From: a virus
IMG/VR virus record: IMGVR_UViG_3300024255_000011
Coordinates: 44,851 to 108,850 of that record
Reading direction: 5' to 3' (one strand)
Length of the DNA stretch: 64,000 nucleotides
The notes below the pieces were generated by a model. That model was not told where the DNA came from. It was given only the letters and a program-made list of their open reading frames with translations, and searched no databases. Both the position numbers and the translations under genes were made by a program. Shown piece after piece: positions 1 to 64,000 of this stretch. Position 1 is the stretch's first letter. Each line of letters opens with the position of its first letter.

Positions 1-349
1 TATTTTTATTGGTATCATTAATTGACCAATTGCTCCTACTCCATTCCAGCGGTTTATCATTGCCACTGAAGGCTTCACTCTCACCCATCAAATACTTAAA
101 TTTCCATTTTTTAGTCTTATTGGTACAATCTTCATAATTATAGTCAGTAAACCCATCAGAGGTCCCGCTAAACTTTGAATTGTCGTTGCCTTTAGGACTA
201 AAGTATCCCCCTCCCACATCGAATTCGGGTTTGGCCATTTCGAGAGCAGAATTCAGGGGGGGATTGATTGTACTGTGTCTAAAATTTGAGGATATTCTTA
301 CAGATCGAAATGTTGCAAGACCCGTTTGACTAACGTTTGAATCTGTCAT
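1..349 (-). CDS. Partial hypothetical virion protein (runs off the left edge)
   Basis: ATG at 349 overlaps the stop of the 910-aa gene (TAATG). The frame MTDSNVSQTGLATFRSVRISS... stays open to the window edge. Confidence 0.75.
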   Translation of the reverse strand, partial: MTDSNVSQTGLATFRSVRISSNFRHSTINPPLNSALEMAKPEFDVGGGYFSPKGNDNSKFSGTSDGFTDYNYEDCTNKTKKWKFKYLMGESEAFSGNDKPLEWSRSNWSINDTNKN

Positions 350-3081
350 TAGCTGACCCTCAATTGTAATTGAGAACTACTACTACTGTAGTAAAATCCA
401 CCCACCTCGACGTTACTTTGTTGGCTTTCTCCCAGATAACAAACTTGATCACCTGGGATAAATGGAGTGGCTTTTGTTGAAGTAGGTACCCATGCGCCCC
501 CTTCACCCTTTTCAGGGTCCCAAATTAAACTGTGGCCATCTTGAAGGTCTTTTCCGTCACCATAATCAAAATCTTGTAATTCGTTCGCTGAAATCTTGTA
601 AACATCAACAGAGACCTGACCATTCTCATCGGTCGACATCTTCAGATTGTTAGACCGCGATACTAAGTATGATGTCTTGTTGGCTAGCCCGCTTCCGCCA
701 CCGCCGGTTTGAGGGTATTCACACCATAAGAAATCCTTATTAACAGCATCGGTGCCAAAGATACATCGATCCACATTTTGGATTGTCTTACCTAAAACAT
801 TTAAAATTTTATCTCGGATTTCCAGTGTAGGGGTTTCTGAGAATGAGAAGGTAAAGTTTTGACTGTTAGTGTTAACAAAGGTTACACCATTCGCATTTGC
901 CACCGCTGGATAGTAAGTTGAAGTCGCTTTCTCTCCGTCGAATTTAAAGAAGGTTCTATCTCCATTATCCTCATGTAATAAAAGGTCCCTATGTCCAATT
1001 GTAGTTTTACCAGTATTTTCAACTGAGAATAACTTATAACCTTCTGTGGTGTGTATTTTGAGTCCGTCCTCAGCAGTAGCACTTGGGATTCTGATGTGCA
1101 AACGACCTGTCATATTATCACCTGACTTGAATACAAACAAGTCATTGACATCATCAAGGGTCAGACCAGAGGTTTTATCATAGAACTTAATTTTGTAATT
1201 AAATCCCTGTTGGATAACATCAGAGTTCTTAAAGAGTTCAACACCAGTGATGATCATTACACCATTAGGCTTCACCTCCATTGCTACAGATCTATAAACT
1301 GCGTATGCAGTCGTTCTTGCATCTGAAGATGAGATTTCAAAATAATCACCAACCTTTAGGAGTGCACCAAAATCAAGTGTAACAGGATCATCAGAACCAA
1401 TCACTGATGTCCTGGGATCAATAACAACAACGTCTACGTCTCTTTGTTCTGTATTACCACCATCAACCTGGTAATCTTGAACAAAAGTTTTCCAATCAAA
1501 GATCTTACTTTCTGAGTAAAGAGGATCATTTGAATCTGCAGGTTTAATAGTTGCCGCAATACATTGAGCCCAAAAAAGACCATTTTCGTATTCAGTTGGG
1601 TCATAACTACTAGCGTCGCCCACGTCATATCCTGGATAATGTTTGGACGTATTTGTTGGATCCTCAATATCATATCCTATATTAAGACTATCATCACATT
1701 CTGATGACTCTCCATCTAAAAGCATCCTATACTGGAAGACATCAGTGGCGTTTGCCAGTGTATCGATTCTCTGACTGACGTCTGTAATCTTATTATCCAA
1801 CAATGAATCCATCAGATCCACATAGGCTCTAGGAGGGATAATACCAGGGTTAGCAGAATACTCTGGACTAATCAGGTTAGGGGGGAATAGATATTCTGAG
1901 GCTTTCTCAAGTACTACTCTGTCAGTGATAGTGGTGAACGCTGGGGTTGTAATGGCTCCCAGGTCATCAAATACTTCTGGTTCATACTTAATTTTTGTTG
2001 CACCATTGTGGTTAATGTGCCATGGTCCATTGAAATTGAATTTAGTTATTTCATTGGTAACAATATTAACAATATTCTCTTTAGGATTTGTGATTTCCAA
2101 GACTGGAAAATTCTGATCTAACTGAGAGAATCCAGTGATTTTGAAGGTTGGTCCAATGACTGGGTTTGTCGTTTGGATACCAGTTGTAAGTGCAGCTTGA
2201 ATTGGGTTATTTACATCAGTGATGGATACAAACAACCCTCCACTCATAGAGTCACCAATCTTATTGACATATACTTTATCTAACGTGCTCTGTAGATCGA
2301 TGACTAGCTTTACAAGATATCTGTTATCGCCATCTTGTACAGAAGGTTTTCCTAACAGAGGTTGTGATGCAACATGCTCAACATCAAACTGATACAGATA
2401 AGAAGGATCAGACTGTGTGCTGTTGGCCTCAAGAACTTTTGGGCCAATGTTTATGATCTTATAAAAACCATAATTAAAATTATCAACAACATCATTACCA
2501 TTACCATCCTTAGTAATGTTTATAATCTCAATTAGAGACCCGAGGGTAGCTAGATCTAGATCGATCTTTTCGCCAACTGCTGGGGTGTCACTGATGAACA
2601 CAGACAGTACATCTTGCCATAGATAATTAGATGTAGCGAGATAGAATTTTTTTCTGGAATCCTCAATCGTACTACCTGCAATGCTGTCACTATAGACAGG
2701 CAAGATAGATCTCTTACAAGCATCAAATTCTTCACCGATTGTGCCTGCACAATTATTGGCACTCAGAACCTCAAAGTTTCCTGCGGCAACTGCATCAATC
2801 GCGTATGTGTACTCGTGTTGGATAAGAGTATCATAAAGTTCATTAGAGATCTTGACAATTCTGTCAGTCAACCCATCAATCTGGGCGTAAATTTCAGAAT
2901 CTCCATCCTTTCTGTCTTGAATTTCTCCTTCAATCTTTTGATCTAGTTCACTCAGATCTGTATTGAAATCGTCAAGTACGTATCCTGCGATATCAGAAAG
3001 GGTAGTAGTTCCTTTTTTATATCGTTTGGATCCGCCATCACCTCTTTGAACGTAAAACTGATCGTTTGGTAAAAGTGCCAT
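349..3081 (-). CDS. Putative tail fibre / virion structural protein, 910 aa
   Basis: Fibre motifs YVNKIGDSMSG, FVFKSGDNMTG and DAVNK, plus coiled-coil segments. Shares a domain (GD.+E+...Y.+Y) with the 507-aa protein. Confidence 0.7.
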   Translation of the reverse strand: MALLPNDQFYVQRGDGGSKRYKKGTTTLSDIAGYVLDDFNTDLSELDQKIEGEIQDRKDGDSEIYAQIDGLTDRIVKISNELYDTLIQHEYTYAIDAVAAGNFEVLSANNCAGTIGEEFDACKRSILPVYSDSIAGSTIEDSRKKFYLATSNYLWQDVLSVFISDTPAVGEKIDLDLATLGSLIEIINITKDGNGNDVVDNFNYGFYKIINIGPKVLEANSTQSDPSYLYQFDVEHVASQPLLGKPSVQDGDNRYLVKLVIDLQSTLDKVYVNKIGDSMSGGLFVSITDVNNPIQAALTTGIQTTNPVIGPTFKITGFSQLDQNFPVLEITNPKENIVNIVTNEITKFNFNGPWHINHNGATKIKYEPEVFDDLGAITTPAFTTITDRVVLEKASEYLFPPNLISPEYSANPGIIPPRAYVDLMDSLLDNKITDVSQRIDTLANATDVFQYRMLLDGESSECDDSLNIGYDIEDPTNTSKHYPGYDVGDASSYDPTEYENGLFWAQCIAATIKPADSNDPLYSESKIFDWKTFVQDYQVDGGNTEQRDVDVVVIDPRTSVIGSDDPVTLDFGALLKVGDYFEISSSDARTTAYAVYRSVAMEVKPNGVMIITGVELFKNSDVIQQGFNYKIKFYDKTSGLTLDDVNDLFVFKSGDNMTGRLHIRIPSATAEDGLKIHTTEGYKLFSVENTGKTTIGHRDLLLHEDNGDRTFFKFDGEKATSTYYPAVANANGVTFVNTNSQNFTFSFSETPTLEIRDKILNVLGKTIQNVDRCIFGTDAVNKDFLWCEYPQTGGGGSGLANKTSYLVSRSNNLKMSTDENGQVSVDVYKISANELQDFDYGDGKDLQDGHSLIWDPEKGEGGAWVPTSTKATPFIPGDQVCYLGESQQSNVEVGGFYYSSSSSQLQLRVS

Positions 3082-3085
3082 TTTA

Positions 3086-3307
3086 TTAAATCTCGGTTAA
3101 ATCCTGAACATCAAAGTCGGTAATAATATTACCTTTAGATGCAATGTGAGTAATTGGTAAGTTTGCCACGAACTCTACAGAATCGAATCCGACAAGTTCC
3201 CAACGGTTCTTGCCTTCACTATACTGCCAAGTTCTGTTGATTTGGGTACCATTTACGATGTTGGTACCATTATCAACTGAGGGGTCTGTTGGAAACGGTA
3301 GTGCCAT
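3086..3307 (-). CDS. Small fibre-adaptor-like protein, 73 aa
   Basis: N-terminal MALPFPTDP...W.Y....RW motif shared with neighbouring genes. Late promoter box upstream. Confidence 0.7.
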   Translation of the reverse strand: MALPFPTDPSVDNGTNIVNGTQINRTWQYSEGKNRWELVGFDSVEFVANLPITHIASKGNIITDFDVQDLTEI

Positions 3308-3333
3308 GTTTTTTAGTTTTAGTTATTTATTAG

Positions 3334-6300
3334 TTATTCATCGGGATGAGGTGGGTTGTCATATTGATGTATTGGTGCCAAATTAGAAATGACGAAAGTC
3401 CTACCAGTTTTAACATTATCCTCACCAACCCAGATACATGCCGAAATACCTTTAAAGTGAACTCCAGCTGGGATCTTTTGATCACCCATAAGTCTCATAT
3501 GAATGAGGTTATTGTTTTTATTGAGTTGGTTCATCTGATGATTAGATGAAGTATTATCGAAGCTGTTTCTGAACTTGTAGTTTGTAGAGCTGTCTGGAGT
3601 AAGTTTAACTGCAACACTCTTAAGAATTGTGTCGGGTTCCAAAAGATCTGGAACATCAAAACTTAGATGCATCTGAACAATCTGCCAGTTTCCTGCGTTT
3701 TCTGTTTTGCTATTGTAATCATAGAATAACATGTCAAACTCGATACCAGGTATGAATTCTCCATTGGGTATCTTAAAACCAAATGGGTCTTTCTCGGTAC
3801 CATTAAGTATCTCCCAACCATAGCAGTGGTTAGATGAATTAGATGAATACATCACATCTGTGGTTAACCCAGCTCCTCTGACACTAAAGATATTGTCAAT
3901 ATTATTAGCGGAACCAAAAGTGGTTGGATAAGAAGTGACATTGCGTCCACTATCATAGTTGGAAGCTAACTTGTATTGGGCTCCTGCGTATGATTTCCAG
4001 AAACCTTGTTTACCCATTTGAGGTGAGTATGTCAAGCTAGGTTGGAACCACTTCTTTCTGATATCAAATCCAGTCAATTGACGATTTTCATCAATCGAAG
4101 TGTCAATGGCATATGATCGATATGAAGTAGTACTAGTTTTGTAGGGGTCATCAAGTTCTACGTTTCTGAACCCAGTATCACCGTCCCATGGAACATATTT
4201 ACGTAATGCCTTTCTGACATTGCCACCATCCAACTGAGTGTAATTGAATCCATGAGTTGCAGTCAAGTTCATGACTTCGAACTCTTTTTTGAGCGTGTTA
4301 TCACCAGTAGATTTGACACACTTTGCATTTGTCAAATGGAACAAGTATCCATTGTGTCTGACTCTCATTATTCTAGCCCACGCTCTGACAGCATGGTCTG
4401 CAACAAAGTTGAAATATATTGGATCATTACTTAACCCAGTATAGAACTCTTCATCATTTGTAATGTACTCTGGGTTAAATGGATCACCATATGTACGTTT
4501 ATTATCTTCAGTAATCTCAATCTTTTTCCTTCTGATTGGATACTTGTTTCCAGGTCCTTCATCTACCATCTCAAGTAGAGTTTCGAATGGTGCCATCGCG
4601 GCGAAGTATAGCAAGAACCCAAGTAGAGCCGCCAACAGTGCTGCAATTGCCATGAGGATTTCCTTCAGGAAGGGAATATCATCAAGGTGAAGATCTTTAT
4701 GTACCCTCTTATATTTCCAAGGACTTAAGTGACCATCTGGACTCCAAGTTTTTGGGTTAATACCACTCGTTGGCGTGTTTTTATTACTCTTGTCGCAAAC
4801 AACAAAGAATATATAATCATACCCTATTGGAGCTGTAAGAGTAAACTTTTTGTCTACTTTTGAATTTGGATCCAATACTCTACTATTATACTTGAAATCA
4901 GTCTTAGTCGGCCGCTTATCACCAAAGGGATTGTTGGGCCCGTCTCCAACAGATTTACACCACACAACTTGATACCTAAGATCTTTTGATTTCGTGTTGT
5001 TGTTATAAGACGGAACACCACTTTCCATCCATGAAGCATACTTAAACTCATAAGTACTACCACCAATAATCTTACCACCATTTTTAGGAGGTTGTGCGGC
5101 ACTATATCTCCATCTTGTTTCTGAGAGATCGAACTCTTTGCCTGATACTAGATTTTTGTTTCCAGGGAAAGACGGACCTCTTTGCCACTCTTTCTTTTTG
5201 ATACGAACAGGTACTTCCTCTCCGCGTGGACTCCAGTCTTCAAATGATCTACCGGAATCAGCATCGAAGTTACCAACACCAAAGATAATATACTTCGGAT
5301 GTACATCCTCGTGAGGCTCAATTGGAACGGTACTTCCCTTTGCTGAGCGTTTAGCGAATGTGCCTTGATAATGGAAATAGAATCTATCATTATTATCATT
5401 CGGACTCAAATGCTTTCTCTCCTCAACCACAAACACGGACAGAGCGAAATCGATATTTTGTGTGAGTTCAACATAGAAGTCATCAAGGTGAGCATCACCA
5501 TTGATACTCAATGTATTCAGTGGTTTGATCCACTTAGAATCCGTAAACTCTGGTAAATATTGTTTCCCCGGTGCTCCTGGTTGGTCCCAAGTATGACCAG
5601 TATCACCCCAATAGGCGGGCCCAGTTATTGAATCTACCTCTCTGAAGGTCAATGGTGAAGGTTCTCCCTTAGGACTCCAATCAGTAACTAGAGGAGTTTC
5701 GTGTATGGCCTTGATGTATGTTGCAGACAGGATGAGGCCATCCTTGGAAACGTCGATATTGATTTCCTGTTGGGTGTCCTGAAAATTTGCAATCTTCTTA
5801 AATTGTAGATCAACCCTATTTGTTAATGGATTTAAGGGATCTGGATTTTGGGTTGGATCAAACTCATAAATTTGGATTTCTTGGAAGTGAGCGAGCGCAG
5901 TCGCTGATTTTGGTTTAACTTGGTATCTACGACCAGCTTTGACCTTAATGTATCTCAGAGGTGATTCGAAATGAGTGTTACCAAATTCAGGAGGATCTAC
6001 AGCTTCTTGTTCACCACCCCAATACAGGGGCCCTTCAGTTTTCCACTTTTCTTGTTCTTTAAATTTAAAACGAACAGGTTCCCCATCTCTATTAAATTTT
6101 CCAATAGCTTGCTTGCCATACCAACCATAGAATATCCTTGTTACTCCCTTAGGAGTCTTAAAGGTCATGCCATCACTCTGAGTGTCGGTTGTAATTACTG
6201 GACCCTTTTCATAGAACATATCCCTTACTTTGTCGGGTATATGATAGCTATTATCGACAATGAGCCAACGAAGTAGATCCTCTGGGTGTGTACCTTGTAG

Positions 6301-9300
6301 TGGGATGGGAGGCCAAGACTTCGTATTATCACTTTCATCCTCAGCCCATTGTTGCATTTGGGCCCAGTTATTTTTGTTATCGTCTTTGATGTACCATATC
6401 TGATACGTACCACCTGATGAATTGAAGTCTGTATTCTTTTCAATAGTGTAGTAGGTTTCTGCCTTGACAGAATGTGTATTGAGACCTTTATAAAAATGGG
6501 GATCTGCTACAGATGGGAAGGTGTCCTTGCCCGATGAGTAGTATGCTGGCCCACTATAGGGCATCTCAGTCAGTGCCTCAAACTTGTGGTTGGTGGGTTC
6601 ACCACTCTTACTCCAACTGTCTGGTCCTCTTTCAGAAGCATCGAAGTCAAATGCACCAAAGACAATGGTGTCATTTTCTGCAGTGAAATCAAAGTGAGAC
6701 AATTGTCTGTTTACATATCTACCAGCAACCCAATCTCTAAAGTTTGATGCATCAGGCTTCAACTGTTTGATTTTATTTGAACTCCACATACGCATCTCAT
6801 GAGGAAGATGGAGTTTATAATCATCAGGTTTGTAGATGTTATTATTGTATACATCATTTTGAAGTTTAGTGATCCTATACCTTCTACCTTTCCTGATGTT
6901 TGGTTCATCGTTCTTTTCGCCTAGAACAAAAGTATCACCATAGTAGTAATCATTTTGTCCACCAGCAGAATGTGTTGGGTCTTCACCCCTCTCAATGTTA
7001 GGATACGCGTAGTAGTCAGTTACGTGCGCTCCTGGTTGGAATCCAGGGTTTGGAAGGTGTCCCTCCTGATCATACCCAGCCCAGTAAGCGGGACCTTGGA
7101 GCTCCTCAAGAGGCTCCTCTTTCCAGTAGACTCTAAGGTTTTCTCCTCTTGGATTCCATCCAGTTAGACCTGTACCTCCTTCTGATACTCTCCTTGCTCC
7201 AGTATGCCATGCACCTGATACTACCACACTCCAATTGTAGTCAATAATTTCTGGGAAGGTGAAATAAATTGCATTATCCTCACCATTGAAACTTCTATTA
7301 TTGCGTTGGTGCCAGGCCCATCTATCTTCAACAGGAACATCCTGGTTACCACAAACACCCATCATCCTAAAGTCTTTATTACCTGGTACGTTTAGGTCTC
7401 TTGGTGCTTGACCAAGAAGGAAAACGTGCATGTAGTTGGGGTTTGGTTTTTCAAGAGTAGGGTCAGCGGATGTCCATATCTTATACCTCTTACCTGGTTG
7501 CCATTGTACAGCAGTGCCTTCGTCAGTTGGTACCGCACCATTCAGAGGGTTAACCCAATGATTATTCTTAAGTTGATCAGTTGTTACGAGTGAGTACTTA
7601 TTTGGATATGTCGCATCATTTTCCCAGTCAATCCAGTACTGAGACATATCATTCGCATCTTTTTTGACCTCTCTGTACAATTCCAAGTAAAGAGGTTCAC
7701 CTTTTTTAGACCACTGTTCCTCAGATTTGCCAGCAGCATATACCTTATATTGAATATATTCTGATTGACAGAAGATGGTAACTACCTGCTCATCGTTAAG
7801 CCCTGATCTCCATACAAACTCCTCCATCTGGAATTCTTGAGCATCATTCTGAGACAGACCCTCCCTCTTAATGAATCTAAAGACAATATCAACGTTTGGT
7901 GTTCTGGCAGTTTTCTTAAATGCATATAGAATGCGTTGATTGGCGGGAGGTGGATTCTTAACGTCTATGATATCATCAGAGTTAATGTCAAATACACGTT
8001 CATATTGTTTTTTGGTTTGATCACTTTCATATAATTGACCCTCTAATTCTGACTGTGTTTGTCCGTCTAACCTTAGGATCTCTTTCATCTCTTGTGTGAG
8101 ATGTATCATTGGTTTGTCGTACCTTGACCAGTTAGGTTCTTTGGGGTTATTGCTGCTGTAAACTTCTTCGGAAGCCCAGAATCCACAACCTGTAACATCA
8201 GGCACTTCAGTGATTTCTACATCAATCCCTTCACCAAATCTACTCCAATATTCATTAATGGGTCTGTCTACTAGGGGATTGCCCTTGTCATCATCTGTTT
8301 GGTCATAACGGAATGCACCAAAGAATAGGTAGTCTCCTTGAGCTTCAACCTCAATTGTTTTTGAAGCCCCTGAGTGTTTTGGTCTCAGAAGCAAAGAGTT
8401 ATCATCTTCGTAGTGGTAAAACTTTCTGTTGGGATCACTACCAATTTCTTTATTTCCGAAACTAGGATCTTCGTAGTAATTAGGTTGAATACATCTATCA
8501 TCTGTCCCCCAAATTATTCTATGGGTGTAGATCATGTTATCCCCAGGTGTGATATGGTATTTTCTACCTTTCCTTACCCTAATTGAGTTGTATGTCTCAT
8601 TGTAATCATTCAAAGGGAAGTTATAATATGCACTATTGAAGTCTGGATATCCTCTAAATCCCTTTCTGACATCAGTAACTGATCCAAAATCTCCAAATGC
8701 CCAGTAAGCAGGACCTTTTCTCAAGTCTCTGTTGCCCCTCGCACCACCCATGTGCTCAATTGATACCTCTGGGGCTTGATTTACATGGTCACTTGTACTG
8801 ATAGACACTGGCTCACCATTATTTTTCCAGTCTGCCTTAACACGGTTCGTGTTTCTGGCATGAAAGATCATATGACTAGAAGGAGGTGTGACAACAAACC
8901 CATTGTAATCATTCTTAAGTATAGTTCCACCGTAAATGAAGTTTACATGATCATCTGGGAGATCTTTTTCTGGGAAGTTGTCAACATCAAGTCCGTGATT
9001 TGTCTCAAGTACAAAGTAAATGTCATAATCATACTTGGTTCTAGTGTCTAGTTCACCAGTATTAACATCACCTGAGTACGCAGAAACTTTTAATCTTTCG
9101 CCTTCTTCTACACGCACATTATTTGGTCTCTGACCAAAGAGACCATCAAAATCTTCGCCAGGCAGATATCTATTAAAATGATTCAGTGGTGTTTGCCACA
9201 CATCATCATGGAAATTGGGTCTTTCTCTGTTGATATGGAGCTCACCCCAGTATCCTGGACCATGAATCCATTTTGCTCTGTCAATTTTTTCTGTAATCGT

Positions 9301-12300
9301 CCAAGGTTCACCTCGGTTACCCCAATCCTCTTGATCTATTCTATCAGGAGCTATAGCACCAAGCAGTATCTGAGCGTCTCTATTGGCCAACTGAAATGTT
9401 CTGTAGTTTTCGTATCCAGTTCCCTTAACAAAGGTTCTTTCTGTCCACTCACGTCTCCAAGAATCATCACCATCATTGGAAATATCAGTACCCTCTGGGT
9501 ACTCTGAGACCCATAACTTCTGTTTAATTGGTGCTGGTCTCGATCTCAACTCCTCGTAAATATTATCTTCTGGTGGAATACCATAAATTCTGTAGTATCC
9601 AGGTTGACCAACATATTGCTGACCTTTACCTGCCGACTCATGTGAAATTGGCTTAATCCAATATTCATCATTCAAGTCTGGCAGTTGACCAATACTCCAA
9701 CCATATGGTTTGGTGTCAAGTACCGCGGCAGTCTGAACGTCGGAATAATATGTGGCACCTTTGATCTCCGTTCCATCATATCCATCATAAGGATCGCCCT
9801 TAATTTTTGGTGTTACAAGTACATCAATATACTTACCCTCATTAAGTTTACCTTCATAGTCAATACCCATGTAATTATATCCAGGTGGGTAGTATTCCCT
9901 CTTTACTTTCGATCCTTTTTTGGTGTTGTTGACCCCAAACCACTGCCAGAATGAAGCACGCATGTACCTTTTCTTGGGTTTATACGATTTGTATCCTGTA
10001 GCGTTCCTCTTGTCGCAGTTATATCCCTCAACGGTTGGGCCTTGACTATCTCCAGCAACCCAAGGACCATCTTTAGTGCTTGCAAACCACCAAGTAATAC
10101 CAAAGTCAGACGGACCTTTATGTTCGCACTTTGGTACAATGAAATTGTAATAGATACTCATTTCATCGTCACTAAATGGCCCATAAGTATGACAAATATT
10201 AGTAGGAAGTTTGTCGTACATTGACCAATCTGGCATGGCTGCAGTACTTCCAGATGGAACACAGTACAATCCACGCCATTCTTGTGCAGTAAAATCTGGT
10301 CTATTATCATAGTAGTTGGTCACCAGAATGTCTACACCAGGTTCAGCTTCAGTGGCTACTCTGTTTCTTGCGTCGAATGTGGCAGGCTCTGGTGCTGGCC
10401 CATCATACAGTGAGTACACATCAAAATTTACACTACCATCGTGTTCGTGTCTGTCCAACACAGTGATAATTTCTTGTCCATTACTATCATATGTGCGGTA
10501 TTCGCACTCTGAATATTTGAAATAGTTAGAGATTTGTCCGCCTGCATCCATGCAAGCATCGCACCATCCGAAATGTCCTTTATTATATTGATCTGATGTG
10601 TATACAAATCCTGTTTCCAGAACTACAGCCAAAGCTCCATTGACATATCTGAACTTTGATGCTCTCTTTTCTTTTGTAACATCACGAATGAAGTTAATAA
10701 GATTCAGTTGATCGTTGTCAGTATTTCTATCAAGTAAATACTCACCAATTTGCTCAAAGTCGAAGTCTTGATTGAGTACCCTTGTGGCCTCTCTATTTCT
10801 GATGATATATCCTGTCAGAAGGTTATTGATAACCTCCCTCCAGCTGAGATCTTCACCATTCTTAATTTTTTGAGAAATGTTATCAACAGATACAATTACT
10901 TTATGATCGTATTCTTTTTCTACACCAAGTTGTTTATTGATATAGAAGTTGGTCATATCATACAGAACAGCAAGTGCAGTATGAGTTTGTGGGTCATCAG
11001 TAATTTTGCGTGCAGATAATTTCCTAAACGATCCACGTTTGATAATTTCTTTGAGGTTAAATCCAAACTCACTAAAGTTATTTGAAATGGATTTCTGAAT
11101 CGCATTGCACTTATCGATGGCATTTTGAATGATTGCCTTGTCGTGATCGTTATACTCGCCTGTCCCGCCACCTGTTGGGTCCTCTAACTCATCAAGATTG
11201 AAAGACCCAACGCCTTCGGCTTCGGGAGTTTCTGAAGGTGGTCTCCAGTCAGGCCTGTCCCCAGTAATTTCACTAATGAGCTCAATTAGAGTCATGTCCT
11301 CAAGGGCTTCCATTGCTTCTTGAAGTTTTTTGACATTAGCTTCAAGAAGACCAGAAGAGGTGTCAATCCTATTCATTGTATAGGCAAACTTTATACCTAC
11401 GTTTGATTTCGTTTCCGCAGAGACGTTATAGTGTGATCTAAAAAATCCTGACATGCCAACGACGCCATAGTCAAGACCTTCCGTTGGTTGATTTGGATAT
11501 CCCATTTGATCCCTGCCCCTACTGTTTCCAAGGACAAACACCCATTTTCGATCCGATTCATTATCTTCATAAACCATACCAGAACCTTTCGGTTGATCGG
11601 CGAACGCATTGTTTCCACCAGGCATGGAATGGAATCCAGCTCTTAGATATAAATCGCAGTTACTTGGGCCATTGGTCAGCTTACCAGACTGCCATTTGTC
11701 CATGGACTTATGGATAGTAGTTCCAACTCTATCCATAGCATCGACTGCATCTTCCTTTTTATCTAAGAAAGGGTGCACCCAAATAAACTTCTTTGGTTCT
11801 GCAGTAATAAACTTAACTACCTTTTCTGGTAAGTTCAAAATCCTGTGGGGATTCATTGGTTCATTATCAATACCATCTGGCATACCCAGTTTTACGAGTC
11901 TAACCTTGAGTGAATTCTGAGTTTGGTATCCATTTTCTGGGGCTACAGTATAATTCTTATAATCCCATCCAGACCTATACCAGATTTCTAATCCTGGACA
12001 TTCTGGAAATTGATGTATACTATCAACATTGATATTTTCTGGGCTCCAAGGTTGACTTTCATCTAGTTTAATTTGACCACCGTGACAAAAGATAACATCC
12101 CTCAATATATCACCAGGCAACCATGCTGCTTCTTCTAGTAACTCATTGAGTGTTTCTTCGTCAATATCAATGTTATCGAATATCGGGTTACTGACAGTAG
12201 ACACACCACTACCTATAGTGGATACTGTGACGTCGTCTACAATTTGATAATTGAGGTCGTTTAACTGTTGGTTATTAGAATCGCTGGACGAGTCGTTGGT

Positions 12301-12357
12301 GTCCTGATCTTCGTACTGAGAGTCTCCACCACTCCCATAATTATATGAGTAAGTCAT
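3334..12357 (-). CDS. Giant repeat-containing structural protein, 3007 aa
   Basis: Uninterrupted ORF with ~11 divergent repeats (WS.xGEP...GPAYW) and one hydrophobic helix near the C-terminus. Start overlaps the stop of the collagen-repeat gene. Confidence 0.8.
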   Translation of the reverse strand: MTYSYNYGSGGDSQYEDQDTNDSSSDSNNQQLNDLNYQIVDDVTVSTIGSGVSTVSNPIFDNIDIDEETLNELLEEAAWLPGDILRDVIFCHGGQIKLDESQPWSPENINVDSIHQFPECPGLEIWYRSGWDYKNYTVAPENGYQTQNSLKVRLVKLGMPDGIDNEPMNPHRILNLPEKVVKFITAEPKKFIWVHPFLDKKEDAVDAMDRVGTTIHKSMDKWQSGKLTNGPSNCDLYLRAGFHSMPGGNNAFADQPKGSGMVYEDNESDRKWVFVLGNSRGRDQMGYPNQPTEGLDYGVVGMSGFFRSHYNVSAETKSNVGIKFAYTMNRIDTSSGLLEANVKKLQEAMEALEDMTLIELISEITGDRPDWRPPSETPEAEGVGSFNLDELEDPTGGGTGEYNDHDKAIIQNAIDKCNAIQKSISNNFSEFGFNLKEIIKRGSFRKLSARKITDDPQTHTALAVLYDMTNFYINKQLGVEKEYDHKVIVSVDNISQKIKNGEDLSWREVINNLLTGYIIRNREATRVLNQDFDFEQIGEYLLDRNTDNDQLNLINFIRDVTKEKRASKFRYVNGALAVVLETGFVYTSDQYNKGHFGWCDACMDAGGQISNYFKYSECEYRTYDSNGQEIITVLDRHEHDGSVNFDVYSLYDGPAPEPATFDARNRVATEAEPGVDILVTNYYDNRPDFTAQEWRGLYCVPSGSTAAMPDWSMYDKLPTNICHTYGPFSDDEMSIYYNFIVPKCEHKGPSDFGITWWFASTKDGPWVAGDSQGPTVEGYNCDKRNATGYKSYKPKKRYMRASFWQWFGVNNTKKGSKVKREYYPPGYNYMGIDYEGKLNEGKYIDVLVTPKIKGDPYDGYDGTEIKGATYYSDVQTAAVLDTKPYGWSIGQLPDLNDEYWIKPISHESAGKGQQYVGQPGYYRIYGIPPEDNIYEELRSRPAPIKQKLWVSEYPEGTDISNDGDDSWRREWTERTFVKGTGYENYRTFQLANRDAQILLGAIAPDRIDQEDWGNRGEPWTITEKIDRAKWIHGPGYWGELHINRERPNFHDDVWQTPLNHFNRYLPGEDFDGLFGQRPNNVRVEEGERLKVSAYSGDVNTGELDTRTKYDYDIYFVLETNHGLDVDNFPEKDLPDDHVNFIYGGTILKNDYNGFVVTPPSSHMIFHARNTNRVKADWKNNGEPVSISTSDHVNQAPEVSIEHMGGARGNRDLRKGPAYWAFGDFGSVTDVRKGFRGYPDFNSAYYNFPLNDYNETYNSIRVRKGRKYHITPGDNMIYTHRIIWGTDDRCIQPNYYEDPSFGNKEIGSDPNRKFYHYEDDNSLLLRPKHSGASKTIEVEAQGDYLFFGAFRYDQTDDDKGNPLVDRPINEYWSRFGEGIDVEITEVPDVTGCGFWASEEVYSSNNPKEPNWSRYDKPMIHLTQEMKEILRLDGQTQSELEGQLYESDQTKKQYERVFDINSDDIIDVKNPPPANQRILYAFKKTARTPNVDIVFRFIKREGLSQNDAQEFQMEEFVWRSGLNDEQVVTIFCQSEYIQYKVYAAGKSEEQWSKKGEPLYLELYREVKKDANDMSQYWIDWENDATYPNKYSLVTTDQLKNNHWVNPLNGAVPTDEGTAVQWQPGKRYKIWTSADPTLEKPNPNYMHVFLLGQAPRDLNVPGNKDFRMMGVCGNQDVPVEDRWAWHQRNNRSFNGEDNAIYFTFPEIIDYNWSVVVSGAWHTGARRVSEGGTGLTGWNPRGENLRVYWKEEPLEELQGPAYWAGYDQEGHLPNPGFQPGAHVTDYYAYPNIERGEDPTHSAGGQNDYYYGDTFVLGEKNDEPNIRKGRRYRITKLQNDVYNNNIYKPDDYKLHLPHEMRMWSSNKIKQLKPDASNFRDWVAGRYVNRQLSHFDFTAENDTIVFGAFDFDASERGPDSWSKSGEPTNHKFEALTEMPYSGPAYYSSGKDTFPSVADPHFYKGLNTHSVKAETYYTIEKNTDFNSSGGTYQIWYIKDDNKNNWAQMQQWAEDESDNTKSWPPIPLQGTHPEDLLRWLIVDNSYHIPDKVRDMFYEKGPVITTDTQSDGMTFKTPKGVTRIFYGWYGKQAIGKFNRDGEPVRFKFKEQEKWKTEGPLYWGGEQEAVDPPEFGNTHFESPLRYIKVKAGRRYQVKPKSATALAHFQEIQIYEFDPTQNPDPLNPLTNRVDLQFKKIANFQDTQQEINIDVSKDGLILSATYIKAIHETPLVTDWSPKGEPSPLTFREVDSITGPAYWGDTGHTWDQPGAPGKQYLPEFTDSKWIKPLNTLSINGDAHLDDFYVELTQNIDFALSVFVVEERKHLSPNDNNDRFYFHYQGTFAKRSAKGSTVPIEPHEDVHPKYIIFGVGNFDADSGRSFEDWSPRGEEVPVRIKKKEWQRGPSFPGNKNLVSGKEFDLSETRWRYSAAQPPKNGGKIIGGSTYEFKYASWMESGVPSYNNNTKSKDLRYQVVWCKSVGDGPNNPFGDKRPTKTDFKYNSRVLDPNSKVDKKFTLTAPIGYDYIFFVVCDKSNKNTPTSGINPKTWSPDGHLSPWKYKRVHKDLHLDDIPFLKEILMAIAALLAALLGFLLYFAAMAPFETLLEMVDEGPGNKYPIRRKKIEITEDNKRTYGDPFNPEYITNDEEFYTGLSNDPIYFNFVADHAVRAWARIMRVRHNGYLFHLTNAKCVKSTGDNTLKKEFEVMNLTATHGFNYTQLDGGNVRKALRKYVPWDGDTGFRNVELDDPYKTSTTSYRSYAIDTSIDENRQLTGFDIRKKWFQPSLTYSPQMGKQGFWKSYAGAQYKLASNYDSGRNVTSYPTTFGSANNIDNIFSVRGAGLTTDVMYSSNSSNHCYGWEILNGTEKDPFGFKIPNGEFIPGIEFDMLFYDYNSKTENAGNWQIVQMHLSFDVPDLLEPDTILKSVAVKLTPDSSTNYKFRNSFDNTSSNHQMNQLNKNNNLIHMRLMGDQKIPAGVHFKGISACIWVGEDNVKTGRTFVISNLAPIHQYDNPPHPDE

Positions 12358-13106
12358 ATTGTCTCCCTAATTGTAACATATAGTGTTCCGTCAGATTCTG
12401 TTAAATACAGTCTACCTGGTGGTCCTGAACTTGGTACATAAGGAATGACCTGTGCGTTAGCTCCCCCATGAGCACCATTGAGTCCATTAACACCATTCTG
12501 TCCACCTGGCCCTGTGGGTCCAGGTCCACCTTGTGGTCCGTTTCCACCTGCAGGTCCTTGAGTTGCACCAAAGGTACCAGCGTATTTCCATTCGAATGAA
12601 ATGTCCCAGAAGAATACTGAAGATGTGTCATATCCGCTTGCGCCAGGAAGACCCCCTTCAACAAAATTGTCATCGGGCCCCGAACAAAGTGCACAATCAC
12701 CAATAGTTGGACTATAATCGTTTAGATAATATGGGTACAAATTGCTGGTTATATCTGGTGTACCTCCTTTCCCGTCAGTGATACCGTTCTTTGTAACTTC
12801 TTCAAACAATTGTTTAGAATTATTGACAACAATCCTAAGGTCTAAACCTTGGCCTGCAGGTCCAACTGGACCTTGGTCACCCTTATCACCTTGCTTACCA
12901 GGAGTTCCATCCACGCCTCTGCTTCCTGCAGGTCCCGCGGGCCCAACAGTTCCTGGAGTACCTGGCGATCCGACTGCACCAGGAACTGGCACATACTGAA
13001 GATTACCCCAAAGGTTCCATGTGGATCCATCCCAGACCCACAATCTATTTCCGTCGACAAAGTGTTGATTTTGTCCGGGTGATGATGGAAATACTGTTTC
13101 TGACAT
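12354..13106 (-). CDS. Collagen-like (Gly-X-Y) fibre protein, 250 aa
   Basis: Two Gly-X-Y tracts and an N-terminal FPSSP..WVWDGSTW motif. Late promoter upstream. Confidence 0.85.
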   Translation of the reverse strand: MSETVFPSSPGQNQHFVDGNRLWVWDGSTWNLWGNLQYVPVPGAVGSPGTPGTVGPAGPAGSRGVDGTPGKQGDKGDQGPVGPAGQGLDLRIVVNNSKQLFEEVTKNGITDGKGGTPDITSNLYPYYLNDYSPTIGDCALCSGPDDNFVEGGLPGASGYDTSSVFFWDISFEWKYAGTFGATQGPAGGNGPQGGPGPTGPGGQNGVNGLNGAHGGANAQVIPYVPSSGPPGRLYLTESDGTLYVTIRETI

Positions 13107-13135
13107 TGTATTAATACTTTATTGTTATTTAGATG

Positions 13136-14239
13136 TTACGAATCAGTGTCGACTGTGCTTGTCTGATGTAGGGTGATAAGTGGGTCCTTTTTACTGATTG
13201 AGTTATATATACTATACAACTCTGGCCTGATAATATTATATGGAGAGGCTTTAGCATTAAACCCATGGTATGAAGGATCATCATAGAAAACTTTTGCACT
13301 AGCTGGATCAATAACTTGTACGTCGCTAACATTAAACATTCTGTTTTTACTGCTGCTGCTGTTTCCATATGAGTGTTGCCAGTGGAAACCCAGAAAAATT
13401 GAGTTAGCTGGTGGAGACTCGTGCTGATTAATCATAGCGCGGATTCTAAAGGGTCTGTCGAGTAAATCAAGATCTTGATTCGCGCCATTCTCCGGCTCCA
13501 TGATCTCGTCCCCTGCACCCTTCGTGAAGGAACCGGTGTTTCTAAAAATGTATTTGCCATTCGCTGGATCGCAGTTGGCTTTGCCATTCCAATTATCTCC
13601 ATTGGGTGTCAATTTATTACAGATGTACCGGCCATATTCAAATGAGTACCATATCCCCCAAATTTGATTGATTTGTTGCCTTGTGTAAAATTCTTGCTTG
13701 GAGGAAGATGAGAGCTTATGGTTTGTTCCTGCCCCAGAAATAGCTCCCATAGATTTACTTACATAATAAGTAAAGCTAATACCCCTCACTGGATAAGGGT
13801 ATCCTTTCTCCCCTCTACATGTGAAACCACCTCCAAAAGAATTCGCCGAATTCTTTGCATCGGAGAAACATACAATTGACGTGGGGTACATTTCCTCCGC
13901 GTCATCAAAGTTAGCTGACATATTATTAATATGGGTTCTTACTTTAGATCCCACTTTATAAAAGATGCTGTAATCAGAATGCCTGTGTTTACTATTTTTG
14001 TGTCCTGTATATCCATTTCCATAAATCACAGTCTGATTTCCACCAAATCCACCGCTTCCACCAGTGTTATTGTTAATGCCAGTTCCATCCATTAGTGTGT
14101 AGTCATTACCAATATTTTCATAGTAGATTTCCCCACCCCATGGAGTAAAGAGATCATCGTTAAAACTTTTTGGAGCTACTTTGTTGTTACTTTCGGCTTT
14201 GATTGGAGTAAAGCCGTGAATTGTTCCTACATATCCCAT
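13136..14239 (-). CDS. Hypothetical virion protein, possible receptor-binding tip, ~367 aa
   Basis: Likely start MGYVGT overlaps the upstream stop (TAATG). C-terminal half resembles the C-terminal domain of the 3007-aa protein. Confidence 0.7.
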   Translation of the reverse strand: MGYVGTIHGFTPIKAESNNKVAPKSFNDDLFTPWGGEIYYENIGNDYTLMDGTGINNNTGGSGGFGGNQTVIYGNGYTGHKNSKHRHSDYSIFYKVGSKVRTHINNMSANFDDAEEMYPTSIVCFSDAKNSANSFGGGFTCRGEKGYPYPVRGISFTYYVSKSMGAISGAGTNHKLSSSSKQEFYTRQQINQIWGIWYSFEYGRYICNKLTPNGDNWNGKANCDPANGKYIFRNTGSFTKGAGDEIMEPENGANQDLDLLDRPFRIRAMINQHESPPANSIFLGFHWQHSYGNSSSSKNRMFNVSDVQVIDPASAKVFYDDPSYHGFNAKASPYNIIRPELYSIYNSISKKDPLITLHQTSTVDTDS

Positions 14240-15762
14240 TATCTTTGATTCCAGTAAAGAGTGCCGCCATCTGACCACAATGCTCCAGGCAAATTAGGAT
14301 CTTCTTCAGGAACTACAAGTGGTCTTGAATCCACGTAGGCCTTGTTCGCTGCGTGCTGAGGAGCAGTAGGATCTTGTTCCAACAAATATAATTGTCCCGT
14401 CATAGAATTCGACTGACCACCGGCCTTCGGTAGATAAGTTGATAAATCAGCTTTGATCTGATCTTCGATGGCCTTTTTGGGCATCAAGGACTTGTCATTA
14501 TTATAAGATCCCTCAAAATGAATCTCGTCACCAGAACTTTTATGATAAACATACAGAAGATCCTGTGTGTTAATGTCGGTTCCCTTCTTCCTTCCTTGAA
14601 CTATAAAAGTACCTGCGTTGTTATTCGCCTCACCTGATCTATTGATAGTTAGGGCGGTAGTTCCATTTAAAGTGCCGCCTTTTATTTGTAAATATGGTCC
14701 CTTAGTATTATCACTGACACTTATACTACCAAGACGCCTGTTAAGATGACCCTTTGTCACCACTGCAGTGTCTGTCTTATCATTATCATAATCTAGATCA
14801 TGATCATGCTCACTGTTTAAATTGACATCATTGTCTGAAGTGTTAACAATAAAAAGGTGTTCAGTTTCATTGATACCCTTAACGGATAGTACTTCAGGGT
14901 CGGTATTGGTGAGTCTTAGATATCCACTGATGTCACCACCTTCGGCACTAAAGGACTTTTTGTAATTTGTAAATCTATAATAGGTATTAGTGGATGTGAA
15001 CAGCATCTCCTTCTCAGGAGACGAAGAAGAATGGTACTCTACTCTGATACCTAGGTACTCTGTATCACCAGAAGAATTTTCGTCTCTGTCCTTATACTCC
15101 GTAACCTGTTTGACTTTGTAAATGCTGTAGTCAAAATTACCATCAGATCCTTCAAATGACACTTCAAGAGTGTCACCGATACCCATGTTGTTAAAGATAT
15201 CAGAGAAAACTCCTTCTCTATCGTTCTGGTGAATGAAAAATTCTACAATATCTCTGTACTGAGTACTAAAGACGTTGACACCTGGATCAGAAATTCCCTG
15301 ATCTAGACTATCGTCAACAATTCTTTTGTTGATACCTGCGATTGTAAAGGCAGTGGCACCAGGTACGCTTGCTTCATATGTTACATGTTCCCAGTCGTCA
15401 AGTTGGGTGGCCAGAGCAACATCATAGTCAATAAGATCTTCAAGAACACTGCCTCGTATTCCAGACTCCAGATTGCTATTTGCCGCCGCGTTACCGGAAA
15501 CGTAATTATAATTAGAATCAATTGTAATATCACTGGTTGCACTGACAAGATCATAACCCCTCTCTAGGGCTGTCTTGTCGTCATCAAGCTGGGCGAGTAC
15601 CCAGTCTGTACTTGCGACGTTATCTGGTCCAACAATGTTCCAGCTATTTGTTAGCGGATCATATTGGTATACGATCCCACCTGTCTTTTCGAGTTCAGCG
15701 ATATCACCTGGCTTAGGATAAATTGCACCCGGACTAGGATTTCTTGGAAAGTAAATTGACAT
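14239..15762 (-). CDS. Putative tail fibre protein, 507 aa
   Basis: N-terminal FPRNPSPG motif and fibre motifs YLQIKGGTLNG, YLPKAGG..MTG and HAANKAYVD. Confidence 0.75.
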   Translation of the reverse strand: MSIYFPRNPSPGAIYPKPGDIAELEKTGGIVYQYDPLTNSWNIVGPDNVASTDWVLAQLDDDKTALERGYDLVSATSDITIDSNYNYVSGNAAANSNLESGIRGSVLEDLIDYDVALATQLDDWEHVTYEASVPGATAFTIAGINKRIVDDSLDQGISDPGVNVFSTQYRDIVEFFIHQNDREGVFSDIFNNMGIGDTLEVSFEGSDGNFDYSIYKVKQVTEYKDRDENSSGDTEYLGIRVEYHSSSSPEKEMLFTSTNTYYRFTNYKKSFSAEGGDISGYLRLTNTDPEVLSVKGINETEHLFIVNTSDNDVNLNSEHDHDLDYDNDKTDTAVVTKGHLNRRLGSISVSDNTKGPYLQIKGGTLNGTTALTINRSGEANNNAGTFIVQGRKKGTDINTQDLLYVYHKSSGDEIHFEGSYNNDKSLMPKKAIEDQIKADLSTYLPKAGGQSNSMTGQLYLLEQDPTAPQHAANKAYVDSRPLVVPEEDPNLPGALWSDGGTLYWNQR

Positions 15763-15766
15763 AGTA

Positions 15767-16303
15767 TCAAGGATTAATAATTGACTCTAGTTGAGCAACT
15801 TGCTCTGTAAGTTGATTAACCTGAGACTGAAGATCGTTAACCAGTGAGGCAGTAGACTCTGTAAGGTAATGAGCTGTTGTGACACTAACCCAGTTACCTG
15901 TGTATGGATCTACAGTATTGCCATCATCATCAACAACAGGTGAAGCGTTTGGGGTTACATAATAAATCTTCAGGAGACTATTTTTAGTATCATACCAACA
16001 GGTTCCAGGAAGTGGATCAATTGGGATGTCAATATTATATTGGTCTAGGTTTGGATAAACATCGGCCAACGTTGGAGGAGTATCACCACTGTAAATAATT
16101 GATCCGGTGTTTTGACCAGAGGTGACTCCAATCCAACCAGGAGTACCTTGTGAATCAATATCAGATGAAAATACGTACATCTGCAGAGAGGATGAACTGA
16201 CCCAAAGTTCTCCATCTCGTCTGAGAGGAGAATTAACATCAGGTTCTACCGGCCTAAGAAGTACCGTGTTTCTAAGTTCTGTTACTCCGGGAGTGCTAGT
16301 CAT
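15767..16303 (-). CDS. Fibre adaptor-like protein with two G(D/E)LW-type domains and a C-terminal coiled coil
   Basis: RDGELWVSS..QMYVF, PGTCWYDT..LLKIYY and a heptad-like C-terminus. Confidence 0.7.
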   Translation of the reverse strand: MTSTPGVTELRNTVLLRPVEPDVNSPLRRDGELWVSSSSLQMYVFSSDIDSQGTPGWIGVTSGQNTGSIIYSGDTPPTLADVYPNLDQYNIDIPIDPLPGTCWYDTKNSLLKIYYVTPNASPVVDDDGNTVDPYTGNWVSVTTAHYLTESTASLVNDLQSQVNQLTEQVAQLESIINP

Positions 16304-16326
16304 TGTATTACCCTTTTTGTTATTTA

Positions 16327-17001
16327 TTACTCAACCAAACCAACCTGACTTCTCAGAGTATCTACTCTGGCTTGTAGAGAGTTTGTTGAGGTGTGTAAGT
16401 TTCTAAGTGATGATGCAGGAAGTTGATTATTAAAGTTTTCCTTTGGATTCTCAATTGCCTCAATAGATCTTTGAGTAATTGAAGCCCACTGCCAACCAAT
16501 CATATCCCCGTCATCGTCACGAAGTTCAACTCTCACCTTAAGATCCACATCTTCTCTGTTAAAGTACATATGACTTTGTTTGAAGATATCAATTCTATTT
16601 TCAGGTGTAGGGATAGTGATGTCATCACCATCTGAAGCTGTTGGAAGAATCAGATAGTCATAAGCTCGTTTGTTAGTTGTCAACGCATACCATCTATTAG
16701 GTTGTGCGTCTTCAAACGTCATTTCGTTCTCATTGTACACATACATCAAGTACATGTTGTTGGGGTCAATCCACAAGTTGCCACCATCTGGATCCAGTGG
16801 TGGGTTTGGAATATCGGTACCTGGAATGTAGAAGAGCCAAGAATTTCTTTCGAAATCGTAATAGTAAGGCCCAGATGTGTACTCGTTATTTGTGATTTGA
16901 TAGTTTACTGGAGCATTTACAAAATACTTTGGTGCCGGTTTGTTAGTGCTTTGAGCAGCCGCAGAGTATTCAGTTGCTTCTGTGTTATAGGAATTTGTCA
17001 T
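16327..17001 (-). CDS. Fibre adaptor-like protein, 224 aa
   Basis: GNLWIDP..LMYVY...W domain and a C-terminal coiled coil. Confidence 0.7.
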   Translation of the reverse strand: MTNSYNTEATEYSAAAQSTNKPAPKYFVNAPVNYQITNNEYTSGPYYYDFERNSWLFYIPGTDIPNPPLDPDGGNLWIDPNNMYLMYVYNENEMTFEDAQPNRWYALTTNKRAYDYLILPTASDGDDITIPTPENRIDIFKQSHMYFNREDVDLKVRVELRDDDGDMIGWQWASITQRSIEAIENPKENFNNQLPASSLRNLHTSTNSLQARVDTLRSQVGLVE

Positions 17002-17003
17002 GG

Positions 17004-18146
17004 TTATGTGAGGATGAGCTCACCTTGTAAGGTTGAATCTAGATCATTCCAAACGTAAATAGTTTGTTGGTTATTAATATTCAAATTACCAATTGAAAGG
17101 AGGTAGCCAAAAGCATCACCTGTTTGACCCTCAGTTGGAATATCCACAATTGGACCATACTCAATTCTCTCTGTGCTGATTATGTCATTCTGTGTTGCTT
17201 GGCCAAATGGCTTAGTTGCAAACTTGAATGCAAAGGCGGTGTCATCTTGAAGAGAATTAATTGGGATGACAAAGAACTGAGGACTCAGTAATGTTGAATC
17301 CACTGAGAAGTTACCATCACCTGTAATGACTTGAGTCGATCCGTCGTTAAACGCAAGGAATTCTTCGCTGACACCATCTTGATTCACAAGGCCAATTCTC
17401 ATTCCAATGTATTGTAAAGGATCAACCTCAAGAGGTACTGGTCTCAATCTAATAGCAGGAGAGCTCTTAGACTCAGAAACAAACTGATCTGAGTATTCTT
17501 CCTTAGCTGAAAGTTTACAAGAAACGTTAAATGTTACTTGAAAGTCTCCATCAAAAATTGCAGTTCCTGGTTGAGCGGTTACGTTAGTGATAGCAGAATT
17601 AGGATTACTGAATGTAATGTAATGCTTTGTTAGTACTCCATCGACATTCCTTTCGACATACTCAGGTGCCGATCTCCACTCGTAATTGATATATGACTCT
17701 GGTGCACCACCTTGTGGTCTGGTGATTTGGAACATAGTCTCTTCACCTTCGAAGGGAGTAGACTTACCAGAAATCTCAATTTTACCAATAACAAGATTAC
17801 GATTTGGATCTTCGGGTGACATCTCTGGGTTGGTAGAGGATACCCACCTACCCTGTACAGGATCAGAAGAATCGAGAGTTGGAGGTTTATGATACACTCT
17901 CAACTCGCATAGTCTTTGATCCCACCACAAGTCACCATCAAGAAGTTGAACACCCTCGAGCGCAGGATCAATGGTGTCACTATACATCTTAGCGCCAGGG
18001 CTATTCAAAGTCTTCCAGGAATTCTTTCCTGGATCCCAAAAATACACAACCTTAGTTTGTGGATGAACCCAAGTGGAGTAACTTTCTACTCCTAGACCGC
18101 CTGGTCCACTTGGGAAATCATCAGAATCTAACCAACTATCTGTCAT
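17004..18146 (-). CDS. Virion protein with FP..P and GDLW domains and a probable Ig/PKD-like region, 380 aa
   Basis: DFPSGP...YFWD...W, DGDLWWDQ..LRVY and YEW motifs. Late promoter upstream. Confidence 0.7.
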   Translation of the reverse strand: MTDSWLDSDDFPSGPGGLGVESYSTWVHPQTKVVYFWDPGKNSWKTLNSPGAKMYSDTIDPALEGVQLLDGDLWWDQRLCELRVYHKPPTLDSSDPVQGRWVSSTNPEMSPEDPNRNLVIGKIEISGKSTPFEGEETMFQITRPQGGAPESYINYEWRSAPEYVERNVDGVLTKHYITFSNPNSAITNVTAQPGTAIFDGDFQVTFNVSCKLSAKEEYSDQFVSESKSSPAIRLRPVPLEVDPLQYIGMRIGLVNQDGVSEEFLAFNDGSTQVITGDGNFSVDSTLLSPQFFVIPINSLQDDTAFAFKFATKPFGQATQNDIISTERIEYGPIVDIPTEGQTGDAFGYLLSIGNLNINNQQTIYVWNDLDSTLQGELILT

Positions 18147-18166
18147 AATCCTAGTGTTTTAGTTAT

Positions 18167-21100
18167 TTATTGGTTTTCTTGGGACTCTAGGATAGAGAGT
18201 CTAGCACTCATTCTAGAAATCTCATTTTTCAGTTCCTCAACCTCTGCATTTACTTCAAATGCCGTTGTTGCGGGAATTGATTTATATCCAGTACCCTGAA
18301 CAGGAACCCATACAAAGTCAGTGGATCCAGATGGGATGTAAGCGACTCTCATTTCAGCGGAGTCAGTATCAAACCAAAGATCACCAGACTTCGTAGTGCC
18401 CTTTAGAGGTTGAATTGAGTCGACATGTACCTCAAATCTGTTATCAAGGACAGCCTTAAGGTCACCTGTCACAGAAATCCAAGACTTAGCTGAGAAGTTG
18501 TATGTGTATATTATGTAAGTCTCTGCGTCAATCCAGAGATCACCATTCTTAGCTATTGAAATAGGAGGCTCAGAGTCCTGTAACCAGATGTTACTGAAAG
18601 ACTGAGTTACATTATCTTCTCCACCACCAGATGCTGCACCCAATTCAATCCAGAAGACATTTTCATCTGGCTTGTTGATTAGGTCATCATCAGAAGGATT
18701 AACGGTTCTGAATTCACAAACATAGATGGAGTAGTCAGTTGGATCGATCCAAAGATCACCCCTCTGAGGTACATAGTGACCCTTGACATCATTGATATCT
18801 GGGATAATATGTACTGTTGGTTTCAGTGTGTGAAGTTCATTCAGAATGTCAAGGTTCAGGATATTGGCCTGTTCCTGAGTTTCATATCTGATCAGTTCAC
18901 CATCAGGTCCAACAATATCACTGGTACCTTGAGGACCATCACCTAGGGCCCCTCTCGAATCACCAAAGAACCTTTTGCTAGTCTCGACCGCACGAGGAGT
19001 GTTAACGAGAACAACATCTCTAGTAGTTACTCTGCCCAGTGGGTTGTCGATACAAACAGATCCCGACGCGGCTCTCATAAAGGTCCCTTCAGGACCCTGA
19101 GGACCTGATCTACCATAAACCTTAGTCAGGCTGTTAGTGCCATTCAGGTTCTGATAGAAGATGTTCCAGATGCCAGTTTGTCCAGGATCTCCATCATCGA
19201 GATCAATACTATCAACACTAAAGACTGTGATGATGCCCTTGGCGATGATGTTAGAACCATCCGAATTCTTGAGAGGTTCGTTGGGGTAATTATCACTGAT
19301 TCCCTCAGCAATTGTGCCCCAGTGAATCGTGCCACCATTGTCAGTTTCCTTACATCCAGCAATCAAACCGAAATATGGTTCGTGTGTTTCACCAAAGTTG
19401 ATACAAACTGATCCATTAATCGGATCAACATAGTAACTATTAACCAATCCACCAGATGGACTTTGTCTGTAAAGACTTATCGACTTAACATCAGAAGATC
19501 CTGGTGGTCTGTAGAAACAGGTATAGGTGCCGAATCCATTGGGATAGACATCAGATGCTACAACAAGCTCAATCTTTTTGACAAGAATGGGGTTGCCATT
19601 TTCCAACACCAACTCGCCACCAGATCCAGTGGCGTAGTTGTTATCACTACCCCAATACAGGTAACCCTCAACATCTACCTCTTCACAACCAATCTTAGGA
19701 TGCTCATTGGGACCTGGATCAACTGGTTGATCTGGGCCAGGGCCTTCGGGGACAATTGGAAGACAGATGCCATCGATACAACCATAACCTTCTGGACAAT
19801 CAGAGTTTAGATTACAACCAACTCTACATCTTCCATCAATACAAATAGTACCATTAGGACAATCTGCGTCTTCATCACACTGGGCTGGGAAACATGCTCC
19901 TGGAGGTGTCAGACATGTCTCATTGTCATTAGGACAATCACCATCTACCACACATTGTGGGCGACAAATGCCAACAATACAAATGTAACCAGGAGGACAC
20001 TCTCCATCTGGTCCACATTCACCTTCAGGCTTTCCACCTGGGACACAATGTCCATCCCAACAAATAAAGCCAGGAGGACAATCGTTATCTCCGTTACAGG
20101 GTTTCAGACAAATATTGCCAACACACTCCATCTCTCCAGGACAATCTGTGTCAGAGGTACAGGAGGGTCTACACTTACCATTGAAACACTCAAATCCTGT
20201 AGGACAATCAACATCATCTTCACATCCAATCAGTGGGAGACAGATACCACCGCCAACACATTCGTGTCCAGGAGGACATTCGTTGTCTGACCCACCAGGA
20301 CAGGTTGGGAAACACACTCCATTATAACATTCATATCCATCAGGACATCCATTAACGGAACAATCTGGACGACAAATACCATCAAAACAAACAAAGTTTG
20401 AGGGACACTCACCATCGTTGCCACAATCGATATTGGGGATACACAGTCCACCAATACACATAAACCCTTCAGGGCATGTACCATCATCACAAGGTCTGTA
20501 GCAACCACCGTTGGGCCCACATTCAAATCCATCAGGACAATCTGAATCAATAGTACAAGATGGACGACATAAACCATCAATACACTCTAGTCCAGTCGGA
20601 CAATCGTCATTTGCGTTACATCCAATAACTGGAATACATGCTCCTAGGAGACACTCATATCCAGGAGGACACTCAGTGCCATCACAGGGAGGATAACACC
20701 CACCATCTACACATACAAGGTCTCCAGGACATCCAGTGCCGTCAGGTTGACAGGTAGGGCGACAATGTCCATTAATACAATCCCAAATCTCGCCAGTGGG
20801 AGGTGTTGGACAATCAGTACCATCATCACATCCTCCAGGAAATTCAGGTCCAGGTCCAATTGGAAGACATACACCACCAATACAGACATGACCTGTTGGG
20901 CAACCTTCTGGGGGACACTCAGGGAGACATACACCATCGAAACAAAGGAACCCTTCACCACACTGGTCGTCATTTACATCACAATACTCTCTACATGCTC
21001 CTAGGATACATTCATATCCAGCTGGACAAGGTACGGTACATGGTCCATAGATTGGGTGACAATGGCCATCAATACATTGGAATCCATCAGGACACTCATC

Positions 21101-24100
21101 ACCATTAGGACAAGGCTTCAGACAAAGTCCACCAACACACTCATATCCACTAGGACACTCATTGCTGCTATTGAGGGGACACTCAATAATGACACACTCT
21201 CCATCCAGACAATGATAACCTTCTGGACACTCGCCATTACATCCCTTACCTGGGACACAATAGGATTCGCCATCAATTGTTTGACAATGGAATCCTGGAG
21301 GACATAACATACCCTCCTCATCACCACAAGGTTTCAGGCAGATACCCTGAACACAAAGGAATCCAGCGGGACAATCTCTGTCACCTCCAGGACATTCGAT
21401 CTGTGCACAGATGCCACCAATACACACGAATCCTTCTGGACAATCCTTATCTTCCTCACATCTACCACCAATTGGTTCTTCTGGTGAATACTCACAATAG
21501 GAATCTACATTATCAACCTCAATGTAATATCCACCAAGTGGTGACTTACCAAACTGTTGTCCTGCGACAACGAGTTTCTCGTTCTCATCCAGATAAATTG
21601 CTGACCACTCCTGATCGGATGTGATATCAAAGTCAGGATTATCACAAGTATCAACTGTAAAGGTAGCAAGAACTCGTCTAGCTAGGAGTTGTGTGCTCCC
21701 ATCAGTGATTCCAGTGGTATTATCACTACCATCATTCCAATACAGTTCACCAGCTGAGTAATTTGGATCTACTCTGTTACAATCAGGGAGGAAACCAAAG
21801 TGAACATCACCTTCACACTCGTCTGGATCACAATTGGTACCATCAAGGTAGTAACCTTCTGATGGTGACTGACCATAAGTGATTGTTGTGCCTGATGTAC
21901 CATCAGCTCTCTTGAATACACAAATCCAATCACCAAACTTAAGGTTATCGGAGTTAAAGGATACAACACCAACAATAAATGTGGCGTCTGTTACATCATT
22001 TCCATCTACATCCTTAATCAGGTCACCAGTAGTTCCATCACCCCAGTGGAGTGTGGTTCCAGTGGTGAGGAGAGTCTTGCGACAACCTGTGATTTCACCT
22101 CTTACTGGTATTCCATTACCAATGATATCACCAGGGTCATTCTTACATTTGACATCAGTAGTGTCAAGGAAGAACGCCGTGCTGTCCTCAATGGGATCAG
22201 CTGGGTAAATGCCTTCTCTTGTTGCTTGTCTTACTTCTTCAACGCCACCAACCAGTTTGACATACAGACAATCCCACTTACCATAGTTGTTATCGCACTT
22301 ATCATCAGTGGACACTCTCAGAATCTTGACTACATCAGTGTCAATAACTTCAGATGTAGCGAATACATCAATGTCACTGACTGGACCCCACAGAAGGTTG
22401 GTACCTTCTTCTGTTTCTCTACAACCCTCTGGTTGTGCGTATTCGGTCTCATCCAGAGGACAGTTATCCTCCTCAATATCTACCAAACAATCTCCTAAGA
22501 GATAGAAACCAAATGGTGGAGAAGATGTCTCACTACCATCTTGGCGATGTACCACCAATTTTGTCTGATTGAGATCAGTGATAACCAGACTGAAATACAC
22601 CTTGTTATCCAAGGTCATTGGACGATAAACCCTCTTGACCTTATCTGCCAAGGTACCGTTGCTGTAATTTACATCCTCTCCAGTGAGAGCAATGTATTGA
22701 CTCTTTCTACCCCAGTAAAGTTGCGATGCCGTCAATCTCTCACGACATCCAGTAAAGATACCAAACTGCAGTTCTGGAAGATCTGATACATCATCGAGAC
22801 AATGACCATTATCCTGAATGAAGAATCCTTCTGTTGTACCATCATCTGTTACAGTTGGGGAATAACCAATTGCAAATCCACCACCAATCTTCTCATAAAC
22901 TGCAGCCCAAATACCTTCTTTATCTGTCTCATTGACATTTGGATCTGTACTGAAAACATAGAGAATTCTCTTACAATCAATTACCTTATCACCATTAGAG
23001 CCTGGTGAACTGTAAGAACTGGCTCCAGTTGTACCATCTCCCCAAAGGAGTGCCCCAGTAGATGCGACATCATCAAGTGCTTCACACCCAGTGATGTTAC
23101 CAGGCCAGGGTAGTGTGGTACCTTCTTCGGGTGCTTCCACACTTGGATTCAGACACTCATTGTCACTAACAATAAAGAATCCGATCTCACATGTGGCTGG
23201 ATCGATATTACCTTCATAGATTACTGTATCGATATTACCATCAAACTTGGTGTATGTAAGAAGCCAGTCGCCAGTGATAGTACCATCGTCCTCTATAACA
23301 TAACGAGTACCAGGAGCACTGACTACAAAGTTGAGTTTCTGTACTCCATCAACATATAATCCATTATCATCAACTGGGAGGGATTCTGCTTCGATCCCAT
23401 TACCCCAATACAATCTACCATCATTATTAGGATTGCCGTCTCCGTCAACATCAGAGACTTCTTTACATCCCTCACTAGCAAGGCAACCAGGTACGGTTGG
23501 AGGTAGTGGTTCCTCTGGAATATTGACATCACACTCAGCATCAGCAATGAATGCACTTCTGGTGTCTACGTCAAAAGAGTTATCAAAGATAGAAGCGACC
23601 TTAATGTCTGTGGCATCTACACTGGTATAGTATACATTATACTTACCTTTCATTGAGTCTCTGTCACAACCCTCAAAGGTTATGGCTTTGATCTCAGTGA
23701 CCCCTTCAATTTCTGACCCATCATCTAAAATGGGTGTGCCCAAGGGCTCGGCAGCTTCGGGGTCATAATTATCATAATCATCTTGTGAACCCCAGACCAG
23801 TTTGTTGGTATAATCACCAGCTGGTTCTAATACTGCACAACCAATAGGTTTAATAGGTAGTGGTTGACAACCATCTTGGTCATCACCACAAGAATCTGGG
23901 TCATCGTAAACCAGGAAGTATCCCTCAGGACCTGTAGGGGAACTAATGCCTTCTGTGCTGATTTCATCAGAATCGAGCACTTTATCATCGCAGTTTGTAG
24001 CGCCAACTGCATTCCAACTCTGGGAGTAGAATGTCTCAGGAACTGTGCCCTGAGGCTCATAACCCATCGCGATGGTGCCAGTGATGGATTTGATATCAGT

Positions 24101-24967
24101 TCTTACAAGTTTGGCCCCAGTAAGGTCACCAAAAAGATTACCACCATCATACCAGGTCTCATATACAGATTGAGGACCCCAATACAAGTCTGCACAATCT
24201 CTAACTTTCTTGCAACCAAATACTGTACCGGCTGTTGGTGGCTGAATGGTGCCGCCTCCGCCACTGCCGCCGCCGCCATCACAAGGGTACCAACCACCTG
24301 TGCCGCTGTTAAGGTCTGGGTCCCAACACACAGTTTGTCCAGGTTTGATGCCGTCCATATCGACGTCATCCATTTTCTGGAGTCTAACTTCACCAGAACC
24401 AGGTGACTGTCCATCACCACCCTGACCGATACCAGCAACAATCGTTTGACCTTGCTCATCAAGGGTTTGACGAATGATTCCAAGTTGGTTAGTAAGATAT
24501 TCAACCTTCTCTTCAAGCTGACCACTCTCAGAATCAGAGGTGATTACCTGTTGATTATTTTTCTTGACGTATCCAGATAAAGAATCTGCCAGTGACTGAA
24601 TGTGATCAAAGGGAGATTCACTAATCTCTTCCTCTTCCTCAATTGATTCAGGTTGTACATAATCTGGGATGTATTCTTGTGCTGTTCTCTCTGCATCTTC
24701 CTGCTCCTCATCTAGAGCATACTTATTCCTCAAGTATTCAGTCAATCTTGTATCGACGTCACCACCTTCAGTAATATTAGCTTTAATTTCTCTTACAACA
24801 TCATCAGTAAGTTCAATTTCGTTATTATTGAGCTTCTCTATGAGTTCTTTTTCGTAATCTTCTTGAGTCGGTTGGATCTCACCACCTGCTAACATGCTGG
24901 CTTGATCTACGTTTACTTCCTCAAACAGGTCGTCTAACTGACTAAAAAGATCCTTATCGTTTGTCAT
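18167..24967 (-). CDS. Large cysteine-rich structural/fibre protein, 2266 aa
   Basis: GEVRL..MDDV motif, 10 GC...L(Y)WG domains, 25 tandem 4-Cys repeats, 3 GDLW domains and a coiled-coil end. Confidence 0.85.
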   Translation of the reverse strand: MTNDKDLFSQLDDLFEEVNVDQASMLAGGEIQPTQEDYEKELIEKLNNNEIELTDDVVREIKANITEGGDVDTRLTEYLRNKYALDEEQEDAERTAQEYIPDYVQPESIEEEEEISESPFDHIQSLADSLSGYVKKNNQQVITSDSESGQLEEKVEYLTNQLGIIRQTLDEQGQTIVAGIGQGGDGQSPGSGEVRLQKMDDVDMDGIKPGQTVCWDPDLNSGTGGWYPCDGGGGSGGGGTIQPPTAGTVFGCKKVRDCADLYWGPQSVYETWYDGGNLFGDLTGAKLVRTDIKSITGTIAMGYEPQGTVPETFYSQSWNAVGATNCDDKVLDSDEISTEGISSPTGPEGYFLVYDDPDSCGDDQDGCQPLPIKPIGCAVLEPAGDYTNKLVWGSQDDYDNYDPEAAEPLGTPILDDGSEIEGVTEIKAITFEGCDRDSMKGKYNVYYTSVDATDIKVASIFDNSFDVDTRSAFIADAECDVNIPEEPLPPTVPGCLASEGCKEVSDVDGDGNPNNDGRLYWGNGIEAESLPVDDNGLYVDGVQKLNFVVSAPGTRYVIEDDGTITGDWLLTYTKFDGNIDTVIYEGNIDPATCEIGFFIVSDNECLNPSVEAPEEGTTLPWPGNITGCEALDDVASTGALLWGDGTTGASSYSSPGSNGDKVIDCKRILYVFSTDPNVNETDKEGIWAAVYEKIGGGFAIGYSPTVTDDGTTEGFFIQDNGHCLDDVSDLPELQFGIFTGCRERLTASQLYWGRKSQYIALTGEDVNYSNGTLADKVKRVYRPMTLDNKVYFSLVITDLNQTKLVVHRQDGSETSSPPFGFYLLGDCLVDIEEDNCPLDETEYAQPEGCRETEEGTNLLWGPVSDIDVFATSEVIDTDVVKILRVSTDDKCDNNYGKWDCLYVKLVGGVEEVRQATREGIYPADPIEDSTAFFLDTTDVKCKNDPGDIIGNGIPVRGEITGCRKTLLTTGTTLHWGDGTTGDLIKDVDGNDVTDATFIVGVVSFNSDNLKFGDWICVFKRADGTSGTTITYGQSPSEGYYLDGTNCDPDECEGDVHFGFLPDCNRVDPNYSAGELYWNDGSDNTTGITDGSTQLLARRVLATFTVDTCDNPDFDITSDQEWSAIYLDENEKLVVAGQQFGKSPLGGYYIEVDNVDSYCEYSPEEPIGGRCEEDKDCPEGFVCIGGICAQIECPGGDRDCPAGFLCVQGICLKPCGDEEGMLCPPGFHCQTIDGESYCVPGKGCNGECPEGYHCLDGECVIIECPLNSSNECPSGYECVGGLCLKPCPNGDECPDGFQCIDGHCHPIYGPCTVPCPAGYECILGACREYCDVNDDQCGEGFLCFDGVCLPECPPEGCPTGHVCIGGVCLPIGPGPEFPGGCDDGTDCPTPPTGEIWDCINGHCRPTCQPDGTGCPGDLVCVDGGCYPPCDGTECPPGYECLLGACIPVIGCNANDDCPTGLECIDGLCRPSCTIDSDCPDGFECGPNGGCYRPCDDGTCPEGFMCIGGLCIPNIDCGNDGECPSNFVCFDGICRPDCSVNGCPDGYECYNGVCFPTCPGGSDNECPPGHECVGGGICLPLIGCEDDVDCPTGFECFNGKCRPSCTSDTDCPGEMECVGNICLKPCNGDNDCPPGFICWDGHCVPGGKPEGECGPDGECPPGYICIVGICRPQCVVDGDCPNDNETCLTPPGACFPAQCDEDADCPNGTICIDGRCRVGCNLNSDCPEGYGCIDGICLPIVPEGPGPDQPVDPGPNEHPKIGCEEVDVEGYLYWGSDNNYATGSGGELVLENGNPILVKKIELVVASDVYPNGFGTYTCFYRPPGSSDVKSISLYRQSPSGGLVNSYYVDPINGSVCINFGETHEPYFGLIAGCKETDNGGTIHWGTIAEGISDNYPNEPLKNSDGSNIIAKGIITVFSVDSIDLDDGDPGQTGIWNIFYQNLNGTNSLTKVYGRSGPQGPEGTFMRAASGSVCIDNPLGRVTTRDVVLVNTPRAVETSKRFFGDSRGALGDGPQGTSDIVGPDGELIRYETQEQANILNLDILNELHTLKPTVHIIPDINDVKGHYVPQRGDLWIDPTDYSIYVCEFRTVNPSDDDLINKPDENVFWIELGAASGGGEDNVTQSFSNIWLQDSEPPISIAKNGDLWIDAETYIIYTYNFSAKSWISVTGDLKAVLDNRFEVHVDSIQPLKGTTKSGDLWFDTDSAEMRVAYIPSGSTDFVWVPVQGTGYKSIPATTAFEVNAEVEELKNEISRMSARLSILESQENQ
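19750..21465 (-). repeat. 25 tandem 4-Cys coding repeats (C-x3-7-CPxGxxC-x2-G-xC)
   Basis: Counted in the 2266-aa translation. Confidence 0.9.
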
Positions 24968-24984
24968 TGAACTTACAGTTTTGA

Positions 24985-25191
24985 TTATTTAGAAGGGGTG
25001 GTTGAGGTTAGAGTCCATCGTTCATCGATGAAAATGGATTCTACTCTTAGTGATTGGTTATACCATCTATCTCCCTGTTGAAGATCTCCTCCATTATCTC
25101 TAAACTCTGGTTCTGAGTCAGATAAGATAAAAACATTGATGGGACTTGGAGTAACACCAATGCTTGCAACAGTTAGGTAAGGTCTCGCCAT
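24985..25191 (-). CDS. Stand-alone GDLW-type domain protein, 68 aa
   Basis: SDSEP..R..GGDLQQGDRWY matches the repeats inserted in gp7. Late promoter upstream. Confidence 0.7.
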   Translation of the reverse strand: MARPYLTVASIGVTPSPINVFILSDSEPEFRDNGGDLQQGDRWYNQSLRVESIFIDERWTLTSTTPSK

Positions 25192-25199
25192 TTTTATTA

Positions 25200-27488
25200 T
25201 TATTTATTCCTTCTAAGTTTGAGGGTCTGAATGGGAAGAGTTCGAAGCTCATCGAAGGCGTATGCTCTTGCCCAAAGCCCATAGTTGTGTCTCAAAGTGA
25301 CATTTTCAACAGGATGAATAATATCTGGGCCAGCTAAACCATCTGGATCAGCTGGATCTAAAGGAGCTCCAGGTTCAATTGTGTTGTGGGTAATCCTCTT
25401 TGTTTGTGTAATGGTTTGTTCTGTTGCTAAACTCACATAACCATTCACATCCATTGTAGATCCGAGCATCCACTCATTATCTACAGTGTAAATCATGTGT
25501 TGGTTGAGTAGCACCTCAATGCGAACACAGGAAATTCCATTCACACACTGAGATCCTGGTGGACATCCACCTGCGGGATCACACGGCGCAATAGATATGC
25601 CACTTAATGAAGGTGGGTTAGTAAGGTTCTCTGTGAATCCCCAACTTGGATTGGACACTACACTTGGTGAGTTTCCATCTCCACTATTGTTTAGATAAAA
25701 ATCACCCACCACTGGATTATTGGGTGGCGGATCTCCTGCGTTCCAATCTCCTTTGAATCTTAAAGATCCAGGAATGTTAAGGTTCACCAGTTGTGATCCA
25801 TCACCAATAAACCCACCATTCTCAATTAAAACATTACCATTTTTAATTGTCAGGTTATTCTCAATGTCTACATTTTGATCGAAATCTGCATCACAAACAA
25901 CGTTCAGTGTTCCGTTGAGTTGGAAATGATCGAAACAATTTTTGCCAACAGTTAAGTTGTGATCAATAGTTACATCACCATCAAAGTAGGCGTCACACTT
26001 AGTGTTAAGTTGTCCAAGAATGTTAATGTTATCATTTAAACAATCTTTACCAAGATTGATATCCCCTCCACCAACATTGATGTCTCCAAGAAGATTAAGG
26101 TCTCCTTCAACATCAAGGTCACAAGAAACAGTTACATTACCATTCAACTCAATGTCTGGTGCTGTGTCACACTCCTCTCCAGGGGGTCCAATAATGTGAG
26201 GACCATCACCAGTAACATTAATGTTATTAAGTGTTGTGTCACCCTTTACATCAAGGTCACAGTTGATTTCTACATTACCATTCAATTCAATGGGACTGTC
26301 ATCACAATCTTCATTCTTATCTCCAACTGTCAGTCCGCCATCAACCTGTAAATCTCCTTTTAGGTGACTATCTCCACCAACTTCAAGATCACACTGAATG
26401 TCAACACTTCCATTCAACAAAATTTCTGGTGGGTCATCATCACAATCAACATCACTAGGTCCAATGCTGTGAGGACCATCACCATTGACTTGTAAATTAC
26501 CTTCAACTGTTAAATCACAATTGATTGTTGTTGGTGCATCAATTGTAACTGAACCTTCCAGACATCCATTGCTCCCTAAGAGGACATCACCCAATACAGT
26601 TAAATCGTTTTCAACATTTAAATTACCTTCAACTGTAAGGTCATTAGCAATCTTGATATCACACAGGACATAAACATTCCCGTTTAGATTAATTTGATTG
26701 GTGTTTGATCGACACTGGGTATCAGGGTTTCCAATGTTTATGGTGCCACCAATAACATCAAAATTAACATCGCCACCAACTGTTAGTTCTTTATCTACTG
26801 TAAGATCACACTTGACTGTTGTGTTGCCATTGAGAATGATTTCATTATTACATCCACTACCAATTGTGGCATCACCTTTGATTGTAAGATCACCATCACC
26901 AAGAATATCCCCACCAATGACTGCATCACCGCCTAAATCAAACCCACACTCTGCAACCAATTCACCTTTGATTAGGATTTTATTATCACAATCAGTTCCT
27001 AGGGTTGAATCTCCATCAATAATAAGGTCTCCACCACCTGAAATATCTCCACCAACATCCAAATCTCCGCCAAGATTCAATCCACCATCCATATTAACGA
27101 GGCAGTTAAATCTTGTGGTGTTATTGATAGTGAGTGTGTAAAAACACGCCTTATCAAAATTACCAATCACCACATTGCCATTGACAATCTCAGTGGTTCC
27201 TGCCTGGTTGGTTCTTATTCTGTCTCTTCCGTGGGTAACAATGATAAAGGTGCCATAATCACTCCCATAAATGCCTGACGTAGCATCTCCAATTGCAACA
27301 GAAGGATAATCACGTTCACCTAGTGGGAAAGTGATTCCATTTGAAATAGTACCAATTGAATTCTTAAGATCTCTCCAATCTACTCTGTATGTGAGATCAT
27401 TTGTAGCGTCATTGATGATAATAGAATCATTATCTTCAATGTTTTGAATCTCAGGTAACTGAGTGATTCTAATATCATCGTAAGCCAT
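25200..27488 (-). CDS. Beta-helical tail fibre/spike with Cys-pair repeats, 762 aa
   Basis: ITQLP N-terminus, GD(L/V).(V/I) repeats in 10 units with two Cys each, and a C-terminal FKGDWNA domain. Confidence 0.8.
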   Translation of the reverse strand: MAYDDIRITQLPEIQNIEDNDSIIINDATNDLTYRVDWRDLKNSIGTISNGITFPLGERDYPSVAIGDATSGIYGSDYGTFIIVTHGRDRIRTNQAGTTEIVNGNVVIGNFDKACFYTLTINNTTRFNCLVNMDGGLNLGGDLDVGGDISGGGDLIIDGDSTLGTDCDNKILIKGELVAECGFDLGGDAVIGGDILGDGDLTIKGDATIGSGCNNEIILNGNTTVKCDLTVDKELTVGGDVNFDVIGGTINIGNPDTQCRSNTNQINLNGNVYVLCDIKIANDLTVEGNLNVENDLTVLGDVLLGSNGCLEGSVTIDAPTTINCDLTVEGNLQVNGDGPHSIGPSDVDCDDDPPEILLNGSVDIQCDLEVGGDSHLKGDLQVDGGLTVGDKNEDCDDSPIELNGNVEINCDLDVKGDTTLNNINVTGDGPHIIGPPGEECDTAPDIELNGNVTVSCDLDVEGDLNLLGDINVGGGDINLGKDCLNDNINILGQLNTKCDAYFDGDVTIDHNLTVGKNCFDHFQLNGTLNVVCDADFDQNVDIENNLTIKNGNVLIENGGFIGDGSQLVNLNIPGSLRFKGDWNAGDPPPNNPVVGDFYLNNSGDGNSPSVVSNPSWGFTENLTNPPSLSGISIAPCDPAGGCPPGSQCVNGISCVRIEVLLNQHMIYTVDNEWMLGSTMDVNGYVSLATEQTITQTKRITHNTIEPGAPLDPADPDGLAGPDIIHPVENVTLRHNYGLWARAYAFDELRTLPIQTLKLRRNK

Positions 27489-27504
27489 AACGCTTTTTAG
27501 TTAT

Positions 27505-28596
27505 TTAGATTTTGCGGTTAGGAAGAGTCTTAATTCTATGAAAATCGACGTTTCCATTAGGATAAACAATAAGGTTGCCACCATTAGATAATCTAAAGAC
27601 CCCGCTTAGCGTTTTGTCACCGTCGATGTTTTGGGTGCCATCAATTCTGACAACAGTATGATCCACCTCAATGTACCAACCTGTGTCCTCAAAGGCATTT
27701 GCATTGGGACGCTCCAGACAAGGATGATCTGTTGGAAGTCCTGTGTTTGGATCAACATCAGCTGTGTTAGTTCCACCCATCAAGGTTTCTACGTTGATGC
27801 CTGATGACATCATAGTGCCACCAACATTAGTCTCACCATCAGACAGGACATCCAAGTCCCCCTTACCAATCATATTATCGTCAATATCTTCAAGGATCTT
27901 ATTAAGATCCATTATCTCCTCTGCGTTTCTCCACTGAACTGTCGTGTCTGGGCCATTTGATGTCAGAATCTGATTCTGTTTACCGAAATCAATCAGCACA
28001 CCCCATCTCAATCCCCAAGCACCATAACGATTAATCCTCAACCATTCAGTTCTATCAACATGAAAGGTTAAAGGATGAGCACCAACAGATTGTACTGATG
28101 GATCTCCACCTGTTGTCCTTGTAGATGAACCTAAGAACAGCTCGTTATCATTGTTACCCAATCTAATGAGGACATTTCCCTCATTAACATGAACCATTTC
28201 CTCTGGGAAGTCAGTTCCAATACCAACATATTGCTCACTTATAACAACTGCTCTTGTTCCGCCAGTTGTTACACCAATGGTGTTGTCTCTTGGTCTATAG
28301 AATCCAGTGTTATCGTCCTTAATAAAGGTGATTGATGGTCTTAACTCAGTACCATCAATGAATTTTACAATTCCTCTAAGAATAATTTCATTATCAATGT
28401 CATCACCACCACCGCCGCCACCACCTGGACCACTGCCAGGAGGATAAACACCACTTAGGTGTCCCCAACTGATGGCATGAGTCTCAAATACTTCAAGACC
28501 TGACTTTTTGACGTCAATTACCAGGAGGTCATCATACGAAAACTCATCTATTCTTGGTAATTCGCTAATTAGAATGTCTTGTAAGCAGTCAGACAT
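27505..28596 (-). CDS. Tail fibre protein, 363 aa
   Basis: ISELP N-terminus. PSITF..D.NTGFY, VGIGT..P and GKQNQILTSNG....W are typical cyanophage fibre motifs. Confidence 0.8.
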   Translation of the reverse strand: MSDCLQDILISELPRIDEFSYDDLLVIDVKKSGLEVFETHAISWGHLSGVYPPGSGPGGGGGGGDDIDNEIILRGIVKFIDGTELRPSITFIKDDNTGFYRPRDNTIGVTTGGTRAVVISEQYVGIGTDFPEEMVHVNEGNVLIRLGNNDNELFLGSSTRTTGGDPSVQSVGAHPLTFHVDRTEWLRINRYGAWGLRWGVLIDFGKQNQILTSNGPDTTVQWRNAEEIMDLNKILEDIDDNMIGKGDLDVLSDGETNVGGTMMSSGINVETLMGGTNTADVDPNTGLPTDHPCLERPNANAFEDTGWYIEVDHTVVRIDGTQNIDGDKTLSGVFRLSNGGNLIVYPNGNVDFHRIKTLPNRKI

Positions 28597-28622
28597 GAGA
28601 TGTACCCTTTTTGTTATTTATT

Positions 28623-28994
28623 TTAGTTGTATCCGCCATGATCAATGAACAATAATCCATTTAGGACCTGTTGCACTGACCCATTCACGTCTGTCATGTT
28701 AACACTATACACATATTTACCTTGCTGAAACCCTAAAGTGGACTCTTTTGGTAAGCTTAGAGCATAAACACCACCATTACCATCCACAACTCTCGTATCC
28801 AATGGATAAGCTAGGTAAACTGGTTTCTCTGATGTGCTACAAACAGCGTTGATGGCTCCTGGATACTTAGTAAAGGAAGCAGAAAACTTACATCCTGTGA
28901 TGTTCATGGGTGATTTATCTGGATTGGCAAGATAAAACTCCTGACCAAAGTCAGTTCCACCGGTCACGCTTAAATTTACTTGATAATTAGACAT
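28623..28994 (-). CDS. Conserved T4-like virion structural protein, 123 aa
   Basis: NL.V.GGTDF.Q.F and G.YVY.V motifs recalled from cyanomyovirus structural modules. Confidence 0.7.
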   Translation of the reverse strand: MSNYQVNLSVTGGTDFGQEFYLANPDKSPMNITGCKFSASFTKYPGAINAVCSTSEKPVYLAYPLDTRVVDGNGGVYALSLPKESTLGFQQGKYVYSVNMTDVNGSVQQVLNGLLFIDHGGYN

Positions 28995-28996
28995 GA

Positions 28997-29266
28997 CTAT
29001 CCTTTACCTTTGGGTGCATTCCTTAAGTTTTCTAACCAATAAAACTCATATCCTCTCGTTCTAATAGTGTCATCTGGATCTCTTGGAGTCAGTCTTTGAC
29101 TAAAGTCATCTCTGACCCAGTGATTCTGAGCATCATCTTTATCAACATACACATCCCACTTATAACCATCAAACACATATTCGATGCCATTTGCAGGATC
29201 AATCCAACTATCACCAGCCCCTGGTTCATTTGGAAAATTTAATTCTAGGTGGGCACAGTTGGTCAT
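28997..29266 (-). CDS. Small fibre adaptor-like protein, 89 aa
   Basis: LNFPNEP..WIDP..YVFDGYKW motif. Late promoter upstream. Confidence 0.7.
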   Translation of the reverse strand: MTNCAHLELNFPNEPGAGDSWIDPANGIEYVFDGYKWDVYVDKDDAQNHWVRDDFSQRLTPRDPDDTIRTRGYEFYWLENLRNAPKGKG

Positions 29267-29290
29267 TGTTAAACCTCTTTTTGATATTTA

Positions 29291-30637
29291 TTAGTACTTA
29301 ATACAGTAACTGACTGTAATGTTTTTGGGTCTGGTCTCACTGGTGTATGTGTTAGTTTGATTAACTGATGTTCCAATCAGTTGTGGTGCACTTTCTTCAG
29401 TTTCAACAGTTGTTCCTGTATTAGCACTGAATGGTGTTCCACCTCTCACTGAGTCAGATTGATATTCTCCAAATTGTCTACTTGGATCTGCGTCTTGATT
29501 GGCACCAGCGTCAAATCCACGAATAAAGTTACCTCTTGCGTCTGGCAACTTAACATTGGAGTTAGTGCTGTAAGATGTACCTAACACAGAATGTAGTTTA
29601 GTAGTATCAATCATCATTCCTTGAACTGATGTCATTCCACTCTGAATTACATCTCCATTACATAACAGATATCCAGCTGGGGGAAGTTCTGATGCAAACA
29701 TAATAATGGTACCAACAGGATTAGAGAATCCTGCACTATCTGCATCTCTATCAAGAACTGCAGCAGTAACTACTCCATCACTATCATCCAGGTCAGTTGC
29801 CAACCTAACAACACCCTTGATTGTTTCTGTGGCATCTGGAATCATATCTCCACCACTACTCTTAAGGAATGCTGGGGTAAGAGCAACATTATTAGATCCT
29901 TCATCTCCAGATTTAGCAAACCTAACTGCACCCTTTTGAGTTGTAGTGGCATCTTTAATTGAAATGTTTGTGGTGCCACTTGGACTTGTAACTGTAATTG
30001 GTGTTGTGCCAGTGATGGATCCACCACCTGAACTGCCACCTCCACCAGATCCACCGCCTGATCCTCCTGTTACTTCATTCCAGGATCCTGGATCCTCTGC
30101 ATCATAAACCCACAACGCACCTGTTCCACTGTTATACCATATCTGTCCATCTTTGGGACTTTGTGGTTGTATGTCTGAAACAATAGCTAATGCTTCTGCT
30201 CCACCATCAGATGCTGCTGTGTTGGTGATAACCCACTGACAAGAGCCAACTGCTCCCTCAACATCATGATCTGGTTCATCACAATAATAAACATATAAGT
30301 TTCCTTCAATACTATGCCACCACAACCAACCTTCTCTTGCATTCTCAGGAGGATAAGGTGCACAAACAACAGGCACACCAAGAAATCCAGATCCCCCACC
30401 TGTCATAATGGGAATCCAATCCCCACCTTTATAAACATAAAGCATCCTGTCAGGATGATTCCACCACAAGAAACCCTCTAACTTAATAGAAGGTTCCTCA
30501 TCTGTACTTGTAATTACAGGGGGTTGAATGGCAGTTTCCCAACCACCAACAGATCCATTGAAGATGTATTTGAGACCTGAAGCAGGATCAATATGAATCT
30601 GCTTATCAGTGGGGTTATTTGGAAAATTTAGTGCCAT
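29291..30637 (-). CDS. Tail fibre protein with tail-collar domain, 448 aa
   Basis: Collar motif PVGTIIMFA..PPAGYLLCNG..LPDARG.FIRG..ETRP.N, plus DAT...KG.V repeats and three GDLW-type domains. Confidence 0.85.
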   Translation of the reverse strand: MALNFPNNPTDKQIHIDPASGLKYIFNGSVGGWETAIQPPVITSTDEEPSIKLEGFLWWNHPDRMLYVYKGGDWIPIMTGGGSGFLGVPVVCAPYPPENAREGWLWWHSIEGNLYVYYCDEPDHDVEGAVGSCQWVITNTAASDGGAEALAIVSDIQPQSPKDGQIWYNSGTGALWVYDAEDPGSWNEVTGGSGGGSGGGGSSGGGSITGTTPITVTSPSGTTNISIKDATTTQKGAVRFAKSGDEGSNNVALTPAFLKSSGGDMIPDATETIKGVVRLATDLDDSDGVVTAAVLDRDADSAGFSNPVGTIIMFASELPPAGYLLCNGDVIQSGMTSVQGMMIDTTKLHSVLGTSYSTNSNVKLPDARGNFIRGFDAGANQDADPSRQFGEYQSDSVRGGTPFSANTGTTVETEESAPQLIGTSVNQTNTYTSETRPKNITVSYCIKY

Positions 30638-30843
30638 TATTTGTTAATCAATTGTTGTAATAAAGATTTGATTTCGTCAATCTCATTTCTCAGATCCGTG
30701 ATGTCATCTTGTGATCTTAAGTTTTGTTTAGATTGTTCTCTGGCGATTCTATATCTAGATCGCTCAGAGTTATCGTGGTTTATAATGACACCAGAATCGA
30801 TGTCTTTATAAATGTTGACGTGTCCTTCTACTTTAGCTTTCAT
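30637..30843 (-). CDS. Conserved small coiled-coil protein
   Basis: KVEGH..IYKD..SG.IIN and EIDEIKSLL motifs. Position right after the VrlC-like gene is usual in cyanomyoviruses. Confidence 0.8.
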   Translation of the reverse strand: MKAKVEGHVNIYKDIDSGVIINHDNSERSRYRIAREQSKQNLRSQDDITDLRNEIDEIKSLLQQLINK

Positions 30844-30851
30844 GATATTAT

Positions 30852-33800
30852 TTATTCTGACACAACAAGTTGCATGTCATCAATCAATGGTGCCAAGGCT
30901 GGATTGTTCGATGTCATAACTATCTTGATTGAAATGGCATCAAACTTAGCCAAATCCTGTGCAGACCAGGTAAGTGATTGCCACTCATTTGCCTGAATCA
31001 TTGCTGGGTCAACACTATCTGTGGATCTTGGTTTGATAAGATTCACATTGTTAGGTAAACCTGGAGTCCTGTAAAGAGGTAATGTCTGAGAGTAATCAGG
31101 ATCAGTTGGCCAGATGATTTCATTATCTTCTGTAACTCTTCTCTGCTCATCAGGTAGAACCTGATTAGGATTGAAGGGAATCCATGGAATCGAAGTAATG
31201 TCAGCATCAAACCCAATGTTACGAGGTCTGTAGTAAACCTTGATGGAATCAGCGGAATAGTAAACTGAAGACAACTTCAATTCAATTCCATCACACATAT
31301 TTTCAAAGACGAACAACTTAGATGTCCACTTTGCAAACACACTACCAACAACTTCTGTTTCTGGTGAGAAGACCTGAGATTGTCTGTTAACAACCTGTTT
31401 GATGCCAATGTCATTCAATTCACTCTTACTGAACACTGAAGATCTTCTGATCTTATCTCCTGGTTCGGTGTAAACCATGATTGACTTCTTGTTGCCTTCA
31501 ACTGCAGCAACTTTTGTGGAAATGTTATCAATGTCAAGTTGTTCTCCAACCTTAAGATCCACTCTCTCATTGAATGTGATAACCTTAGTGGTAGCACCAA
31601 GTGATGATGTGAGAGGTTTTGGATAATCAATCAAGTTACGAACCAAAGTCATGTTAGTGCGTTGGATGTCAAACACTGGTGACACCTTATTATCCACACT
31701 ACTCATTCTGATGGTAGTTTCAATTGACTTCTCTCCTCTCATGTGAATTCCATCATTATACTTAAGTTCATTCAAGTAGTTTGCCACTTGCATGGGTTCG
31801 TTATAATAATAACTCTCCATCAATTGAATTGGAACAATGTCATCCAAAATGTAATTGTTATTTTGGTTATACTTGATTTCTTTACCCTCACTGTCCAACA
31901 TAACAGGACTTAGACCAACAGTTTGTGTTGCTCTGTTAGTTGCACCTACCAGAGATGAACTATAAACCACAAGTCCAGTGTATGCATTAATCACCTCATA
32001 GGGTCTTCCATAAGAACATCTGATGTTAGAACCACCACCCTTGAGAGTAAGGGTTGATGGTGTACTTACCATAATGCTGAAGTGGTGAAGATCAACATCT
32101 AATACTTCATGTAAATTATTAATTTCTTCAATTGGAATTCCACCCACTGAATCTCCATCAGTTCCAGTACCAGTTACACCACTGATAGCACAATAGTCAC
32201 CAACAGAAAGACCGTGGTTATACTGATAGACCTTTAGGACTCTGGGGTTCATACCAAAGATCCTTGAACTACGTGATACATCCAGAGAACTCGTTTCAAT
32301 AGAATCCAGTTCTAGTACCTTATCAAACAAAGGTGCGTTTTGAAGGATGATGTTAGCAGAAACATTAGGTTCGAAGTCTGCTCTTCTGAGAGTAAACTTC
32401 ATATCTTGTGTCTGATCCTCTGTCCACAACGCTCCATTTTGTGACTTGAATAGTGAACCCAATACAGCGTTTCTTGTTACTCTGGTATTGGTTCCTACAA
32501 TGTCCTCACCAAGTTTAGAAACATAAGATCTGTACTCAAGTGAGTTAGGAGAAGTAAGAACAACAGCGTACTCAGTGTTGCCCATCAAGTAAACAGGTGA
32601 ACTAAACTTAAATGTAGTGGGTACACTTCCATCATCTGAGGTGGCAACACCCATGATGACTCCAGGAGTGGAGTCTTTGACCCTACAACCTGCTTCTGCG
32701 TTACCTCCCTCACCAATGATGGTTACTTGAGGAACTCTTGTGTAACCAGATCCTGGGTCTGTTAGAATGATTTCATAAACCTGTCCATCATGACCAGGAA
32801 CGTACATGGATGGATCCATCACATTATCATTGATTGGTGCAACCTTTACAACACCTGTTGCAGTTCTGCCACCAGGAAGTTCTGGAATGGAGAACTCAAC
32901 AACAGTCGTGTCATCATATTTTGTTCCCATGTTAGTCAGATCAACTCTTGTGATCTCAACTTCATCATTACAAATTGTGAAGGTGGGTTCTGCTTTGATT
33001 CCAACTAAGTTAGGACAAGTAACAATTTCACCTGGAATAAAGTCGCCATCATAGTTACTCAGAATGACATTGTAAACCTTATTCTGAACATTGGCACCTG
33101 GGTTGGCAGTTGGAGATTCAAACGTTACGTTGGATTTTATAACACCAGTGGCACCACTTTCAGTTCCATTGAGTTCGAATCCATTCTGTAGAACTGACAA
33201 ATCAACATCAGTAGGTAACTCACATCTGACTCTTAGGATAGTGTCAGGACTCTTTGTGACATGAGAATGAGGCAAGATAGTGGTTGTTGGAATTGCACCA
33301 TCTGTAGTAACAATGAATGCGTGAACTCCATGTACATTATCCTTGGATGAGAAGAATGCATCAAGTTCTGTTAAGAAAATTCCATCTGGGTTAGTATCGT
33401 CAACCAGGAATGTTTGAGCAATAGGATCTTGGTGTACAGGTTCAGGGTCCCTGATAATGATTCTCTCAATCACATCTGGTCCTCTAACATCCACATCAAC
33501 ATCAGATATGCCAGTTGATGTTAGAGTTCTTGATTGTTGATCAGTCTGTGTTGTTCTAGACTGAATGTCAGGTAGTCTGGTTGCAACAATGGTTTCCTGT
33601 TTATCCAGCATAATTCCACTGGAGGTAAACATCTTCTCTGCGTAACCTTCGAGATCCTGTTCATTCTTAGTATTAGTTGGAGAAGTAGTGAATCTCAGTA
33701 ACCTGCTTCCTGTTGCAAATGATCTGGTTGGACCAGAAGTTTGATACTGGATAGAACTCATTCTTCCGTTGAACTGAGTTCCTGGAACAGGTGGTCTACC

Positions 33801-36800
33801 ATTAGGAATGATAAACTCACCCTGAAGAACACCATCACCATCAGAAATTAGTGGTACACCAAATCCTTTTCTGTGTCTGTTTGGTGGAGCAACATATCTC
33901 TTTTTGCCATCAGGGAAGTCAGATAACATCTCATCAATTGAACACCAAGCAGTTACATCGATGTCATCAAAGAAAGCATAATATCTGGTGTTGGGTTTCA
34001 GTCTCGTGGCGGTGAAATCGATACCACCAGATCTCATTGTCTCTTGTAACTGAACATCTGTTACCCTGTCACCATAAGAAGTTCTCTTGATTGATGAAGT
34101 GTTAACATTAAATGTTGTTTGTGTTTGACTTCTAACCTGTTGTGTGGACTCAGTGGTTTCTGTAATGTTTACAGTTGCTCTACCATTTTGAGATTGTCTG
34201 GTGGATGAAGTAGAGGAAATTCCTGTGGTTTCCCAATCACCCCAAACAGTTCCCAATCCAGATGTACGCATTTCATCAGTCAGATTAACCATTGCATCAA
34301 ACAATGTGTTATCTTCAATGACCAAGTTTGGAAGTCTGGTAACATCTCTAAACGTATCAATTTCAGGATCCAGTACTAGATTACCTTTGTAGGTAAACAC
34401 AGAATAAGGTTGGAGATTTACTGTTCCAGTCGCAAATGGGTTCGTTGTGAACACACTTTGCTTATAAGGTACAGTAATGATACCATTATTATTAATGTAA
34501 TTACTTCCTTGACGTTGAAGATCTGTTTGATTCTTCTCTTCCAACTCCACTTGATCTGTGAAGTGTGGTGCTCTCAGGTGTGAGAACTTGGGATCAATAC
34601 TATTTCTGTAAGGAATTGTGCCAACATCACCCTTAGAGTGATTAGCAAATGTATCAACAACAATACCATTCTTAAATCTATCAAGACCTGTTACTGCATC
34701 CCTTACACTCATATTGAGTGCACCCTGCTCTAACAGTGACAAGGTAACCACCTGGTGGATGTTATCAACCTTTCTGTCAATGGCAGCAATGTCTGCCATT
34801 GTATAACGTCTATAATTAAACTTCTTGACGTGAATGTCTTCTACTGAGAATGTATAAGCAGGAAGGTAAAGGTCATACAACCTGATTGCAGTTGTGATGT
34901 CTGAAGGACGACGGGGACTGATTGCTGCATTACCCTCCAAGAGGATCATCTTACCATTCTTATCCAAGAAGAGTGAATCAATTCTTGGTAAGTAGTACTC
35001 AAGATCAGATTGGAATGGAGTGAATGGAATGGGTAGTCTTGGAACAAATCCATTACCACCATTAGAAGTGTCTCTATAGTTTATAGCATTGAAAGAGGAC
35101 ACACCATCAACAATGGTTGGAATCTTACTTTCTTTAGAGTTCGCACCCTCAGCAAGAGTGTTAACAATTGGTCTGAAGTCCACACAATCCCTGAGTTCAA
35201 CAACTGTGCCTTCTTTATCAGAGAGTTGAAGAGGAAGGTTTCTGCCTCTTACAAAGGTTGGGATGTCCTTATAAGGAACTCCTAAGTCATGTGTATATGA
35301 GTCAACACTGAAGAAGTCACCATCACCAGAATGTTCAAAGTACTGAAGATCAACATAAAGAGTATCCACTGCTGGTGGCATACCAGGTTTTAGATAGATT
35401 CTTGAAATGTCATAGAAATTATCTCTCTGACCATCATCTAACAGATAGTTTACAGTAACATCAACTGCTCCAGGTTCACCTGGTGCTGCTCCCATTGTAA
35501 TTTGATTGATCTTATGTACATCAGCAATTCCCAGTGATAACAAGGAGTTTGAAGGAATCTTAGAGATCTCAGTTAAGAGGTCTGATGTTTGTGGTTCAAT
35601 TTCAATAAGTGTATTCTTATCTAACTTTTGTTTTGCAATTGCATCAATAACTTGTGTTGGGGCAAGAACCTTGATGGTACAGTTTGATGGTACAGGTTCT
35701 GAAAGTTCAAACTGTGCTTGTCTGTTATCATCCTGGTTGAGAATGACATTGGTAACAACAATGCTTCTACCAACAGGTGTTACAGATGATCCACCAGTGT
35801 TCCTAATGATGGCAATGTTAACTCCAGAGGGGTCAGTAACAAACCTTTCATTATCTCTGTCAGTGGACAATGTGATGCTGGTAGCACCTTGAACAGCACT
35901 CTCAACAAACTGTCTATAAACTCTATAATTGATTCTTGTGGTGATTGGATCACTTTGGAGACTTGCTACAGTCTTAACTGGGAGACTAAAGACCAAATCC
36001 TGATCTTCATTCCCTTTACTCTTCACTCTAATTCTTTGGACAGTCTTACCTGTGACTTTATCAGGAAGTGCAGTGGTAAAGTAAATGGTGGATTGTGATC
36101 TCTGCTCACCATAACCAACAGGTTTGGTTGCAAACAACACCAGTTTAGAAACTGATTTACCTGTGTCATCTACAAATGTTACAACATCATTGGCAATCAA
36201 TTCTTCTGATGCATCACCTGAGAAGTTATCACATGTGATAAAGTTCTGTCCTGCAACACCAGAGAAGAGTGACCTGTCTGCAACATCATAAACTTCCGCA
36301 TCAACATTGTTCTGAACTGAAATGTCAGCAGAGAACTTATCAAGGTTACTTGCAGTTAGGTTTGAGTAGATCGACTTGGTTTTGGTAATCGTGTTACTGA
36401 TTTTACCTGGTGCAGTAATAGCATAACCCTTTGCTTTTGAGTTGTTTGTCTCAAGAACATAGTTTACTCTCTCATTCAGGATACTACCTTCTGGGTAGGG
36501 GAAGTTATAAAGTTTCTTACGTCCTTCTGATGTTGGGACAAACTTGTTTAGGAATGCATTGTAAGTGAAGTGTGTTCCAATCTCAAGAGTTGTTTTTGCT
36601 CCAATGGCAGACACTTTAATTTCAGTATCAGTTCCCAAGTCACCATTAGTGGTTCCTGCTGTGTAGAACTGGAAGTCCACAACCTCATTAGATTTTATAA
36701 GTCTCGAAATCTTTCTATTTGATGTTCCTTCAACAATTTGTACGAGGTTCTCACCATTCTGGAATCCACCAATTACATTGGATACCAACAAAAAGTCCTT

Positions 36801-38606
36801 AGACGATCCTGGTTCTACTGTTGCAAAGGATTGGGATTGCTGACCAAACACAAGTGATCCTTCACTCCAGTCATACTGGTTGCCATCTGAAGTTTCATCA
36901 TCAATCAGAGCAAGTTCTGTGTAATAAACAGAGGAGATGAAACCCATCTTATGAGTTGAGTTATATCCATAATATCCATCCTGTTGATCAACATACTGCT
37001 TAGGAATGAAGTAACGTGGGTGCATAACACCTGATGGTCTGGGTTTGACCACGTTAGCAATCATAATGGTTGCATTACCAATAGGTTGACCTCTCACAAA
37101 GTCTTCTTCCTCAACACCTGTCAATACACAACTGTTGAAATCATTATGGATGATGTTGTAATTATTCATCCCAAGGAAACCATCCAGATCACCAATCTCA
37201 ACATCAGCGACGATGTGAATGGTCATCTGAGGTTCTTTACCATAATAAAGTGGTCTGGATCCTGCATCAGTGGGATCTACTTTAGACTGACCAACATAAC
37301 CATCAGTAAAGTTTCTGTAAAGAGTTAATGTGTCAAAAGCAGCTGTTGACGCATTTTGAGAGATGTTCTGTAAACTTGGAAGACCATGTACATTCGTCAG
37401 AGTGAGGTTATAACCCTCTGTAATCTGAGTGAAAATGTTTGGCATGAAATTCAGATTTCTTGCCTTATTACCATAAACATAAACTGGGTTATTGTAACCA
37501 CACTCATAACCCTGAACATATGCCAAACCTGGATCTACTCTGATGGCATAAAGCCCATCTGCAGCAGTAAAGGTCAGAGGTCTCTCACTTCCACTTCTAG
37601 GGATTGGAGGATATTCACCAGTATCAGGGTCTGCGTCAAACACCCCATCAACTATTTCAGTATTGCAATACTCAAGTGGTTTGATTGCAAAGTCATTTAC
37701 AATGTAATCTCCTGATTCAGAGAATGTTCTCTTTGCAAGAATATCATACAACCAGTCCCACTTTACTGAGGTTCCAGTCTTACCGAGAATCTCACCATTC
37801 TGAATAGTTGCAAGATGAATGAAGTCGGGAGCAACTGATTCAAAATCCAGTTTGCCCAACTTAAGTGTAATTTCTAATCTATCTGCACCAGGTGCAGCGA
37901 AGTTTGAATTCCCTTGTGAATTGTCAAGTAATGAAGTGTCTTCACTTGATGTAATAAAATCTTCTAATACAAAGAATCCAACCTGATAATATGGGCGAGT
38001 TCCGTACTTGTCAAGAGTAATGGTTTGTTTCTCATTACGAACCATGAAACCATTAACATAGTAAATGCCTTCATTAACAGTAAACAGTGTACCCTTACCA
38101 ACTGGAGCAGAGTCGATGGGCTTACTGACGCCACTAACTCCAACCTTAGCTGTGTAAGCCTGTGGGGTATCTGTTTCTAATGTCTCTTGCTCTAAAAACT
38201 GAGTATATTCGTTAGTATTACCTGAATCCTCATATGTCACATAGAAGGTAAGGTCGTCATCATCCGTGGATTCAATTGCATATGTAACCCTTCCCTTCAC
38301 TCCAGAAGTAACACCAATGAAGTTATATCCCACATACTCCTGAGGGTCTGAACCATTAGTGATGGTCGATACTCTCACGTAGGAATGTGGGTTCTCAAGA
38401 GAAAACTCACCAGGGACAACATTGTCCCCATCTTTCATAAAGTGACTGGACAGTGACTGAATCTGATCCTGTAGGATTGATTGAGTTTGATTTAACTCCC
38501 TTGTCTGGATTGGAAACCCAGACTTGTACATAACACGATAAAAGTTCTTTTTGGGATTCCAATCATCATTATATGGGGGAATATTTAAGTTATGATTAGC
38601 AGGCAT
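30852..38606 (-). CDS. Large baseplate-associated structural protein (VrlC/DUF4815-like), 2584 aa
   Basis: N-terminal NLN.PPY.DD..KNFYRV..K.G.PIQTRELNQ.QS, plus APGADR, RFKNG..VD.F, DPIAQTF and GSLFKSQN..W motifs. Lies directly after gp8. Confidence 0.85.
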   Translation of the reverse strand: MPANHNLNIPPYNDDWNPKKNFYRVMYKSGFPIQTRELNQTQSILQDQIQSLSSHFMKDGDNVVPGEFSLENPHSYVRVSTITNGSDPQEYVGYNFIGVTSGVKGRVTYAIESTDDDDLTFYVTYEDSGNTNEYTQFLEQETLETDTPQAYTAKVGVSGVSKPIDSAPVGKGTLFTVNEGIYYVNGFMVRNEKQTITLDKYGTRPYYQVGFFVLEDFITSSEDTSLLDNSQGNSNFAAPGADRLEITLKLGKLDFESVAPDFIHLATIQNGEILGKTGTSVKWDWLYDILAKRTFSESGDYIVNDFAIKPLEYCNTEIVDGVFDADPDTGEYPPIPRSGSERPLTFTAADGLYAIRVDPGLAYVQGYECGYNNPVYVYGNKARNLNFMPNIFTQITEGYNLTLTNVHGLPSLQNISQNASTAAFDTLTLYRNFTDGYVGQSKVDPTDAGSRPLYYGKEPQMTIHIVADVEIGDLDGFLGMNNYNIIHNDFNSCVLTGVEEEDFVRGQPIGNATIMIANVVKPRPSGVMHPRYFIPKQYVDQQDGYYGYNSTHKMGFISSVYYTELALIDDETSDGNQYDWSEGSLVFGQQSQSFATVEPGSSKDFLLVSNVIGGFQNGENLVQIVEGTSNRKISRLIKSNEVVDFQFYTAGTTNGDLGTDTEIKVSAIGAKTTLEIGTHFTYNAFLNKFVPTSEGRKKLYNFPYPEGSILNERVNYVLETNNSKAKGYAITAPGKISNTITKTKSIYSNLTASNLDKFSADISVQNNVDAEVYDVADRSLFSGVAGQNFITCDNFSGDASEELIANDVVTFVDDTGKSVSKLVLFATKPVGYGEQRSQSTIYFTTALPDKVTGKTVQRIRVKSKGNEDQDLVFSLPVKTVASLQSDPITTRINYRVYRQFVESAVQGATSITLSTDRDNERFVTDPSGVNIAIIRNTGGSSVTPVGRSIVVTNVILNQDDNRQAQFELSEPVPSNCTIKVLAPTQVIDAIAKQKLDKNTLIEIEPQTSDLLTEISKIPSNSLLSLGIADVHKINQITMGAAPGEPGAVDVTVNYLLDDGQRDNFYDISRIYLKPGMPPAVDTLYVDLQYFEHSGDGDFFSVDSYTHDLGVPYKDIPTFVRGRNLPLQLSDKEGTVVELRDCVDFRPIVNTLAEGANSKESKIPTIVDGVSSFNAINYRDTSNGGNGFVPRLPIPFTPFQSDLEYYLPRIDSLFLDKNGKMILLEGNAAISPRRPSDITTAIRLYDLYLPAYTFSVEDIHVKKFNYRRYTMADIAAIDRKVDNIHQVVTLSLLEQGALNMSVRDAVTGLDRFKNGIVVDTFANHSKGDVGTIPYRNSIDPKFSHLRAPHFTDQVELEEKNQTDLQRQGSNYINNNGIITVPYKQSVFTTNPFATGTVNLQPYSVFTYKGNLVLDPEIDTFRDVTRLPNLVIEDNTLFDAMVNLTDEMRTSGLGTVWGDWETTGISSTSSTRQSQNGRATVNITETTESTQQVRSQTQTTFNVNTSSIKRTSYGDRVTDVQLQETMRSGGIDFTATRLKPNTRYYAFFDDIDVTAWCSIDEMLSDFPDGKKRYVAPPNRHRKGFGVPLISDGDGVLQGEFIIPNGRPPVPGTQFNGRMSSIQYQTSGPTRSFATGSRLLRFTTSPTNTKNEQDLEGYAEKMFTSSGIMLDKQETIVATRLPDIQSRTTQTDQQSRTLTSTGISDVDVDVRGPDVIERIIIRDPEPVHQDPIAQTFLVDDTNPDGIFLTELDAFFSSKDNVHGVHAFIVTTDGAIPTTTILPHSHVTKSPDTILRVRCELPTDVDLSVLQNGFELNGTESGATGVIKSNVTFESPTANPGANVQNKVYNVILSNYDGDFIPGEIVTCPNLVGIKAEPTFTICNDEVEITRVDLTNMGTKYDDTTVVEFSIPELPGGRTATGVVKVAPINDNVMDPSMYVPGHDGQVYEIILTDPGSGYTRVPQVTIIGEGGNAEAGCRVKDSTPGVIMGVATSDDGSVPTTFKFSSPVYLMGNTEYAVVLTSPNSLEYRSYVSKLGEDIVGTNTRVTRNAVLGSLFKSQNGALWTEDQTQDMKFTLRRADFEPNVSANIILQNAPLFDKVLELDSIETSSLDVSRSSRIFGMNPRVLKVYQYNHGLSVGDYCAISGVTGTGTDGDSVGGIPIEEINNLHEVLDVDLHHFSIMVSTPSTLTLKGGGSNIRCSYGRPYEVINAYTGLVVYSSSLVGATNRATQTVGLSPVMLDSEGKEIKYNQNNNYILDDIVPIQLMESYYYNEPMQVANYLNELKYNDGIHMRGEKSIETTIRMSSVDNKVSPVFDIQRTNMTLVRNLIDYPKPLTSSLGATTKVITFNERVDLKVGEQLDIDNISTKVAAVEGNKKSIMVYTEPGDKIRRSSVFSKSELNDIGIKQVVNRQSQVFSPETEVVGSVFAKWTSKLFVFENMCDGIELKLSSVYYSADSIKVYYRPRNIGFDADITSIPWIPFNPNQVLPDEQRRVTEDNEIIWPTDPDYSQTLPLYRTPGLPNNVNLIKPRSTDSVDPAMIQANEWQSLTWSAQDLAKFDAISIKIVMTSNNPALAPLIDDMQLVVSE

Positions 38607-38628
38607 CTAACTGTTACTTTTCAGTTAT

Positions 38629-40149
38629 TTAGAAGGTGATGGTGAGGCTTACTCTCTCGCTCTGAGTTGGCGTTCTGGTGATTGGTGACAGGTTTGTTAG
38701 GTAAGTCATATAACCAGAATACTTTGCGATTTCTGGTCCAGCGTAACCTTTGAAAAATGACAATCCCATAAAGTCATCAATAAAGAAAATATCTGGACTT
38801 ACAATCTTCCCACTCTCAGACCCAATAATCTGATTCTCTCTCTTCAACTTATACGTCTGTCCTTTGTGGTCTACTGTTGAATCATTGTAAACCACTCTTA
38901 GGATACTGTTTTCTGAGTCCCAACCAACAACCAATCCAGTAGCAGTTTCTGCTTGATAAAAATACTCTGCTTCTTGTGTAACCAACTCACCAATAATGAA
39001 GTCTCCTGGACCATTAACATTCTCAACTTTGATTGCATGGACTGCATTCAATGTGTCATTGTTCTTAAAATCATCATCTGAGAATTCCACTTCCTTCAGA
39101 ATTCCAATCTGTCTAAACTGGGTGTCAGTAAAGAAGTCTGTTAGGTTATCTTTGAGATTTGCAAACACACAAACAGTCCTTGATGACAACTGTCTTGATA
39201 ATTGCTCCTTTGCTCTCTTCTCAAAATCAATAATCTCTTCCCTGATTCTCATTGAGGCACCCCAACCACCAGGAGGAGAAATGATAACTGTGGACCTGAA
39301 TCTGCCATCACCTTGTGGGTTTAGTCCATTTCTCTTATCATCAAGTTGTGCTAACCCCTTATAAACTCTCCCTGATGCCCAATCCAACTTAGCGTGAGTG
39401 TAACCACTTCCTGGTCTTATAATCTCAACCTCAGTTACAACACCTCTCCTTATTCTAACTTTAGCAACTGCACCAAATCCATCACCAACAATGTTACAGT
39501 AGTAATCTGGAACATCTGCAATTGGACCTTCTGGGTTGTTGGTAAACCTACTTCCACCATCATCAACCAATACAGTAAACACTGCCCCTGGTTCAGTATC
39601 TGTTACATCATCTGATGTAATTGGAATTAGATTATTAGTAGCATAGTTCTTTTGATTGAATGTATCAACCTTAAACAACTTCAACCACTGATAACCATCA
39701 GAAGTAACAAAGGGTACATCTGCAATGTTCTGTGGTTCAACTAAGGATGGTTTGTCATAGTTGTTAAAAAGACAAACATAAACATAGTTATTACTACTCA
39801 ACACATAATACACAGCATCAAAGAGGTTAGACGCCCCAGAAAATGATGGTGTCTCTTTGTTATAATCGTGTCTGTACATATCAAACACAGTTCCTGAGTG
39901 CCAGGAAATCCTGGGAATCATCATGTGTACATCTAAGTCATTGATTCTTTTCAATGACAACATATCATTGTGAACCTGATAGTATTCCTTAAAGTTGTTG
40001 GTAGGAATAGGTGGCTCTGCATCATTTGGCCATGGTTGTGACTTACCAATAAACAGGTAAGCACTTGCATCACCATCTGCTTCATTGTATGATTCGATTA
40101 AGTTTTGTGCATTCCTAGTTCTAGAATCGTTAGAATTTAGCGTCGCCAT
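38629..40149 (-). CDS. gp8: Baseplate wedge subunit gp8
   Basis: YLFIG..QPW, IPR..W.SGT..DMYRHDY, VY.C..N and TSDGYQW motifs. Synteny after gp7. Confidence 0.9.
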   Translation of the reverse strand: MATLNSNDSRTRNAQNLIESYNEADGDASAYLFIGKSQPWPNDAEPPIPTNNFKEYYQVHNDMLSLKRINDLDVHMMIPRISWHSGTVFDMYRHDYNKETPSFSGASNLFDAVYYVLSSNNYVYVCLFNNYDKPSLVEPQNIADVPFVTSDGYQWLKLFKVDTFNQKNYATNNLIPITSDDVTDTEPGAVFTVLVDDGGSRFTNNPEGPIADVPDYYCNIVGDGFGAVAKVRIRRGVVTEVEIIRPGSGYTHAKLDWASGRVYKGLAQLDDKRNGLNPQGDGRFRSTVIISPPGGWGASMRIREEIIDFEKRAKEQLSRQLSSRTVCVFANLKDNLTDFFTDTQFRQIGILKEVEFSDDDFKNNDTLNAVHAIKVENVNGPGDFIIGELVTQEAEYFYQAETATGLVVGWDSENSILRVVYNDSTVDHKGQTYKLKRENQIIGSESGKIVSPDIFFIDDFMGLSFFKGYAGPEIAKYSGYMTYLTNLSPITRTPTQSERVSLTITF

Positions 40150-40174
40150 TCTATCTCTACTTTTTGTTATTTAT

Positions 40175-43100
40175 TTACAAGAATTGTACTTCATCCACCT
40201 TGAAGGTTTGGGTCTTCATGTCATTAACCCTTAGGTCAGCAAACATAATAAACCCACTTGGATGAATTACTTTCTTGACTGTTGAATCATAAATTGATTT
40301 CTCTAAAGGAGAAGAGATAACATAAGAGAACCACTGATAATAATAAGAGTCTTGGATGACAGCATAAGATTCACTTATCTTAGAAGTATCATCTAAGAAG
40401 TCTCCCCTTGGTGAAGAAACTCCATCAACAACAATTCTTGCATCAGATTGACCTTCAAGAATAACCATTCCATTGCCACCACGCTCAGTAAACAACATCT
40501 CTCCAGATTTCAACTTGCCACTTACATTAGCAAGTGTGATGATTTGATTATGTGGCTCATAATCAACAACTGTAGCTGTCACCATATCATAGAAGTCTGT
40601 GCCTTGATACGCGGTATCACCAATTTTAAACTCATCAGTTGGATTCAAAAGAACGACTCTTGTGTGAATCATCAACTCTGGTTTTAGTGATCTGTCAGGA
40701 GAAATCTTTCTCCCTGGATCCACAACCTCTAATGACTTAAGTTTACCAATGTCTTCTGTTAGTGGCAAATACTTACCTTTACTCTCAACCAAAATCAACT
40801 CAGGTTCCACATAATCAGTTCCTGGTTTTACAATTTTGATCTCAACAATGGCACCATTCTCAACAATTACATCAGCCTCAGCACCATAACCACTCTGTAT
40901 CAAATCAACAAATATGGCTCTGGGTTTAGAATACCTGTTTCCACCATATTCAATTTGAACTTCCTTGATGGATGTTCCATCCATAATGATCTTGGTGGTT
41001 GCTCTATCAACATACTTTTTATAAAGTCCCTCAATCTTAGGTAATGTTTCATACTGATAACCAGGTGAAGTAACTTTTACAAGTGCTGCTTCATTCTGTG
41101 GATACTTGGAAGATGTGTAATAAGAAAGATGATCATCTTCTCCCAATGTGCTTGGTGTGTAGATATTGAACTGATTCTTATCTAAGAACTTAGGCCAGAT
41201 AATCTTACATGTGTCCTGTCTGTAATGAATGCCACCATATTCAACATTGATTTGCTTAATGTAACCACCCTCAGATAATGGAGCAACAATACAATAAGCG
41301 TATCCACCAACACCACCATTACCATAGAACCAGATGTAGAAGTTATCTGGATAATACTTACCTCTGAAGGTCAGTTCAACATCAATAACTTTACCATCCT
41401 CAACAATACCATAACCCTCTGCTGGCTCAACAAAACCAGATTCAACAACTTCAAAGGTTTTGCCTCTGAGTTCATCATGGACAGTTTCATTGATAATTAC
41501 CTGGTCACCTGCTCTCTGCATGTGTGGAACTTTAGTCCTGATGGTGTACAGAGACCTTGTCATGTTAAAGGTAGGAGTACCATCCAACAACTCCTTAATG
41601 TATGGGTCACCCCTTCTTACCACTGCTGCAGCAGGTGTTCCACCCTCAGCAATACTAACAATATAAGCTTCTTCAATGCCACTGGTTCCAGGTGCACCAT
41701 TGATAAATCTAATCTTGTCATCAGGATAGAAGTGTTTTAGTTGCTCAAACCAAATGTAATTCAATCCAAGATACTTCAGAAGTAAGTCATCATCCAAGTC
41801 ACCAGGTGGGAAGATTGGACCTGGTCTTAGTGGAGGTTTATTTCCATCACCACTAGGATCATGTGCAGACACATCAGTTGCATACTTGTTAGGCATGATA
41901 CCTAATGGGTTGGTAATAATCCACTGAGATTGTCCTCTGGATCTAAACCTGATGTACATCTTACCTGTTATAGGTGACCACCACATCACACCATCTCTCA
42001 ATGCTGTACCATCTGGCATCGCTCTTGGTTGAGTCAGTTTTACAATGACAAAAAGTGATGTTTCATATTGATGTTTCCATGGGTGTTCTCTTTCTGGGGT
42101 GTACCAGTTTGGTACATCTGATGCACCTTCACCTGAAGGTGGATGTTCACCAGGAATCCAACCATTGGGGTCTGTACATATCCACTGTTCTCCATACCAC
42201 ATGTACAGGAGTGCAGTTTGTGGAGACCACCACATGTCACCATATTGGAGTGGACCACCACTCTTACGCTCACTTGGTGCCCAGTTAGAAATAGTTGTTA
42301 GGAGGGCTTCCTGCTCCTTCTGGATACCTGAGGATCCATTGGGATCATCAAACCCATGTGACTTATCTAAAGCACCAACAGTTGGGAGAGTGCCAGTTGG
42401 TTGAGTACAAACCCATTGCTTGGATCCATCTTCATCAACATACCAGATAAACAACCTTCCTGTCTGATTAGAATACCAGAGGTCCCCAGCAACTAATTCC
42501 TCAAGTTCTACATTTGGTTCAATAACACCAAAATAAGTTGTGGATCCCAATGAAGTCAAAACTCCACTTTCAGTTTTATCTAACTTTTCATCTGCATACA
42601 ATCTTAATAGGTGTTGGTCATCCTCAGACAGAATCTCCAACATTTCTTCTGTATTAACATTATAATTCTTAAGAATAATGTTGCCCTGATTATCAATAAT
42701 GTTTGGAATAAGAATCAGTTGCTTCCTGTTATCTCTGATTGTGTCTCCATATTGTATGAGGTTTTTGGATGTAATAATGATAGTAACATCACTGGTTTCC
42801 ACATCATAATCCCACACAACGCCTTTTGCATAAGATGAGGAAATGATTCCAGTACCTCTAACAAACACATGTGACCTGTCACCAATAAACTCACTTCCAT
42901 CTGGATTCAGGAACTGACAGGCATTCAAATTAACAATCTGAATGTGTGAGATAACAACAGTTCTAATATCTTCACCCACAGAGTCCTTAACTGGTTCTCC
43001 CTTAATGAAAGACACTCTACCTTCTGCACCTGCACCACCAGTGTCATAATTATCAACATAAGTGATATCACCAACTTTAGTGGTGTTTGGTAATCCACTC

Positions 43101-46100
43101 TGTACAACAATCTCAGAAACTGAACCAGATAATGTATCTGAGATCTCAACTTCTAATTCATCCTTAGTGGATGTCAGATATATGTTCCTGTATCTTTCAA
43201 CATCATCATAATTGAATATCAGTTTTGTCTCATCATAAGAACTTGCTGCATCATAAACAACAGTGTTGATAGGAACAAGTGATTCATTGATTTCTACACT
43301 GACCTGTTGTGATAATGGTCTGTTACAGAAGGTAGGACCAATGATATATGGATATTCAGGTTCACCTTGATATGTTGTTGTAACAAAGTACGCTCTTATT
43401 CCATCAGGGTACAATTCCTGTGGGAAGTCAGGTGTGTTACAGATTACTGAGTTACATTCATCCAGAAGTCCTGGATATTGTCCATCAATCTTATCTGGTA
43501 ATCTTGCATAAGCAAGATACTCCTTTCCAGATGGATTTGTCTTGATTCTCTCTGGAATCTCTGTATCAATATACTTTCTTTGTAAAAGTTTTTGTATTGC
43601 TGCATCTGGGTCATATGTGTAATCCTCAATGAAAGTACCCATATAATAGGTTGACTCATCAGGAGGAAGTGTTCCAACTGTATCAAAGTTGCCACCACCA
43701 GCAATAAGTTCAGATCTGTCTTCTGCTAACACATAAGAACTTCTGTAATGGACATATCCATCAGAACTGTCATGTTTGTTCGCATAACCATAAGATCCAT
43801 AAATTGGGTTACCATCATACGCCCAACCTAAGATTGGGGAGTGATTATTGGGCACTTCCTCTAAGAAGTCAGCAAGTTTGTCAGGTTTGATAATATATCC
43901 ATAATCTGACCTTACATCTTCTTTATTCTCAAAAACAAACCCATTGTTGATATCATAGTTCCAATTTCTTGTTTCCACAATTTGGTAGTGTCTATCAAAG
44001 TGATAAAACTGAATAAATCCCTCAACTTCTGCATTTTCGCCTTTTGAGGTAATTACACAATAAGTGGAATCTGGATCATAGTCAATTCCAGGATAAACTA
44101 CAGAAACACTGGTAATTTCACCATCTGCAATTTCACATGAGAAAACTGCACCTTTTCCTCTACCAGATGCATCAACTGCACTGATAGTAGGTACATCATT
44201 GTAAAACCGACCTCCACCTGCTAAATTCGCTTTTGTAATCCTTCCAAACTTGTCATAATTGAATAATATGTCTGCACCCTCTCCTCCACTGATTCTGACT
44301 TCAGGATTAGAGGTGTAATTTGTTTTTGTCTCATTTGTGATTCCAACAACTGTTCCCTCATCCAAAATAATGGTTTCATCCACTTTTTGGCCATCAATCA
44401 CCAAAGTGGGATTCACATAACCAGTTCCACCCGCTAAAATCTTATAATGAGTGATTGAACCTTGATAAACCTTGTGTGGGTCATTACAACTGTAAGCAGG
44501 AACACCATCAACAAACAAACCAATGGCATCTGTGCCTTTAGTCAGAATTTGCTCATTTGGAAGGATTCTTTCTCTTCTGGGAATGACATGGAGTTGGTTT
44601 TTGCCAGTTAACTCAGGACCAACTGATAAATCAGATTTTTTGCCTTCAATCACCAAACTAAAGGTATCTGAGTCACTCATAAGATCCTCAAACTTCTCTG
44701 TACCTAAAAGTTCAATGTCCCTGTTACTAAATGGTCCAATAGTGAACATTGGGAGGTTAGAGGATGATGCAAACACATATTTGTCATCAAAATAAATGCC
44801 ACTTATTCCATAAGTGTAATTACTAACAAAATTGACAAATCTTATCCTGTCTGTTTGTGTTGCAAGAAAATCATCATAGTTCTCAATAAGAGAACCCATA
44901 ATTGGTTCCCTGTAGTCAATTCTACCTGGTCCATTAGGAGTTACAATATCAGAGGTTGTATGTAACAACCCTGGATCATGAACCTTAACAGATTTTGCTA
45001 ATCCAAGTGGGAATGACCTTGAGCAGTGAGTTTGTCCATCAGAATCAGTAATATACCCTTCATAATAGTAAGGACCCATAACAGTGGTCCCCTCATGATG
45101 AGGAGCATCAGATCCAATGTACCCACGCTTACAATCAAAGAACTGATTGAAGGACTTTGACCCATAATAGATACCTTCACCCCCAACCACAACAACACCA
45201 CTGTCAGGGAACCCCAGAGTGGTCTCTACAGTGATTGTGTAAACATCCACCCCATCATCATCTGTTCCATACATGAACAGTGGTCTTGTTAACTTGGTTT
45301 TGGGGTTAGCAACAGTTTCCCCATTGATATTGTCCTTCTCAACATAAATTTCATATTGCACTTCATCTTCATAAGAATAATGTGACGCATAATCAACAAT
45401 AATGGATCCATAGATCTTATTATCATTATATGACTTCAGTTGTAACTGAGATCCAATCAATTTGTCTGGATTGGTGGCAGGAAACTCCTGATTAGACAAT
45501 GGGAAGGATACTGGTACTAATCTCAGTAACATTCCTTCATACCAAGTGGAATCAGAAGGAATAATCATCCTGTCTCCAGGATATGACACTTCTATGTCAT
45601 TCTCAGCATAAAGAATCTTGAATAACGCTTTGATACCAAGTTTAGTGCCCTTGGACTGAAAGAAATCTCTAATATTTTCTAATACAGTAGATCTGTCAAT
45701 TAGTTTAGAAACCTTCTTAGCATCAAACCCCTCCGCAAAGGTTTTATGGATGATATCCAAGAAAGCAGACATGAAAAGTCCACTTAAGTTGTAAACTTTG
45801 GCACCAGGGAAGTGACTTGCTGCTTCAGTGGTTTTATACACTGATTCAGTAATAAGATTTCCCAATAATGTTGTTCCAGACGCCCCTCTTTGGAGATCAT
45901 AAAAAATATTACCTGTTCTGTAACGATATAAGATGATTTCATCATCAATCATCAAAATTCCATCTTTTTCTGGAAATCCTTCTCCAGAAAAGAGTACCAG
46001 TTTCTCATCTTCATAACTGGCAAGTATTTGTCTGGACTTATCTAACTGGATTCTACTTTTATTGGTGTCAATTGAGTTATCCAACTCAGTATTGATGAGT

Positions 46101-46363
46101 GGAGTGTAAAGTTGTTCTGTGGATTCAGTTGTATCATTGAATTTCTGGGAAAGATAAGAAAACTCAGTGATTGGTTTGGCATAGGTATCTAAATCCCTAT
46201 ACTTCTGTAAGTTTTGTAATAAATCTTGAGAAAACCCAATGCGCTCTTCACTTTGTTCTGCATATTCCATGAACTCCACAAATCTTGTGTAGTTCTCGAC
46301 AATCCACAGAGGTAGAGTGGTGTCAACTTGTGATGATGGAGTTACCTTCTTATCAAAATTCAT
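40175..46363 (-). CDS. gp7: Baseplate wedge initiator gp7 (expanded, 2062 aa)
   Basis: FFQSKGT..LFKILY, HSPILGWAYDGNPIYG and C-terminal DSYYYQ.FSY.I..HPSG motifs. Synteny after gp6. Confidence 0.85.
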   Translation of the reverse strand: MNFDKKVTPSSQVDTTLPLWIVENYTRFVEFMEYAEQSEERIGFSQDLLQNLQKYRDLDTYAKPITEFSYLSQKFNDTTESTEQLYTPLINTELDNSIDTNKSRIQLDKSRQILASYEDEKLVLFSGEGFPEKDGILMIDDEIILYRYRTGNIFYDLQRGASGTTLLGNLITESVYKTTEAASHFPGAKVYNLSGLFMSAFLDIIHKTFAEGFDAKKVSKLIDRSTVLENIRDFFQSKGTKLGIKALFKILYAENDIEVSYPGDRMIIPSDSTWYEGMLLRLVPVSFPLSNQEFPATNPDKLIGSQLQLKSYNDNKIYGSIIVDYASHYSYEDEVQYEIYVEKDNINGETVANPKTKLTRPLFMYGTDDDGVDVYTITVETTLGFPDSGVVVVGGEGIYYGSKSFNQFFDCKRGYIGSDAPHHEGTTVMGPYYYEGYITDSDGQTHCSRSFPLGLAKSVKVHDPGLLHTTSDIVTPNGPGRIDYREPIMGSLIENYDDFLATQTDRIRFVNFVSNYTYGISGIYFDDKYVFASSSNLPMFTIGPFSNRDIELLGTEKFEDLMSDSDTFSLVIEGKKSDLSVGPELTGKNQLHVIPRRERILPNEQILTKGTDAIGLFVDGVPAYSCNDPHKVYQGSITHYKILAGGTGYVNPTLVIDGQKVDETIILDEGTVVGITNETKTNYTSNPEVRISGGEGADILFNYDKFGRITKANLAGGGRFYNDVPTISAVDASGRGKGAVFSCEIADGEITSVSVVYPGIDYDPDSTYCVITSKGENAEVEGFIQFYHFDRHYQIVETRNWNYDINNGFVFENKEDVRSDYGYIIKPDKLADFLEEVPNNHSPILGWAYDGNPIYGSYGYANKHDSSDGYVHYRSSYVLAEDRSELIAGGGNFDTVGTLPPDESTYYMGTFIEDYTYDPDAAIQKLLQRKYIDTEIPERIKTNPSGKEYLAYARLPDKIDGQYPGLLDECNSVICNTPDFPQELYPDGIRAYFVTTTYQGEPEYPYIIGPTFCNRPLSQQVSVEINESLVPINTVVYDAASSYDETKLIFNYDDVERYRNIYLTSTKDELEVEISDTLSGSVSEIVVQSGLPNTTKVGDITYVDNYDTGGAGAEGRVSFIKGEPVKDSVGEDIRTVVISHIQIVNLNACQFLNPDGSEFIGDRSHVFVRGTGIISSSYAKGVVWDYDVETSDVTIIITSKNLIQYGDTIRDNRKQLILIPNIIDNQGNIILKNYNVNTEEMLEILSEDDQHLLRLYADEKLDKTESGVLTSLGSTTYFGVIEPNVELEELVAGDLWYSNQTGRLFIWYVDEDGSKQWVCTQPTGTLPTVGALDKSHGFDDPNGSSGIQKEQEALLTTISNWAPSERKSGGPLQYGDMWWSPQTALLYMWYGEQWICTDPNGWIPGEHPPSGEGASDVPNWYTPEREHPWKHQYETSLFVIVKLTQPRAMPDGTALRDGVMWWSPITGKMYIRFRSRGQSQWIITNPLGIMPNKYATDVSAHDPSGDGNKPPLRPGPIFPPGDLDDDLLLKYLGLNYIWFEQLKHFYPDDKIRFINGAPGTSGIEEAYIVSIAEGGTPAAAVVRRGDPYIKELLDGTPTFNMTRSLYTIRTKVPHMQRAGDQVIINETVHDELRGKTFEVVESGFVEPAEGYGIVEDGKVIDVELTFRGKYYPDNFYIWFYGNGGVGGYAYCIVAPLSEGGYIKQINVEYGGIHYRQDTCKIIWPKFLDKNQFNIYTPSTLGEDDHLSYYTSSKYPQNEAALVKVTSPGYQYETLPKIEGLYKKYVDRATTKIIMDGTSIKEVQIEYGGNRYSKPRAIFVDLIQSGYGAEADVIVENGAIVEIKIVKPGTDYVEPELILVESKGKYLPLTEDIGKLKSLEVVDPGRKISPDRSLKPELMIHTRVVLLNPTDEFKIGDTAYQGTDFYDMVTATVVDYEPHNQIITLANVSGKLKSGEMLFTERGGNGMVILEGQSDARIVVDGVSSPRGDFLDDTSKISESYAVIQDSYYYQWFSYVISSPLEKSIYDSTVKKVIHPSGFIMFADLRVNDMKTQTFKVDEVQFL

Positions 46364-48222
46364 TGTTTGGCAATCTTATTGTCAATAGAAGCACCGATTG
46401 AGGATTGTGCAATATCCATATTCAAGAATACTGATTCTTTAGCAATAATGTCCTGATTTCTCGGAATTGCTCGAATCTCAATCAACTCATTATCAGTGGT
46501 AACGTTGATGATCTTGATCGGTACCTTATACCCTAGGTAAATGTCACCACTCTCGTAATCAACTGTCCCAAAGTAGTTATCTTTGATAATCTTATCATTT
46601 GTTTCAGTGTAGAAGAAGGTTCTGATGTTACCTTTAGTATCATCCTCCATGTAATAAACCCTCTCATCAAAGATATCATTGATCTCCATCCTAAATCCTG
46701 TAGAACTAACAACAGGGTGGTTACAATCCAACTCAAAGGGGTTAGAGAAACAGATAGAGTAAGTGGCGTTTGTGTTGATGACTGGTTCGATGTCCTTTCT
46801 CAACCTAAAGGAGGTGTTGTTCCTTGTAATTGAGTTATCTGAGTCATCAATCATACCAACAACGAGTGAGTACCTTGCTGCACCCCCAAATTTGGAGACA
46901 ACAGAACTCTCTTTGTATGAGGTTAGGGTATCCTTGACACTTGAGACAATGGCAGAGGAGTCTTTATTGGTTCTTGACTCATCATAGAAGACAGTAGACA
47001 CTATTTCTACATTGACAACGTCTGGATCCACAAAATTAAGGTCCAGTGAAGCGATTCTGTAAGGTTCTAGTGAACTTTTGATATAATTTTTAGTGATTGT
47101 TGAGATTTTATCACCAGTTGTGGGTTTGACTGCAATATAAATCCTTCCATATTGTGGAATGTCCAGTGTTTCTCCACCAAAGACATAAATGTCATCAACA
47201 GCAGGGAAAATTTGACGAATTATTGATTCATAATCCTCTGTTGTAACACATCTTGTCTGTGCTGCGTAATGTTTTGGTGCTCTGTGCTTGATTGAATGTA
47301 AATCTTCAATTTCTGAACCAGAATTCATTACATAAAGATCAGTCAGGATAGAATCTTCATTAACACGACCCCCATAGGAATCAAATACCTTACCAATGAA
47401 GGTATAATTATTCACATCCTGTACACCATTAGCAAGATTGCCATTAGTAACCAGATAAGTCACAGTAATTACTGCACCTGCCTCTAAAGACTTACCAAAG
47501 TAACCATCACCAAAAGTTAATTCATAATATGAATCCTTTGTTTCCTCAACCCAGAATACTCTACTGTCCTGAGTCAATTTAACAAGGTTTGTTGCTTGTT
47601 TGTAATACCTTACACTCTCCTCAGTGGAGTCTTCCTGGACTTCAACTCTGATAGTGGTTGTATCTACATTATTATTCTCTAACAGAAACTTCTGACTGAA
47701 GTCTGTCTTATCTACAGTGAAGGTGTGACTGAGTCTGATGCCTTCGTATGCTTTTACATTGTGAAATTTACATACACCAGAGGAGGAAACAATTGCTGCC
47801 ACCTGTGCATCAAGAATGTTGAATGTAAAACTTGCTGTACCAGTTCCTGCTTGAAGAACTGATCCAGAACTAATTTCAAGAAACTCTGGGTATCCTTGAG
47901 GATAATTATCAAGGTTTAATCTTAGTTCAAGATCAAAGTTTGTAATGGCACATCGTGCAGATGTTGGGAGGTAACCCAACATGTTAGCATTCTCTACAAC
48001 ATTTCCTCGGATTGATGCACTTGCCAAGAATGATTCATTGGCGACCATGTTGGTCGTGTATGCATTCAATTGTGCCTGATAAGCAATCAGATTTAATATG
48101 ACTTGTAGGTTAGATCCTGCAAAATCATAGTCAGTAAACCGATTTGTCGACTTCAGGTAATCAGTAAGATTCTGTTTAATATTCTCAAAGTCTACTTCAG
48201 TAAGTTTTATAGGTGCTGTCAT
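46360..48222 (-). CDS. gp6: Baseplate wedge subunit gp6
   Basis: DFENIKQNL..F.DYDF.GSNL..AY..NM.ANE.FL.SA..R.NVV, Y.LTFGDG..GK and R.VT..DY motifs. Confidence 0.93.
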   Translation of the reverse strand: MTAPIKLTEVDFENIKQNLTDYLKSTNRFTDYDFAGSNLQVILNLIAYQAQLNAYTTNMVANESFLASASIRGNVVENANMLGYLPTSARCAITNFDLELRLNLDNYPQGYPEFLEISSGSVLQAGTGTASFTFNILDAQVAAIVSSSGVCKFHNVKAYEGIRLSHTFTVDKTDFSQKFLLENNNVDTTTIRVEVQEDSTEESVRYYKQATNLVKLTQDSRVFWVEETKDSYYELTFGDGYFGKSLEAGAVITVTYLVTNGNLANGVQDVNNYTFIGKVFDSYGGRVNEDSILTDLYVMNSGSEIEDLHSIKHRAPKHYAAQTRCVTTEDYESIIRQIFPAVDDIYVFGGETLDIPQYGRIYIAVKPTTGDKISTITKNYIKSSLEPYRIASLDLNFVDPDVVNVEIVSTVFYDESRTNKDSSAIVSSVKDTLTSYKESSVVSKFGGAARYSLVVGMIDDSDNSITRNNTSFRLRKDIEPVINTNATYSICFSNPFELDCNHPVVSSTGFRMEINDIFDERVYYMEDDTKGNIRTFFYTETNDKIIKDNYFGTVDYESGDIYLGYKVPIKIINVTTDNELIEIRAIPRNQDIIAKESVFLNMDIAQSSIGASIDNKIAKQ

Positions 48223-48254
48223 GAGCTACCAACTCTTTAGATTTATTTATGGGG

Positions 48255-48683
48255 TCACCTGGTGGGTGCCAGAATGTAGTCTACAAAGAATACCTGGTCA
48301 TTACCAATGATTTCATACCATAAAGAAACCATAAATTCATTTCTGTCGTATCTTGGCTCAACTTTTAACGTTTTTATCTTTGCTCTTGGTTCACCAAATG
48401 TGATAGATCTCTTAATTTCTGTTCTTAACATCTCTGCAGTTGATTCATCAATCAAATCAAAGAGATAATGTCTGGTGTGAGAACCAATATCACGATTGAA
48501 TGGCACTTCAGAGGGTGCAATCATGATTAAATTCTTGATTGCTGCGTTTATTGCTCTTTCATTCAGTAAAACTGTGATATCATTCGTGATTGGATTGGGT
48601 TCAAATGATAAACTGATGTCTACAAATGTTTTTTGAGCCCTCGTAAGCTTAATTTTATCGACTGGTACGTTTATCGATTGCAT
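48255..48683 (-). CDS. gp25: Baseplate wedge subunit gp25
   Basis: F.DISLSF..NP.T.D..L.NE.AI..KNL..E.PF...GS..EPR motifs. Lies immediately upstream of gp6. Confidence 0.92.
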   Translation of the reverse strand: MQSINVPVDKIKLTRAQKTFVDISLSFEPNPITNDITVLLNERAINAAIKNLIMIAPSEVPFNRDIGSHTRHYLFDLIDESTAEMLRTEIKRSITFGEPRAKIKTLKVEPRYDRNEFMVSLWYEIIGNDQVFFVDYILAPTR

Positions 48684-48689
48684 TGCATT

Positions 48690-48713
48690 AAAAAAGGAGG
48701 GCAATTCCCTCCT
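48690..48713 (-). terminator. Intrinsic terminator overlapping the gp25 late promoter
   Basis: AGGAGGG-AATTG-CCCTCCT followed by a T-run on the minus strand. Confidence 0.7.
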
Positions 48714-48718
48714 ATTTA

Positions 48719-48889
48719 TTAGTCAAATAGTGACTCTTCGTCCCACTGAGGGTATTTCTCCTTCAGTTTCTTGATTCTCGCCTGTTCCAAGTACTTATCA
48801 GATTCTGGATTAGTGATTAGTACCTTAGTTCCATGTTCCTGGAACATGGTTTCTTGCAAAAACTCTGGGTAAGCCTGTTCTTGTGTCAT
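48719..48889 (-). CDS. Small hypothetical protein, 56 aa (not in ORF track)
   Basis: MTQEQAYPEFLQETMFQEHGTKVLITNPESDKYLEQ... Late promoter box at 48908-48915. Confidence 0.7.
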   Translation of the reverse strand: MTQEQAYPEFLQETMFQEHGTKVLITNPESDKYLEQARIKKLKEKYPQWDEESLFD

Positions 48890-48910
48890 AACTGTACTCG
48901 TTTTAAGTAT

Positions 48911-49057
48911 TTATTTGGTTCCTTGTCCACGATAACGCTTACGATTGCTGGAATTACTCTTTTTGGAGTACTTCGTGTTTTTGGAACGACCTTGATAAGT
49001 GCGCTTTTGGGTGGGAAGGATTACTTCGTCACCATTTTTTGTAAAGATTCTTGACAT
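48911..49057 (-). CDS. Small basic protein, 48 aa (not in ORF track)
   Basis: MSRIFTKNG...KRTYQGRSKNTKYS...RKRYRGQGTK. I recall the KRYRGQG ending as conserved in T4-like cyanophages. Start overlaps the upstream stop (TAATG). Confidence 0.75.
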   Translation of the reverse strand: MSRIFTKNGDEVILPTQKRTYQGRSKNTKYSKKSNSSNRKRYRGQGTK

Positions 49058-49200
49058 TACAGTGATTTCTCCAAGTTAGTTAGTCTTTCATTCAATTTGT
49101 CCAGTCTTTCAAACACTTCATCTAAGATTTTAGGTAGATTTTGATGTGTTTTACGTCCTGGAGCTCGATACATGAGTTCTACTGACTCATTTTGTTCCAT
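49057..49200 (-). CDS. Small coiled-coil hypothetical protein, ~47 aa
   Basis: Likely start MEQNES; LMYRAPG motif followed by a coiled coil. Confidence 0.65.
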   Translation of the reverse strand: MEQNESVELMYRAPGRKTHQNLPKILDEVFERLDKLNERLTNLEKSL

Positions 49201-49420
49201 AATATTCACTTGGGAGGGGTACTTCGCCTTGCCAAACGTAAGGAATGGTAGCAGTTCGAGCTGCTTGTGGTCCAAACCTTTGCCACATAGAGTAAAACTG
49301 ATCTCTAAGTGACATAGAACAAGGAAACTTCTTCATATTTTCAAGTGTAAGAAGTAAAACTTCCTCCTCAACCTGCTGAGGAGTGATGTTGTAGTAATTA
49401 ACCAATGTGGTTTCAGTCAT
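49187..49420 (-). CDS. Hypothetical protein, 77 aa
   Basis: ATG start preceded by TGTGT-TATAAT (49442-49452). Confidence 0.6.
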   Translation of the reverse strand: MTETTLVNYYNITPQQVEEEVLLLTLENMKKFPCSMSLRDQFYSMWQRFGPQAARTATIPYVWQGEVPLPSEYYGTK

Positions 49421-49454
49421 TATCGAGTGTGTAACTCATTTATTATAACACAAA

Positions 49455-49985
49455 TCACTGTACAATGTAATCTGGAGATGTACCCTCTGGATATGTGGAG
49501 TCAAAAATTTCATCCATTGTTGTCGCATTAAGAATTGAATCCAAAATACTCAAATATGCATTTGACTCAGATGTAATTCTGTTGATTGCAGTTTGGGCCA
49601 AAGAATGTCGTTGATTTTCTGGCAGTATAAACTGCAACATTAGAAGTTGATCTGGAATAAAATTCTCATTGAAATTCTTTCTCTGAGGATTCAACAAGCT
49701 GTCTTTGACCAATCTCATAGCAATTTTCTTTGCTGTTTCCACATGGAAAACGGGAACTCCATTTTCGATGTACATGGCATGTCTGAACCTAACGCTAAAG
49801 TTGATGTTATCCCTAGTGCCATGATCACCTGGGGCAAAAATCACATAATCTGTAATTGAATTTCTCTCAATGAATTTCTCTGCGTCATCAGTGTGATCAG
49901 GTTCGAAATATATTAAATCATACCCTTTAGAGCTGCCAACCGGCATGCCGTTGTTTAATACTTTATATAAGAGTGCTTGGGTCAT
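49455..49985 (-). CDS. Putative tail fibre assembly chaperone, 176 aa
   Basis: Follows the fibre cluster. The AKKIA... and I..ATT..EI endings resemble fibre-assembly proteins. Confidence 0.5.
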   Translation of the reverse strand: MTQALLYKVLNNGMPVGSSKGYDLIYFEPDHTDDAEKFIERNSITDYVIFAPGDHGTRDNINFSVRFRHAMYIENGVPVFHVETAKKIAMRLVKDSLLNPQRKNFNENFIPDQLLMLQFILPENQRHSLAQTAINRITSESNAYLSILDSILNATTMDEIFDSTYPEGTSPDYIVQ

Positions 49986-50012
49986 AACATCATTATGGTT
50001 TATTATTATTTA

Positions 50013-50804
50013 TCATCTAGGTTGTGGATGTTTCCAAGCAAGCACAGAAAGAGAATAGTCAAGTGCGTCTATGTTTCCATCATCTTCTCTGTGAACCTTT
50101 AATTCTACTTTTGCTCCATTTCCACCCCTCGCATCAAGAAAAACTGAAGATGCTATCTGCATACCCTTCATGCTATTTCCTTGATTAGAAAACACAACAG
50201 CCTGATAAGTGTTTTGCTTTGGTGCACCATTTGGGGAAATGTCAAGATCCAAAAATGCTCTACCTGATTTACCTGTTCCTCTACTAGCAGTGCTTCCCCA
50301 CCAATCAGGTTCAGCTCCACCTAGACCAATCCACTCACCTAAATCTGTTACTGGAACTTGAATAGTGACACAATTTCCATCAGCGTCACACTGTTCTTCA
50401 TCTTTAAATCCCCACTGACTTCCACCAAACTCACCTGGACTTGAACCAGATGGGGGATATGGAGGGGACCATGTAGGATCCCATGGTAACGGGATCGATG
50501 TTTGATTTTCTTGACAATTAAATGCACTATGACCAAATGCCATAAAGTGGTCAAACCCTGCAGGAATATTTATAGTGAGAATAGTTACGTGTCCATTTGT
50601 TAATTTAACAGAATTGTTCTTGAATATAGAATCAAAGTGCAAAGTGGAGTCTTGCAGTTCCTCATGAAAAGGAATGTTTTCCCATCTTGGGGTTGTGTTT
50701 CCTCCATTATTAACTAACATGTACCCAGATTTTCCTGGGTCACCATCCAGTAATATTTCACCTTGAGTGGTAAATACTACTTTTTCATTAACATCTGTTG
50801 ACAT
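50013..50804 (-). CDS. Short fibre/tip protein, paralog 3 of 3
   Basis: DVN.K...TQG, N.G..TPRW, R.FLD, YQA.VFS and G.Q motifs shared with the next two ORFs. Confidence 0.7.
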   Translation of the reverse strand: MSTDVNEKVVFTTQGEILLDGDPGKSGYMLVNNGGNTTPRWENIPFHEELQDSTLHFDSIFKNNSVKLTNGHVTILTINIPAGFDHFMAFGHSAFNCQENQTSIPLPWDPTWSPPYPPSGSSPGEFGGSQWGFKDEEQCDADGNCVTIQVPVTDLGEWIGLGGAEPDWWGSTASRGTGKSGRAFLDLDISPNGAPKQNTYQAVVFSNQGNSMKGMQIASSVFLDARGGNGAKVELKVHREDDGNIDALDYSLSVLAWKHPQPR

Positions 50805-50843
50805 AACTATTAAGGAGTTTAAAGGACATTGTTACTAACATGA

Positions 50844-51455
50844 TTAGTCAGGGTCATGCCAAGAAAGAACACTAAGAGAACCATCAACCGCTATAACTGA
50901 CGGCCCTCCATCCATAACTTTTCCCATTACTTTAACATTAAGTGGCGCAGTGTTTCCAGGAGTAATGACTGTGGTGTACACAGTTACTGACATTTGAGAA
51001 CCCTTCATTTCTGCAAAGGTGGAATAACACATAGCTTGATAAGCTGCACTGTTATCATCAGGACCTTTTCTGCTCCTGATTGCATCCATAAAGATTCTGG
51101 GTCTAACCTGCTGAAACGTTTCAGACGTAACAGAAAAGACACAGGAAGCAGAAATAAGATGTCGATCTAATCCAGCTTCAGTGGTGACTTCAAATAATAA
51201 TGTTTCCCCACTACCAATAGGTCGCGCGATATTAAGACCATCTGCAGACTCAGATCTCACTGTAGCATAATCTAATTCTTTAAATGTAGTGAATCTCAAC
51301 CACTTGGGAGGTACTCCAGCACCATTGGATGAAATGCCTTCTTCATTAAGTTCACCACCAGCCAATGAACCGAAGTTCCAACCACCAGCTGGTTCGTTGA
51401 GTTCAATTCCACCTTGAGTGTGAACTCTTACTTTATTGTTGATATCAACAGTCAT
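50844..51455 (-). CDS. Short fibre/tip protein, paralog 2 of 3
   Basis: DINNK..TQG, SNGAG.PPKW, PRIFMD, YQA and GSQMSV motifs. Confidence 0.7.
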   Translation of the reverse strand: MTVDINNKVRVHTQGGIELNEPAGGWNFGSLAGGELNEEGISSNGAGVPPKWLRFTTFKELDYATVRSESADGLNIARPIGSGETLLFEVTTEAGLDRHLISASCVFSVTSETFQQVRPRIFMDAIRSRKGPDDNSAAYQAMCYSTFAEMKGSQMSVTVYTTVITPGNTAPLNVKVMGKVMDGGPSVIAVDGSLSVLSWHDPD

Positions 51456-52036
51456 CGGTAATCCTCCGGGTAAGTGAATCCAAATAATGCAAGGTTTGCA
51501 TCGATTGGTCTAACTTTAGCGTGAGATCCTTCTAGACTTTTCATAGTCATTGAGGCTGTTCTGTCAAATGCACCGCTAAAAGATTTTATTGCTGAGAATG
51601 ACACTGACATTTGTAAACCTTCATAACTCACATACTCAGTATCTTTTGAAAACACAATAGCTTGGTATCCCTGAACCCCTTGATTGTCTATTTTTAAATC
51701 CAAAAACATTCTTGGGGAACTTCCAAATTTTGTTTGATCCTCATCTAAGTTAACACAACAAGTACCAAGAACCAAGTAGTGGGTACACTTTTCTTTCAAA
51801 GAAGTATTAAGTAGTTCTATTTCACCTGCACTACTCATAATAGGGAAGCTGTTTTTGAAATTACTGCTTGCCCTAATAGTAGCCCCCTTGGTATCAGCAA
51901 ATCTAGCAAACCTCCTCCAATCACAAAAGCCACCTGATCCTTTAGACTCTACACCCCAATCTATGTTTCCTGCTCCATTTGCAAGATTCCAGGAACCATC
52001 GGTAGCTATTTTAATCTTAGAATTAACATCTAACAT
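51452..52036 (-). CDS. Short fibre/tip protein, paralog 1 of 3
   Basis: DVNSK..TDG, SKGSG..W, PRMFLD, YQAIVFS and GLQMSV motifs. Confidence 0.7.
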   Translation of the reverse strand: MLDVNSKIKIATDGSWNLANGAGNIDWGVESKGSGGFCDWRRFARFADTKGATIRASSNFKNSFPIMSSAGEIELLNTSLKEKCTHYLVLGTCCVNLDEDQTKFGSSPRMFLDLKIDNQGVQGYQAIVFSKDTEYVSYEGLQMSVSFSAIKSFSGAFDRTASMTMKSLEGSHAKVRPIDANLALFGFTYPEDYR

Positions 52037-53628
52037 TACACCTCCTCCAAGTTAAATCTGTACCTCTTACCATTTCTTCGATTGATGATAAACAAGTCAT
52101 TTTCACCCTCTTGGATTGTATAATCTCCCCATGTGCCATCTACATCATTAGACCCATTCTCATTAGAAAGATGAAGGTCATTAGTGTAAACGTGCTTCCA
52201 TCTCTGACTTGGATTTCCAACAGTATACGTGTCGGTAGAACTAGGAATCAGGTGACCAGTAACTTCATGTGTGATGTGGAAATCATAGGTATGAGTTTGT
52301 CTCCATCTGTTAGAAGCTGAACCAAGATCCTGGTGGTTATCTCTGAAATTAATCAAATTACCCCAAACCCTGCGACTGATGTTTAAGTCACGTGTAAACA
52401 CTCCATCCCATCTGTCAGTAGTGGAATCAGAAGGTTGATCTAACTTAAATGGATCATATCCAATGTTACAATTCACACCATTTGGAACTGCATCCACATC
52501 CACATATCTGGGTTGGATATCAGCATCCTGCTTAGTGTTTGGACCTAAGTGTTCATCAACACGCTTCCAAAGAGTATTGAAAGTAATTGATGCACCAGAT
52601 CCACCACCTTCTCCACTTCCACCTTCAATGTCAATACCAGAGAATCTTAAGTAAGTGTCACCATACTGGTTAGCTGTGAAAACAGTGAGGTAATTATCAT
52701 GGTCATCAACAAAGTTTAACTTACCATCATTGATGTATCCTTCTGGTGGATTATCGGGATAACAAATGGTGATTGGTTGACCATTGACATCTGTGCCAAT
52801 TTGTAAACAACTAAACCCATCTTCACAACCACCGTTAGGTAAAATTGAATTATTACAGAGTGGATAACAGTTTCCACCATAACAATACATGTCAGAAGGA
52901 CATCCAGATCCATACAAATCACATGGGAATGGATAAGGTACACAATAATCAATCCCACCAATGTCAATACAAATAAACCCTTCACCACATTGGTTACCTG
53001 GGTTATTATCACATCGAGCGAAACACATCCCAAAGAAACAATCAAATCCCTCAGGACATGCACCATCAGCACAAGGGAATCCTCCCTCTGGTGGAACACA
53101 AATGAATCCAATATTTGCATTAGATTCTACACATTCCATTCCTGGAGGACATGGGAAGTTAGGATCACCTGGAATACACTTATGCCAACAGTAATCACCC
53201 CAACACTCAAATCCATTGGGACACCCATTAGGTGGCAACTCATTCACATCACATGGGAATGGATATGGAAGACAAATTGGAGTACCACCAGTGATACCAG
53301 GATCCACACAAATGTGACCCTCAGTACATGGTGTGTGATCAACTAAGTCACATGTAGGATAACAATACCCTAGGTAACATACATGATTGGGTGGACATTG
53401 GTCATCCCTGTCACAAGGGATTCTCTCACAGTACCCATCAATACAAACTTTACCAGAAGGACAATCAGTATCATCCAGACAAACTTCTGGAACCTCAATT
53501 TGCGCAAGGAATGATCCTAACTGTGCAGCAGTAACCTTATAACTTTTATCTTCGCGATTGGTTAAGAATAGATCATCATTCTCAATCGGAGATGGGGGTA
53601 AATCATTTAAATTAGAATCTGAAGGCAT
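52036..53628 (-). CDS. Cys-rich tail fibre protein, 530 aa
   Basis: Nine 4-Cys repeats and a cyanophage fibre C-terminus (DLGS...RW, DLHLSN..NDVDGTWG.YTIQEGE.DLF..N..GK.Y.F.L.EV). Confidence 0.85.
   Translation of the reverse strand: MPSDSNLNDLPPSPIENDDLFLTNREDKSYKVTAAQLGSFLAQIEVPEVCLDDTDCPSGKVCIDGYCERIPCDRDDQCPPNHVCYLGYCYPTCDLVDHTPCTEGHICVDPGITGGTPICLPYPFPCDVNELPPNGCPNGFECWGDYCWHKCIPGDPNFPCPPGMECVESNANIGFICVPPEGGFPCADGACPEGFDCFFGMCFARCDNNPGNQCGEGFICIDIGGIDYCVPYPFPCDLYGSGCPSDMYCYGGNCYPLCNNSILPNGGCEDGFSCLQIGTDVNGQPITICYPDNPPEGYINDGKLNFVDDHDNYLTVFTANQYGDTYLRFSGIDIEGGSGEGGGSGASITFNTLWKRVDEHLGPNTKQDADIQPRYVDVDAVPNGVNCNIGYDPFKLDQPSDSTTDRWDGVFTRDLNISRRVWGNLINFRDNHQDLGSASNRWRQTHTYDFHITHEVTGHLIPSSTDTYTVGNPSQRWKHVYTNDLHLSNENGSNDVDGTWGDYTIQEGENDLFIINRRNGKRYRFNLEEV
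52760..53485 (-). repeat. 9 tandem 4-Cys coding repeats
   Basis: Counted in the 530-aa translation. Confidence 0.85.
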
Positions 53629-53677
53629 TTTAACTTCGTTCTTTTCACTTATTTATCAGTTCACCCCATAACCTTTT

Positions 53678-54397
53678 TTAGTTTGAATTCTGAATCAAAG
53701 CAATTTCTGATTCACTAAACAATCCACTCGATACCATTTTATTAATTACACTGTCACTTTCACTCGAAGTTAACAAAGTTTCCGACTCATACAATGAATA
53801 CAATCCATCCCATGTAAACTGAGACAAATCATAACCCTCAGCCATTAACTCACGCACCACGTCAACAAACTGCTCCTTCTTCTCCTTCTTCCCACACCCA
53901 CAAGACTTCCCTTCCTTCTTCTCCTTACAATCACACGCACCATCAGACTTCTCCTTCATCTTCTTAATGAAATCAGGCATCTCACCCTCATTCATGTTAG
54001 CCTTACGATATTGCAAATCGGCACGGGTACCGTTATCCATTTTACCCTGTGATTTGGGCTTCGTCTTCCCACCTACATCAGGTTGCATACCAGGGTTTGC
54101 TGCCTTCACTCTACGACCATGAGTGTATTCAGCACCACTCATCTTAGAATCACCAGAAATCATCTTACCACCTTGAGAACGGGAGTCAGCATACTGCTTA
54201 TCAGTCTGACCATGCTTACCAGCATAAACCTCCTCCACATTCTCAATCTCTTCCTTCTTCATTTTCTTCTTGTCATTCAGAGCCTTCTTCATTGACTCCT
54301 TCTTATTCTTATCCTTATCAAAATCCAAATAATCAGGCTTCGATGCCTCATCAAATCGATTGTAAGTAAATGGACCCTGCGATAATGAGAAACTCAT
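53678..54397 (-). CDS. Lys/Glu-rich late protein, possible internal head protein
   Basis: KPDYLDFDKD.NKKESMKKA motif and hydrophobic-x-E sites resembling T4 gp21 protease targets. Late promoter upstream. Confidence 0.65.
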   Translation of the reverse strand: MSFSLSQGPFTYNRFDEASKPDYLDFDKDKNKKESMKKALNDKKKMKKEEIENVEEVYAGKHGQTDKQYADSRSQGGKMISGDSKMSGAEYTHGRRVKAANPGMQPDVGGKTKPKSQGKMDNGTRADLQYRKANMNEGEMPDFIKKMKEKSDGACDCKEKKEGKSCGCGKKEKKEQFVDVVRELMAEGYDLSQFTWDGLYSLYESETLLTSSESDSVINKMVSSGLFSESEIALIQNSN

Positions 54398-54648
54398 CGT
54401 TCTATAACTTTTTACACTTATTTATCACTCATACCCTCTCATCCCCTGGGAACTCTCCCCCCTCACCTGAGTGAACCTGAGAAACACACTCCCCTTACTC
54501 AAAAAAATTTCTGTGTTTTACTGTGGGAATACTGTGGCAAAAAAAATTCTCTGTTACTATCTCTGATACCCACATGTGCTCTTATAGCTTATCTATGAGA
54601 TTGGGTCCCCTAACCCCCATATTATAATAACAGTGTTTTACCACATGT

Positions 54649-54674
54649 AAAGGGGTTAGTTGTTATCTAACCCC
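54649..54674 (-). terminator. Putative terminator ending the early cluster
   Basis: GGGGTTAG-7 nt-CTAACCCC-TTT, 13 bp after the stop at 54688. Confidence 0.6.
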
Positions 54675-54687
54675 AGTTGAGTTGTTA

Positions 54688-55140
54688 TCAGAAACCTGCT
54701 AAGTGATAAGCGTCAGTCAAGTCGCCTGTTGGGTCAAAGTAGTCAGGTGCAGTTTCTAACGCTGCCTGGATAATAACAGTTTTAGCAACCCAACGCGTGT
54801 CGCCTGGGAAGTTAGGGTCTAGTGCCCTAAGTTGTCCTAACGCTGCGTTGATGGAAGCAACTGTGTGTGGGGTGTTGGGGTTCAGTTCCAGATAAGCGCG
54901 TTTGGCGGTTGCAACCCTGGCGCCAGCGGTGACATAACAACCAACCAGGTCAACTGCCTCAGACATAAGATAAGGGTGCCTGGTGGTAGCGGCGGTGGTG
55001 ACCTGGGTGTAGGTGTCCCGCTGACGCTGACTAAGGCGTGCCAGTTGTGCTGGGGTGACATTGGAACCCAAGACCAACTGAATGGGGCGACCTTTTATTG
55101 GGTGAACAGTGACAGTCCTGGTTGCGGTGGTGGTGGTCAT
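54688..55140 (-). CDS. Early hypothetical protein, ~150 aa
   Basis: Start MTTTTATR follows cassette element A. Terminator-like hairpin downstream. Confidence 0.75.
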   Translation of the reverse strand: MTTTTATRTVTVHPIKGRPIQLVLGSNVTPAQLARLSQRQRDTYTQVTTAATTRHPYLMSEAVDLVGCYVTAGARVATAKRAYLELNPNTPHTVASINAALGQLRALDPNFPGDTRWVAKTVIIQAALETAPDYFDPTGDLTDAYHLAGF

Positions 55141-55221
55141 GAGTGGTGTTCCCTTGTTTACCTCTTTATTATAACCCCTCCAAGGGGGTGCCGCCAACCC
55201 CTTGTTGCAAACTGTTGCACT
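55141..55221 (-). promoter_or_regulatory. Early cassette element A
   Basis: Direct repeat on + (GTTGCAAA ct GTTGCACT, 55204-55221). TATAAT on - at 55168-55173. Leader GAGGTAAACAAGGG. Confidence 0.8.
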
Positions 55222-55376
55222 CAGTTGACCTGGTTGCAACCACGGGCTGTGCCACCTGGATAACGGGCCTCAGCGAACTGCCTTGCCTGTGGTGGGTTGT
55301 TAGCTTCAATCAACACTTGTTGTGCTGGGTTGCCATTACTGAATGTGATTGTGGTCTTGTAAGTTTTGTTAGCCAT
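55221..55376 (-). CDS. Early small protein, 51 aa (not in ORF track)
   Basis: MANKTYKTTITFSNG...IEANNPPQARQFAEARYPGG...; CA-rich leader. Confidence 0.65.
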   Translation of the reverse strand: MANKTYKTTITFSNGNPAQQVLIEANNPPQARQFAEARYPGGTARGCNQVN

Positions 55377-55410
55377 GGTGTTTGTTAGTTAGTGTGGTGT
55401 GTGTTAGTGT

Positions 55411-55563
55411 TCAGTCTGTGGCGACTAAGATGTAAGAGTGTACGTTACCCCATAGTTTACGATACTGAGTCAACAATGCCACTGCTCGTTGATACTCACA
55501 TGGTGGGTAAACTGTATCGATGAACTCTCCTTCGTTGTTGTAACGTAACATCAGTTTGAACAT
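55411..55563 (-). CDS. Early small protein, 50 aa (not in ORF track)
   Basis: MFKLMLRYNNEGEF...; AAGGAG Shine-Dalgarno upstream. Confidence 0.65.
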   Translation of the reverse strand: MFKLMLRYNNEGEFIDTVYPPCEYQRAVALLTQYRKLWGNVHSYILVATD

Positions 55564-55592
55564 TGGTGATCTCCTTAGTGTGTGTGTTAGTG

Positions 55593-55769
55593 TTACTGGG
55601 CTGGGAAGTTCTCACAGACAGCGTCACATAAACGATTTGTTAACTCAGTTATTAGTCGATCACTTACAATACAACTGAGTTCCATTTCCACAGTGTTAGT
55701 GATGTCCTCCATTAGTTGTTCACGTGACATCAACATTTCAAGTCGTGGGTTGGTTGTGAGTGTGGTCAT
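55593..55769 (-). CDS. Early small protein, 58 aa
   Basis: MLMSREQLMEDI...LCDAVC.NFP motif recalled from cyanophage early regions. Follows element B. Confidence 0.75.
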   Translation of the reverse strand: MTTLTTNPRLEMLMSREQLMEDITNTVEMELSCIVSDRLITELTNRLCDAVCENFPAQ

Positions 55770-55852
55770 TGGGTTGCTCCCTTGGTTGTTTACCTCTTTA
55801 TTATAACCCATCAGAGCCCCCTTGCGGGGGTTTTGTTGTAAAGGTTAGCAGT
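55770..55852 (-). promoter_or_regulatory. Early cassette element B
   Basis: GTTGTAAA gg TTAGCAGT (55835-55852); CCCCC-GCAA-GGGGG hairpin; TATAAT at 55800-55805. Confidence 0.85.
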
Positions 55853-56254
55853 TCAGTCTTCGAAGTTATCTAACTCAGTGTTAAGGCAGTCTACCCAAAC
55901 CTCATGCATCTTATCAGGTAGGTTATATTCTTCTAAGTCAAAGTCACTACCTGAAATATTGAGACACCTGTGATATGTCTCATAAGTCATAATAACCTTA
56001 TCCTCTAACGCCCTACGAATAGTCTCCTCCCTATCACAGAAACTCTCATAATACAAGTCCCTCAAGTCTTCAACCAGACCGTCTGAATAAGAGTCGTCGT
56101 CCAGTCCGGTAACCAAGTGTCCCAACTCAGTGCCACCGTCAACCTGCAACATATGATATAATGCCCGGAGGTTATCATATGTAAACTCCTTCACTGCTTC
56201 ATAAGTCCTATCAGCATACCACTCATCCTTATAAACTCCATAAGTCTTAGTCAT
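55853..56254 (-). CDS. Early acidic protein, paralog of the next gene
   Basis: EW..D..Y..F..L..TG..D.Y..G..E.L.D.Y shared with 56344-56727. Follows element C. Confidence 0.8.
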   Translation of the reverse strand: MTKTYGVYKDEWYADRTYEAVKEFTYDNLRALYHMLQVDGGTELGHLVTGLDDDSYSDGLVEDLRDLYYESFCDREETIRRALEDKVIMTYETYHRCLNISGSDFDLEEYNLPDKMHEVWVDCLNTELDNFED

Positions 56255-56332
56255 AAGGTCTCCCCTTTAGTACTCTTATAGTATAACACCCCACAGGGGT
56301 GCTGCGGGGGTTTTGTTGTAACCCTTAACATA
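56255..56332 (-). promoter_or_regulatory. Early cassette element C
   Basis: GTTGTAAC cc TTAACATA (56315-56332); 8-bp spacer hairpin; TATACT at 56280-56285. Confidence 0.85.
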
Positions 56333-56343
56333 AGGGTTGCTTA

Positions 56344-56727
56344 TCAGTCCTCCAACATACCACTCAAAGTCTCATAACAAGAGGACTGCCACTCTTCCTG
56401 TGCTTCCTTCTCAGTCAAGTGGGTGTTCCATAAACGAAACACAGTGTAACAAGTCAGAAACTCCTCAGTCTTCATACAACGAATAAAAGCGTTCCCTACC
56501 TTATAGTCCTCCTCGTCATTGTAAGACAAGTCATCATACATATCCTTTAACTGTTCACCACCGCCTTCAGCGTAGTCATCCTCTGTCATACCAGTGATAA
56601 ACTCAGAGAACTCGTCACCTTCCATACCCAAAGTGTTCATAATATTCAACAACTCTTCTAGACTAAACCGCTTAGAATAGTAGTTGTCGTTAGTCCACTC
56701 CCTGTGAATAGTCAGATACTCAGTCAT
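56344..56727 (-). CDS. Early acidic protein, 127 aa
   Basis: Start MTEYLT follows element D. Paralog of 55853-56254. Confidence 0.8.
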   Translation of the reverse strand: MTEYLTIHREWTNDNYYSKRFSLEELLNIMNTLGMEGDEFSEFITGMTEDDYAEGGGEQLKDMYDDLSYNDEEDYKVGNAFIRCMKTEEFLTCYTVFRLWNTHLTEKEAQEEWQSSCYETLSGMLED

Positions 56728-56807
56728 TGGGTTCTCTCCCTTGGTTACCTGTGTATCATAACGCCCCACTGCCTCCAGCGGGGGGTTTTGTTGCAAAGGT
56801 TCACAGA
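56728..56807 (-). promoter_or_regulatory. Early cassette element D
   Basis: GTTGCAAA gg TTCACAGA (56790-56807); 8-bp hairpin; TATGAT at 56755-56760. Confidence 0.85.
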
Positions 56808-56977
56808 GCCGGGAGGGTCACCATTTCAAAGCCTCCGTCCATCAACGTCGCCAGTTGACGGGCCTCGCGATCCAGGAGGGCCACCATGTCATAATTGCCC
56901 TGTTGTTGATGGATAACCATTTGATCTGTCATGTCCTCCAAGCGACCCATGATCAGGTTGATGTTATCATTAGACAT
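56801..56977 (-). CDS. Early small protein, 58 aa (not in ORF track)
   Basis: MSNDNINLIMGRLEDM...; follows element E with AAAGGAG Shine-Dalgarno. Confidence 0.7.
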   Translation of the reverse strand: MSNDNINLIMGRLEDMTDQMVIHQQQGNYDMVALLDREARQLATLMDGGFEMVTLPAL

Positions 56978-57055
56978 TGGAAGCTCCTTTGGTTACTTGT
57001 GTATCATAACACCCCATGGGGGTGAATGGTGGGTTTTGTTGCAATCCTTAGCACT
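56978..57055 (-). promoter_or_regulatory. Early cassette element E
   Basis: GTTGCAAT cc TTAGCACT (57038-57055); TATGAT at 57003-57008. Confidence 0.85.
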
Positions 57056-57079
57056 CAGGGTTTCTGGGTGCTCTGGGTG

Positions 57080-57295
57080 TTAGACTGGGGTCACTGTGAT
57101 GGCCAGGATCAGCTCACATGCCAGATCAGTCTGACTGTCCTCTGATACAACTGGGATCTCATCCCCAACAAACTCTGTTGCCAAATCCATCATCAACTCA
57201 TGCATCCTCTCATCTCCTGCACAGAACTCAGCAAACTCTGAACTGAACCCTGTTGCCAAACGTCTGATGGCTTCGTCGTACTTGTTCATGGTCAT
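57080..57295 (-). CDS. Early small protein, 71 aa
   Basis: Start MTMNKY follows element F. Confidence 0.75.
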   Translation of the reverse strand: MTMNKYDEAIRRLATGFSSEFAEFCAGDERMHELMMDLATEFVGDEIPVVSEDSQTDLACELILAITVTPV

Positions 57296-57375
57296 GGGGT
57301 CTCTCCCTTGGTTTACTCTTGTAGTATGACACACTCTGGGGTCCAATGGGGTGTTTTGTTGCAACCCTTAACATA
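57296..57375 (-). promoter_or_regulatory. Early cassette element F
   Basis: GTTGCAAC cc TTAACATA (57358-57375); CATACT at 57323-57328. Confidence 0.8.
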
Positions 57376-57408
57376 AGGGCTGCTTATCAGTCAGATAAGG
57401 GTTACTTA

Positions 57409-57546
57409 TCAGTTACAACTGCGGCGTCCTCTGAGTGACATTTTGCGCTTAGACTTAACTGCTGATGGTAACACAATGTGCTTGATGTCCACAGAGGGAT
57501 TCTCAGTTGCAATGGCGATGATGATGTCCTTCAGTTGCTTGTCCAA
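57409..57546 (-). CDS. Early small basic protein, 45 aa, TTG start (not in ORF track)
   Basis: (M)DKQLKDIIIAIATENPSVDIKHIVLPSAVKSKRK...; follows element G with AGGA Shine-Dalgarno. Confidence 0.55.
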   Translation of the reverse strand: MDKQLKDIIIAIATENPSVDIKHIVLPSAVKSKRKMSLRGRRSCN

Positions 57547-57623
57547 GGTGTCCTGTCTTGTTTACCCTCTTATCATAACGCCTATGCGGGTCTTTAGGGG
57601 TCTTTGTTGCACAATGAAACATC
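57547..57623 (-). promoter_or_regulatory. Early cassette element G (degenerate)
   Basis: GTTGCACA at GAAACATC (57606-57623); TATGAT at 57572-57577. Confidence 0.7.
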
Positions 57624-57672
57624 AGTGATGGTGATGGGTCTGGGAGAAAATGATAAAATCTTCTGAAGACCC

Positions 57673-57701
57673 TTGACTTCTTATGTAAAGTCTGCCAAGA
57701 T
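57673..57701 (+). promoter_or_regulatory. Putative antisense sigma70-type promoter
   Basis: TTGACT-17 bp-CAAGAT in a ~300-bp gap with no convincing ORF. Confidence 0.4.
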
Positions 57702-57934
57702 GCTGTAAGGACCTGGATTTAAGGAGTTAAATGGGACATTAGGGCATCATTATAATTCACATGATACCATTTACAAATCATTTAATAAACACATTGTGTA
57801 TCAACATAACATTAACACATTGAACACTGGTGGGTATTAGTAGTGTTAAATCCTTGCCATTAACCTCTGTAACCCTCTGTAAGACGTCTTTATCGTGTAT
57901 GCATGTCTTCATACGTCTTTGTCGGTCTTTGTCA

Positions 57935-58147
57935 TTATGTGAGTAACTTACTCATTGAGATAGTGGTTAAGAATCCAACCATGATTACAATGTCCCATGC
58001 TCTTGTTCTTATAAAGAATGGCACACTGATTAGATCAGCAGTTAAATGAATCCCTGCTCCTAGTTTAGTGTTAACATGTAAGACAATGAAGTATCCAATG
58101 ATAACAAGACCACTACCTATTATCCTACCTAACTCATCAATCCTCAT
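57935..58147 (-). CDS. Small membrane protein, 70 aa
   Basis: Two to three hydrophobic stretches. Confidence 0.7.
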   Translation of the reverse strand: MRIDELGRIIGSGLVIIGYFIVLHVNTKLGAGIHLTADLISVPFFIRTRAWDIVIMVGFLTTISMSKLLT

Positions 58148-58346
58148 CCTTCTTTACTCTATCAATCATGTTATCCAATGAATCTAATAACTCATCAGTG
58201 CGTGTTATTGAATCTAACTCATGGATAAGACGAGTGATTGCTGTCAATGTGTTAGGTCTCTCTGACCTTGACGCTTTGAACAATGCATTCCTAAGTGCAC
58301 CTGACGCTTCATCTAATGACTCTTGTACTGATTGTGATAATGACAT
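58137..58346 (-). CDS. Conserved cyanophage-type hypothetical protein, 69 aa
   Basis: MSLS.SV.ESL.EA...LRNAL..A.R.E.P motif; AAAGGA Shine-Dalgarno. Confidence 0.75.
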   Translation of the reverse strand: MSLSQSVQESLDEASGALRNALFKASRSERPNTLTAITRLIHELDSITRTDELLDSLDNMIDRVKKDED

Positions 58347-58351
58347 AATGA

Positions 58352-58549
58352 TTAATCCTTTGTTGGGTTGTACTCCATGTTGACATCCTCTGCCAATAAC
58401 TTCATAGTAAGATGCCCATCCAGTTGATACCTTGTGTACATCAACTCCTGTTTAGCAGGCACTGGTGTTGTGTGATAAGCTCTCACTAACCTCATTAGAT
58501 AAGGATGCATTTGATCATTGATTTCTGTTGGCAATGGTTGTTGGTTCAT
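58352..58549 (-). CDS. Hypothetical protein, ~65 aa
   Basis: TGTGT-TATAAT immediately upstream. Start codon uncertain. Confidence 0.55.
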   Translation of the reverse strand: MNQQPLPTEINDQMHPYLMRLVRAYHTTPVPAKQELMYTRYQLDGHLTMKLLAEDVNMEYNPTKD

Positions 58550-58570
58550 AACCATATTATAACACACACC

Positions 58571-58789
58571 TCAGTTGATTTGCTCTGTTACTACATCATA
58601 CACCTTGTTCATTCTGTTTAACTGCTCCTCACAATACTCCACAGAATAATGGCTCTTCTCTCCCTCTGCTGACATCATCACCTTACCCTGGGCATATTGC
58701 TTCTGCTTCTGCCAATACATTACACCTGAATGCACAGCATGTAATAACTCATACAATGATTCTTCTGTTTCAAACATTGGACACCTCAT
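58571..58789 (-). CDS. Hypothetical protein
   Basis: Part of an overlapping-gene operon. Start may be MFETEES (GAGG Shine-Dalgarno). Confidence 0.65.
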   Translation of the reverse strand: MRCPMFETEESLYELLHAVHSGVMYWQKQKQYAQGKVMMSAEGEKSHYSVEYCEEQLNRMNKVYDVVTEQIN

Positions 58790-58977
58790 TTAATCAGTAA
58801 GTTAAGTAAATGTTTACTCATCTCTCGATAAGCCTTATCATTTAACTCTCCTATCCGATCATCAAGATACTCATTGATGTACACCTCATAAATCCACCTC
58901 AACTCTCCTCCATGATGTGCTAAAATCCAATCATTGAAATCCTCCTTCATCGTTTCTGCCATTACTTGATAATTCAT
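58786..58977 (-). CDS. Hypothetical protein, 63 aa
   Basis: ATGA overlaps with both neighbours. Confidence 0.65.
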   Translation of the reverse strand: MNYQVMAETMKEDFNDWILAHHGGELRWIYEVYINEYLDDRIGELNDKAYREMSKHLLNLLIK

Positions 58978-59231
58978 ACCTTAACATAAGAACGTGAGGT
59001 GGACTGATACATTTCCGGTGTGATTGAATCATACAAGTCATCTAACTGATCTAACTCATCCTGACGTAATTCATACACATCATTAGTCTCAACAAGAATA
59101 CAATTAGGATCGGTTGAACTCAGTAACTTCCATTGATCATAACCCTGAAACACTCTGGTGAAATACGCCTCTGGGTTTCTTACCTCACAGTCTGAATAAA
59201 CCCTGGTCCTGAGTTTGATTTGTTGAGTCAT
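58974..59231 (-). CDS. Early hypothetical protein, 85 aa
   Basis: Start MTQQIK follows element H. Confidence 0.7.
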   Translation of the reverse strand: MTQQIKLRTRVYSDCEVRNPEAYFTRVFQGYDQWKLLSSTDPNCILVETNDVYELRQDELDQLDDLYDSITPEMYQSTSRSYVKV

Positions 59232-59308
59232 GGTCTCTCCTTTGGTTACCTCCATATTATAACCCACTGGAGTGACCAGTGGGCGGTTTTGTTGTAATTC
59301 GTTACCTA
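59232..59308 (-). promoter_or_regulatory. Early cassette element H
   Basis: GTTGTAAT tc GTTACCTA (59291-59308); perfect CCCACTGG/CCAGTGGG hairpin; TATAAT at 59256-59261. Confidence 0.85.
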
Positions 59309-59640
59309 ACAGTTGGAACGTTAAACCTGCCAGGGGCAACTGATTCCATAATGTCAAACAACTGCCTGCTACGGTGTTGACGACGAATAGCCTGGTTTAC
59401 TGATGGCTCAGCGATTTGAAACTGATACGATAACGCCTCAACATAAGCGTCATAACAATCATCTGGGTCAGTGAGATCATAGTTTACATGATCAGTGCCA
59501 TCGTCCATGAGTACTCCAACCTCACCGTTGTTAACATTAACCCATGTTCCCTGCATGTTATCCTGATAGAAATACCTGCCAGGCATTTCCTCGACATAAC
59601 CATTCTGAACTAACAGATCTGTTAATTGTTGAACGTTCAT
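59302..59640 (-). CDS. Early hypothetical protein, ~112 aa
   Basis: Start MNVQQL follows element I. Confidence 0.7.
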   Translation of the reverse strand: MNVQQLTDLLVQNGYVEEMPGRYFYQDNMQGTWVNVNNGEVGVLMDDGTDHVNYDLTDPDDCYDAYVEALSYQFQIAEPSVNQAIRRQHRSRQLFDIMESVAPGRFNVPTVR

Positions 59641-59719
59641 TTGGTTTCCCATTTGTTTACCTCCATATTATAAGGCGTTATGGTCCTGATGGGTGGGTTT
59701 TGTTGTAAACCGTTACAAT
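59641..59719 (-). promoter_or_regulatory. Early cassette element I
   Basis: GTTGTAAA cc GTTACAAT (59702-59719); TATAAT at 59667-59672. Confidence 0.85.
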
Positions 59720-59916
59720 CAATATTCGATTCCTGCCTCATACTCACTACCAAACATCTGTTCTATAAGAGATTCATTCTCAAACAACAATCCATCCTTA
59801 TAATCACGATTCACTTGCTTGATGCTCTCCTCCACTGCCAGTTGCTCTGTCCTCAACCACGCTAATCTGGTGCGTAAGTCCTGTAGTTGTTTGTTACGTT
59901 CAGTGATTGTCATCAT
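59719..59916 (-). CDS. Small coiled-coil early protein
   Basis: Heptad pattern; ATGA overlap with the upstream gene. Confidence 0.7.
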   Translation of the reverse strand: MMTITERNKQLQDLRTRLAWLRTEQLAVEESIKQVNRDYKDGLLFENESLIEQMFGSEYEAGIEY

Positions 59917-60086
59917 TTACCCCATGTGTAAGACGCCATAACATTCTGGAATGGTCCTGATTGCTGAAGAACCTCAACTAACCCATACTCCTCACTTAGT
60001 GAGTAACACAGGTCATATGCCTTATCCAAATCATAACATGTGGTTGACTCATGTGGTGCTGAGTAACACTTAACATAATAACTCAT
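59913..60086 (-). CDS. Early small protein, 57 aa (not in ORF track)
   Basis: MSYYVKCYSAPHESTTCYDLDKAYDLCYSLSEEYG...; AGGAGG Shine-Dalgarno. Confidence 0.75.
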   Translation of the reverse strand: MSYYVKCYSAPHESTTCYDLDKAYDLCYSLSEEYGLVEVLQQSGPFQNVMASYTWGK

Positions 60087-60115
60087 TGAAAATCCTCCTG
60101 GTGTGTTGGTGTGTA

Positions 60116-60394
60116 TCAGTCTTCGATAAGTTCTGCCATTGCCTCGTTCACTTCAACCTGGTTCACTCGCTCATCATCCCATCGAACACCATCACCATCT
60201 GTGGGTTGTCCCATGTCTCTCATCTCATCGATAAAGAACTGATAAGGGTTTAACAGGTCAACTCGTGCTGCTTGTTGTGCTGTCTTATAAAAACCATAGT
60301 CGTTCATCATCCACAGAACAACTGACCATGTCTCACGGTTGGTCCAACCATTGTAGTCTGTGTCTGTGAGTTGTGTCTGATAGGTGGTGGTCAT
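60116..60394 (-). CDS. Conserved phage early protein (YNGW.N.ETW family)
   Basis: YNGWTNRETW.V.LW..ND motif. Follows element J. Confidence 0.8.
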   Translation of the reverse strand: MTTTYQTQLTDTDYNGWTNRETWSVVLWMMNDYGFYKTAQQAARVDLLNPYQFFIDEMRDMGQPTDGDGVRWDDERVNQVEVNEAMAELIED

Positions 60395-60473
60395 TGGGTG
60401 TCTCCCTTGTTTACCTCCATATCATAACGCCTCAAAGGGTCGCTGCGGGGGTTCTGTTGCAAACCGTTACAGG
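60395..60473 (-). promoter_or_regulatory. Early cassette element J
   Basis: GTTGCAAA cc GTTACAGG (60456-60473); TATGAT at 60421-60426. Confidence 0.85.
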
Positions 60474-60875
60474 TCAGACCATGAACGCCTCCAGACCAGT
60501 CGCCTCACCGAACGAATAATCATATAACAACGCATCTTGACACACAATGTGTGGATGAGTGGTGTCAATACCTAACCTGTTACACATTTCAACGTGATTA
60601 TCCTCCATTAATTCTACACCATACAACATATTATCATTGATGTGTGATAACTCATGGTATTTCGATAATTCTGTCTGCAGGGTCAACAGGAAGTTCCCTG
60701 ACCCTGCTGAGGGATCAAGGAATGTGGAAGAGGGATCTTGCAACGTTGATTGTGGTATCTCTGATACCATCTGGTGACACAGTTCCATGGGTGTGAATAC
60801 CTCACCTGTTACCTTGATACGATCATCACTACGCTCAATAGATGATGTGGTTGTGTTGTGTGTGTTCTTATTCAT
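60474..60875 (-). CDS. DNA adenine methyltransferase, SAM-binding half only, 133 aa
   Basis: GEVFTP (motif X), LDPSAGSGNFL (motif I), LYGVE and IVC.DAL. No NPPY/DPPY motif. Confidence 0.8.
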   Translation of the reverse strand: MNKNTHNTTTSSIERSDDRIKVTGEVFTPMELCHQMVSEIPQSTLQDPSSTFLDPSAGSGNFLLTLQTELSKYHELSHINDNMLYGVELMEDNHVEMCNRLGIDTTHPHIVCQDALLYDYSFGEATGLEAFMV

Positions 60876-61587
60876 AGTTGTTCATGTAAATAGAGATCAA
60901 CTCATTCTTACCAAGAGATGGCACTTGAGTAATCAACGCCTCTTCTCTAAACTGTGGTTCAAGGGCAACTAAACGCTCTTGAACCTTTTTACTACATTTA
61001 ATTAAATGATGTCCAGTGTCAGCGTAATGTTCAAAGTTCTCTGTCTTGACTCTGCCTCCTGGTCCTCCTCCTTTGAGACCAATGAATACATTAGCGTCAT
61101 GTCTCTCATTATAACTAACGAACTCAAGATCAGGATGAGTGGTGAATGTAGAGATCTTATCCCTAAGAGTATCAGTCTTGATCCAACGCTGACGAACAGT
61201 CTTGATGGTCTTACCAAATGTAGTATCGGGCAATGTGACATCCTCAATACAGATAAGATCAAGTCTTACCTTGTTCTGAGATGATGGTTTGCGAATGGAG
61301 ACAGGCATAACCAGTCGAATGTCATCAGACAAGTCAGCACATTTGTTCAGGAATCGGATGGCAAGGTTGCCTCCTGACCCATAAGGTGGGTTACCAATTA
61401 CAACGTCGAATTTCATACCATCAAATTCATCAAGGTTATCTGTAACAGTCACTCCTCTTATTTTAGCAGAATAATGTCCTTTTGTTGAGTCTTCCCATAC
61501 ATAAATGTCTGATGGTGAGATGCCATAAGTTTGGATAAGAGAAAGAGTGGTGTGACCGCTTGGGTCGGCAATAATAAGATATTTCAT
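60868..61587 (-). CDS. DNA adenine methyltransferase, catalytic/TRD half (Eco57I-like), 239 aa
   Basis: KFDVVIGNPPY (motif IV), FL and VMP motifs. Only a degenerate IADPSG at the motif-I position. Confidence 0.8.
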   Translation of the reverse strand: MKYLIIADPSGHTTLSLIQTYGISPSDIYVWEDSTKGHYSAKIRGVTVTDNLDEFDGMKFDVVIGNPPYGSGGNLAIRFLNKCADLSDDIRLVMPVSIRKPSSQNKVRLDLICIEDVTLPDTTFGKTIKTVRQRWIKTDTLRDKISTFTTHPDLEFVSYNERHDANVFIGLKGGGPGGRVKTENFEHYADTGHHLIKCSKKVQERLVALEPQFREEALITQVPSLGKNELISIYMNNYE

Positions 61588-61640
61588 GGGGTTGTCCCTT
61601 GGTTCAATCCTAGATTAACACGGAGGCTCCTCCTTGTCAA
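61588..61640 (-). promoter_or_regulatory. Canonical sigma70-type promoter for the methyltransferase genes
   Basis: TTGACA (61635-61640), 17-bp spacer, TAATCT (61612-61617). Leader AACCAAGGGA resembles the cassette leaders. Confidence 0.7.
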
Positions 61641-63700
61641 GCAATTAGATCAGAGAGGACAAAGGATGGCATGGTCTGCTGGCTCCCTGTGGAGACCATA
61701 AGACCCTCAAGGGTCTCAGGGGTTGATCCCATGGATGAGACTGTTGTGGAGACCTGTGAGACCCTCCTGGAGAGGGTCTGAGAGGACAGGACACCAGAGG
61801 AGAGGAGAGAGGAGAGGAGACCAGTGTCACCAGTGACAGGAGTGTAAGATTCACAATTCACAACATCCCGGATTGTGGTGATGACATTACCCTTACTGAT
61901 CTCATTAAAGATAACCTCAGGTGTCAGTGACAAATAATACTGAACAGTCTTGATCTTCTGTTGTAACTCTGTCTTCTCTGCTGGCGTCTTATCTGATGTC
62001 CTAACCCTTGCTCCATTACCATTATTTGCCTGATCATTGATCAACAGACTCTTGGTCATTTCCTTGTCAAAGTTCTGGAAGTTGTTGAAGTCAACAGATA
62101 ACAATGATTCAAGATCCATTCCCTGAACACCACCAGTCATAAGACGAACAACAGTGCCAGGGTCAGTGGCAAGAATGTCATTAACCTGTGACTGATCCAT
62201 TGTATCAAATCCTGCATCCCACTCATAAATGGGAACAAACTCAGTGAACTCATACTCAGAGAGTGTGGGGTTGAGATCAGCAGCAAGGGTGAATGTCTCA
62301 CGCAATGACTCAAGAGCACGAGTGGGAACAAAGTCAATCACACGCCAGTTGTGATCACCACTGCCAGCCCTGAAGGCAAACTGTGACCAGAACTGAATTG
62401 ACTTACCCTCACGACAGTTGATAACAGTGTCCCAGAGTGATTGGGTCACACCCAACACATTTGCTGAGAATGTGAGACACAATGACCTGTTATGTTCACG
62501 AACAAACTGATCAATGGAGTCAGCGTCTGATTGTGTGTCACCAGTGACAACCTTTGCTGGGATAATGTGATCAACCAACTGCTGGAACAAGTGACACGCC
62601 TGAACTGAAGGGAGACACATATAAATGTGATTAGACTGATACAACAACCTGTTAGATGGTTTGATCTCTCGGTTAGTGTCAAAGAACTTGGCGATAAACT
62701 CCTTGACCAGGAACTCATCAACAAACTGATCGTTATCAACCAGGAACAGATTCTTCATTGCGTCAGGGTCATCACCATAAACCTCTGAATACTTGTCTGA
62801 CTGATACTTGGCAAGAACAACAGACATTGTGGGGCGGTCAATGATACCTGCCTCAACGTCAATCTGTTCTTGGAAGTAGTCATAAACAAACCTGTTTGAC
62901 TCAGTGGTGTCCCACAACTGATCATAAGCAGTTCCACTTACCTTGAGACATGGAGTGGTGGAGAGTGACTCACGAACCCTGATGAACTGAGATGACTTAT
63001 CACCAATGTGTGCCTCGTCATAAACCAACAGGTCAATGGTGGGCAGGTTGTCTAACTTACGAACCAGACCCTGAACAGTTGACCACAACACAATCTGTTT
63101 GTTGGTTGACTGCCAGTAGGTCAGTTGATCCTGCCAGTTCTTATCAGACAGTGACACAGTAACCATGTTCTCAAACTTATCAAATGTCTTGACATCATTA
63201 ATCCATGATTGTGACGGTGACTTGAAACGAGAGACAATTAAACTGATGTTGTGACGCTTATCAACAATATGTGACAACACCATAACTGATTTACCTGCTC
63301 GACACTTGGCGGCGAGTAAGAACTCAGTGTAGTCAGTGCGTGACTTATCAACAAACTCTTGCTGATAAGGCTTAAGAGTCAGTTGAGTGCGAGTGTTGTT
63401 ATAATATGTGAAGAACTTATATTCAATCATGTTCTCGATAACATCGAGTGTGGTGGTGTGACTGAACCACTCAGCGTATTTACGAATGCCTGGTTGTGTC
63501 TTCAACCAGGCGTGGATCTCAGTGTCAACGATATCAACGTCTTCCCACCAATGGATAAGGTTGAGTTCCTCGCCCCTGGCCTTCAGATAATTATGGAACT
63601 TAGCCCAGTCTCCATCCTTGTGTCGCTCTTCAAATGACCTGGTGGTCTGACCAATCCCAAAGACCTTGTGGTCTTGACTGGCGATAAAATAAATGTTCAT
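61637..63700 (-). CDS. GIY-YIG/T5orf172-like nuclease fused to a superfamily-2 (res-type) helicase, ~687 aa
   Basis: Nuclease-like IY...IGQTTR..EER...IH..L...EWF. Helicase motifs LKPYQ, AKCRAGKS (Walker A), DEAH, SGT and Q..FR. Start MNIYF follows element L. Confidence 0.8.
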   Translation of the reverse strand: MNIYFIASQDHKVFGIGQTTRSFEERHKDGDWAKFHNYLKARGEELNLIHWWEDVDIVDTEIHAWLKTQPGIRKYAEWFSHTTTLDVIENMIEYKFFTYYNNTRTQLTLKPYQQEFVDKSRTDYTEFLLAAKCRAGKSVMVLSHIVDKRHNISLIVSRFKSPSQSWINDVKTFDKFENMVTVSLSDKNWQDQLTYWQSTNKQIVLWSTVQGLVRKLDNLPTIDLLVYDEAHIGDKSSQFIRVRESLSTTPCLKVSGTAYDQLWDTTESNRFVYDYFQEQIDVEAGIIDRPTMSVVLAKYQSDKYSEVYGDDPDAMKNLFLVDNDQFVDEFLVKEFIAKFFDTNREIKPSNRLLYQSNHIYMCLPSVQACHLFQQLVDHIIPAKVVTGDTQSDADSIDQFVREHNRSLCLTFSANVLGVTQSLWDTVINCREGKSIQFWSQFAFRAGSGDHNWRVIDFVPTRALESLRETFTLAADLNPTLSEYEFTEFVPIYEWDAGFDTMDQSQVNDILATDPGTVVRLMTGGVQGMDLESLLSVDFNNFQNFDKEMTKSLLINDQANNGNGARVRTSDKTPAEKTELQQKIKTVQYYLSLTPEVIFNEISKGNVITTIRDVVNCESYTPVTGDTGLLSSLLSSGVLSSQTLSRRVSQVSTTVSSMGSTPETLEGLMVSTGSQQTMPSFVLSDLIA

Positions 63701-63777
63701 GGGAGTGTCCTTGGTTACCTCTGTATCATAACACCACACAGGGTCACCGCGTGGGTTCTGTTGTAAACCGTTACAAT
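63701..63777 (-). promoter_or_regulatory. Early cassette element L
   Basis: GTTGTAAA cc GTTACAAT (63760-63777); spacer hairpin with G-T pairs; TATGAT at 63725-63730. Confidence 0.85.
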
Positions 63778-64000
63778 GAACAGAACTCCACCAGTTTATT
63801 CGCAATGGTGCTGGCGTCAACACTGTTTGATGCGGAGAATGCTTCTAACTCATGGGCAATTACTTTAGGTCCAGCACCACTCTCTGTGTAAGACTTAACA
63901 ATGCTCTTGATTTGATCAGTTGTGAGTCCATTAGTTACAAACTGTTCCCATTCATCCGCATCCTCAAACAAATCACCTAACAAACCATCACCCAACTCAC
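63771..64000 (-). CDS. Partial hypothetical protein (3' end)
   Basis: Frame is open to the right edge. Its stop TAA lies inside element L. Confidence 0.6.
   Translation of the reverse strand, partial: ELGDGLLGDLFEDADEWEQFVTNGLTTDQIKSIVKSYTESGAGPKVIAHELEAFSASNSVDASTIANKLVEFCSL

Follow-up and report, generated by a model that had tools for sequence, protein, structure and literature searches.

In bacteriophage T4, the middle promoters that depend on MotA keep the −10 box and have an activator box, the MotA box at −30, in place of the −35 box, and their use requires the phage proteins MotA and AsiA, neither of which is known from cyanophages. A different kind of repeated element, the so-called promoter-early stem-loop (PeSL) cassette, has been described from T4-type phages that include RB49/phi1, T4/PST, and KVP40/nt-1 (Arbiol 2010, PMC2839356; Comeau 2014, PMC4122927). 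PeSLs carry sigma-70 −35 and −10 boxes 17 bp apart, and their stem-loop is located upstream of the −35 box (PMC4122927).

On the host side, the site termed HLR1 consists of two imperfect 8-nt direct repeats, (G/T)TTACA(T/A)(T/A), placed 2 nt apart, and it activates transcription when its centre lies between −66 and −45, with a peak at −51 (PMC6525291). RpaB-bound HLR1 in the activating position of photosystem I promoters is attributed to Seino 2009 and Takahashi 2010, as cited in Riediger 2019 (PMC6525291), and psaAB represents the classic RpaB-activated class in model cyanobacteria. Another host site, the palindrome CGRE1 found before the yfr2 small-RNA genes, is a target of the GntR regulator PMM1637/PlmA (Lambrecht 2018, PMC6191309).

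The DNA considered here, a window of 64,000 nucleotides from a 108,850-bp viral contig, belongs to a T4-like cyanomyovirus, as indicated by its gp6 family match (1e-165), and its ResIII-like protein is 66.6% identical to that of Synechococcus phage ACG-2014f. Eleven cassettes occur on the minus (coding) strand, all of them inside 55138-63777 (Table 1). A sequence-only reading of this stretch had placed eleven early-promoter elements here, with TTRCAA 30 bp from the −10 hexamer in nine of them, and a motif scan bears out both their positions and this spacing (29 bp in the copy at 57613 and 31 bp in that at 55210); the same scan over the whole contig finds no further copy. The genes behind the cassettes are small ORFans and a restriction-modification-like cluster.

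Table 1. Promoter-like cassettes of the cyanomyovirus contig, with the genes that follow them (window coordinates).
Cassette	Position	Strand	Gene behind the cassette	HLR1 match	Remarks
1	63701..63777	-	ResIII-like restriction-modification gene, 61637-63703	14/16	block, spacer hairpin, TATGAT, leader, ATG; ACG-2014f ortholog has a dyad-type cassette upstream
2	60392..60473	-	92-aa DUF7249 gene, 60116-60394	13/16	
3	59650..59719	-	116-aa ORFan, 59302-59652	14/16	no spacer hairpin
4	59229..59308	-	85-aa gene, 58974-59231, phrog_3570		strongest hairpin, z -6.4; ACG-2014f ortholog has a dyad cassette
5	57544..57624	-	short TTG-start ORF		most divergent: GTGCAA, 29-bp spacing
6	57293..57375	-	71-aa gene, 57080-57295, phrog_3298		-10 box CATACT
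7	56975..57055	-	58-aa gene, 56801-56977		
8	56725..56807	-	127-aa gene, 56344-56727		copy nearest the host psaA element
9	56252..56332	-	133-aa ORFan, 55853-56254		-10 box TATACT
10	55767..55852	-	three small genes, 55593-55769, 55411-55563, 55221-55376		in-register identity with the psaA element 10/18 bases
11	55138..55221	-	150-aa ORFan, 54688-55140		31-bp spacing; only -35-like hexamer, TTGGCG; GTTGCA in both halves, direct identity 6/8

Within each cassette, TTRCAAC-AAAAC is followed by a GC-rich spacer, the −10 box, a conserved leader, and the start codon. With at most one mismatch, TTRCAACAAAA has 17 matches in the window where 5.1 are expected, a count that none of 100 shuffles reaches; ten of these matches fall in the cassette region, and the eleventh cassette copy reads GTGCAACAAAG. 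The −10 hexamers are TATGAT, TATAAT, TATACT, or CATACT, with an extended TGn in four of the eleven. The proposed lack of a −35 box stands for ten cassettes, in which a consensus scan finds none, and fails for the copy at 55210, which has its −35-like hexamer at 18 bp. Other features had not been part of that earlier account: the spacers form hairpins in 7/11 cassettes (z below −2), the T-run of these hairpins lies on the antisense strand, the leader AGGTAAMCAAGGGAG is conserved up to the start codon, and the conserved block continues beyond the repeat into CAAAAC. Contigs of related populations, which are short, lose homology to this phage at 55174, 56758, 56797, 57611, 59722, and 63773, each time no more than a few bases away from a cassette, and the genes shared with ACG-2014f follow another order in that phage.

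The upstream block, read on the antisense strand, is GTTGYAAW-NN-KTWRCA with a 10-bp period. With a transcription start about 7 nt past the −10 hexamer, the block would span approximately −59 to −42 and the centre of the 18-mer would fall at about −50.5, inside the activating range of HLR1. The 8-2-8 direct repeat recognized by the sequence-only reading is real but weak, as the two halves have on average 4/8 bases in common, the proximal half GTTGYAAW being nearly invariant and the distal half much looser and weakly conserved; in three copies the block is close to the palindrome TGTAAC-GG-TTTACA. As for the claimed resemblance to HLR1, the best match per copy averages 12.8/16 (14 in two copies and 13 in seven) and exceeds all 600 and all 300 permuted half-site motifs, with chance levels for one random 46-mer of 0.02 for 13 or more and 0.002 for 14 or more. 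The resemblance breaks down at core position 4 of the proximal half-site, where G is found in 11/11 copies and HLR1 has A; at the next position, T replaces C in 5/11. HLR1 also leaves CAAAAC, part of the best-conserved stretch, unexplained, and its consensus has a low specificity, since matches of 14/16 outnumber those of the reversed control in just one of three host genomes, and there by a small margin. Across five host genomes, the exact phage block is not enriched. The Pho box, i.e., 8-nt units YTTAAYYW with 3-nt spacers, had been named as a second model for comparison; it scores 9.9/16 in the cassettes, which is less than permuted motifs reach on average.

The psaA promoters of Synechococcus and Cyanobium are likewise devoid of a −35 box and read GATTGAACCTTTGTAAC, followed by 29–31 nt and TAT(A/G)CT. 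The pattern AACCTTTGTAAC-N(27-32)-TAYRCT has exactly one match in 42 of 121 genomes, and its reversed control has zero matches in the same 121. In the genomes of Prochlorococcus size, TAGAACATTTGTTAC is found in 19 of 21 pooled upstream regions, in most cases with 29 nt between it and a TATGCT-like −10 box. The psaA elements of Synechococcus, Cyanobium, and Prochlorococcus, whose promoters have no −35 box, are similar to the phage block, with the same orientation and 29–31 nt from the −10 box. The cassette at 56760 is identical to the Synechococcus psaA element at 13 of 18 positions in register (P 2.4e-4 per random host 18-mer), and the other ten cassettes reach just 7–10 of 18. Host-phage identity is highest at register 0 to +1, and with the phage family matrix the psaA element comes out no better than among the top 0.1% of host positions. 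From what is known of Synechocystis and S. elongatus, we infer that RpaB would bind the marine psaAB element.

The relative ACG-2014f carries 22 cassettes of the same layout, with an upstream element that ends 30–31 bp before the −10 box in 22/22, and the upstream element of S-CAM7 is CTGACCACTG or GTGTCCACTG. The arms of the ACG-2014f element, (G/A)AA(C/G)TGGCAC, are the same as those of the palindrome that precedes the host yfr2 genes, CAACTGGCAC, and thus the slot in this relative is occupied by a copied host regulator site. Because this slot, at the same distance, is filled there by another conserved site that copies one of the host, an activator slot becomes plausible for the present cassettes as well. 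The dyad consensus scores 8.5/16 here versus 14.6/16 in ACG-2014f, and HLR1 scores 12.8/16 here versus 10.6/16 there. No intergenic copy of an 8-6-8 dyad with arms GTGMCAGT and ACTGKCAC exists in the contig, in which arm-like 8-mers are only single, never paired into a dyad ahead of a −10 box, and never within the cassette blocks. Matrices built on the CGRE1 arms give the cassettes at best 5 of 17–18 bits (z 1.8). Identity of the block with a CGRE1-type dyad was rejected on these poor arm-matrix scores and on a dyad consensus at background.

Taken as a whole, the explanation that we favor, with a probability of roughly 0.4, is that the phage repeats one early-promoter cassette, some 80 bp long and with an RpaB-type activator slot, eleven times. 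Its parts differ in strength: the cassettes are very likely to be real promoters and probably depend on an activator, and the naming of RpaB, a light/redox regulator, as that activator is tentative and drawn from sequence likeness. The five contigs of the one RNA run show no transcription start. Host RNA polymerase, carrying the primary sigma factor, would start about 7 nt after the −10 box, and the upstream block would stand in for the −35 box by docking an activator that recruits the polymerase. The leading single candidate would be the host response regulator RpaB, or whichever factor drives psaAB, because the block is both HLR1-like and psaAB-like in sequence, orientation, and register. 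The sequence-only reading had also pointed to RpaB; the promoter-like cassettes without a −35 box, and the block in the activator slot, agree with it, and the absence of the exact block from host promoters does not. The spacer hairpin and the flanking A-run probably insulate neighboring cassettes through termination, mainly on the antisense strand, and the conserved leader would provide the ribosome-binding site. The cassettes sit in the hyperplastic region of the genome, where small genes are gained, lost, and reordered between related phages; as a local version of PeSL-like promoter-plus-stem-loop units, they may form the seams along which gene content and order diverge among relatives.

For most picocyanobacterial promoters, a −10 box alone is said to be sufficient, so an activator may be dispensable, and the polymerase could use the −10 box by itself, perhaps aided by contacts of its alpha subunit with the A-run, much as with an UP element: CAAAA spans roughly −42 to −38, the positions of the proximal UP subsites of E. 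coli. The uniformity of the block would then stem mainly from inter-cassette recombination (concerted evolution) together with a two-way terminator role, and its likeness to HLR1 and psaA would be partly due to chance. Several observations fit: the cassettes look homogenised within each genome, orthologous genes have dyad cassettes in ACG-2014f and TTRCAAC cassettes here, and homology to related populations breaks at the cassette borders; in addition, 7/11 spacers fold, terminator-like sites are called on the antisense strand, and the A-run, hairpin, and T-rich tail have the form of the nt-1 PeSL A3-4G3-loop-C3T3-4 stem-loops (PMC4122927). Still, we regard an activator-free promoter as unlikely, as block and −10 box stay 29–31 bp apart in different genera, even though the spacers are unrelated, and also in psaA, which argues for a geometric constraint, neither ACG-2014f nor S-CAM7 conserves the A-run, and the HLR1 match is above every permuted control.

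Slightly less likely again is the binding of another sequence-specific protein to the block, either a phage protein that enters with the DNA or is synthesized very early, in which case these would be delayed-early or middle promoters, or a different host regulator, such as one of the PlmA type of GntR proteins that tolerates diverged arms. The layout is fixed and the element varies by lineage (the ACG-2014f dyad, the S-CAM7 element, and TTRCAAC here), as expected of a factor co-evolving with its own site; moreover, all 11 copies deviate from HLR1 in the same way, and T4 MotA shows that a phage activator can take over from the −35 box. The distal block AAACCGTTAC (antisense, three copies) is 8/10 identical to one host CGRE1 arm, but the weak CGRE1-arm and dyad scores reported above count against a PlmA-type protein. 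Against a phage protein, none of the early-region proteins tested has a DNA-binding domain, and a host factor is simpler for genes that fire on injection; furthermore, the in-register likeness to psaA promoters is left unexplained by this alternative.

That the repeats are RNA-level signals (processing sites or translation leaders) in one long early transcript, and not promoters, is highly improbable: the leader is strongly conserved and one of five contigs from an RNA run, 59106-59266, spans a predicted start, but that library may contain DNA, near-consensus −10 hexamers hold a fixed place in 11/11, the layout is the same as that of the promoter cassettes of relatives and of host promoters, and the repeats match no Rfam family.

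Considered as promoter cassettes with an activator slot, the eleven copies can be placed among the known systems as follows. With the cassettes of ACG-2014f they share the allocation of an individual cassette to each small early-region gene, the lack of a good −35 box, an element 29–31 bp before a TATAAT-like box, a GC-rich spacer that often forms a hairpin, and a conserved short leader; they differ in missing the 8-6-8 dyad with its CGRE1-type arms ACTGGCAC and GTGACAGT. CGRE1 itself offers the likeness of a host regulator site upstream of a −10-only promoter, the arms of which ACG-2014f copies in the same slot, whereas the block of the present phage does not match these arms. The possible resemblance to HLR1 in photosystem I promoters would lie in the two 8-nt units 2 nt apart and, given the predicted start, in a centre within the activating range, although the cassettes serve phage early genes and not host photosynthesis genes. 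The MotA-dependent middle promoters of T4 share with them the replaced −35 box and the retained −10 box, as a functional analogy only. Finally, PeSLs differ in the placement of the stem-loop, which here sits in the −35 region, with a −10 box in all copies and a −35-like hexamer in one, and are alike in that stem-loop, promoter, Shine-Dalgarno sequence, and start codon form a composite repeated between small genes of the hyperplastic region, found here in 11 copies, in the A-run that flanks the stem-loop, and perhaps in a coincidence of the cassettes with differences in gene content among relatives.

The window forms the right-hand 64 kb of a single virus contig of 108,850 bp, which a completeness tool estimates to be ~62% complete and in which the minus strand carries all genes. 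Its source is a T4-like cyanomyovirus; for its baseplate wedge protein, the match to the gp6 family is at 1e-165, and the 688-aa ResIII-like protein has counterparts in two related Synechococcus phages, ACG-2014f (66.6% identity) and S-CAM7 (44%). One type of cassette, a unit of ~80 bp, is repeated 11 times in a single region, and no copy occurs in the rest of the contig. On the coding strand, the cassette consists of a loosely conserved distal block, TG-t-n-AA-s-s, then TTRCAAC, AAAAC, a GC-rich spacer, and GT followed by a -10 hexamer (TATGAT, TATAAT, TATACT or CATACT); the leader, AGGTAAMCAAGGGAG, is conserved across the cassettes, and the start codon lies 23-32 nt past the hexamer.

The sequence-only reading had described 11 promoters lacking a -35 box and carrying an 8-2-8 direct repeat on the opposite strand. 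The 11 elements do exist (motif count 17 vs 5.1 expected), and TTRCAA and the -10 hexamer are separated, as claimed, by 30 bp in nine copies; of the other two, one has 29 bp and one 31 bp. Ten copies lack a -35 box, and one, copy 55210, carries a -35-like hexamer. The repeat is present but uneven, with units alike at a mean of 4 of 8 bases, the proximal unit (GTTGYAAW) being nearly invariant and the distal one variable. Conservation extends past the repeat into CAAAAC. Behind the cassettes lie small ORFans, together with a restriction-modification-like cluster that encodes ResIII, Eco57I-like and N6-methylase domains; such gene content is typical of the early hyperplastic region in T4-type phages. 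The 11 elements are real and are very probably the early-promoter cassettes of the phage.

Spacer hairpins are more stable than shuffles in 7 of the 11 cassettes (z -2.1 to -6.4), and the T-run needed for a terminator sits on the antisense strand. Rfam and tRNA scans gave no matches, and one metatranscriptome run, with 7% of the sampled words present, 5 contigs and possibly some DNA included, was uninformative on transcription starts. The restriction-modification-like cluster is common to ACG-2014f, S-CAM7 and 19 IMG/VR contigs; its 133-aa gene stands before the large ResIII-like gene in ACG-2014f and after it here. These and other features are located in the table.

Positions of the cassettes and of neighboring features (window coordinates, except in the last row)
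Position	Feature	Details
55138-63777	Cassette region	11 copies
56322-56340	Perfect palindrome CCCTTA-TG-TTAAGGG, cassette 56321	Spans distal block and upstream gene end; forms a second hairpin
57365-57383	Same palindrome, cassette 57364	As in cassette 56321
57620-57990	AT-rich stretch	No ORF, cassette, tRNA or Rfam match
57935-58977	Small ORFs without cassettes	GC 0.40 vs 0.44-0.45 in cassette region
57620-59000	Segment that may be a more recent insertion	
60474-63703	Restriction-modification-like cluster, three genes	ResIII helicase-like, 688 aa; Eco57I-like, 239 aa; N6-methylase-like, 133 aa
61780-61826	Purine-rich GGAGA-type simple repeat	Within 3' end of ResIII-like gene
~8620-8680 (genome; 36 kb before window)	Different, host-type promoter outside the early region	TTAACA, 17 bp, TGT-TATACT; adjoins AGTTAACT palindrome

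The site bound by RpaB, HLR1, has the consensus (G/T)TTACA(T/A)(T/A)-N2-(G/T)TTACA(T/A)(T/A) and activates if centred ~51 nt upstream of the start, with a range of -66 to -45; HLR1 motifs have also been reported in cyanophage genomes (PMC6525291). If transcription is assumed to start 7 nt past the -10 box, the 18-mer upstream block of the cassettes extends from -59 to -42, with its centre at -50.5. The block agrees with the consensus at a mean of 12.8/16 positions (best match 14 in two copies and 13 in seven), and its score is higher than those of all 600 and all 300 composition-matched permuted direct-repeat motifs; a random 46-mer of genome composition reaches 13 or more with P = 0.02 and 14 or more with P = 0.002. 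The ACG-2014f cassettes score 10.6/16, near the permuted background, a value reached by 2% of permuted motifs. An NtcA site was rejected by eye, the block reading GTA-N6-TAC rather than GTA-N8-TAC.

The specificity of the HLR1 consensus is low: in two of three host genomes, matches of 14/16 do not outnumber those of the controls. The exact phage block (TTRCAACAAAAC, TGTAACNNKTTRCAAC) is no more frequent than reversed controls in five host genomes, and the exact host matches that were inspected lack a -10 box at an appropriate spacing. All copies have G at core position 4 of the proximal unit; probable HLR1 sites of the host, which precede an hli gene and further genes for small membrane proteins, have A at this position, with one exception, GTTGCACA, the third unit of a triple repeat. 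The comparison with Pho boxes, also proposed by the sequence-only reading, was negative. A reading in which the cassettes use no activator at all is unlikely, and involvement of a specific factor other than RpaB is slightly less likely still.

The photosystem I promoters of the host group were examined because RpaB is reported to activate such promoters in model cyanobacteria (as cited in PMC6525291). All psaA promoters examined from Synechococcus and Cyanobium consist of GATTGAACCTTTGTAAC, 29-31 GC-rich bases and TAT(A/G)CT, without a -35 box, and the pattern AACCTTTGTAAC-N(27-32)-TAYRCT has exactly one match in each of 42 of the 121 genomes of the family (Cyanobiaceae), the reversed control giving 0. 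For the small, AT-rich genomes of Prochlorococcus size, TAGAACATTTGTTAC is present in 19 of 21 pooled upstream regions, mostly 29 nt ahead of a TATGCT-like -10 box; a conserved GTAGTAAC also lies inside the spacer of this small-genome type of psaAB promoter. Read on the antisense strand, the proximal unit of the psaA element is GTTACAAA, a perfect HLR1 half-site that has the same strand and place as the phage GTTGYAAA.

Base by base, cassette 56760 is identical to the Synechococcus psaA element at 13/18 positions in the same register, a level that a random host 18-mer attains or exceeds against any cassette with P = 2.4e-4; cassette 55805 follows at 10/18, and 10 of the 11 cassettes have just 7-10/18. 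Mean host-phage identity is highest at register 0 to +1. HLR1-like elements are also conserved in the psaF and psaD promoters; they match the consensus at 10-11/16, less well than the phage block, and lie farther from the -10 box by about one helical turn, ending 37 and 40 nt ahead of it. By analogy with Synechocystis and S. elongatus, the psaA element of the marine genomes is a putative RpaB site. In the marine and related picocyanobacteria that were searched, this psaAB promoter element is single-copy and shows strong conservation, and it may be useful in itself. The coupling to RpaB put forward from the sequence alone gains from the HLR1 match and the psaA likeness, but is unproven; after testing, RpaB is the best single candidate for the activator, though tentatively so and at somewhat less than even odds.

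The slot occupied by this block has a different content in the relatives. ACG-2014f has 22 cassettes, in which GTGACAGT-N6-A(C/G)TGGCAC ends 30 or 31 bp before TATACT. Since searches of the phage contig, which is incomplete, turned up no psbA, hli or phoH, the ACG-2014f psbA was used as bait for host genomes, and three marine Synechococcus genomes were reached. In these, a 21-nt palindrome with arms CAACTGGCAC is present in several promoters of yfr2 (Cyano-1) small-RNA genes and fits the published description of CGRE1, which is bound by the GntR regulator PMM1637/PlmA (PMC6191309). The ACG-2014f dyad has arms of almost the same sequence as those of the host palindrome, and therefore the relative's slot, at the same distance from the -10 box, holds a copy of a host regulator site. 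The arms are turned outward with a 6-nt gap in ACG-2014f and face each other with a 1-nt gap in the host palindrome.

The ResIII-like gene and genes 59231, 57295 and 56727 have cassettes of the TTRCAAC type here, and their ACG-2014f orthologs have the dyad type; the order of the common genes is also partly changed. The dyad consensus scores 14.6/16 in ACG-2014f but 8.5/16 in the cassettes here, from which the dyad is thus absent; no dyad precedes a -10 box in this phage, and arm-like 8-mers occur only singly and never within the cassette blocks. CGRE1 arms were also rejected as the identity of the block, their weight matrices scoring poorly on the cassettes. In S-CAM7, the upstream element is yet another version.

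In the phage collection, a DNA search at near-identity gave no close relatives and a single-protein locus search no matches, while an alignment query gave 19 loci at ~40% identity, whose repeats are mostly coding. Pattern searches of IMG/VR gave only matches in unrelated contexts and one dyad-type promoter, before a single gene, that recurs in several contigs; they turned up no other IMG/VR contig with the TTRCAAC cassette. In seawater metagenome contigs of related populations, homology to the window ends at or within a few bases of the cassette borders, which fits cassettes that act as seams; these contigs are too short for single events to be reconstructed.

The novelty lies in what fills the upstream slot, namely an HLR1-like, psaAB-promoter-like block where the relatives have the yfr2/CGRE1-type dyad. 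With a probability of roughly 0.35, the slot switched in this lineage from a CGRE1-type dyad (PlmA site) to a photosystem-I-type HLR1; early genes driven by RpaB would then be coupled to host light and redox state, and, more generally, T4-like cyanophages would have early promoters copied from activator-dependent promoters of the host, with different ones copied in different lineages. To our knowledge, T4-like cyanophages are without the MotA/AsiA system of T4, and we know of no study that has worked out their early-gene switch. If an RpaB-type site is used here and a PlmA-type site in the relative, early transcription would be tied to host regulators of light, redox and nutrients, the choice of regulator would be able to change in evolution, and the light dependence of cyanophage infection would acquire a molecular handle.

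In their build, the cassettes belong to a known kind, being both PeSL-like and of the sort of cyanophage early promoter whose upstream element keeps a fixed distance. PeSLs, known in coliphages, a Yersinia phage and vibriophages (PMC4122927), are composite cassettes of a promoter and a stem-loop, and it is this composite promoter-plus-stem-loop build that the cassettes described here share with them.
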